Part shown: positions 1 through 64,000 of the stretch, piece by piece
Numbering within the stretch: position 1 is the stretch's first letter
How the letters are laid out: each line of letters opens with the position of its first letter
Assembly: GCF_000143415.4 (NCBI RefSeq)
Contig: NW_003314285.1
Location: forward strand, 1,329,370 to 1,393,369
DNA from: Selaginella moellendorffii
Lineage: Eukaryota; Plantae; Lycopodiophyta
Direction: 5' to 3'
DNA: 64,000 bases
Notes under the pieces: generated by a model
What the model was told of the DNA's origin: nothing
Database searches by the model: none
Seen by the model: only the letters and a program-made list of their open reading frames with translations
Position numbers and translations under genes: made by a program

Positions 1-39
1 TTGGCAGGCCCCAAGTCAGGATAAGAGGAAAAACTAATG

Positions 40-120
40 TGTTGAGAGTGGGATTCGAACCCACGCCCTTTCGGACCAGAACCTTAATCTGGTGCCTTCG
101 ACCAACTCGGCCATCTCAAC
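40..120 (-). tRNA. tRNA-Leu (anticodon AAG)
   Basis: Reverse complement reads GTTGAGATGGCCGAGTTGGTCGAAGGCACCAGATTAAGGTTCTGGTCCGAAAGGGCGTGGGTTCGAATCCCACTCTCAACA. Acceptor stem GTTGAGA/TCTCAAC, anticodon arm CCAGA-TTAAGGT-TCTGG, long variable arm, TTCGAAT T-loop, and a T5 terminator a few nt downstream. Confidence 0.96.
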
Positions 121-159
121 TTTGGACATCCGTATGCTTCCGTATGATCCTCCGTACGC

Positions 160-2283
160 ATGACTTTGTCCGGCGTGGATGACTTTGTCCACCTCGCTCG
201 GTCGTGCGCAAGGAGCAAATCGCTTGAGGATGCACGGGAGCTGGATTGGAAGATCGCCCAGAGCGCGCACTCCGGCAACAGGTTCCTGGCGAATCTCGTC
301 GTGGACATGTACGGCAAGTGCGGCAGCTTGCAAGACGCGAGGAATGCGTTTGCTCGGATCAAAGATCCAAACGTTTACTCGTGGAACATCGTAATCGCAG
401 CACATACCCAGAACGGGCAGCTGGATCACGCCCGTTTGCTGTTCGATCAGATGCCTCACAAGGATATAGTCTCGTTCAACTGTATCATCGCTGCGTATGC
501 GAGAAAGGGCGACTTGCGGGAGGCGAGAAAGATCTTTGAGAAGATGACCGATCGAGACACCGTGACTTGGAACACGATGCTTGCTGCGCATGCCCAAGGG
601 GGGCATTTGCGTGAGGCGAAGCTTTTGTTCGATCTCATGCCTTCCAAGAATGTGGTGTCTTGGAACGCGATGATCGGAGCTTACGCCGCGGCGGGACTGC
701 TTGCCGAGGCGCGGCTCGTCTTCGATCGGATGCCCACCCGCGATGTGGTGTCGGGGAATGCGATGATCGCCGCCTACGTCCACGGCAGCCAGATCCATGA
801 AGCGCGACGGATCTTCGACTCCATGCCAGAGAGAAATGTGGTGGCCTGGACCGCGATCATGGCTGGCTATGCCAATGCTGGCTACCTCGATTTCGCGAGG
901 ATCATCTTTGACAAGATACCCAACAAGAACATCGTCTCTTGGAACGCGATCATCGCCGCGTACATCCAGCACCACCGCTTGCTCGAAGCTCTCGCGATGT
1001 TCGACGATATGCCACAGCGGGATGTTGCGTCGTGGAACACGATGATCGCGGGGCTTGCGCAGGCCGGGCGGATCGATCATGCGCGCCGGCTTTTCGATTC
1101 CATGCCCAAGCGTGATCTTGTGTCATGGAACACGATGGTGAGTGGCTATGCGGCGTTGGGCTTCTTGGGCGAAGCTAGAGCGATCTTTGAAAAGATGGTA
1201 GACAAGGACGTTGTGTCGTGGAACACGTTAATTGCGGCATATTCTCACAATGGTAATGTACGTGAGGCAAAGATTCTCTTTGACAGAATGCCCGAGAGGG
1301 ATAATCCGTCGTGGAATGCCATGCTTTCAGCATATGCCGGTTCTGGGCATCTGGAAGATGCTAAGCGTTTGTTTGACAAGATGCCGGACAAGAATGTGGT
1401 GTCTTACACGTCAATGGTAGCGGCTTACGGGAGCAATGGCTGCTTGAACGAAGCAAAGGAGATGTTTGATTCGATGGTGGAGAGAAACGTCGTGTCGTGG
1501 AATGCGATGATCGCGGCATTTAATCAAAATGGTGGTGCTCGAGAGGGGATCGCGCTGTTCAAGGTGATGGATCTCGAGGGCGTGGAGATGGACAAGATCT
1601 CCATAGTTTGTGCTCTTGAGGCTTGCGCGCTGGCTGTGTCGCTTGTCGATGGAACTCGCGTCCACTCCAGCATTCTCGGAGGCAAGCTCGCTAGGGACTA
1701 CGTCGTGCAGACCGCGCTCGTGAACATGTACGGCAAGTGTGGGAACCTGGTCGAAGCTCGAAGGATCTTCGACTCGATGAGCTTCAACTTCCAGGACTCG
1801 GTGCCTTGGAACTCCCTCATTGTGGCCTACAGCCAAAACGGCGAGGGCGACAAGGCTCTGGATCTGTTTGGAACGATGGTGCTGGATGGGATGATCCCGG
1901 ACGAGATCACCTTCATGGGAGTTCTCAGCGTTTGCAGCCACGCGGGGCTTCTCGAGGAGGGTCTGCAATACTTCCGGACTCTGGGCGATCACGGGATCGT
2001 CCCGACTGTGGATCACTACAAGTGCGTGGTTGATCTGCTGGGACGCGCTGCGAAGCTGGAGGAAGCGTCGGGTCTCGTGGAAGCAATGCCGTATGAGCCC
2101 GACGAAGTTGCATGGATGACTCTCCTCAGCGCTTGCAAAGTTTACGACGATGACAAGATTGGGATGCGAGCGGCGGAGGGGCTCGTGGAGATTGATCCAG
2201 AGACGGCGGCACCGTATGTGTTGCTGTCCAACATATACGTAGAAAGGAACAAAGGCCCCGTAGCCGGAGCAAAGAAAGGATGA
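160..2283 (+). CDS. PLS-class pentatricopeptide repeat protein with C-terminal E-type extension, no DYW domain (probable organellar RNA-editing factor)
   Basis: Intronless 707-aa ORF. Twelve consecutive 31-aa motifs (..VSWNxMIAAYxxxG..EAxxxFDxMP), then P-L-S motifs, then HYKCVVDLLGRA..MPYEPDEVAWMTLLSAC..AAPYVLLSNIY (S2/E motifs). Confidence 0.95.
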   Translation: MTLSGVDDFVHLARSCARSKSLEDARELDWKIAQSAHSGNRFLANLVVDMYGKCGSLQDARNAFARIKDPNVYSWNIVIAAHTQNGQLDHARLLFDQMPHKDIVSFNCIIAAYARKGDLREARKIFEKMTDRDTVTWNTMLAAHAQGGHLREAKLLFDLMPSKNVVSWNAMIGAYAAAGLLAEARLVFDRMPTRDVVSGNAMIAAYVHGSQIHEARRIFDSMPERNVVAWTAIMAGYANAGYLDFARIIFDKIPNKNIVSWNAIIAAYIQHHRLLEALAMFDDMPQRDVASWNTMIAGLAQAGRIDHARRLFDSMPKRDLVSWNTMVSGYAALGFLGEARAIFEKMVDKDVVSWNTLIAAYSHNGNVREAKILFDRMPERDNPSWNAMLSAYAGSGHLEDAKRLFDKMPDKNVVSYTSMVAAYGSNGCLNEAKEMFDSMVERNVVSWNAMIAAFNQNGGAREGIALFKVMDLEGVEMDKISIVCALEACALAVSLVDGTRVHSSILGGKLARDYVVQTALVNMYGKCGNLVEARRIFDSMSFNFQDSVPWNSLIVAYSQNGEGDKALDLFGTMVLDGMIPDEITFMGVLSVCSHAGLLEEGLQYFRTLGDHGIVPTVDHYKCVVDLLGRAAKLEEASGLVEAMPYEPDEVAWMTLLSACKVYDDDKIGMRAAEGLVEIDPETAAPYVLLSNIYVERNKGPVAGAKKG

Positions 2284-2606
2284 GATATTTGGGAAATCGT
2301 GAAGGATGCTGCGAGGAAGATACACTGGTAGTATACGCGACAAAGACCACTCCCATATGGATCCATTCCTCGAGAAATTTTGTTTGATGCTATCTTCTCG
2401 GAGATCTCTCACAAAACGTCTTCTTCGCATCGATCGGCTTCTCCAGTTTTGAGACCGCGAACCTCTCGACCAAGATCAAAAGGGCCCGGGATCATTGAAA
2501 CGAAAGCACTGGGAATTGTCATCAAATCCTTGGAAAAGTTCACAGAAGTCTCTGTGACTTCACAGATGGAACAAAAACAAAGTCTCCTTGAGTTCACGCA
2601 CCTTTT

Positions 2607-4086
2607 TCATTGCACTCCAGACATTCTCGCCCAGTCCACGAACTGCATGCCTCCGTAGACGTTGTTCGCGAATCTTACGCCCACAGTGAACGCCATCGCC
2701 ACCAGCGGGACTCTCTTGGCCACCGGGCTAGCCTCCACTACACGCTCCAAACCATTGATGACTTGGTACCTCGTGTTGGAAGAAACACCCATGAACACGG
2801 CCCAGAGGAGAGCCGACTTGACGAGGGGTGGAACAGGGACGTCGGCGTGGCCCGGTTTCCCCATTTTCCTGTAAGACATCGGGGCTAAGCTCATACCGTC
2901 GAGAGAAAAAAGCATGTAAAGGTACCTCTTGAGAACCATGATCGAATTCGCAACCCCTTGACCAACCAATCCACAAACAAACCCCACAACTCCGTATTGA
3001 AGAGCCTGTGTAAAGGAGAGAGCGTCAGGCAATACAATCCGTTTGAAGTTTTTTTCCACCTTGAAGAAAAATGCGCCTAGTCGTTGTTGTACACTGAACT
3101 TCCGTCCTGGTCTCTCGGCTTCAAAAATGCTGGCAAAGAAAAAGCATGGCTGAAATATGTGCAAGTTTAAGGCGGACAGTACCTGCTTGGCAGAGCTTTG
3201 ATCGTTCTGGACAAGCGTCCAGCCGACGCAGGAGCGGCTCCAAATTGGACAAACGGAGCCAGCATCGTCACAAGCGCAACGTCCATGACGATGCCTACCA
3301 GCAAGTCCGACATGTAGAGCTCAAACTCGTTCCAAAAGTCCTTGCCACGCTTGTTGACCTCTGCAAACGTTGCACAGCCGGAATCAATAGCCACCTGTAG
3401 TACACAATACAAAAACAACCTTGAAACCAAAGCGAGAAGAAAACCATGCATGTACCTCGGTGAGAACTTTGAAAAGAAAGCTTGGATCCGCAAGCATCCG
3501 GTTGCGTAGAATCGGACTACTTCTCACCGCTGGACCAAGAGGCCAAGGAGCAGCCTGATCGAAAGAGTCAAGTTGAGCAAGCAAAGAAGAAAATGATCAC
3601 CTGAAAATCCAAGTAGCGTGTGAGGATGAGCTCTCGAAGCCCACTAGCTTTCGCAGCCTCGGCCAGATCCGCGGGAAGAACAGCCCCTCTCGCTTTAACC
3701 TGCCTTTCAACCTCCTCGGCGCTCAACAGGGATCCAAATTCCTTTTCTGCCCGATCGGATCCACCGTCGTCGCCATCACCATCGCCACTTCCATCGTCCC
3801 CTCCTCCCCCTCCTCCCCCCTTCCCTCCTCCACCGCCATCGCCAAAATCCTCTTCTCGATGCTGATGATCCTGGGCGATATTCAGCACATCCACGCCGGA
3901 TCCGGGCGCCGAGCAGCGGATTGGAAAGATTTGTCGCTTCTTGGCGAGAAAAAAGCCCCACCTGACACGGTCGATCTTGATTCTGGCGGCTCCCACGGCC
4001 ACGATGCCCCGGAAACGCGCAGCATTTGCATGATCGGCGATGGAGGCGGCAGTGGTGGCGCTAGAGCAGCGCTCCACCGCCAGCAT
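2607..4086 (-). CDS. RETICULATA-related chloroplast envelope protein (DUF3411), multi-exon
   Basis: Transit-peptide-like N-terminus and Gly/Asp-rich tract. Family motifs RNRMLADPSFLFK, FAEVNKRGKDFWNEFELY, FEAERPG..FSVQQR, FMGVSSNTRYQVING and FANNVYGGMQFVDWAR lie in exons separated by short GT-AG introns. Start ATG inferred at 4086. Confidence 0.9.
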
Positions 4087-4301
4087 TCTCACCTCTCTTC
4101 CCTTAAACCCTAAACCCGTCCTGGAAGAATGGCCAAAGTTCACGTGGAAAATTCGAGCCTTTAGTTTCCTAACAGGATTCGAACGCGAGTAGAAATTTAT
4201 ACATAAAAAGAATTAGTTTTAATCTTTAATAAGTTATTAGAATACTGCTAAATTAATTGCATTACCCAAAAAGTCTAAGAATTTTTTAGATATTACGGTT
4301 T

Positions 4302-7300
4302 TGTGAGTTTAAGTGTATGGCTACAATGCCCTATACTAATATTAGTGTAGTGGGATTTTGGTAGCTGTTAAATTAGTTTTAATCCAGATTACTCATTTTT
4401 GTATACAAATTAGGGTTAATATGCATATTTCTGTATTCCATTTCTATATTTTATACATTTACATTGGTGAAGATAAGGAGTAGCTTTACTTGTTCCTAAA
4501 GAGTGTTTAGATTTTGCTTTAGATTTAACTTTTACATTGTTTAAATCTCTTTTTTCTTATAATTTTTCTAAAATTTTTCTTTTTTGCTCTTTTACTTTCA
4601 TTCATTTTTATAGTAAAGTAATAGCCTCTTCCTTTTTGACTTTAGAGCAATAATTGGTGCAATTGCTCAATGGTATGTAATTGCAATTAAACAATCAAAC
4701 TCAGTTGATAGTGGCATTTATGGCATGTGGTATAACTACTCTTACTTTTGCTACCAATCCTTAAGTTTAGCTAAAGATTTTCCATAGGAATTCTAGGGAT
4801 AATATATATCATTAGTTCAATCACTTTATAATGATTGCCATATATCATTCTTGGGATGATGCTCAGTGTTTACATGAATTTCTCACGCAATGGTACAATG
4901 GTTTAAGTGCAGCCATTCATAAGGATTAAAGCATTCTCTCAGACATCAAAAATGAGCTTGGAAAGTAAACACTATATGAACTAGTGCTGAGTGAATCCTT
5001 TGATAATCTATAAGCAACCAAAGAAAACGATTCGAGAGACAGTCCATGGGATTCAAATATAGAGGGAAAGGGCCCATGAACAAGAGTGCACCCCCTTTTC
5101 CAATCGGTTAAGGGTCTTGGGATATTTAGGGTTAAGCGTCCTTGGGTTAAAATAGTACTGGGCTGGGTGACCTCCCGGGAAGTTCAAACTCAGGAGCTTA
5201 CATTTGGTATTGGAGCGGGTCTTGGGTCCGACTCTGTTGGTTGGCTAGGGGAATCACACCACATGTTGATTGACATCTGGCTGGTCCAGTTTGCTCCTGT
5301 TGGGCTCGACCCGAGGGGTAGGGTGTCAAGCGGCTCTCAACTTCCGTTCACGAGGGCGTGAACTTGTAGGGAAGCGTGGTGGATTGTAAGCAACCAAAGA
5401 GAACGACTCGAGAGACGGTCCATGGGGTTCAAATATAGAGGGAAAGGGCCCATAAACAAGAGTGCACCCCCTTTTCCAATCGGTTAAGGGTCTTGGGATA
5501 TTTGGGGTTAAGTGTCCTTGGGTTAAAATAGTACTGGGCTGGGTGACCTCCCAGGAAGTCCAAACTCAAGAGCTTACATAATCCTCTCAAAAAAAAGATG
5601 GAGGAGGGGTCATTAACTTATTCGCACAAGTACCTTTTGCTAATCGTGTGACTCTTTATTTTCCGAAAGCATCTCGGTGTCCAAACCTTCTACTGTAGCA
5701 GTGTCAATAGGGTATTATCAATGCCAAGGTCTTCACCTAGAAAATGAAGGTTATCAATTTGGAAAATGCTAACAATGTTAATAAGTGTGACCAACTTCAT
5801 CATACGCTCAATAGAGGATATCATGGCCATGACCATGTTCTCGTGCTTATCCTTGAACCCAGGTAGCAACAACATTAACCTCTATTGGAATAGGACCATC
5901 TCTCATATGAAGTGGAGCTAAAGGACATGCAATGAGAAGTGAAAAAGGTGACATCTCATAATGTTATATTAAATGAAAAGCATCATTAAAGGTGGCTGGA
6001 GCAAATGTATACATAAGTTCTACAAGATCTTGACGAAGTGAACTTGATCCACTCTGATATATTTGGCTCCGCACGAAGTAAGCGGCTTCAAAACCAAATG
6101 CTAAATTGCATCATAGACTTAAATGACCCTTGATGAAGACAATGCAATTGTTGGAAGATATCATTGTAATTGTCAACATATTCAAGTTTTATAACAAAAG
6201 GTCTTCTATTATTCTCTCCATGTTTGTTAATACAAAATCAAGTTTATCTTCTATTGCTCAGCCTATTGCCACACATTGTTGTTTACATTTGTGTAGTGTG
6301 GTAGAGCTAGTTTTCATTCTATATGGCAATAGTTGTACACATATATGTATGTATACAAGATGAGGTAGACCTAGTTGTGCATATGCGTGATTTCAAGCCT
6401 GAGCTACAATCATTGTGGATGGTGCTAAGTTAAGTTTTTAACCTTATCCTTAGTATGGATTGGTTGCGGCGTAATCATGCTAAATATGACTTTGAAACTT
6501 TTCCCCCTTATCTCATACTTCTTTATATGTCATTTATTCCTTTCACTTTTGTTCTTCTCCATCCTTTTACTTCTACCTCTACTTCCATCACTTTTGTCTT
6601 CCCATTACTTCCTTTTATATTTTCATTTTGCTCCTTTATTCCCTCTTCCGATCTTTTTAATAGTCTTTGTGTTGTAGTGATTGATCAACTTATGCAGGAG
6701 TATATTAATATGTTATTTGGGATCAAGATTGCAACACATCATTTTATTCCAACTAAGGATGCTCATTTAATCAAGGTTTTTGTTCATCATCAATCACCAA
6801 AAGAGATCAAAATCTTATACGCAAACATCAAAGAAATGTTGGAAAATAGTGTTATTTGAAAGTTATGGAGTCCTTGGGCATGTGAATCTCATATTATGAC
6901 AAAATCTGATTGGAGTATTCACTTTTGCATCGATTATCATCTGTTAAACGAAGTGATGATTCTAGATGTGTACCTTCTTCCTCACACTATTAATCTCTTG
7001 GATCGTTTAAGGAGAATTTGTTAATTCACCAAGTTAAATCTTGCTTTTGGGTATTAATAAGTGCCAATGGCCAAAGAAGATATTCCTAAGATTCCATTTA
7101 ATTTGAATAATGTTCTAGCAACTTTTTAGTAAATGATAAATGAGGTTCTTTATGACATATTGGAAGTAACTATTGACTTCATCAATAATGGATCTCGAAT
7201 CTTGATAAGCCCTTTAAAGTGCATTATGATACATTTGGCTATGCTATTGAGGATGTGGGAGGAATATATCTGTGATGTTCATAAGGTGCTGGATTAGCTA

Positions 7301-9625
7301 TAGAAAGTTGATCTAAAGATGAAGTAGTCAAAGTGTGTGTTTGGGTCTAAGGACATAACTTATCTTAGATACTATATTTTTCATGAGGGCTTGTAAATTG
7401 ATCTTGACAAACTTGTGGATGTTCTAAAGCTCCTTATTATAACATGTGTAAATGATATGCATCGCTTCTTGTGTAAGATGTAATATCTTGATTGTTTTGT
7501 TGATCATCTTTCTGATCACACTACATTATTGTGAGCGTTGTTGAAATCATCAATATCATCTTTCATCTGGTCTATGGATTGTGAGAAGGTGTTTACAGAT
7601 TTTAAAGAATTATTGACAACTCCTTCAATTTTGGCATATCCTAGCTATACTCAACCTTTCATTTTATGCGTAGACTTTTAATATCGGTTTTGGAGGTGTG
7701 CTAATGCAAAAATTCTCAAATATGTTTGGTTAGCACTATCCCATTACATATATCAGCCATATATTACAATTAACATAGATGAATTACTCCATGATAGATA
7801 AAGAGTGTTTAGCAGCAGTTTGGGGTTTCAAGAAATTTCATATATATTTACATGGTTCTCAAATATTACTAAAAAGTGATCATGCTGCAGTTATTTAATT
7901 ATTGAAGTGGAAGAACTTGGTTGGTTCAATTACTCAATGGGGTATATAATTTTGATGTTGTTTATTGCCTGAAGAGTTTTTATAGCTAATATTGATGCCC
8001 TTTCTCAAACTCCTTTTCCTTCTTCGCTCTCTTATTATGTTTTTTATGAGTCTATTGTTCCAGCACTTATGGATTTTGTAGACATAACATTAACGGTTGC
8101 TATACTTAATATTTAGTGTTCACAAGGTGTAGAGCAAAATTTACCTTTTCTTGATGATTCGAAAGCTTTGAGATAGGTTTGAGAATCCTAAATCATTTAT
8201 TAATGACTTGCTATTTTAGCATTTATATTTTTAGTATCACATTGAGGATGGCCTTCTTTATATTGTGGGGACAAATCCTAATGATCATTTATAGTTGGTG
8301 GTGCTTTCAATCTTTATTTCATGCTTTCTCCACGCTTACCATTATTCTCCTATTCTAGGTAGGCATATGGGACATTGTTCTATGACCAAAAAGCTACACA
8401 GGTCTTTCTATTGGTCAAATATGTGATGTGATGTTATTTGGTATGTGCATCTTGTAAGCTCGTAATACTCCCCTTCACGCTGCAAAAGGACAGTTGGAGT
8501 CAATTGCAATTTCTTATATGTTTGAGTTGATAGCATTCAATCTGATAGGGCCTTTTCCACGATCGATTGTTGGTAGTGAGTATGGCAATATTGCTTCTCA
8601 TTACTTGACTCATTGGGTGGAAGTTAGTGCTCTTTCTAGTACATCTACAATTGCTATTAGATACTTCCTCCTCAATTTAGTAGTGTTTTAGCATTCTTGT
8701 CCGAAGCAGATTCTTTTGGATAATAGTCCCATATTTATGACTGAGGCATTTCATGTTTTGATGTTTTAGTTGAGGATACACTACACTTTCACGAGTGCTT
8801 ATCATCCATAGACAAATGGTTTAGTGGAACGGCTCATTCAGACCTTCAAAGGGATGATTGCAAAGTACGTGAACTTTCAACATTTAGATTAGGATGGTTA
8901 TTTGTGATCTCTTTGGTATACATATATCACAAGGGTGTAAAGTTCTATTAGTGTTTCACTATATAATCTTCTATATGGTCATGATTTAATACTATCAATA
9001 GAGTTGGGTTTACCTTCATAATTGCCATAAGTTACCAATGCTAGGTCATAGGATTAATATTTGATGAGCATTCTTCCACTTATTTGACACCTGAGCCGCA
9101 TATAAATGGGACAAGAATGGCATTACAACTCCTATCATTGTCCGCATATAGAGTATAAAGTGGATGACTTGGTGTTAGTCTATTTTCCCAATCTTACGGT
9201 ACATGGTTTATCTAAAGGGCTCCTTGCTCAGTGGAAAGGAGCATATTAAATGTTGTGGCAAATGGTATTGCAAATTTATGAGGTTTGATATGATGTTTAA
9301 TATGTAAATCATCCAGAATCTATGCATGTGTAATAGTTAAAATGTTTCATATAAAGGGATCATGAATGCTAATACCTCCTCCTAATATTCCTCTAGATCC
9401 TAGCCCATCTACAAAAGAATGGTTTTCTATCATTTTGAGAGGAAAGTATGATGTGAGGTCTAAGTGTATGGTTACGATGTTCTATATTAATATTAGTGTA
9501 CTGGATTTTGATAGCTGTCAGATTGGTTTCAAACTAGACCACTTGCTCTTGTATATAAGCTAGGAGTTTTGAGATAATTAATATGTACATATTTTTATTC
9601 AATTTCTATTTTCCATATACTCACA
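4302..9625 (+). mobile_element. Degenerate Ty3/gypsy LTR retrotransposon with short (~160-175 bp) LTRs
   Basis: Diverged direct repeats 4302-4463 and 9452-9625 (TGTGAG...ACA). TGG PBS-like sequence follows the first and a purine tract precedes the second. Decayed protease (LILSMDWLRRNHAKYDF, ~6440), RT (~6850-7450), RNase H (~7650-8010) and integrase (~8340-9000, AYHP.TNGLVER) in gypsy order, with many stops. No clear TSD. Confidence 0.85.
5009..5578 (+). mobile_element. Cassandra-type TRIM (LTRs carrying 5S rRNA-derived sequence), nested in the gypsy element
   Basis: 194-bp LTRs at 5009-5202 and 5385-5578, 5-bp TSD TAATC on both sides, PBS TGGTATTGGAGC (initiator-Met-like) and PPT. Each LTR contains GGTTAAGYGTCCTTGGGTTAAAATAGTACTGGGCTGGGTGACCTCCCRGGAAGT, matching the 5S rRNA A-box/IE/C-box region. 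Confidence 0.92.
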
Positions 9626-11005
9626 ATTTTAATTTATTTTAGAAAAATATTAAAAAATTAAATGACATTTTTAATAAAATGAATATTTTTCCAGATTTAT
9701 AGTGTAAGCTAGGAAATTCTTGAGTTGTTAACTCTACATGGATCACTAGTTAAAAAACTAAATCTTTAGCAAGTTTATTATTATAAAGTATTAGATAAAA
9801 ATTAGAAAAAATATAAATTTTTAACTTTTGTAATATAAAAATAATGCATAATAGTAATAATTTATTTAAAGGTGCTATTTCAACTATGAAGCATTAAAAA
9901 ATATATTATTGATGGTTTGCAGTAATTATTCATTAAAGGAAATATTAAAGTTAAACCTAAATATAACCAATATATATAATAAAGATTATGATAAAATTAT
10001 AAATGGCTTTACAGAAATATCATTTTGAATAATAAAAAATTAGTATAGTTTACATATAGATAAATATGCACCATTACATGAAAAGATTTGAAATATATAA
10101 ATATTTAAATTTTATTTTAATAACTTAAATATTAGTGGCATCATTACCTAAAAATTAAATAAAATACAAATAGTAATACGTTTCTAATTTAACATAACAC
10201 AAAAATATTTTATTAATTACTTATTCATATTTAATATAATATGAATATTGGTCTTTTATTACCACCAGTAATAGGAAACAAATTATGCAATTATTGTTGG
10301 TGTAAACCATGCATGGCTTTACGTTAAGTATAGTTTCAATATTTTTTTTTTTTACTTTTAATGGTTTATTGCATTACCAAGACTATTGCATCCTTTTTAT
10401 CTTTTCTCTAGAGTATGCTATATTTATCTTTTTTTGAAAAAGATCATAGCATTTTCTCCTTTTTCCAAATGACAAAAATATTTACATAATGTTATTTTTG
10501 TTACTAAAGAATTTTAAAAAATAAATAAATAAATTTACTGCAATTAAGCAATTAAATTCCTGAAAAAGTTTTAAAAAAACTTGAACATTGAGATCTATGC
10601 TGCAACTAAATAAAAATTTTAGGAATCAGAATAGAATGCTTACTAAAAATAAAGTTTTCAACAAATCTTAAAATTCCTCTCAGAAACTCAATAAAACTTG
10701 TTTTGCAAACAATAGCAAAGCAAGAAAGAGAAACACAAATGAAAACTTAAACCTATTAGCAGAAAATATCTAAAAAATAATTGGAATTGACTAACAATTA
10801 GTTCCTCTGCTACAACTGGATCAAATTTAAGGAACCAGAACATTAAGAGAATGTTTCCAGAGAAACACAAATGCAAGCTGCGACTGGATGATTCATCTGA
10901 GCCAGTGTCAAATCTCTACAAAACTTTAATAAGGTGGAAAGTATCCACAACCACTTTAATCGCGAGCGATCGAGGACACTGCAGTTTAGTGATAATACAA
11001 ACGCC

Positions 11006-12247
11006 TTAATGCTTTTTCCGATTCTTAACGGAGTGTTGCGACAGGCGCTTCATGGCACCTAAAGAAATCTGCGTGTCTCTGGATAGAGAAAAATAAAAAA
11101 GAAATAACACGAAACTTTTCCTTTCAAGAATCAGCAATGAGAGTGCGTACCTTCTGTAGATGTAAAGCCCAGTGTAGAATAACAGCACAATCAAGACAGT
11201 GAAGAAGCAAGCTGCGTAGTAAACAGGTTGATTTCCCCTGTGCTGAAGAACCGAAAAAACCAAACTTGTAGGCAAGGAGATATCAAAACTTTTGTGGCTT
11301 ACTCCACTTCCTCTAGGAAAGTAGCTCCTTTTCCCTGGCTTGCAGCTGTGAGCGTCGCAAAATTGTCGTAGGAAAAAATCTGGGAACAAGCTTGCGGATG
11401 AGGAATGAATTTATGAAAGAAGCGTTAGATGGACAGACCATTGAGGCGCGTTGCCTGTGCACCTTGTTGCGGAGGAAAGCACGAGTTTGCTAGTTTCTAC
11501 TACAGACGGGAGAAGAGGAGTGAGCAACAAAAGAAGTTCTTAGTGATGGTTCCAGACCTCGCACAAGTGACGATTACGATCGACACTGGGGCTGCATTTG
11601 TTTTTGGAGAACTTGTGCTTGTCCTTGGTCTCCATGTAGTCGCAGTGCAAAGCGCCACAAACATCAGCTAGACAATTGTCGCGGCTCTAGAAACAAGCGT
11701 AGAAAAACTGGTGTTTTCTTTCTAACAAAAGAGGAAGAATAGACGTACCACATTGAGCGTTTCGGAATGCCGGTTGTCGAAATGCAAGTCGAGGTACTCC
11801 TCGCTCTCGAAAATCTTGTGGCAGTATCCACAACGCCAGTCGTGTATGTGGTAGAACTGCTTCTCACGCTCTTGCTCTCTGAAAGCGTCGTTGCTAGCAT
11901 GCAAGCGACACTGTGGAGACAAGGCATAGTTTTCATTCTCCACGAAAGGCAAAAGATACTGTAACACAAAAGAGCCAAAGGAAGAAACAAAGTAGTGGAT
12001 CAAAGAAATTAAGCTGGAAAGAAGAACCTCTTCCAAAATGTGTCTCGCCGTCCGGCTTCTAGCCCTGGAACACTGCACTCCATGATCCCCAGCAGCAGCA
12101 GCAGCTCTACAGCGCGAAATCAATCATTTTCCCCACAGTTCCAAGCGATCGATGCACGATGCAATGTGCTACTCACAGATTATGCGATCCAAGAAGAAGA
12201 GGAAGAAGAAGAAGAAGCAGCGCCGCAGAATCGATCGCGCCCAGCAT
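11006..12247 (-). CDS. Conserved plant protein with signal peptide, C2H2-type zinc-finger motif and C-terminal transmembrane helix, multi-exon
   Basis: Exon 1 MLGAIDSAALLLLLLPLLLG (signal peptide), then CSRARSRTARHILEE, WRCGYCHKIFESEEYLDLHFDNRH, FFLRQFCDAHSC and a TM segment YYAACFFTVLIVLLFYTGLYIY. Short GT-AG introns. Confidence 0.85.
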
Positions 12248-12409
12248 CTGGCGCCCCTCCCAGCTAGCTCTAGGGCTCCTCGCTTAAACAGAGACAGAAT
12301 ATCCACAAGAACCCTGTTTTTTAGGGTTCCTCGAGCGTGGAGACAGTTGATGTTACACGGATCAACAAGCGGCACAAGGCAAGCGACATCCCATTCTTTG
12401 CCTCCAATG

Positions 12410-26130: not shown

Positions 26131-26899
26131 AGTGAAAACCCAAAGTGCAGACCACTCTTGAGTTCATAAGCTGAAAAGTTAAGCTCATGAGTTGAGTTCT
26201 ATTTTCAATTGTAGTTTAATACAAATATTATAAATTTTAAAAAATTAAAGTTATAAAAAACCTAACTTTATACTATATTTTCATAACTCTCTATATTTTA
26301 TATAGATAAAACTATTTATAGGAGGCTTTTTGTCCAAGAATTTAAATATTTACTATATGTTATTATAGGTAAGTTTGTCAAAACATAAAATAAAATGGTT
26401 TTAATGTTGGTAGTTTCAACTCTTGAAATCTTTCTTAAGGTAGTAATTCAAGGATTAGGAGCTGCAATATTCATCCCATTGCACAACACATCCAAATCAT
26501 ACAAAAGATAGAAAAAAAGGGTAATAAAAATAATGATCATATATTGGAAATAAACGCACTGATAAAAGGTGCAACAAATTTGGTGAAAAAGAATGCCCTC
26601 TTATTTATTTTAAAAAATTGCAATTCTGTGACTTTTAAGAAATGTGTTATTTGTTTTCTAGCTTTTGGTGGAAATAGTGGCAATAATCAGTACAACAACA
26701 TATACACTCTTGCAATATATTGCAATATTATAGCCCCAAACTACTATGAAACATATTTTGAGATAGTAAAGACAGAAAGAAAGACACTCTAGTATTACAA
26801 ATAGTATTATGAAAAGAAAATTTATAAATATATTAAATGAAATGAATGCTTTATTATTAATTATATAAAGTATAAAAAGTATATATTACCGATAGAAAA

Positions 26900-28400
26900 T
26901 AAATATCAATAGTCTTGGAGAATATTATTAGCTCCAAAAGTCTTATAACTTAGCAGTAGTAAGGCTTGCTTAGTATATATGAATATCCGTTTTAAGATCT
27001 TAGTGTAAGGTTTTGATGAAAATGTAGTATATATATGCCTTCTTATGTTTCTTGCATTTAATAAAGTTTGGATATGTGCAAGAACTAAAGTATTGAATAA
27101 CAATTGTGAATTCTCCATATTCTATTTTGACAATCTGCAATATCTTGGAGCAAAATAGTATTTAATATCAAGCTTGTGAGAGCTTTTCGCTCCAAAAGCT
27201 ATGCTAATATCTTCACCAATAAAGAAAAAACAATACTTTAAGTGAACATTTTTCATGTCATTAATAGAAGCTTGGGAATTGTACTTTATAATGTGCCACG
27301 AACCACTTCCTCAACTACAATTACCACTTCTTAAGATAGTGGAATCACCTTCCTCTTTATCCTATTATATAACATCTTAACATAAGGCTTTGTTTCTAGT
27401 ATCTTCCTTTCTCAAATGTTAATGCTTTTGAAGATTGCTCTATAGTATATATCAAATTCAATAAACATGTTTTATACAAATTTATTTTCCCTTTCCTTAC
27501 CTCAAAAGAATGCTAGCTCTAATGTTTACTCTTGGAGGTGTACATAAGGTCCTCAAGTTCTAATGAAAACAAACAACATTAAAAAGTAACAAATGTAAAG
27601 AAGAAATAAGAGATTTCACTTCTTCCAACCACTCTATCCCAAAGAAGGAAGTAGTACATCTTGGCTTTGTAAATGGTATAACATAGAGGAGAATTTTTGC
27701 AAAACTAACACCTGAATCCAATAATAATGGTGATACAGACAAGAGAATTGATTGTAGACCCTTAAAAAAATATAGAATTTCTACAGCCATTTTGATTACA
27801 TGCTTCATCTATGCAATCCAAATTACTACCACAGTGAACCATAAACATTGTTCCTTCAAAATGTTAGAAGTGTGTGGTCTTGATCTTGCACTAGATTTAG
27901 ATATCCTACTTGGTCTCTATCCCTTTTCATTTGGAACTAGTGCTATCGATAAAAGGTGGTAGATCAAAGAAAATGTTGCTATTGTAGTAGAATGAAAAGC
28001 TCACTCATGAGTGGGAAAATTGGAAAGCATTGCTAATAGCTTGAATATTACTAAAGATGGAGCTAGTGAATTTAGGTTTGACATTAGCATAACTTTTCCA
28101 TTTAAACTAAAAGAGGAGGAGAGGATAATGACTAACCTTGCTTCACATTCACTTTGGTTTAAACATTTTGATTGAAGTTCCAAAAACTTGAATCTCCTCG
28201 GAGTTTGAATTCTGCAAATTTTATTATTATCCACCTTTGCCCACACTAGAAAGAAGAAACACTGAGCAACAACTATATTGGTGTTGTTGCAAATTATAGC
28301 CTCCAACAAAATAGACCCAAGATGAAGATCAAAAGGGCAACATAAAAAACTTTCAGAAACATGGCTTTGAGAGAATAAAAGTGGTGGGTGATCTCAAAAA
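26900..28400 (-). mobile_element. Probable decayed LINE (ORF1 / endonuclease region)
   Basis: Broken minus-strand coding-like sequence with weak remnants of APE-endonuclease motifs (NIRA...ILETK). Weak support. Confidence 0.3.
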
Positions 28401-29196
28401 TGTAAAAGAAACTTCTTCATCCTTTTTTATAAATTTTGGAATTTTCTATCTCCCTTATATTGCTTATAAAAATCTATAGTGAAACATAAATTGAGATTTA
28501 AGGAGAGCAATAAGAAGAATAACAACAATGTATAAATAAATTTAAATACTATAGCATATCTAATATGTGTAAGTGTGATAGTATTATCATGTGTTCTACT
28601 GTCTATTGCATGCATACAAATCTAAGAAAAGGTTTTCAACATGTGAAGTTTGATTGTTAGTGATGATGTTATTAATGATATTTTGCTTTGGCATTCCAAG
28701 ATATCTGATCATGTGTAAAATATCATTAGTTTGTCAAATCTTTAGTATTAGATGATGTCAATAATGATAATTCTTTAATGACATAGTTTTGATTCTCAAT
28801 ATAAATTGAGTTTTATCCATATATGTAAATACTGCTCAATGACATTTAGAGCATGTGCCTATAATTTAAGTTCATACATAATACAAAACAAATTTATGGA
28901 TGAGGATTCATCCATTCATAGATTAATATAGTACAATATATTTAATATAATAATGCAACATACCAGATTTATACTCTTTAAAGTTCTGTCACGAATCCAA
29001 AATATGTAAGAAATCTTGTTGAGAATGCATCCTTTCTATATATTTAGAAAAAATAATATTAATTCTCCAATAACTTAAACATTAAAAAGTGCTATATATA
29101 CCATCATTTATAAATTTTTTAAAAAAATTACATACAATATGATATATTATTGATAAATAAAATAGGGTATACACCAAACAGTTTTTAACCTTGGGT

Positions 29197-29862
29197 AGAG
29201 GTTATTCAAATAACCTTAGGCCCCTAGACCTCGAAACTACCCGAGGTCAAGCTCGAGCTAGCCACCTCGAGCAATTTCTGGCCTTGATGGGCCAAGGTTA
29301 TTCAAATAACCTCAGGCTGCCAGACCCCAAAACTACCCGAGGTTGAGCTCGAGCTAGCCACCTTGGGCAGTTTCTGGCCTAGAGGGGCCAAGGTTATTCA
29401 AATAACCTCTGGTTGCTAGACCTCGAAACTACCCAAGATCGAGCTCGGGCTGGCCACCTCAGGCAATTTCTAGCTTAGAGGGGCTAAGGTTATTCAAATA
29501 ACTTTGGGCCCCCAGACCCCAAAACTACTTGAGGTCGAATTTGAGCTAGCCACCTCAGGTAGTTTCTGACCTTGAGGGGCTGAGGTTATTCAAAAAACCT
29601 CAAGCCCCCACACCCTAAAACTGCCTAAAGTCAAGCTTGAGCTGGCGACCTTAGGTAGTTTTTGGCCTAGAGGGGCCGAGGTTATTCAAACAACTTTGGG
29701 CCCTTGCACCCCCAAACTACCCGAGGTCGAGCTTAGGCTAGCCACCTTGGGCAATTTTTGGCCTAGAGGGGCTGAGGTTATTCAAATAATCTTGGGCCCC
29801 CAGATCCCGAAACTGCCCGAGGTCCAACTTGGGCTCACCACCTCAGGTAGTTTTCGGCCTCA
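29197..29862. repeat. Tandem array of ~7 x 96-bp internally palindromic units
   Basis: GGTTATTCAAA recurs at 29200, 29296, 29392, 29488, 29584, 29680 and 29776 (exact 96-bp period). Confidence 0.95.
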
Positions 29863-32310
29863 GGCAAGCCCGATAGTGCCACTAACATCATATTCAATCT
29901 TGTGGTTGAGTAGATTTGCAATATATTCCTAGGTATTGATTTGAAACTCTATTAGCTATGCAAGTCTTGATTGAGCTCTATTACCCACTAGATAGTATTA
30001 TGATTGATTGCACAATAAATAATTGTTCTATAGTGGAGTTAGCATATGATTCGAGTAGATCAATATTTGCTATTGAAGAATATCATTTATTCAAACATTG
30101 GCTTAGAGCTACTTCTAACCTCAAGGTGGTGAATTATGTTTATTAAGATTTCAACACATATTTAATTTTGTTTTATAGATCATAGTCATCTTGAGTTTTT
30201 AGAGTTGGAGGTTTTAGAAATCTCCCAAAGTATACAAAAGCTATGGCTTAACAAATGCAAAGTGAGCGCAATCTCAATATAGAAGGAAGTATAAAAAAAA
30301 ATGATATGTTGATGATGAGATAGACGAAAGTTAAATGAATTCTTACTTGAGAAGAAAATCCTGTCATATATCAGAATATTAGTAATAGTGTCAGTGTTAG
30401 TTGTCAATGTTAATATTATATTCCATAATTACAAATTGGTATTCTCACATGCAACCATCAGTTTGTAATGCTTGTGTGTTGCCATCTCATCCTTCAATAT
30501 CTTGTCGACAATTATATATAAAGTGATAACACCATTTATGTAGCATTTGCAGCAGTGCTCAACAAAACTGTAAAATCCCATAAAAATGTTTTGACCCAAG
30601 AGAAAAAGGCATATTAGGCATCTTAGAATCAAACTGTCAATTTTTTTATTAATTCCCACTAAATCAAAAGTGAGCTTTTCTATGGATTAAGTGTAGTAGA
30701 TTTCAACTTGAGGAAACTCCCCATTATTGACTTTGTCATCCACATCTAAAAAATGATATATTAGGTGGCAAGAGAGCCTATATATTTTCTTCTTTCCTAA
30801 ATTGAACTTTAATACTTTGTGTGTGTGTGTGTATATATATAGTAAAAGGACAATATAATAGTATAGTAAAGCAATTCCAGATCTTACATTCAACTATAAG
30901 ATAGCTTAAAAAACCCATATTCTACACTATCCAATACATTGTTTCCTAAGGGGATGTTGTTCCTCACCATTAAGCAATAGTGGGTATGTGTCCATAACTT
31001 GTTTTTGAATTTATTGCATATCCAAACATTTGTCTTGTGGAGAAGGGAGAAAAAGACAAGCTTGAGGATTCAAGCTTAGGAAAGTAAACTTGAGAGGTTC
31101 AAGGTTAGGACTGTATTCCTAACCTTGACGTGAACAGTAGCGACTATAAAAGTAGGACTTAGAATGTTTTTAGACAGATCCCTAATACAAAATACATTGC
31201 AATACATCGTCATTCTGCCTATCTCTTTGGCTATTCACAGCAATGTCTTACTTACCCACCGCCTTCAAGGGATCAAAGGCGTGGGACTAGCACCTTCAAG
31301 CACATGTTCACAGTCTCCACTTGGTTTTGCACAAGCAGGTAAGTGCATTCATTTTGTAGTGTAGTTTTAGATTTAAGGACTAGATTAGATTTGAATCTCC
31401 TAGGAAGATCTCGTGTGGACGTTTTACTCCCAGTCCAGAGAATCCAGGAGTTTTCACTGGCGACCACGGTGGGATGACGGTGACGTGAAGAGCTCATGGG
31501 ATAGAGCAGATCAAGACGATCATTTTCCCCAAAACTTCAAGGAAAACGGACCAAAGACGCTCAAGAAAATGGCATAGGAAGAAAAAGCCCCAAAAATCAA
31601 GAAAAACAAGACCGTAAAACAAAAACAGTGGAAGAGCATGAAGGAATGAAGAAAAAAATGGAGCGTAAGACCAAAAGATGAAGAACACTTGAAGATTGAA
31701 GCCACCCAAGTCGTGGAAAACTTGGAGCGTACGTGTAACTGTTTTTGGCGAGAGGTTGAAGAAAGCAAATATTCCAAGAATCTACGATAAGGAAACGACC
31801 AAGGGAAAATTCTAGCGCCTGAAGATGGAGGAAGAATGAAAAAGCACGACTGCCCATTTGGAGACACAAGCTGTACAAGATACAAGGACTGCCTTTTGTG
31901 TGGATTCAGAAATTGTGCTAAACCATACAAGTAATGCTATTCAAAATGGCGATGCGACACTTGCAAACAAGCAAAAGCAAGACTGTGAATCAGGGATGAC
32001 ATTGCCGCAACGGAAGAGAGAAAGAAACGAGAAGAAATAGCCCACGAAAATGACACCAAAAAGAGTGACGATAGTTTAAAAAAAGAAGAAAAACAGAGCA
32101 CTAGTTGCTTTCAAGAATTCAAAGAAACAGTCTTGCGACTATTACACAATTTGTCCAGCAAATTGAAAGAGCCAAAGGGGAGGAATGATAAAAGAGAATG
32201 AACAATCACCAAAATTTTGTAGCCCACATGAGGAGAGCGATAACAATGACGCAAAATGGAATTTTTGGGCTTGCACGAGAGACCAGCGAGATGAGGAAAT
32301 CCCTCGATAG

Positions 32311-33237
32311 ATGCAAGACTCTCAAAACTTTTTAGAAGCCATCAGGCAGCTGCCATCTGAAATTCAGGAATGAATCTTTAATTTAGTTCACAACACATTA
32401 GACAAGGAGAACTATACACCAATTTGCAACGGCGCTATCATACACGGCGCACAGTTTATAGCAAAACAAGATAAACAAGAATTGTATACGTGGAGAATCA
32501 TCCTCGAGCTCTCGTGGAGATCTTTCGTGTACATCGATCAAGAATTTATTTGTCTCAAGGAAGAAGTTGAGTGGCATACTTGGGACATTATCACTCGAAT
32601 TTACGAAGAAATTCCAAGGTTCCTGCTTAGAGAAATACAGGAAATACTTGGACAGCAATTTGTAAGAGGATTTATTACACTGGTTGGAAGCGCAATACAT
32701 GAGCTTACTGACCTCAAGATAAAGGAAGGACTGTGGGCAAAAGAGCACTGGATAGATCCGCGCACGCATAGGCTTAAAGCAACAAAAATTTGTTGGAATC
32801 CATACCTTGACGTGTGGACACCATTTGAGAAGAAAAACATACAGGAATCACGAAGTTGGAAACCCATATCAATCGGAGAAGGAGAAGTGAGAACATTAAA
32901 AATACAACCACTGCTGTATTCAGCATTTTCAAATATTACTATCGACTGGGAAACACAAATGCTCATAGTGAGAGCTCGCATTCCCGTACGACCAACATAT
33001 TGTAAGAGACCAAAACAATTATTCAAGAATTTAGAAAAGATTGGACTCCTAAAGAGAGTTGCAATCGTTTGCATACCTGCTCGATCCCAAAGTTGGAGAG
33101 CAGCACCAAATATTACTAGCGAACAGCTACACCGATCAATTTATGACACAACCGACCTCCTTCCAACAAACAAAATCATACTTACTTACACCACCAAATT
33201 TTTCAAATACAAGACCTTTCCTGAGCTAGACTCATGA
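32311..33237 (+). pseudogene. Extra ORF upstream of gag, unknown function, in-frame TGA at 32371
   Basis: ATG at 32311 is in frame with the 251-aa ORF 32482-33237, with a single TGA (plausibly CGA>TGA) between them. Confidence 0.6.
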
Positions 33238-33477
33238 AAGTGACCTCGAGAAGAAACTCGGGAAGAATCGAGAAACAAACACTCGATTGAAGACTCAAGA
33301 CATAAGAGCTTGACTTCGCATTTATATAACAAAATACAAACCTGCAAAAGACTCAAGACATAAGAGCTTGACTTTGCAATCTATGAAAAACAACATTTGA
33401 TTCAACACACTGTAGATGAATCACAAAATTCAGGAAGTTTACCTCGGCATTTAAGTCAAGAAGATTTAGAAAACTGA

Positions 33478-35859
33478 ATGCACAAACATAAACCAGACCC
33501 AATCAAGATCCGGGAAAGAGATCTTCGACAAAAGACTCGAGAAGTAAGAAAGGAAGAGATAGAAAAGGAAAAGTTAGAAGAACAGCAACAACAAATCTTA
33601 GAAACAATATTAGAGAAGTACGACAAAGACGATAAACAAATTCAAGTACCCGAGTCAAGTAACTCGGCAGAAGACAAAGAAGAACCAAATATTGAAGACG
33701 TCCCAGAGTTTGAGCCGTTTGAAGAGGCAGAATTCACAGCACCAGAGTTTTACTCATATCCTAATTCACCAGAAGAACAACTTATCCAACAAAGTCTACA
33801 ACAACAAATGGCAATCATCAACCCAGCGACAGCTATAGGGAACATGATTTCCTATCCCATTTTTACCGGTGGAAAAACCGAAGATGCGAACCAGCATCTC
33901 AAACAATTTGATCAAATTGTAAAGATGAACAAGCAAGAAATGCATCGAGAAATACTTTTCCCATACACACTTAAAGGAAAAGCCCTCGATTGGCACAACA
34001 CACTCGATGATGCGATGACCCATGATGAAAAGATCACACAATTTAAAGAACAATTCCAGACTGGAGGAACTCAAGAAGAACACTATGAGATCATCAAGAA
34101 CTTCAAACAAAAACCACGTGAAAGTATTCAAGATTACACTCGAAGATTTAAGTTCCATGCAAAGCGTTGCAAGGATTTGATAACGGAAAAAGGAAAAAAC
34201 TTGTCCTATATACAAGGCCTTAAAGAAATCTATAGAAACATGGTAGCACTCGCTGCTGCAGCAGAGAATCCGGATGAAGAAAATGTCGATACACTCTCCA
34301 AAGAAATCTTGACATTAGAAAAACGATTTAAGCAATTCACAAAAGCGGGACCTTCACAAACCGATGATAGTTCAGATGATGAAGAAGAGGAAGAAATCTG
34401 CATCAAGACAAAGAAGAAACCATCAAAAAACCAAGACTTGAAGGAAATAATCAGGAAAATCTCACAAACCAAACTCAAGGAAGGAGTGTGGTGTACAAAG
34501 TGTAAAAATGAAGGACATACATATTTGGAATGCAAATTTCAGCTTCCAAAATGTCAAATTTGCTATAGAGAAGGCCATATAGCCAAGAATTGCCGATTTA
34601 GGAATACAATGGAAGTTTCAAGAATAGAGAATACTTCTTGTCGAGAGCCCAAACTTCGATATCAAGGAAACTGGAATCAAAATGCACGACCACCACGCAA
34701 TGAACCTCCAAGATATAACAATTATTATCAACGTGATGATAATTTGTACAATCAAAGACAAAACTATTACCAGCGAGACAATAGCAACTACAATAGGATA
34801 CCCCCTCAAGATCAAAGACCAAACAACTATTCTGGAAATTATGGAAGAAACTACAATACATATCAGCAACGTGATGGACCTCATGACAACTACCAATGTC
34901 CTCCCGCACAAAATTACAATTATGATCAAGAACCATATCGCAACTATAATCAAAGACCACCTCAAGCTCAAGGTTACAATTACAACCAGCGACCTGCACC
35001 ACAACAAGATAATCGACCTCGACAACCTTACCAAAATGCAAATCGCAAGAATAAACAAGGAGTAAACAATCAGGCTCCGAGACCAAGACCACCAGCAGCA
35101 CAGAATGTTGAGGTGGAAATTGACAAACCACAAACTTTTGAAGAACCAGCAATACAAACTATCACGAGACAACAATACAAGTATCAGCAACCAGATAATC
35201 TGGAAGAACAAGATTACAATGATGAAGTTGAAATTATCCCAGAAACCGAATGGAAGAAAAGCAAGAAAATACTTAAAGCAATTCAAGCTGAATTGCAAGC
35301 ACAAGATCCAGAAACAATCAAAGAACACGACAAACAATCAAACAATCAAGAAACAAGAAGTTTTACCCAAGCGGAGCTGGCACCTGTTCAGCAGAAAGAA
35401 AAGTTTCATGTGGAAGAGCAAGCTGAAGCAAGGTTGAAGCAAAACCTGGTGGAAGATGAACAGCTTGATCAGATTGAGCAACCAGCAGAAGAAAACGAAG
35501 ACTTGCAGTGGCTAAAGGTGTTTCAGATGCAGGAACTTGAGGTGGTGCTTCCGAAGTTTTGTGAGCAGACGGAGCAGAAGAAAAATTCAGTGCCAGAGTT
35601 TGACGTGGAACAGGCAGCAGCTGGTCAAGCTGGCTTGGAGCAGAAAGCTGTTGTGAAGAAGAAAGAAGAAGATGTTAGACAACAAAGAGGTGTAGAAGTT
35701 CAGAACCTTGTGGAGCAGCCATCAAGAGGAGCCATATACCCAGGCCAAAGTTTGCACTTGAACGTGGCTGGTTTGAAGTTGGTGAAGAGACGAGGAAGTG
35801 TGTTTCTCAGGTTCTGGTGGGACAGAGGCAAGCTGGTTTCATCCTTTGTAGCTCTGTAG
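33478..35859 (+). CDS. Retrotransposon Gag polyprotein with two CCHC zinc knuckles
   Basis: Retrotrans_gag-like core (FPYTLKGKALDWH..KEQF..FKQKPRESIQDYTRRF..YIQGL), CTKCKNEGHTYLEC and CQICYREGHIAKNC, then N/Q/Y-rich and E/Q-rich tails. No protease, RT or integrase motifs follow. Confidence 0.9.
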   Translation: MHKHKPDPIKIRERDLRQKTREVRKEEIEKEKLEEQQQQILETILEKYDKDDKQIQVPESSNSAEDKEEPNIEDVPEFEPFEEAEFTAPEFYSYPNSPEEQLIQQSLQQQMAIINPATAIGNMISYPIFTGGKTEDANQHLKQFDQIVKMNKQEMHREILFPYTLKGKALDWHNTLDDAMTHDEKITQFKEQFQTGGTQEEHYEIIKNFKQKPRESIQDYTRRFKFHAKRCKDLITEKGKNLSYIQGLKEIYRNMVALAAAAENPDEENVDTLSKEILTLEKRFKQFTKAGPSQTDDSSDDEEEEEICIKTKKKPSKNQDLKEIIRKISQTKLKEGVWCTKCKNEGHTYLECKFQLPKCQICYREGHIAKNCRFRNTMEVSRIENTSCREPKLRYQGNWNQNARPPRNEPPRYNNYYQRDDNLYNQRQNYYQRDNSNYNRIPPQDQRPNNYSGNYGRNYNTYQQRDGPHDNYQCPPAQNYNYDQEPYRNYNQRPPQAQGYNYNQRPAPQQDNRPRQPYQNANRKNKQGVNNQAPRPRPPAAQNVEVEIDKPQTFEEPAIQTITRQQYKYQQPDNLEEQDYNDEVEIIPETEWKKSKKILKAIQAELQAQDPETIKEHDKQSNNQETRSFTQAELAPVQQKEKFHVEEQAEARLKQNLVEDEQLDQIEQPAEENEDLQWLKVFQMQELEVVLPKFCEQTEQKKNSVPEFDVEQAAAGQAGLEQKAVVKKKEEDVRQQRGVEVQNLVEQPSRGAIYPGQSLHLNVAGLKLVKRRGSVFLRFWWDRGKLVSSFVAL

Positions 35860-36864
35860 GAGTAGAGGAAGTAAGTAGTAAAGGAGCAAAACTGAAAGCC
35901 GTCCAGGAGAAGTCGTGGCTATTTCAAGTCGGATGTTTAAAGTTTCGAGAAGAGGCGTTTGTGCAACTGATCTCGGGAAGAAGCTGGTCAAATTCAGATC
36001 ACAAGACTTTGAGGAAGCAGCTCAGACTTATGAAGAGGAGGAAGAGGAGGAGGAGCCACATGAGGGAGCAGCTACCCACGATGCAGCAATGGAGCAGTGA
36101 CTGCGGGACGCAGCACAAGGCAGTCGTGGGAGAGTGGAGAAGGGAGAAAAAGACAAGCTTGAGGATTCAAGCTTAGGAAAGTAAACTTGAGAGGTTCAAG
36201 GTTAGGACTGTATTCCTAACCTTGACGTGAACAGTAGCGACTATAAAAGTAGGACTTAGAATGTTTTTAGACAGATCCCTAATACAAAATACATTGCAAT
36301 ACATCGTCATTCTGCCTATCTCTTTGGCTATTCACAGCAATGTCTTACTTACCCACCGCCTTCAGGGATCAAAGGCGTGGGACTAGCACCTTCAAGCACA
36401 TGTTCACAGTCTCCACTTGGTTTTGCACAAGCAGGTAAGTGCATTCATTTTGTAGTGTAGTTTTAGATTTAAGGACTAGATTAGATTTGAATCTCCTAGG
36501 AAGATCTCGTGTGGACGTTTTACTCCCAGTCCAGAGAATCCAGGAGTTTTCATCTTGTCCAAAAAAAAAGTAGCATATTAGACATTGAATATAATAACAT
36601 TTTGTGCTTTTAAGTAGTCTTGCCATACCAAGAGCAAGAGCTTGCAAAAACATGTGGCATTACTCTTAAAGCATTAGAAGTAATCCCTCTCTAGTAACAA
36701 TATTCAAAATTTTGTATATAGGGGGCTCTAGTTTGACTTCATAAGAACCCCTAATAGAAAGAGGATTATAATGTGGTTATAGTGGAGGTGAATGTGGAAT
36801 GTTGGTAAACTTTAGGGATGGAGGTAGAGACTAATATAAGATGTTAAAAACCCAAGTACGAGTA

Positions 36865-37392
36865 TATAAGCTTTTAAATTTGGACTTCCCAAGAGATCAC
36901 CCAACTTAGTACTATTCAAACCCAAAGATGCTTAACCCTAAATATCCCAAAACCCTTAACTAATTGAAAAAAGGGGTGCACTTTTGTTTATAAGCCCTTT
37001 CTCTTTAAATTTGAACCCTTATAAATTGTCTCTCAAGTTATTCTCTTTGGTTTTTTACAATCCATTATATTTCTTTGCAAGTTCATGCCCTCATGAATGG
37101 AAGTTAAGAGCCCTATTCTCTTGACACCTACCCCTCGGGTCGAGCCCAACCGGAGCAAACTAGACCAATTAGATGTTAATTAACTTGTGGTATGATTCCC
37201 CTAACCAAACAACAGAGTCGGACTCAAGACCTCTCTGATACCAAATGTAACTCTTGAATTTGGATTTCCCAAAAGGTCACTTTATTTAAAAATCCCTTAA
37301 CTGATTGGAGAAAAGAATGCATTCTTATTCATGAGCCCTTTTCCTCTATATTTAAACCCTTATAAATAAGTCATTCCTTTTAATTGCTTATA
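36865..37392 (-). mobile_element. Second, older Cassandra-type TRIM of the same family
   Basis: Reverse complement of 5009-5578, with shared internal sequence CCCCTCGGGTCGAGCCCAAC.GGAGCAAACT and PBS (plus strand CTCTGATACCA). TSD GAGTA on both sides. Confidence 0.88.
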
Positions 37393-38799
37393 GAGTAGTA
37401 ATGACTTTCCTTAGAACCATTTCTATATTAAACTTTTTAGCTTTCTAAGGAGTGTAAGGATAACAAAAATACTATAATGACTAACTTTTCTTAGATTTCA
37501 TAATCATAGTCTACTTATAAAAAGAAGGGCTTCTAAAATTCTAGATACACATACTAGAATATTTATCATTCGAATGACCATCTATATATACTCTTTTCTA
37601 CACTTGTGCCAACTTTCTAAAAAAAATAGACAATAGGGAAATATAAACTATATTATAGTAGTAGAGTATGCAAGCACGCAGGCCCACATGCATTCTCTTG
37701 TGTGAGATTACCTTTCTTTTGGAAATGTAGATAAACTTGATTCTTTGATATGATATCACTTTTGAGTCTTTTAAAAGATTTTGATCTTTATTATTATTAT
37801 TCACAAATAACTCTCAAAAAATGATAGTGCGGATTCATCCCAAAAGTATACTTAGTCTTCTCATATAGGAGGATTGCATTGTAGGCAGGCATCTTGGACC
37901 CAATCTCAAATTTCAAACTCACTCTCAAACTTGGTCTTAGACTTGGTCTTCTCAAACTCGGTCTTAAATTTGGTCTCATAAATTACAAATGCCATAGAAA
38001 GCTCTATAAAGTAAATTTGATAGAATTTTTTTTCACTATATTCATTTCTTCATTTCTTTTATTCTAAACTATTGTTTTGGAAGTAATATGAGCATTTTTG
38101 TTAATAATGACAATGGCCTTTACATTCTCAAATGGGTAATAAGGACTATGAGTGTACTATAAAGATTGTGATAGTGAAACAAAATTAATATTCTCACATT
38201 AATTTGCCTTACAACTCTTACTTACAGATTTCTTATTTTACTTAAGAACAAATGAATGAATAGTATGTAAATATATATTGCCTTGACTAACATACACTAT
38301 TAATAGCTACCCTTCAAAAGTTTTTATCTTGATTTATATTTATATTTTTTTAATGCATTGCAAGAAAATCAAAATATGATAATTGTAAAGATAGTCTTTA
38401 GTAAGAAAATAGATAAGTTCTCATGAACTTTATCTTTTCTAAATAACTCAATCTAGTAGAAACTTTTGATCTAGGTATTTATATATTTTAATATTTTAAA
38501 GTTTATTAGAACCTTAATTTTTTGAACATAGATTTTCTTCATAAGAGTTATAGTTGACTGCATTGACTTATATTGACTTATGATGAGTTGAGCTCAACTC
38601 AACTTTGAACCATCCCCAAAACCCAAAGCAATTATCTCCTATACTTTGGGGGGTTTGTTAAGTCTTTATAGGATAATAAAGGGAGGACTCCAAAGAAATT
38701 AATATGGCTAGGGAAGGTTATTGTAACTGAAGAATGTTATATCCATATGGTGGGTGATAATATGAACACTAAATCCAAGGCTAAAGTGAATATAAATGG

Positions 38800-41450
38800 A
38801 CAAGTGAGATGACTTGGTAAAATGTTCAAGAGTTGACTTTAAATCTAAAAATACCTTTAATTCATGTACATTGTATAGTTACTCTCATTTTTAGATCACT
38901 TAGACCTTCTTAGGGTTCACCTTAAAGCCTATCCTTACCCATCATATGTCTAAGAAATTTTACCTTTTATCACATTTGTTCTGTTTAGTGTATAATTTAT
39001 GTTCCTTTACTTTATCAAACACCTTTGTTAAATGTTTGATATGTTCTTTTAGTGTTTTATTATATATTAGGATGTCATCAATGTAGAAAATTATAAACTA
39101 ATCCAAATAGGGTATAAGATTTGGTTTATAAGTGTCAAGAATGTTGCTAGCTCATTACATAGTTTAAAGAGCATCACTAAGAACTCAAAACTCCCATATC
39201 TTATTTAATTGATTGTCTTTTCAACATCTTCCTTTGTTAGTATCCTAATTTTATGTTTTAAATATGATTTATGGTATTGAAAGATACTTGTTAACTAATC
39301 CTTACAGACATTCTCTCTTTACTACCATAATAGTAGAAAATTAATACTGTTGGTTCCTTATACTCTTTTGGTCAAATGCATACATAATAACCAATTTCTC
39401 AATTAATTTGGGTGGAGACCAACAAATTATAACTATTTTTGTCATAGATGTAGAATCAAATTAGAAGTTGATCTAAGTTGGGGATAGAAATAACAAAAAT
39501 ACAAAATTCCTAAATATTATTAGTCAAGCACACTTGACATAGTTAGAGAAAGTTATTCATTAACTTGCACTTGCTAGTGTGAAAATCCATATAATATTAA
39601 GTTTAGTCTCTCAATAATATTATATGATAACTACTATATTCACTAGACACCCTCACTATCAGGTGAAGCATATTTACAAAATATAAAAAGTGTCTTAAAC
39701 ACTATTATGCTATTCCCATTTCAATTCACAATCTAGTGCCCTTTCATATTTAGTAAGTTTTTAAACTTGTCTTAGAGACTAACTATTGAGACTAGGGTGA
39801 AAGCCCAAAGCAAACTTTTATATACGAGGGTGTGGGATGTGAGGGTTCCAAATGTATAATAGGGATACTATTCAAAAGTATAGCTAACCACTTGAGATAT
39901 TAGTTTAACTCTTATTAGGTTGTGTTACTTTCGAGAGAAAATGTGACTTTATTTAATAAGAGGTAAAGTTTATTGGGTATATAATGGGCAAGGATAGGCT
40001 TAAAATGGATTTTGAGAAAGTCCAAGAAATCTAAAAATGGAAATGACTATCAAATATATACAAATTAAGGGCACTCTTAGGACTATATAGGTACTATGTA
40101 AAGTTTATCAATCACTAGTCAAGAGCTACTTTAGTTTTAATGAACCAAATGGGAAATGGGAAAATGGTATAGACAGTGGAATATGAGAAGATATTTATCC
40201 ACCTAAAAAAAAATTGAAAAAGGCTTCTATATTAGTGTTATCAAATTTTTGTAAAGACTTTGAGGTAAAAATAAATATTTTGGATTTTACAAATTTAACA
40301 AATGTGGTTTGCATATGAAGGAATTGTTTATAGTGATCAAAACGCTTATAGAGTGGTAACACTACTTTGGGAGACACTTTAATATATACATAGATAACAT
40401 AGTAATAAAACACTTATTGTCACACTTGACTTTCATGGGAAATAGTGATAGAGGGTTAATGTTTTGGCCAAATTAGATTGTGACATCCTTTATAAACTTA
40501 GGAAGAACAATATTATAGTGGATGCTATAAGTCAGAAAGTAAATTTGAAGTTTAGTAGCATCTAGTGCAATAACAACCTTTTAAAATGATGTACAAATAA
40601 CATATGAAGATAATGCACTAGGTATTGCTAAAGAACAATGTGGCATAAGATACTCATCAATAATGCAAGTTGCCAAGGGAAGAGGAAATTAATTATATAA
40701 AACACAATAGACTTATATAAGTGGACAAAAATGTATGTTCCAAAAAAGGAACTAAGGATGGTAACCTTTGAAAAGTGTCATAACAAACACCTAAGATGAT
40801 AAGTTTATTGAAGAGAAAATATTACTAACTGAATATAATTAAGGATACACAAGATTATATAAAGACATGCCCAACATATTAATAACTGAAGGCTGTAACT
40901 AGTGAAGGCTTATTACAAAGCCTTTCAATCCTAGATCATCTACAGAAATGTCTCATAATGCATTTTATTACAAGACTCCCTCAAAATAAGGAGTTTAATG
41001 TTATATTTATGGTGGTAGATTAGTTTTTGAAAATAGTATATTTAATACCCATCATAACAAAAGTGGATGCAAAAAGTTATTCTTTGAATTAGTGGTTCAA
41101 ATGTGGGGAAAGCCAAAAGAAATCTTCTTAGACTGAGATAAAATATTCAGTAGTAAAATCTAGAAAACTCTTCTAAAATAATATCACACAAAATTGAAAT
41201 TTAGCACAATCTATCACCCACAAACAAGTATTGAGTATTAAATCTTTTTGACAAATGGATAAATGAAAAAAGTGAATAGACTTATAATATTATATTTTTG
41301 GACAAAACAAATTGGGCAAGTCATTTAAGACTTCTAAAAATGTGTTATAATTACTCACCACATTTGAGTATTAGTGTGAGTCCATAGAAAATTATCAATA
41401 AACAAGCCATTGACAGCTTTGGGGCACGGAGTACAAACTTTTTGAGAAGA
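38800..41450. mobile_element. Decayed Ty3/gypsy pol relics in both orientations
   Basis: An RT C-terminal segment (EVKFIGYIMGKDRLKMD.EKV) is on + at ~39960-40110 and on - at ~38830-38980. RNase H and integrase remnants (..FSTIYHPQT at ~41200) lie on +. Confidence 0.65.
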
Positions 41451-42141
41451 GACATTTCCAAGATAACATAAGAGGTATGGAACTATAAGGAATAACAAAC
41501 AAGTTGCATGTCAAAACAAAGTCCTTCAATTGGTAGGCCAAGTTTTGTGGTTATAGCAACTCTGGGCAGGACGTGCATGGCTTATGCTCCCTTCAACTCC
41601 TGGCAGAATTCTGTTTTTGGGTGACAGTTTGAAGGTGACTTTAGAAGGTGCGGCCTCTGCTAGATAAAACTTTGAATATACAAACACATTTGGTTTCTAT
41701 GGTATCCTGTTCCAACCAGATTAGTGCTCTAATCTCGCAGCCAAAATGAGGCACAGATTGGTGTTGTGATTGAGGGTGTGCTTTGAGGAATTATGCAAGA
41801 AGTGAAAGGAAAGCTCATCTGTATAAGTTCCAGATCACATTTATGTTTTGGCATTGGATATGACTGTTTCCTAAGAGCGCTTTGTTTTTCGATAGTGAAT
41901 TTTGTGAATCCAGTCGCAGGAAAAAAGATTGTCATGCTGGGATTGGAAAGAGGCCGAGAGAAGGGACTCCTCCATCGCCAATGCAGCTGGTCCAGATCGC
42001 TGGAGAGGAGATTGAGCTTGAGAGGAAGGTAGCGTGGCTGCTTGAGGCACGTCTGTTAGCTTTGGACTTGTGGTGGTTATCTTTCCACAATAATTTGGTA
42101 TCAATATGACACGCAGCTGCTGTTAGGTCAAAATCATATTT

Positions 42142-44467
42142 TCAATAAAAATCATATAGCATGATTGTATTCATCAGCTTGAAGATAGACACTTCTAGAA
42201 TCTTCACAATCGACTGGAGACGATCAAGCTTCTGCTGCTGCTCATTAGACAATGAGCCTGTTGTCGGTATAATAAGCAGCTGCAGTTTCAACCTTCTTAG
42301 TACAAACGCAGGGAGAGTAAAAGCCACCAACCTCTTTTTCATGCTCTAATCGGTGCTCGATCTGCCTGTGGAGATTGTAAGCTGCATGGTACATATCCTC
42401 CAGCACCACAGAAGAGAGCTTGCTGAAATCTACGTGCCACAAATAAAAAGTTCTTGCGGGGGCACGATCCCCAGCAGACTTTGGAACTTCCTGCGTATAG
42501 AAATATAGTAATGGGGGAGAAGAGAACAAACCTTACCTGTAGCTCAATGTAACGCTCCTTCATCAGCTGGTAAAGGAGCTGCCAGGCTTCCTTATCAGGT
42601 ATCAAGCATTTCTCGGAAATCTGGTTAAAAGTCTTCACGTAAACTGGACGATGAGGAAAGAAAAACAAGAAAAAAGCTGACCGCTTTCTGTTCTGAGCCA
42701 CCCTTCTTGCTGAGAAGCCTTAGAATCCTAGACGATGGCTTTCCAAACCTCTGTGATACTATAGACTCCACCTGTGAGCAATGTAAAACGAGGCGTTCTA
42801 ATCATATCGTATGCGGCAATACCTCGGTTTTCCTGGCCAGTTCCACAATCTTCTGCATTGCTGCTTGGATCCAAAACTTAACGACGAATGCCATGGATAG
42901 CAAAAGAACGTACCAACTGTGTAGTGAGAACCGGCGTCTCCAACCGAGTTTATGAATCCTTCCTCCACCATTCTTTTAAGAGCGTTACGAACCACTGGGG
43001 CTGTCCAGTCCGACCTCAGTATAAGTATGTCGTTGAGGGTTAAAGCGTCTACAAGCTTCAGGGTAAATGCCGCGTAATTCTTCTAGACGATATGGAAATG
43101 ATCTTACCTGAGAAGGCAGCCTTCACTGTCGTTTCAGTTTTTCTGGTTGCTTCGAGCATTGCTTCAACCACAGTCTTTGCGTCGGAACCAAAACTGAAAT
43201 TTACATGGGACGCGCAAGCCTGAACTATCAAACAGAAGTGTGTCAAGAAGAATGAAGAAAATTTTACCAAACAGAATTTACCTACCTTATGTCTTAACAG
43301 CTTGACGCACTCCTCGAAGTTCACCCGCCATAGAACTTCTTTCTCGTCCATGGAACTTGAATCCCACAATGCTCCATGTTTTCGCTACGTATAATGCGAC
43401 GTATTAAGATAGAACCAGGTCTGAAGAAAAAAGAAAAACCTTTTCGCTTGTAGAAGGGGTGGAAGCTGCAGCATCTTCGTCCATGATCCACCTCGAGGGA
43501 CCTCTAAAACGCTCGGCCTCCATGGGAGCAGCCGCAGCAAGCACACGTCGCACTTGTGTTTCAAAATTAAGAGGAAGAGAACGTTTCTTCTGAGAGGAGA
43601 AACAAAGGAACAGAGTTGGAGGCACGCAAAAAGAGGTGAACTCACGCTGGAGCCGCGAGCCTTCTTCGCAGGACGTCCATCGCCGGCGTTATCAGAAAAG
43701 CCAAGCACAGCTTCCGGTCTCGGGCAGCGCTCCACAAGTTTATGTTGTAAAAGATTTGTGAACGCTTCCATGAATTGGGACTGAGCATCCTCTGCAAATC
43801 AAAAGTATGACTTTGTCTTGAGGAAGATTGTTTCCTTCTTTCCGCTAGAATTTACCTGAGTTGCTACATTCGGCATCACGCTTAATTAGTTGCTCCAGAG
43901 TTAATCGACCGTGCTGTAGCAAGCCCAGAGCCAGCTCCTCGGACTTTTTTTTAAAAAAAAGAAGAAGACAAAACCAGCATTTTAGCAAGAAAAGAGAACG
44001 AAAAAAAGAAAGACAACCTGATCATTTCCAGTCTTTTCACGTATAAGCTCCAGGAACAATGGAAAGCAGGCTCGAAGAACAACGTGATCCACAATAGCAG
44101 TGTAGCGCAATCGAGCTTCCAAGTTGTCTACAAAGAAAAAAAAAACTTTAAGAGGGAAAACTGTTCGATCTCTGCAAACCTTCGTCGAGGACCTTGAATG
44201 CCTGGACGCAATTGTGCTGGATCAAGACGAGCAGGCAGCTGGCGAGGTGCGGGCGAGCGAGGAGAGTGAAGCTGCCAATCTCAGGCAACGAAAGCTGCCC
44301 TCTAGAGATCAAACACTCGCACACGCTCTGCAAAAACACCCACCATTTCTCTATTCATCGATTCTATTTGCGCTGCGTTAGCATAGGATGAAACTTACAT
44401 GGACAAGGTCCCCAAATTGATCCTTGATGAGGAAACACGCCAGCTTCCCCGCGTATCCAGCAGCCAT
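42142..44467 (-). CDS. NRPC3: DNA-directed RNA polymerase III subunit RPC3 (C82/RPC62), multi-exon
   Basis: GKLACFLIKDQFGDLV..VCECLISRGQLSL..LLVLIQHNCVQAF, LLQHGRL, LWRVNFEE, QKQISEKCLI..KEA..LLYQL..ERYIELQEVPK..RTFYLW. Confidence 0.9.
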
Positions 44468-44710
44468 GAACCACACCACAAACCCTAAACCCACATAAAA
44501 CTTTACCCAAGAACCCTAATTTTCAGACTTGGCCAGATTCGAACCGGGGACCAGATTAAACCCTAAAACTCGGCGCCCACATTTAAAAGAAAGCCCAAGA
44601 ACCCTAGCAGCCAGTAGTAGCATTTTTTCAGGGTTAAAGAGAAGCGTGCGCGCTCCACCTTGCCATCGATCGATTCGCTGGCTTGGCCCCGTGAGTGAGA
44701 TTAACAGGAG
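44468..44710. promoter_or_regulatory. Bidirectional promoter of RPC3 and ribosomal protein P0 with telo-box and site-II-like motifs
   Basis: 243 bp between divergent ATGs. AAACCCTAA at ~44480 and ~44558, AACCCTA at ~44512 and ~44600, AGCCCA at ~44592. Confidence 0.65.
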
Positions 44711-45878
44711 ATGGGTTTCAAGGGGACGAAGCAGGAGAAGAAAGAGGTCTATGACAGGAAAATGGTCGATCTGCTGGAGACCTACAGCAAGGCGCTGATT
44801 TGCGCGGCCGACAATGTTGGGTCGAATCAGCTGCAGCAAATCCGCAGGGGATTGAGGCCGGAATCGGTGGTTCTCATGGGGAAGAACACTCTCATGAAGC
44901 GGACGATCAGGACTTACGCCGAGAAGAGCGGCAACACGACTGTTCTCAGTCTCATGCCTCTTTTGGTGGTAAGGAGAATTTTTTTTCTTGAGAGAAAGCT
45001 TGCGATGGTTGCTCTTGGCAGGGAAATGTGGGACTTATCTTCACCAAAGGTGATCTCAAAGAAGTTCGCGAGGAAGTCGCGAAGTACAAGGTATGATCTT
45101 TGTACTTGCGGTATGAAAATCAAAACTTTGTTCCAGGTTGGAGCGCCTGCTCGTGTCGGACTTGTTGCCCCGATCGACGTGACCATTCCTCCTGGAAGCA
45201 CTGGGCTTGATCCCTCGCAGACATCTTTCTTCCAGGTTCGACCAAAGAGGTGCTCTGTTTCTGTGGTTCATACTTGCAAACTTCCAGGTTCTCAACATTC
45301 CCACCAAGATCAACAAGGGAACTGTCGAGATCGTCTCGTCCGTGGAGCTCATCAAAAAGGGAGAGAAAGTTGGCTCCTCGGAGGCAGCTCTTCTCGCAAA
45401 GCTGGGCATAAGGCCATTCTCTTACGGGCTCGTCGTCCAGATGGTCTACGACGATGGCTCCGTCTTTGATCCCGCTGTTCTGGATCTCACCGAGGACGAC
45501 CTCGTCGGTCGCTTTGCCGCTGGTGTCTCGGCAGTGGCGGCGCTGTCGCTGGCTATCGGCTATCCGACTCTAGCAGCAGCGTCGCACTACTTCCTCAACT
45601 CTTACAAGAACGTTCTTGCTGTGGCTCTTGCGACCGATTACTCGTACCCTCAGGCCGAGACCGTGAAGGAGTATCTCAAGGTTTGATCCTGCTTTCCTTC
45701 GTTGCTTTGTCAGTGTATGTAACGCTTTTCTTTGTTTCAGGATCCCAGTAAGTTTGCTGTGGCTGCCAGTGAAGCTCCGGCTGCGAGTGAAGCTCCGGCT
45801 GCCAAGGTTGAAGAAGAAACGAAAGCAGAGCCTGAAGAAGAATCTGATGATGACATGGGCTTAAGTCTTTTCGATTAG
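44711..45878 (+). CDS. RPP0: 60S acidic ribosomal protein P0 (uL10), multi-exon
   Basis: [75 protein letters not shown], and C-terminal [14 protein letters not shown]. Confidence 0.97.
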
Positions 45879-46024
45879 ATTTCTTGTCAAAGCTTCTGAG
45901 AAGTGTTATTTGGTATTTTGTTTGCTTAATATTTGTTATTAAACTGCTACTTTGCAAGAGAAGGAAATCATGTTTTTTGATGTTTCAATGTCTAAAGATT
46001 AAAAAAAAAATTGTAGCTCTTGGA

Positions 46025-49000
46025 TTAAGCACCCACAGTCTGCTCCAAATGAAACAGGTTCCATTCTTGCAGGACGGCGGACTGCAAAGCCTTGTGCTCG
46101 ATTTCCTCGGGAGAAAATGTGGTGAGAGTGGACGGCTCTGCGGGCTGTATCCCTGGAAGCAGACTGTCATCGTCGCTCTTCACAGGCGGCGGCGCCAGCG
46201 TCACTTTGGGAAGCATTGACAACTCAATCGACCTCTTCAGCTTTTGAGCTTCCGATTCTTGAAGAGTTTCCTCAGAGACCACTTTCAGCTCCCCATCTGT
46301 TATGTCGTCCAGCCACTGCTGTAGATCCTCCGCAATATCATCCAGTACCGAAGCTGTAGAAGCTCTCAGGATGAACTTGCAGACCATAGTGTGCGAGTCG
46401 TCGCCAAGATCGACATTTGCGCTCACTTCGCTCGCGCCAAAGACCAGCATTCCTACGAAATCCCCGTACCACGTTTGAGCGGCATAGCAAAGCTGGCGAG
46501 AGATCAAACAAAGTTTTAGTACAGAACCGAAGACTAGAGAGAAAAGAAGAAAGAAAGCACCTGAAATCCAGCCATTGTACGAAGTATGTGGGAAGCAACT
46601 CGATGGAAAGGCTTTGACGACAAGGCCTTTAATCCCGCCAGAAATGGTGACTTCCAAGCGGCTCCGCCGTTCACTGTTTTCGGAACACCACCTTCGTATT
46701 TGTACGCTCCAGTGAACTCGAAAATTGCAGGAAGGCTGGGCCATAGCCGGAAGAACTCCACAGGTGAGCACTTGTGCGGAAGTAAAAGCTCCACCAGAGG
46801 TATCTTGTAAGGTTTGCATCTCAGGATAATCGGCTCTCCATAGTCCGGTTTGAGAGTCTTTCGAAGTCGGGGCCCCGAGGAAGTGTCATCTTCTCCAAAG
46901 TCAATTTCGTCGTGGCCCGATCCCGCACTTCCAGCATACGGATAATACAGCAGCTGCACGCACAGGGAGCACCGCTCAAATCTTGAGACGGAGACTGTGA
47001 CGCTGGATTGAATGGGATCCTGCATTGTAGAGGAGACTTTTAGCAAAATAAAGCTCGAATGATCATGCACATACCTGGGAGGACAAGTTTAGCAGTTGTC
47101 GAACAGCCTGCAAGCTACCATCCATGAATCTCAAGGCTCCTACGAGTCCGACGCGAACGTCAACCCGGTTAAGCTCCAGCTCGGTCATATTAATCACCTG
47201 TACGAGAACCAATATGAGAACACGTAGAGAGAAGAAAGTTTTACCCATACCTTCAAGTGTAATGTTAAGCGTTTCTCGTGCGGATCGCTCAAGTGGTACG
47301 CTTCGGCATAACACGGATCGCTGCTGCCAGAGAGTGTTTGCGCGGCTGGAGGCGGCCTCAAAACCGACGGGCTTGTTTCCTTGCTGGCTAGCAGCGTCAG
47401 TTCACTCACGGCAGGTTTCCAAAGCTCCTGGACAGCCTTGTGAACTAAGTATTCCAGCTTCCTGTCTTGTGCAGCTGACGCTTCAAAGTATTGCACCGAC
47501 AGCTTGTGATGGCTAAAGGGGTAGTCGCCAGTCGCAGCAGCAGTTCCTACCCACCTGCGAAAGCTCCAGACGATACGTCAAGTGTCCAGGCTTCAAACGA
47601 AACCATTACCTTGATTCCGGGTGCTTGGAGATGTACTTGAGGATCTGTAAGACAAGGCGGCATTGATGCTTGTTCACTGAATCAGCAAGAGTGCTGCTCC
47701 TGAAGTCCTCTAGCTCTTTTGCAAGACCCTGCGACGCTCTTGGATAGCGAGAACCCAGATGTTGAGCGCATAAGAGCATAGCTTGGACGTCCTGAGGGCG
47801 ATTTGCAGCTGCACTGAGCGGGCTATCGACGTTGAAAAGAACCTTGTGCATGCTGGAAATAAGTATGTTGAGAGGATCTTCAGGATCATCAGCCAAAAGC
47901 GGATCCAGCCCATCCAAGTCAAAATGCTCCGCTAACGCCCATATCAGACGTGCTCGTATCCTTGGAGTCGCCACCTGAACAGGAAACATGTCAAGAGAGA
48001 AGGAGGAAGGAAACTTTGAGCTTTACCTCTGGTAGATCTTTTGCTAGTTGTCGTTGCAAAGTCTGGAGCCTCGTTTCGTTTAGTACTTGCTCTGGAGACG
48101 CTCCATCCTTGACCTTCTTCACTCCACCTCTGGTATCATAGACATGGCACAGCCTGACCAGCAACTTCAAGTAGCAATCCATGGCATACGTCCGGCCGTC
48201 ACAGTCCCATCTCACGCAAGGACGGCAGACTTCCACAACTTCCAGCGCTGACTGAGTCCAACTGTGCATCTCGTGAGCGGTGCCGTAAGCTAGAGCTCCA
48301 AGCACCCGGCTTTCCGAGCGTGCTGTCTTGTCCTTTAGAAACGGCAGTGAGAGCTGGAAGCAGCTCTCCACCAGGCACGCGACCAGCTCCTCTCTGAACA
48401 AGCTGGAGCCGCTGCTGCTCGTAAGCTCTTCCTTGATCTTGGGATCTTCAAACAGCGACGCGATGTCCGTGCCTTGAGGCAGCTTCTGGCCCCTCCGAGC
48501 GCTCTCTTTCGCGAAAAGGTCCACAGAGAGAGCTGTCCGGCAGATGCAAGCCAAGGCGTGCATTCGATCGGCCTCGGCTCGCAGATTCCTGACCATCACC
48601 AGCAGCCGCTTGAACAAGGAGACTTGCATGTGAAGATCCAAAAGCTGGAGGTTCTCCACCACTGCTCTCACGATGCTCTCCCTGCCGGCATTGAAATCCT
48701 GACGGTCCCAGAGCGTGAGCAGCGACATGATGGAAGCCGAAGCCCACTCCGGCTTCCCACCGGGAACATCCGCCAGCGAGAGGAGATTGATCCCAACGTC
48801 GTAGACGAGCGACGGATCCAAGGACGACAGGAACGGCACCAAGTGAGACACCACGTCCGAAACTCCCAGGATCCTCTCGGCATTCACAAACTGCTTGTTG
48901 TCATCCCTGTAGCTAGAGAACCTCCCATCGTTTCCAAACAGCGCCTGCATCTCTTCCACCATCCCGGTGGCCACCGCCTTGATCGCGTACACGAGCGGAA

Positions 49001-49757
49001 AGATGGTGGCGCGGAAGCTCTCAAACGGAAGAACCCGCGAGCGAGCCATGAGCAAGTCTCGCTTCTCCCACACGAAAGTACACATCGACGCCACCCAGTG
49101 CGCACGAATCGCCACCGAGGCCTCGGTCGCGACGATGGTATCACCAGCCAGAGTGCTCATCCTCTTGCTCGAAAACTCAGAGAAGAGCCTCCCAATCCCT
49201 TCGAAAGCATAGCGGCACACCACGTCCGATGGATCCAGCATCTTGAGACCAATCTGGCTCCACCAAGTCGACACTCGATCCAGCACCGGTCCACTCGACT
49301 CGCAGAGCGTGACGATATCATCCCTGGCCAGCAAGCATCCCAGAGTTTCAATGCTGGCGTGCCTCAAATTCTCACTGTCACTGCCAATGCAGTTGGAGAT
49401 CTCCTTGCTCGAGTCCGTGATGAACTTCCCGAGCCGCCAGGTCGGGATCGCGGCGAGGAAGGAGACCGCGGCGGCTGTCACGTCCGGATCCGGGAAATCA
49501 AAGTCGCTCTTGATGCCGCTACACACCGTCTCCCACTGATCAGCCGTGAGGCGCGTGGTGCGCACCAGATCGAAGGCCAGTTTCTTGCACACGGCGCTGG
49601 CGGGGCTGGCGATAATCTCCTCGCAGGCGGCCCTGGAGAGCGAGGAGATGTCCGTGCCCGAAGCCGCGAGCTGCAATGCCTGGAGGAGGGCCTGCGCCTG
49701 CCGCATTCCATCGTTGGAGCTCAGATCTGTTCGGATCAGCGAGAACTGGTGATCCAT
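46025..49757 (-). CDS. TPLATE: TPLATE (TPLATE/TSET endocytic adaptor complex large subunit), multi-exon
   Basis: MDHQFSLIRTDLSSND..ALLQALQ..EEIIASPASAVCKKLAFDL, FDFPDPDVTAAA, LADVPGGKPEWA, YDTRGGVKKVKDGAS, LDPLLADDPEDPLNI, LSGSSDPCYAEAYH and CYAAQTWYGDFVGM. Confidence 0.95.
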
Positions 49758-50279
49758 CACGGCGAGCGGCGCCAGATTCCTAGCCGCCGCCGCGCGAAAT
49801 CCCTAGCCACGACTCACCTGATCGATCGGAGCTCCCGCATTCCACCAAGAGCCCTAATTCCTAGCCTAAAACATGCCAAGAAATTTCAAATAAAAATGGC
49901 ACCGATTACTGTAACTAATGCGGTTTAATGCAGAAAACTCTTTCATATATTCTACTGAACTCTTCTTTTGCTCGAAGAACTTTTATAAGCTCTGAAAAAA
50001 TAGTTGTAGCACAAGTAGTGTATACATCTGCAAATACAAAGTGGAACCCCCTTATCTTTGGGATACTAACCACTGCTTTGGAAGTCGTGTTCTATGGTCT
50101 AATCCTGGTGATTGCCTAATTGTGTAATGAAACCTTAACATGCACATTCTAGGTGAAGATCGGTCTTTGTACCAAGAGCTGTAATATTATATACAGTTAC
50201 TAAAAGCTAAAGCAGGGAGGCACCCACCCCAACCGTTGAAAGCAATAAATGACCATGGATAAGTTTCTTACAATTCTGC

Positions 50280-52050
50280 TGGAAGGTGTGCTCCTTCCTC
50301 TAGCGTGAACAGCTATGATCTTGTGCTGGTCGTAAACACGTCCAACCATGGTTTCCACTAGTCCCTAAAATTGAAACCATTGTTGATCATGATGCTTTAA
50401 ACTGGAAAAACTTACCACTAGCACAGGTACAACTATCCCAGATGGACACTGAGGCAATTATCAAATATGCATCATTTGGCTGTAAGTCAATCATATTTGA
50501 GTCAGTAACATTGCAATCACATACCAAGTCTTGCCTCGTTCAAGTGCACCCGGCATTGGGTCTGGAAATCCGTGTTCAGCATCCCAAAGAAGGAGTTCAT
50601 GGTTGCTTGCAAGAAAGTGAGGCTTCCCAGCTCTCACGAGGAACACACGAGCTTCCAGGTGGTGTATACTTGATTGTTATGGATGATCACGACAGTTGTA
50701 TAAAGCTTCGACGCCCATAAAGCCCAATGCAATTTGCTAACTTTCAGGGCAGCGATCATATCTTTGTCCGAAACAAATATAGAAAAGGATAATTTCAAAA
50801 GTAATCAACACCAATTCACTTCTCAAAAGCTGACATAACAGTTGCTGGGATGCCAAATGTTTCTTTTCCTTTAATGCTCCCAGTGCTTTCTATGGAACCC
50901 GGAACTCATATACCTCAGGATCTGTAAAGCATGTCAAGCTCACATCAGATAGATATTAGTAAGGAATGTTCACAAATACTCCTGAGATCATAGATATACA
51001 CAGCCATAAGAAGTTTCCTATGTTGTCCTGGGACAATTATCATGCTCAGATAAAGGACAATTGAAAAAAAAACACTCACCTATATCATGTTCAGATAGAT
51101 GCAACTGGTGGCCAGTATAGTCTTGCTCGACATCAAAGGGACCAACAGAGATGGAGTGGTGAATCCACAATTATTCATACAAACAAAAGCTGTTTACCTC
51201 AAGCTTTTGTCTTGCATGTCTCTAAGGCGAGAAGCTAGACTTGGGAGGAAATCTGCAAAGAAAAGCTATCCATGATGATGATTTTACCGTCTTCCACAGG
51301 AAATAGCCTGAGAAGTGGCTATGGAGTTCCTATACACCAACAGCTCCAGGACAATATGAGCAATCTCAAGTCTGTAAGGTTTGCCATGAGAAAGATTGGA
51401 GCAACAATGTATAATGTTCACAAAGCCGATTAGAAAATTATATTGCTTAGCATGGTTTGTGCTGAGGTTTTTATATTAAAGTAATACTCTAAAATACTTA
51501 AAATTGTGGTATATTAATAAAATTAAAGAGTTATAACCTTAGAAATGCTTCCAAGCTAAATTGTCTAATATCCAGATGAAGCATGAACTCCTTTTTCTTT
51601 TCTTCTATCAGACACCAATTTGTATTTGATTTGTTTCCATTTTTCAGATTACCCAAAGTGTCACTAGAATCTTACAAGCTTGTTACTAGCATTATCATGC
51701 CTTCCTATAATATTATATCTTCCACATGGGTTTGGCACAAACTTGTAAAGCTATGGAATATGAAAGAATCTTCTGAAGGTCACCATGAATATCTAGTGTT
51801 GGTAGTAAAATCACTGTAAGAGAAGACTTGTCTACTATCCCACAAGCCAAGTGCATAAAATCCATGGTTTTGAACTTGCTCTAAAAGCTGAAAATCCTCC
51901 TCAAGCCTCTTATAAAACTCCTCTACTTGCTGATGAAGTGAAAATACGGCAAGATCATAACTCCTTTGTAGTGGGCATTTATAGAATCTTGAGAATCTTT
52001 GCTGTAACTTGTGACTGATTGTATCTTGACTAAGGTATGAGAACATGAGT
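50280..52050 (-). pseudogene. Degraded multi-exon gene relic of unknown identity
   Basis: Minus-strand exon-like blocks bounded by GT/AG splice signals (for example ..HELLLWDAEHGFPDPMPGALERGKTW), but with in-frame stops. No family recognised. Confidence 0.3.
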
Positions 52051-52084
52051 TGACATGAATATTTTGAAGACCTTTTCTAGTCAC

Positions 52085-52760
52085 TTTTTTGTAATTTGAC
52101 AATTCCAGAACGCGATATCATGCTCCGGCATAACATCAAACACGCTCCTAGCCTCGTGAAGATGCCCATGCCAGGCATACAACTCCCGATTCCTTCTCGC
52201 ATTGCCCATACAAAAAGAACACTGGCGATTTGTGAAATTGAGGAGAGCAGGCACGAGGGAGCCGCTGCTGCTCGTAAGCTCTTTCTTGATCTTGCGAGAT
52301 GTCCGTGCCTTGAGCCAGCTTCTGGCCCTTGCAAGCGCTATCTTTCGCGAAAAGGTCCACAGAGTTTCGATGCTGGCATGGCAAATTCTCACTGTCACTG
52401 CAAATGTCACTGCAAGTTGGAGATCTCCTTGCTGGAGTCCAGGATGAGCCGCCAGGTCGGGATCGCGGCGAGGGAGGAGACCGCGGCGGCTGTCACGTCG
52501 GGATCCGGGAAATCGAAGTCTTGACGCCACTACACACCGTAACTCCCACTGATCGGCTATGAGGCGTGTGGTGCACACCAGATCGAATGCCAGTTTCTTG
52601 CGCTCGCGGGGCTGGCGATAATTTCCTCGAGGAGATGTCCGTCGATGCCTGGAGGAGAGCCTGCGCCGGCCACATTCCATTGTTGGAGTTCAGATCTGTT
52701 TGGATCAGCGAGAAGTGGTGATCCATCACAGCGAGCGGCACCAGATTCCTAGCTGCCGCC
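52085..52760 (-). pseudogene. Chimeric pseudogene: deleted TPLATE 5' duplicate joined to a PPR-motif fragment
   Basis: 52245-52760 matches TPLATE 48370-48530 and 49340-49790 with indels. 52090-52200 encodes LYAWHGHLHEARSVFDVMPEHDIAFWN (S-type PPR motif). Confidence 0.85.
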
Positions 52761-53536
52761 AAAAATGTGTATGTTAGGGTTCCAATTTACAATCACTAAT
52801 GAGCCATTTTATTTAAATTTTATTTGAGGGTGGTGATTCTTGATTATTCCTTATTATTCATCTTTTTACTGCTTTTTATTTTGATAATATAAACAACAGA
52901 GATGTTACCTTTGTGACTAAATGGAAGCAAGATCAGCGCGACCGCGACCACGTGAAATAAAGAATTTTTATTTTTTGTTCAATGGACGGGTCACTATCTG
53001 ACTGCTGCTCTGTATTGCAAACACTCGTTAAATAAAAATGCTTTTTAAGAAAATAATTTTCTTGTTGTACGCCAGGCAAAATTCACATGGAGTGATCTTC
53101 CAAAACACAGATTTTGGCGTACTCTTGGCAGTAGTCCCTCTCGTCGTTTCCACCTGGAAAAGTTTAAAGCTACACACACCTTTAGTTTCATGCAAATCGG
53201 TCAAGGGATCGATTCCCGGGTGTAAAATTTCTGTGTTGGAGGGTTTAACGATTGATGGAAGAACCGAGGAGGAGGAGAGTGCTCTCCTTTGGCGCTAGGG
53301 CGTGGAAGAAGCGCCGTCTCGTGGCTCGGCGGATTCCTCCAGGTGTTGTGCTTGTCAGTTTCGATTCAATCGCAATGTAGGCCGAGATTCCACAGTAGGA
53401 GATCCTGTGCCAGGTTCTTGGAGCTAAGCAAACGGAAATATTTCGCAAGAAGTCGATCGCGGCAGCCCGATGCGAGCGATCGCGGGATTCATCTAGCGGC
53501 AAGTAGCGGGATTTCGATGCGATTGGCAAGGAAGGG

Positions 53537-56500
53537 ATGGATTATCAGCTGTTTTGCATCAGGATCTCTGGCGGGGTATTTGGTCACGCGGTCAGCAGGG
53601 CGGAGAAGGTCTTGCGGGTTTTTGAGAGCTGCCTGTCGATCTCCAGCTTGACGACGACGCACAATGGCGCTACTGCCGCTTCTTCGTCCGTGGAATTTAT
53701 GTTTGAGAGCATCTCAAACGTTCTTCCATCTACCAAGGATGACAAGGAGCTGACATTGAATGTGCCGGATGGAAGTGGGAGGGGGTATGAAACGCTCCAC
53801 ATTTACTGCGACTCTAGATCCGAGCTCATGACAACACTTTTAAATCGGATGGACGACTTGAATGGAATCGGTACAAACTCTCCTATTCTTTTCTCGTTTG
53901 CTCTCATTGTTTCCTAAGATCGTTCGAACTTTGATTCGTTTACAGGCACGGATTTCTCTTTAAAAAAACATAGTCACGAAAGTGGAGGCTTGGTCGAGAG
54001 AGTGCTTCGTGTGCGCAGTGCTTCGATCGTGAAAATGCAAAGCAATGGTTCTCGGCATGAACGCCGGAGGGTAAGGTTTGGTCGTATATTTCAAGCGTTG
54101 GCTGCTAACATATTGAGTAAACCAGGTAAACCCCGCGAAGAAAATCAACTTCAATGATATTGTGAAAGTTCAGACAATGGCCGACGACGATCATATCGTG
54201 CTTCTACACCTTCACTCTCGGATGCTACGTCTGTCAATAACAGATGCTTCACCGTTTCTTCTTGCTTTAAGTCGAAATATGAAGGTAGTGCACTCACACT
54301 CTTCTATGTTTTGTTCTAAAAATTAGTATTTGTAGTTCTACCTCAATCGGGAGTTGGATACTGAAAAGATAACTACGAGTAAAATGGTTGACAATATAGC
54401 AGCGTATATCAAACAAGTTGTAAGTTGACTCTTTCACAGAGTTTGATTCCCTTCATGCTTTTTCTTTTCCAAGCAGAAGGCCTTACCTTTTCTGTACGAG
54501 TTCCATGTCATGAAGCAATCTGAATCCAATGCCCAGGAACGAAAGCGAAGCTTGTATATTTCTAGAGAACACTTTGTTGAAATGGCAGGAGATGAAGTTG
54601 TCGCGTTCGACTGGTATGTAATTTCGAGATTCCATATGCAAAACGTGAACCTGGTTTTTGTCGCCTGCAGCTTGAAGGATATCATCGGGCTTATTGTAAA
54701 CGACAAGAACGCAAACGAGATCGTTGTGGAGTTTAAGTCGTCACGATCAGCTCAGTATTTCTTTGAGGACAGAGAGAATTTTATTGCCAGTATTGCTGAT
54801 GTAGCTGCCACTTCTAAATCCTCGTTTTTTGACGTTCGTCCTGTACCATTTTTTCGGCTCATGTTCCCTCGCCAGGTAGTGTTTTTCTCCTCATTTCTCT
54901 GTGTGATAATCTTGTCGTGGCAGTTTGAGTATGAAGCATTATATATTAATCGTCTTATGTTGGAGTTCAATGGCAAGCGGGACCCAGCTGTTTTACACAT
55001 TACTTTGAAAGAGTTTGCGAGCAATGTGCATGTACGAAAATTCTGTGGTACAGAGTCGGTTCTCATATATTTGATTTCAGGTTGGAAAGTCTCAATGCAC
55101 CGACTACAGGGTTGTTTGTGCTGTAGCAGAGTTGCTCAAGGACTGTAAGTATCTGTTATTGGTATTGTGCGGGAAGTAACACGTTGATGATTCAGGGAGC
55201 TCATGTCAGGACTTCGTAAGATCCACAACCTGTTGTATTGTTATTTCTCGTCTTCTAGGTTCGCGAATCTGCTTTGACTCCTTGAAAAACATGTCTAGTA
55301 TCATTTTGGTCCTAATGCAGGTACAGTCCTTTTTTTATATATAAAATGTAGTAGAACTTTTCATTTGCAGTGTCTTCGCTCGGAGAACGCTGTACTTGTA
55401 TATAACGCGTTTGTAGCTTTGAAATTCGCTTTCAAATATTCTGGAGATGTTTACGCTGATCCATCTGCATTGAAGGTACTGATAAATGTGCTAAATCACG
55501 GTTACCTAACTGCTCTTACCTCTAGCAAGAACAATTCAACAAGCTCATTGTACTGAGTTTGGAAAATATGCAGCAGTTTGCTACTTGGCTGCATACGTAC
55601 TGTTTGAAAAGGGGACATCTACTTCAGGTGATTCTAATTTTTGCTAAAAAATGAAATTAACATGATCACATAAAAAATGCAGGCTTATGCTACAGTGAAA
55701 CTCTTATCTGCTGGCCTGGATAATCTAGTGCTCGAGACTGATACCTTACGAGCATGGATGAAGGTATGAAGCATGAACTCCTAACTAAACCTGAGCGCAT
55801 ATCTTTACATACTCAGGCATTTGAATCCTCTATTATGGTGGTAGGGGATGTACTGTGCGTATTGTCCAGATCGAAAAAATCAGTTCTCCGCGAAAGGTAA
55901 ATTCCCCCCCTTTTTTCTTTAATCTGTATTTTATTTACTTTTCTTATAGTACGGCAACATTGCTTGAGGCTCTTTTAGCGAAAACTTCGAGCGTTGTTTC
56001 AAGTCATTTTCGGGTACCAACGCGACAATTACATTTTTCCCTTGAGCTTTCAGATTGACATTTCTGCGCAGAGTTTGTTTCTCAAACGATGTCTAGTCAT
56101 CGTGCACCTTTACGATGCATTTTTCTCAAGAACAGACTTGACTCAATCACGAAGTGCAAGACTCCTTTTCCATACAATGGAAGGCAGTGAAGGAACAAAC
56201 CATCTTTTACGATCTTTTCTGCCTAAGGTTTATTTCCCTTTGTTCTTTCTCATAATTCAGGCCTAACGATATCGTTTGACTCAGGGTGCTTTTCAGTTTT
56301 ATGACCTCACGGCCTCTAAGTTGTTAGAAACTGGAAAGGTTTGTCTAGCATTTTCTGCATGTCAACGGAACATTCCATTGACTAAACTACAGGATAAATC
56401 TGCAAGCCACTTCTGTGCTTGGGTCAAACTTTTGGACGTTTTGAGGCGAGATACTATTGAAACCCCGTTGTTTATTTGGAATGACATGAAAAGAACAGAG

Positions 56501-59500
56501 CTTATGAAGGTAAAATTGTTTTTCCTTAAAATTTCTAAAGGGTTAATTGATCTCACATGGAATGTAGTTTCTTGAGAAAGAAATGCAAGGATTCAGTGCT
56601 GCTGCAGCCACAAATCACGTAGTTTCGTATAACCATTCTGATATAAGCTTTACTTATTCGGCTGAAAGTGAAGGACAAGGTAATAGCGGTCCTCATTTCA
56701 TTCTAACAAATATAGTTCGCATGGCAGGCACGGTCGTAGAAGGCATCCATCTTGAACTTCTAGTTGATCACTCTCCTCCTGCTGACGGTACTTATGCACC
56801 ATTTTGGAAGGTACATTTTTCTTTGCTTCTATCGAGCAAGCTTCAATTTCACCGCAGGTTCAAAGTCCCTTGGCTTTATTTCAAGCAGTATTCCAATCTC
56901 TGATTCTGGGTTTTACACCCTTTTTCGGCCACAATAATACTCCTGAAGTTGATCTCCGCCTAGCTGTGCATGTCCTGACTAAACTCTACGAGCGATATGC
57001 ACTAGAAGTAACCTTCTGCTTGCAGACATCTAACGTTATTGAGGTAAGAGAACAATTATTCTCCCAGTTTGAAAGACTTGACACTGTCTTTTAGGCATCT
57101 GTTGGAATGCTTCAAGAAGTTATGGAAACAGAGCATCAAGTATTTATTTTCAAACTAATGGTTTTCCAATTGACCTTGATGGAAATTGGAGGCCGTCAAA
57201 ATGTTCTTCGTATCCTTCGAGCTGGTGGAGCAACGGTTTTAGTGTCATTACTAGTACTATCACTTACTGAGGTAAAAATGTTGTTATTCTTTTCAAGGCT
57301 AACTTGGTACTTCATAACAGTGTTGCAAAAGTAAGACTGAGTTCGAATCAGATGGCTGGTCTTCGCAGAAATCTAGCATCCTTGAAACCGTTGAAGTTGT
57401 TGGTATGAACGGTGAACTTAAATTAGTGCGAGTCCCTTCGGGAAAAGTTCGAGAGGTTCTTGGTAAAGCCTTGCTAAATGGAAGCTTAGATGCGAAAGAG
57501 GCAATCAAATGGCAAGACTCGATAGTACCAAGTAAGATACAATTTGGTATGGTCTTGGATGTGCTGGAAGCGATCCTCAGGTAATCCAGTTTAGTTTATC
57601 GTTCGCTCACACTTTTTGTGTTTCTATACAGGCTATGCGGAAGCGACAACAGTGACATTTTTCCACCGTCTGCTGCATGCATTGCGCTCTCACGAGAGGA
57701 TGTTATGTGCCATCTGGTTCAAAGCCTTCTTCGCGCAAAGACGCCCGCCTTCGGAAGGTCAGCATGCCTTTAATTGGTTTGCGTTTGACAAGGGTTGTCT
57801 ATCTAGGATCTTGAACATTTTGTCTCACTTGACAAAAACAAGCAAGTCTTGTATGACGTCTATCGAAGAGCTCGGAACGTACGAAATAATTCTTTGGAAG
57901 CTTCTAGCCGGTGATATTGTGGACGCGGATAAGAAAATGATCATCAGTTTCTTACGCCAGACACATCTTCCGCAGGTGAAATGTCAACCTTTAAGTCTTG
58001 CTCACAAACACGGCCTGCTTATAGGTGTCCGATGTTTACCTCAACACCGACTGTTCTCCATGTGAAAACAGTAGTCTTCGTTTTTATTTACCTGATGGAT
58101 TGATCATGAAGTTGATATCGGAGGTATCTGCGAATTTAAAATCTATATTGAACTTAATCTTGTTCAGGATGCAGAAGGTTTTTTCATGCTACTCAACTCT
58201 GAGCAAAATAATCCTGAAGTCGTGTGGAATGTGACTATGGCGGAGGCACTTCTAAGTCAGTTGACATGTCATTTAGAGCCATACGTAAGAAATCGAGCGG
58301 CGGATGCTATGGCACTTTATATTCATGTCCCTGTGACTGTAGTTTATGAAGAGCTCGCTGGTAATGGTTTCGCGCTTCTTATCCTTTCTTTCATTTTTAT
58401 TAATTTGCTCTAATATATTGCAGATGCAGTTTATACTGAACCATTTTACCTTCATAACTTCCTAGATACCGAAAGATTTTCGAATTATCCAATAAATGAT
58501 CCGGTGAAATTTCTGAACAATTTGATGAAAGTAAGGCGAGGAAACCTTCCAAATTTGTACTTCTAACGAAATCTTCTTTGAACAGCACCTGAGACAACTT
58601 TCCGGCGACTTTCTGAAATCAACGTCCAATGGTATGGCAAGCTCTTTTTGGATGAAAGGGCTTTCCAAGTCACACCAACTTCTAAGCTCACTGGTAGAGA
58701 TCATTCACTTTCGAGTGCGCTTTTAGCTGCTAATGTTACGCACGGTTCTGTCAGGCGTATTTACTAGAACGTTTTCCAAAGCTGGTGCCTCCAAGTGACA
58801 TCGAAGCAGTTGCTTTAACCTTGGCAACACCAGCTGTTCGTTATCTTGCTGAATTGGAGGGTGTTGACTTGCTGATACCCGAAATTATGTTTCAAGCTAC
58901 AAAGATTCTCAGAGAAATGTGTGCCATAACTGTCAGGTACTGATGATCATGGCGTTGCATATTTACTAGTTTTTTCGTGTTCAGGGATACAGGGCCATTA
59001 ACAGGAGCTGTGGATTTTGCACTGAACATTATTTCCTTGGGAGCCGATGGATCTAGTGCCGATTACAGGGCTGATACGTTGAGCAATGTTATCACTGGGG
59101 CTTTGTCAATGCTGGAAGTAACATGTGGCTCAAGGTATAATTCACATTTTCCAGTTTTCTTACTTCTATAATTGTTTTTTATTTAGAGCTGGAAGGGATC
59201 TCCTGCGAGATGATTCACGCTGGAACAGAGGACTCTGGTGGGCACTTTGTACAGCTATCGGTGATCCTATATCATCCGTCGTACCAGCTGAATTAAATCG
59301 TATTTCGTCTGCTGCCTTGAGCTGTCTCAGGCATTTTGTTGAACAAGAGGAACTTCCCGAGTTCTTTAAAAAGGTAAGTTCGACACTTTCATTATTTCCT
59401 CGGCTTCTTAGCTGTTGTTTTGCCAGGGTTTACACCTCCCTTTGATACTCTTGACATTTTTCTCAGTAAATGAAGGTGGTAATTCTGCTATGACTTTATT

Positions 59501-62500
59501 AGCAGTAGATATCATGAGGTGTTTGGATGGCAACGAGTTCAGCTCATCACTCTTAAGACGTGTTATTCCGGAGCCTTTGCTAGTGTCTCTTACTGCACAA
59601 GAGGGAATCGAAAGACTTGCGGAAGTACGAGCATCTCATTTCGCTTTGCCAACTGCACTGTGGGACGATAGAGTTCGTGGAGAACTCCGGGAACGTTTAT
59701 ATGATCGCTTACACAACAGGAACTCTGAAGACGATGAGCTTGAATGGTTAAGACAGTTCAGCTACAATTGTCTTCGCGACGAGCTGGTCATCGATGGATT
59801 TTATATCAAGGGGTTAATCAGCTGCAATACCGACAGTATCAAGTTTCAGCTGCGGAGCTCATTACTAAATGCGCTGCTAGGCTTCATGGTGCGGCATCGT
59901 AGTGTTGCCTTGGATGGTGTCAACAGAGATACAGACAAGATCAGCGTGACAGAGTATTTATCTGTTCTATCGGCTTTCAAAGAATGCATACGATATGCTT
60001 TGAAGAAAAACATGACAGAGATGCTGACACAGTGTGACTATTCTGGTTTATCGTCACTTATTTTTCAAGGCGTCCTTGACTATCGAGTGCAAGTTGGAAT
60101 ATCTTCTGTCTGCAAGGTTTTAGTAGCAGGTGGATTGCTGGAACTAGTCTTTCAATCACAGCTCCTGGGGGCCTTGAGCTTACAGCTATGGGAAGCAAGC
60201 GCAGACGTTTCTAAGGAAGGAATGGACGATGTTCTTCGGTCTACATTGGAAGCTTTATACGTCCTCAGCGAGCAGCTACCAGCAACAACTGCAGCCACAA
60301 ACTATTTCTCGTCGCATGGAACATTTTTACCACTTATGGCCATGTTCTGCGATGTCAATCTTCCTTGCTTGCGCGGCTCGGGAGCATCAGCAAAGAACAT
60401 AAGAAGCTTTGGACACAGGTTGATGGCTGCCAAAATCTTGGGACAGCTTCTCTTGGCCGGGAAAGGTGTGACCAGGAGAGGAAAGCTGATTAAAGATTTG
60501 GAACAGCAGAAGACCAGTTCGGGTGAAGGGATCGGTCAAGCGACGGACATGTACGAACTTTTTAGCATAGTGGAGAACTGTTCTGAGGACGACCCGGCAC
60601 CCATCAGATCACTTCTGCTCCTACTTCCACTCGAGATCCTCTCTGCTCTTGCTCGAGAGCCAACTGAAGCATGCAAGACTTACGATGGTTGCGTCTTGAG
60701 CGTAAAGCTCGTCTGGGATGAATCAAGACGGCACCAGGTGAAGACGATTATAATGAAAGAAGCAGCTCGAGTACGTACTATCTATACGAATGCTGGCGGA
60801 CTTTCAGCCTGGTCTGTTGATGCGAAGCGGCCAGTGTTCTTGCGCTGGATATTGGCGGTAAATATTGAAGGCGACGAGAGGCCACTATTCAGGCATGACT
60901 TTGCTGAAGGTTATGCCCAGGAACTGTATCTTGGCGGCTATTACGTCGATCAGTTCCTTCGCGGCTACAAGCATTCCTTAGATCCCGTCTCACAAGAGCG
61001 GCTTTTACACGAACTCCGGAAGGCTTTGGTGGTTGGCTCGTCAACAGATGGTCTCTATGCGGAAGCGTTTACTTTCGATGATCGCCGGCGCGTTCTTCTT
61101 GCATTACTTATTCTTGTGAGACTTCACCCTCACCTTCTATCCAGCCGATCAAACATCGACATATTTCTTCCGCTATACGAGCTAATGAGCAACGATTTGG
61201 GGGACGAGCGAAGAGCTTTTGCGCAGCCAGCAATGCTTTTGCTTCATTGCACGGCAACTCATCCGGATATTGCAGACTGCATCATCTCCGAGGAGCTTTT
61301 ATATACGTTGGCTTCGTTTCTCTCGCTAAAAGTTCCTCCTCCGTACGCCGGTGATACTGGAACAGATCCCCGGCTGTGCAGCCTGAGTTTGCTATTAAGG
61401 TTGATGCGCTTGAGCAGCATCACCGTGGAGATAGTCATGAGAATGGGAGTGATCTCTAAGATTGAAGACTTGCTCTTGGACTTCCATGGCTCGGAACCAG
61501 TCAAGAAGAAGGCTGCGGAGTGCTTGGCCATGATGTGTGCGGACAAACGGAAGGGCGGCGAAGTTCGCTCCAGGCTTGACAAGCTTATACCTTCTAAAGT
61601 GAAAGGCTATGGTGCTTGGAAGCTACACGTGAACAGGATCCAAGACAACATAGTTGAGATGGCTTCACTCGACTATTTCTTACAGCATCGTCAGCCTTCA
61701 CCTTGGTGGACGTCAGACACTCCGGAAGGCACAGATCAGAGTTTTGAGGAAGCTGGGGCCGTTGCTGTGATTGAGGGAAGCTTATGCTTTACCAGAGCCA
61801 GAATGTCGGACTTCAACAACGAGGCCGAGATCGTCTTCATTCGAAGCATCGCGTCCACGGCTTGCGTCGAGCTGAGTGCCGTTCGGATAGTCAGAAAGCG
61901 GTTAGGCAGTGTCACTGTCGACTTTGAGGTGACTTTCCGGAAGCAGTCGCAGGAACGAGCCGAGATCAGTGCAAACTCTTTCAAGGAGATGCTTCAAGTA
62001 GCTGGCAACGATTTCTTCGCGAACACGCTGCTGGAGTCAATGGGGCCGTTGAAAGTAACGTCGATATCACTGAAGCCTGTGGATCTCTACAGGCAGAAAA
62101 GCTGGCAAAATGGATCTGCCCCGTCTGTTGGTGACAAGAACGTCATTTATGTGGCCAAAGAACAAAAGCCGGACGCATCGTCGGCTGCACAACCGGCATC
62201 TCTTCCAAGTTCGCCTCAAAGTTCGTCACCTTCTGCTCTGTCGCCATCAGTTTCATTCTCCAAGTTTTTAGTACCTTCTGCTTTGCCGCCGTCGTCACCG
62301 TCTCCAAAGGTGGAGAAAGTCTTGGTTTCACAACCGGTGACAACTGCAAGTCCATTGTCGAAGTCCATCCAGGTAGCAGTTCCTCCTCCGCCGCCGCCAC
62401 CACCACCGCCACCGCCACCGCCACCGCCAATGTCACTGCCACCACAAAAGCCTTCTATTCCACTAGCAGCTGTGAACAAAACGAGAACAAATGACGAGGA

Positions 62501-63585
62501 GCACTGCAATGTCAAGTCAGGAAACGGAGTTAATGGCCATGGTGCTCACAATGGCAACGGTCATTCGACTATGCTAAGCGGTAATGGTCATTCAACCATG
62601 GCAAATGGCAATGGTCACTCAAGCATCGGAAACGGGAAAAACCATGCTATCACGGATGGACCAGTTGTACCAGTTGAGGACGTGTTGCTAGCAATGCCAG
62701 GTAAATTTTTTATCTTTCTTTTTGCGACTTGGAAATGCTAAGTCATAAGTTTGTTGCAGAAGCGCTGCCAAGTACGAGAAATATTATGATCACGTCGGAA
62801 GAAGGAAGGTATGTCACCAAATTCAACTCAATGGCATTTTCTTATGTTTGTTTCTCTAGGCTGGTGTCCCTTGACGAAGGTCTTGAGCTGGTGCTTGAAG
62901 GCGCCGAAATCAGCAAGGAAAACAGGCGGGTGGCCAAGACAAATTTTCTTGATGCGTTCGAAGACGGTACAGTTCCTTGCACTGTGATTTGTTTCGGTAG
63001 CTAAAATCATTCTGCAGATATGGAGGAGCTTGGAAAAATTCTTGAGAAATATTCTAAGCTTGTACAAAAGTTCCCATTACAGCCACAGGTTTGCTATGAT
63101 CTAGTGGCTGCTTGGGAGGAGCATTGCCTTGATCTTATGACCACGGACGAGCTGGTTTGTAATGCTTTTCAAATTTGTGCGTCTGATTATACACTTGTTT
63201 ACAGGCTAGATATGGCCGTTCCATCGCTTCATATGACATCTGCCGCACCGATAATCCTGAGGTCGCAATACAAGAAGCAAAGCGAAAGTTCCAAGGCCTC
63301 CTGAAACTTCGAAGGCAAGTGCTTCAACTTTAATCTTCTTGCTTTTCTCTAACTGCATCGATTAGAGAGCAAGAATGGAAGGAAAAATCAAAGCAGTTGA
63401 AAGGAGACATGTCGGCGGAGCTAGCGAGGGCTGTTGGCGAGCGCAAGGTTCTTTTACATCGCTGTTTGAGTTTTGTGGTCTCAAAATTTTTATTCTGGCA
63501 GGAGAGACTGAGCGCAGACGTTGCAAAAGATGAACTCAAGGCAATGTCGAAGGGCAAAATCCAGAGGAAGAAGAAACAAAGTTGA
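53537..63585 (+). CDS. Highly divergent RME-8/DNAJC13 (GRV2/KAM2)-like protein apparently lacking the J-domain, with a C-terminal extension (many short introns)
   Basis: N-terminal PH-like block ELTLNVPDGSGRGYETLHIYCDSRSELMT. IWN-type repeats ETPLFIWNDMKRTEL, NPEVVWN, TALWDDRVRGEL and KLVWDE. Also VVYEELADAVYTEPFYLHNFLDTERFSNYPINDPVKFL, FSYNCLRDELVIDGFYIK and ELYLGGYYVDQFL, all collinear with RME-8. Confidence 0.8.
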
Positions 63586-63772
63586 CATCGGAACTAGAAT
63601 GAGGAACATGGTAACAAGACAGGGTCCCATTTTAATGGAGGAAGGCGATGTTTTACTCTTATCACAGACACAGAGAATTATCACATAAGCCATCCTATCA
63701 GATGTGTAAGATCGATCACATTTAACTGTACTAAATGCTTATGAAGTAATTGGCACCTCAAACCACAACTTA

Positions 63773-63800
63773 CATTCATTCATTCATTCATTCATTCATT
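63773..63800. repeat. (CATT)7 microsatellite
   Basis: Read directly from the sequence. Confidence 0.95.
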
Positions 63801-64000
63801 AACTGTTTACAGGCTCTCCAAGAAGCATGAGACGGACAGATTATAATAAGCTGTTTTAATGATCTCATGAGCCATTTGTTCGATGAGCTCCTCTAGGTCT
63901 TCTACCACCACGCCTTCTGTCCTTGCCCTTTATTTCACCGACGTACCTATTACCTTTACAACCCAGCTAAGCACCTGGTACCACAAGCCACTTACTTTTG

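What the first reader, a model, noticed from the sequence alone, without database searches (positions are those of the whole stretch)
53537..61700. Divergent RME-8/DNAJC13 paralog that appears to have lost the J-domain
Seen: motifs collinear with RME-8 from the N-terminal PH-like repeats through four IWN-type repeats to the last ARM region. After ..YPINDPVKFLNNLMK, where RME-8 has its DnaJ domain (AYxxL..YHPDKNP), my splice model gives only HLRQLSGDFLKSTSNGMASSFWMKGLSKSHQLLSSLVEIIHFR-AYLLERFP (58586-58785), with no HPD motif. The lipid-binding KHSWRGxY motif is also replaced (RISGGVFG) and the GYF-like segment (~57380-57530) is degenerate. Established: canonical RME-8/GRV2 is usually single-copy, well conserved, binds PI3P and recruits Hsc70 through HPD. 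Inference: a second, Hsp70-independent RME-8-like scaffold with intact long ORFs, possibly an undescribed subfamily restricted to early-diverging (flagellate-sperm) plants. This is the best candidate for a new system in the window.
Basis: partly seen in the sequence, partly recalled or inferred. Interest (0 to 1): 0.82.

Follow-up and report, generated by a model that had tools for sequence, protein, structure and literature searches.

The report
RME-8-like gene without J-domain
This spikemoss gene makes a very large relative of the endosome-sorting protein RME-8/DNAJC13 that lacks the chaperone-recruiting J-domain. It belongs to an old family, apparently undescribed, found from stonewort-type green algae up to conifers but not in flowering plants.

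Summary
Window 53537-63585 (+) is Selaginella moellendorffii gene SELMODRAFT_414652. It has 38 exons, 44-75 nt GT-AG introns, and encodes about 2693 aa. Spliced RNA contigs from four studies join exon 58424-58530 to 58586-58693 to 58755-58936. A 36-residue linker therefore sits where RME-8 carries its J-domain, and no J-type HPD exists in any frame of the window.

A profile comparison shows the protein is collinear with canonical RME-8 over about 1900 columns (E 3e-68). All four IWN repeats are present and the J-domain appears as a clean gap. The PI3P-binding KHSWRGKY motif and the GYF_2 signature are also missing.

This is a family trait. About 30 relatives carry RME-8_N and no DnaJ: Chara, Coleochaete, Spirogloea, Closterium, liverworts, mosses, ferns, Taxus and Cryptomeria. 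They form one clade that follows the species tree. No flowering-plant member was seen. The family occurs in plants without flagellate sperm, so that part of the reading fails.

I could not test whether Selaginella also has a canonical GRV2. I found no paper on the family. Function (Hsp70-independent endosomal scaffold, possibly WASH-linked) is inferred. Variants in RNA contigs (17 nonsynonymous, 6 synonymous) suggest weak constraint in Selaginella.

The parts
53537..63585 (+). Whole gene SELMODRAFT_414652: 38 exons, about 2693 codons, introns of 44-75 nt, all GT-AG
   Evidence: Exons 1-32 fit the joints and record lengths of the RNA contigs. The last six exons are inferred from homology. The annotated gene has the same ends. 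The window is 100% identical to GL377589.1.
53552..53626 (+). Position of the PH-like-1 lipid-binding motif. It reads FCIRISGGVFGHAVSRAEKVLRVFE instead of F-x-x-TKHSWRGKYKRI.
   Evidence: N-terminal alignments. The Trp equivalent to human W20 is absent in all J-less members shown. K17/W20/R26 are the PI3P contacts in DNAJC13 (PMC13618431).
53963..54046 (+). PH-like-2 motif KKHS...RVRSASIVKM, nearly invariant in the family. It may be a retained basic pocket.
   Evidence: Invariant columns in A2 and the alignment. Equivalence to the InsP6 site of DNAJC13 was not tested residue by residue.
56456..56573 (+). IWN1 (ETPLFIWNDMKRTEL), spanning intron 56510-56567
57375..57542 (+). Degenerate GYF-like segment
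   Evidence: It lies at the position of canonical GYF_2 with low hhalign confidence. No family member matches PF14237.
58204..58263 (+). IWN2 (NNPEVVWNVTMAEALL)
   Evidence: Aligned to canonical IWN2 with confidence 9. This lies in the block best conserved with canonical RME-8, model residues 1001-1200.
58333..58530 (+). Conserved flank just before the J-domain site (YEEL...FYLHNFLDTERFSNYPINDPVKFLNNLMK), spanning intron 58361-58423
   Evidence: hhalign; RNA joints
58586..58693 (+). Exon 28: a 36-residue linker standing where canonical RME-8 has its J-domain of about 75 residues. Flanked by introns 58531-58585 and 58694-58754.
   Evidence: RNA contigs of X1, X2, X5 and X7. The J-domain of P0079 falls in gaps opposite model residues 1206-1230. 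The same short linker is seen in Taxus and in the family consensus.
59643..59702 (+). IWN3 (LPTALWDDRVRGEL)
60693..60752 (+). IWN4 (VKLVWDESRRHQV)
61710..62090 (+). Extra domain after the RME-8-like core (which ends at PSPWW, 61695-61715). Predicted beta-alpha-beta-beta-alpha-beta fold, ferredoxin/SEA-like.
   Evidence: Conserved in liverworts, mosses and three unnamed assemblies. AlphaFold pLDDT 75. Only weak Foldseek hits, best E 0.007, to SEA-like ectodomains and other ferredoxin-like folds.
62382..62429 (+). Run of 16 prolines inside a long low-complexity tract. The GenBank model splices it out.
   Evidence: No RNA was laid here.
62700..63585 (+). Conserved C-terminal helical domain on six small exons (62760-62808, 62860-62966, 63018-63154, 63205-63318, 63370-63447, 63502-63585), shared with liverwort and moss long forms
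   Evidence: tblastn of Marchantia, Calypogeia and Physcomitrium tails. Models. Alignment A4. No Pfam, PDB-sequence or fold match. RefSeq calls this end a separate 279-aa gene, LOC9658395.

Best explanation
This is an intact, expressed gene of Selaginella moellendorffii for a paralogue of RME-8/DNAJC13/GRV2 that lacks the J-domain. It belongs to a family that arose no later than the common ancestor of Charophyceae, Coleochaetophyceae, Zygnematophyceae and land plants. The family has been kept in bryophytes, lycophytes, ferns and gymnosperms and was not seen in flowering plants.

Shown here: the protein keeps the RME-8 scaffold, namely three PH-like modules, four IWN repeats and the ARM solenoids. 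The J-domain is excised to a linker of 25-40 residues. The PI3P-contacting Trp motif of PH-like-1 and the GYF_2 signature are lost.

Inferred: it cannot switch on Hsp70, so it acts as a chaperone-independent scaffold or regulator on endosomal membranes. In canonical RME-8 the J-domain holds back SNX-1 binding and endosome localisation. A J-less form would therefore be a constitutively 'open' binder of RME-8 partners (sorting nexin/retromer, WASH-type partners), or a partner or competitor of canonical GRV2 through the conserved IWN1-ARM2 dimer region. Membrane targeting probably depends on something other than the classical PH-like-1 PI3P pocket. In Selaginella, liverworts and some mosses the scaffold carries an extra tail: a ferredoxin-like domain, poly-proline, and a novel helical domain.
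For: Gene and splicing. No J-domain. Family membership by Pfam RME-8_N, with DnaJ absent in all members scanned. Collinearity with canonical RME-8. Family range and monophyly. Loss of the PHL1 motif across the family. Role of the J-domain in canonical RME-8: the J-domain and its HPD oppose endosome localisation (PMC12404652); the J-domain inhibits SNX-1 binding (PMC9642905); the protein dimerises through IWN1/ARM2 and this recruits WASH (PMC13618431).
Against: No functional or localisation data exist for any member. Variants in RNA contigs are 17 nonsynonymous to 6 synonymous, and the Selaginella branch is 4-5 times longer than its relatives' branches. The Selaginella copy may therefore be under relaxed constraint. 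A canonical GRV2 in the same genome was not shown. The last six exons and the join to the C-terminal domain rest on homology only, and RefSeq splits them off. Absence from flowering plants rests on searches of clustered databases, not on genome-by-genome searches.
Confidence: 0.8

Rival explanations
1. The Selaginella copy is a decaying gene: a transcribed pseudogene in the making, with no function left even if the family is functional elsewhere.
For: The nonsynonymous to synonymous ratio among 23 RNA-contig variants is 17:6, close to neutral. The terminal branch is 0.7, against 0.1-0.2 for most relatives. The N-terminal motifs are more degenerate than in other members.
Against: 2693 codons are open across 38 exons with every intron GT-AG. 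The gene is correctly spliced in contigs of 4 runs from 4 studies, with no insertions or deletions. Identity to Marchantia is 49% over 2122 columns. The 23 variants are a small sample.
Confidence: 0.08
2. It is the only RME-8 of Selaginella: an orthologue that lost its J-domain, not a second copy.
For: I could not retrieve a canonical GRV2 from this genome. The scan's notes hold no RME-8/DNAJC13/GRV2 entry for it.
Against: The J-less clade is old, predating land plants, and is separate from canonical RME-8. Flowering plants keep a canonical J-bearing GRV2. Both lines must therefore have passed through the vascular-plant ancestor. Selaginella would need a separate, later loss of the canonical gene.
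Confidence: 0.12
3. The missing J-domain is an artefact of gene modelling or assembly.
For: The GenBank model omits eight segments (6-48 aa) that my model codes, of which only those at model residues 843-877 and 886-899 were checked against RNA joints, so models of this locus are error-prone.
Against: RNA contigs span the site. No frame holds a J-type HPD. Thirty-one relatives from independent assemblies and transcriptomes show the same gap.
Confidence: 0.01

Closest known systems
RME-8 / DNAJC13 / Arabidopsis GRV2 (KAM2, SGR8)
   Same: Same overall build and order: N-terminal PH-like modules (Pfam RME-8_N), IWN1, ARM, GYF position, IWN2, [J site], ARM, IWN3, IWN4, ARM. The profile-profile match covers about 1900 columns. 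The strongest conservation lies in IWN2 and the flank just before the J site.
   Different: No J-domain or HPD. No KHSW(R/K)GKY motif in PH-like-1. No GYF_2 match. Sequence identity is only about 15-18% at profile level. A C-terminal extension is present in Selaginella, liverworts and some mosses. The last-exon half finds no canonical RME-8 by phmmer among 1.84 billion representatives.
Engineered DNAJC13 and RME-8 mutants without a working J-domain (HPD mutants, J-domain deletions)
   Same: They keep the scaffold but cannot engage Hsc70. These mutants bind PI3P and endosomes more strongly, and bind SNX-1 better (PMC12404652; PMC9642905).
   Different: Those are laboratory constructs that keep the PI3P pocket. 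The natural family has also lost the PH-like-1 Trp motif, so stronger PI3P binding cannot simply be assumed.
Plant genes kept up to gymnosperms and lost in flowering plants, notably WASH
   Same: Kollmar et al. report WASH in Physcomitrella, Selaginella, Picea, Pinus and Cycas, but only pseudogene fragments or nothing in flowering plants (PMC3298513). That is the same broad pattern as this family. In animals DNAJC13 works with the WASH complex.
   Different: The co-distribution rests on what may be a single shared loss on the flowering-plant stem. No physical or genetic link between this family and plant WASH has been tested.

Membership tests
RME-8/DNAJC13 family | RME-8 N-terminal region (Pfam PF19432) above the curated cut-off | tested here: met
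   P0069 scores 76.4 bits against 25.4. Relatives score 55-161 bits. Single exons of the window give only weak hits.
RME-8/DNAJC13 family | Four IWN repeats in the canonical order. Norris et al. say they are found in all RME-8 homologues and in no other proteins. | tested here: met
   FIWN, VVWN, LWDD and VWDE at model residues 689, 1123, 1491 and 1842, each aligned to the canonical repeat. IWN3 and IWN4 have D in place of N.
RME-8/DNAJC13 family | Central J-domain with an HPD triad | tested here: not met
   No DnaJ Pfam hit. The J-domain columns are a gap. No J-type HPD occurs in the window or in 31 relatives. RNA spans the site.
RME-8/DNAJC13 family | PH-like-1 PI3P pocket (human K17, W20, R26) | tested here: not met
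   The Trp is absent in every J-less member aligned. The basic residues are only partly kept (residues). Lipid binding itself is not testable here.
RME-8/DNAJC13 family | GYF_2 domain (PF14237) between IWN1 and IWN2 | tested here: not met
   It is present in most of the canonical proteins retrieved and absent in all J-less ones. Only a low-confidence alignment exists at that position.
RME-8/DNAJC13 family | Full-length collinearity with canonical members | tested here: met
   hhalign probability 100, E 3.4e-68, 1913 columns
J-domain proteins (Hsp40 co-chaperones) | A J-domain able to stimulate Hsp70 | tested here: not met
   As above. The database names 'DnaJ homolog subfamily C member 13' given to some members are misnomers in this respect.
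J-less streptophyte RME-8-like clade (defined here) | Groups with the Chara-to-gymnosperm clade, apart from canonical RME-8, and shares the short linker at the J site | tested here: met
   The clade has SH-aLRT 100 and a stem length of 1.38. Selaginella falls among the land-plant members. The linker is shared with the family.

The most novel reading that the evidence does not exclude
The J-less RME-8 family is the plant partner of the WASH-type endosomal actin machinery. On this reading it is a chaperone-free scaffold that recruits or organises WASH/retromer sorting domains. In the long forms the poly-proline tract and the unassigned C-terminal domain would couple it to actin regulators. It would have been discarded together with WASH when the flowering-plant lineage rebuilt its endosomal recycling. 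That would make it a natural separation of RME-8's scaffold function from its Hsc70 function.
Probability: 0.2. Interest if true: 0.75.

Novelty: new variant of a known kind. Interest (0 to 1): 0.55.

Why it matters
RME-8/DNAJC13 is usually explained through its J-domain: it brings Hsc70 to endosomes to strip clathrin, ESCRT-0 or sorting nexins. Here a whole family has kept the giant scaffold, with its IWN repeats, since before land plants arose, while dropping the J-domain and the classical PI3P motif. That argues the scaffold has a chaperone-independent job.

The family offers natural material, in tractable models such as Marchantia and Physcomitrium, for separating the two functions. It adds one more endomembrane component lost on the way to flowering plants, with the same broad pattern as WASH. 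It also flags a misleading automatic name ('DnaJ homolog subfamily C member 13') on proteins that are not J-proteins.

Tried and rejected
- PDB sequence searches with the last exon, with a canonical N-terminus and with the C-terminal domain profile found nothing usable. I therefore could not map human DNAJC13 InsP6 or dimer-interface residues one to one.
- The third word-based protein search, using canonical Prototheca RME-8, returned only 16 algal and unnamed hits and no land-plant GRV2. The canonical copy of Selaginella therefore stayed untested.
- The ESM Atlas feature search gave only generic ARM/BTB clusters.
- Brute-force enumeration of splice chains was ambiguous, with 202 solutions. 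I replaced it with a homology-scored dynamic programme constrained by RNA record lengths.
- Fold searches for the C-terminal helical domain gave nothing: Foldseek best E 0.29, VIA best Z 4.7. The ferredoxin-like domain gave no convincing match either, best E 0.007.
- The idea that the family tracks flagellate sperm was rejected, because it occurs in conifers and Zygnematophyceae.
- A J-domain encoded as a separate nearby gene was rejected: no other HPD lies in open reading frame anywhere in the window.
- One literature search was badly framed and returned only moss papers.
Full report
**What is there**

The ORF list showed many short open frames on the + strand from 53537 onwards, followed by one 1108-aa ORF at 59415-62741. 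Exon pieces gave only weak Pfam RME-8_N hits.

The long ORF found relatives at 40-44% identity. One of them is Taxus chinensis KI387_038090, which carries RME-8_N. Its tblastn alignment is collinear over window 55460-61718. Taxus already shows the same short stretch in place of a J-domain.

The window is 100% identical to Selaginella moellendorffii scaffold GL377589.1 of GCA_000143415.2. The annotated gene SELMODRAFT_414652 (P0069) spans exactly 53537-63585.

**Transcripts and gene model**

Twenty public runs from eight studies hold 0.14-0.63 of the stretch's sampled words, 14 of them half or more, as expected for RNA without introns. I laid contigs of four runs from four studies on 53500-59480. 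They gave GT..AG joints that skip 44-63 bases.

After shifting each cut to its GT-AG, exons from 56393 onwards read as one open frame. The 5' half was solved with a dynamic programme. It was constrained by the exon lengths that the RNA record implies and scored with 15 homologues.

The result is 32 exons up to 62700. Six further small exons, inferred from homology with liverwort and moss proteins, end at the stop codon at 63583-63585. In total there are 38 exons, 2693 codons and introns of 44-75 nt, all GT-AG.

The GenBank model is a subset of this model and lacks eight segments. RefSeq annotates the 3' end as a separate 279-aa gene. I had no RNA laid on that part.

**The J-domain site**

RNA joins 58530 to 58586 and 58693 to 58755. 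Contigs of two of the four runs (X1, X7) carry a synonymous CAT for CAC at the start of that exon.

The mRNA reads FLNNLMK-HLRQLSGDFLKSTSNGMASSFWMKGLSKSHQLLSSL-AYLLERFP.

The only HPD tripeptide in any + frame of 53000-63000, and the only one in open reading frame on either strand of the window, is at 61260. It lies in an ARM repeat and is not conserved in Taxus.

**Relation to canonical RME-8**

I aligned 16 family members (A2) and 12 canonical proteins that carry RME-8_N, nearly all with DnaJ and most with GYF_2 (A3). The profile comparison gives probability 100, E 3.4e-68 and 1913 aligned columns.

With the Selaginella model as master, the flanks of the J site align at top confidence. These are YPEL...FYL.NL.D..RFP.Y.I.D before the site and WR...RI.LLL.AQ..L..R after it. 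The canonical AYRKLA..YHPD.NP..R..F helix-hairpin falls in gaps opposite model residues 1206-1230.

All four IWN repeats align. The block best conserved with canonical RME-8 is model residues 1001-1200.

At the N-terminus, canonical proteins have F-x-x-TKHSW(R/K)GKY(K/R)RI. The family has FLVR-x(5-9)-RG-x-x-R(I/L)L with no Trp, and Selaginella is the most degenerate. Human K17, W20 and R26 are the PI3P contacts (PMC13618431). A KKHS...RVRS motif in the second PH-like module is nearly invariant in the family. I could not map it to the InsP6 site for lack of a human sequence.

**The family**

An exhaustive HMMER search with the last exon against 1.84 billion representatives gave only 31 hits, none of them a canonical RME-8. 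A profile search gave 25 full or near-full members, all with RME-8_N as the only Pfam family. My own scans agree.

Named sources:
- Charophyte algae: Chara braunii, Coleochaete scutata, Spirogloea muscicola, Closterium.
- Liverworts: Marchantia, Calypogeia.
- Mosses: Physcomitrium, Ceratodon, Sphagnum.
- Ferns: Ceratopteris (two loci), Adiantum, Pteridium.
- Conifers: Cryptomeria, Taxus.
- Selaginella itself.

None of 31 members has a J-type HPD. In a maximum-likelihood tree built with the quick method, the family is one clade (SH-aLRT 100, stem 1.38). Its inner branching follows the species tree. Canonical Mesostigma groups with canonical chlorophytes.

No named flowering-plant protein appeared in any search. 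The small unnamed fragments I looked up were from metagenomes or Selaginella itself.

**Extra tail**

In Selaginella, liverworts and some mosses the RME-8-like core (ending at PSPWW, 61695-61715) is followed by three elements:
- A conserved domain of about 125 residues with a predicted beta-alpha-beta-beta-alpha-beta fold. pLDDT is 75, with only weak SEA-like or ferredoxin-like matches.
- A long low-complexity tract with poly-proline.
- A conserved helical domain of about 170 residues with no Pfam, PDB or fold match.

A moss transcript contig (P0059) carries core and tail together.

**How it may work**

This part is inferred. Without a J-domain the protein cannot stimulate Hsp70.

In canonical RME-8 the J-domain and its HPD oppose endosomal localisation and PI3P binding (PMC12404652). 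The J-domain also competes with SNX-1 for the C-terminal IWN3-IWN4 region (PMC9642905). DNAJC13 dimerises through IWN1 and ARM2, and this is needed to recruit WASH (PMC13618431).

A natural J-less form that keeps these regions is most simply a chaperone-free scaffold, or a partner or competitor of GRV2.

WASH itself is reported in Physcomitrella, Selaginella and gymnosperms but only as pseudogene fragments or not at all in flowering plants (PMC3298513). That matches the range of this family. It is a lead, not a test.

**Cautions**

- Of 23 variants between the window and the RNA contigs, 17 change the residue and 6 do not. The Selaginella branch is also long. Constraint may therefore be relaxed in this species.
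- I could not show a canonical GRV2 in this genome.
- Six literature searches found no paper on a J-less RME-8 paralogue. The one broad evolutionary survey of RME-8 that I read does not mention one. The library does not cover all journals.

Noticed in passing
window 53537-63585 (GenBank model P0069; RefSeq XP_024535007.1): The public annotations of this locus disagree. The GenBank model omits eight segments that my model codes (6-48 aa each). Only the two at model residues 843-877 and 886-899 were checked against RNA joints. RefSeq calls the 3' end (from about 62430) a separate 279-aa gene, LOC9658395.
   Followed up: partly
window 61710-62090: A ferredoxin/SEA-like domain of about 125 residues sits in a presumably cytosolic protein. 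It is conserved in liverworts, mosses and Selaginella and has no family assignment.
   Followed up: partly
window 62760-63585: A conserved C-terminal helical domain (LVLEGA...EELGRM.EKYPKLVQK.ALQPQLCYDLMC.WEE.CLDL...) has no Pfam, PDB or fold match. In Marchantia and Calypogeia it is preceded by formin-like PPPPPPPGG(A/L)SRGPPPPP repeats.
   Followed up: partly
L002:501-8324 (P0073, GCA_977009335.1, organism not known): A 2607-aa, intronless, Ala-rich RME-8-like protein also has no DnaJ match. Its one HPD is not in a J context. It sits on a very long branch next to the streptophyte J-less clade, so J-domain loss may have happened in another lineage too, or the placement is long-branch attraction.
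   Followed up: partly
window 39-120 (-) and 17597-17669 (+): tRNA-Leu(AAG) and tRNA-Trp(CCA) genes.
   Followed up: no
L001:13651-15154 (just beyond the window's end): The next gene downstream is a Lipase_3 gene, followed by a PDCD2_C/zf-MYND gene. There is no sign of a functional cluster.
   Followed up: no
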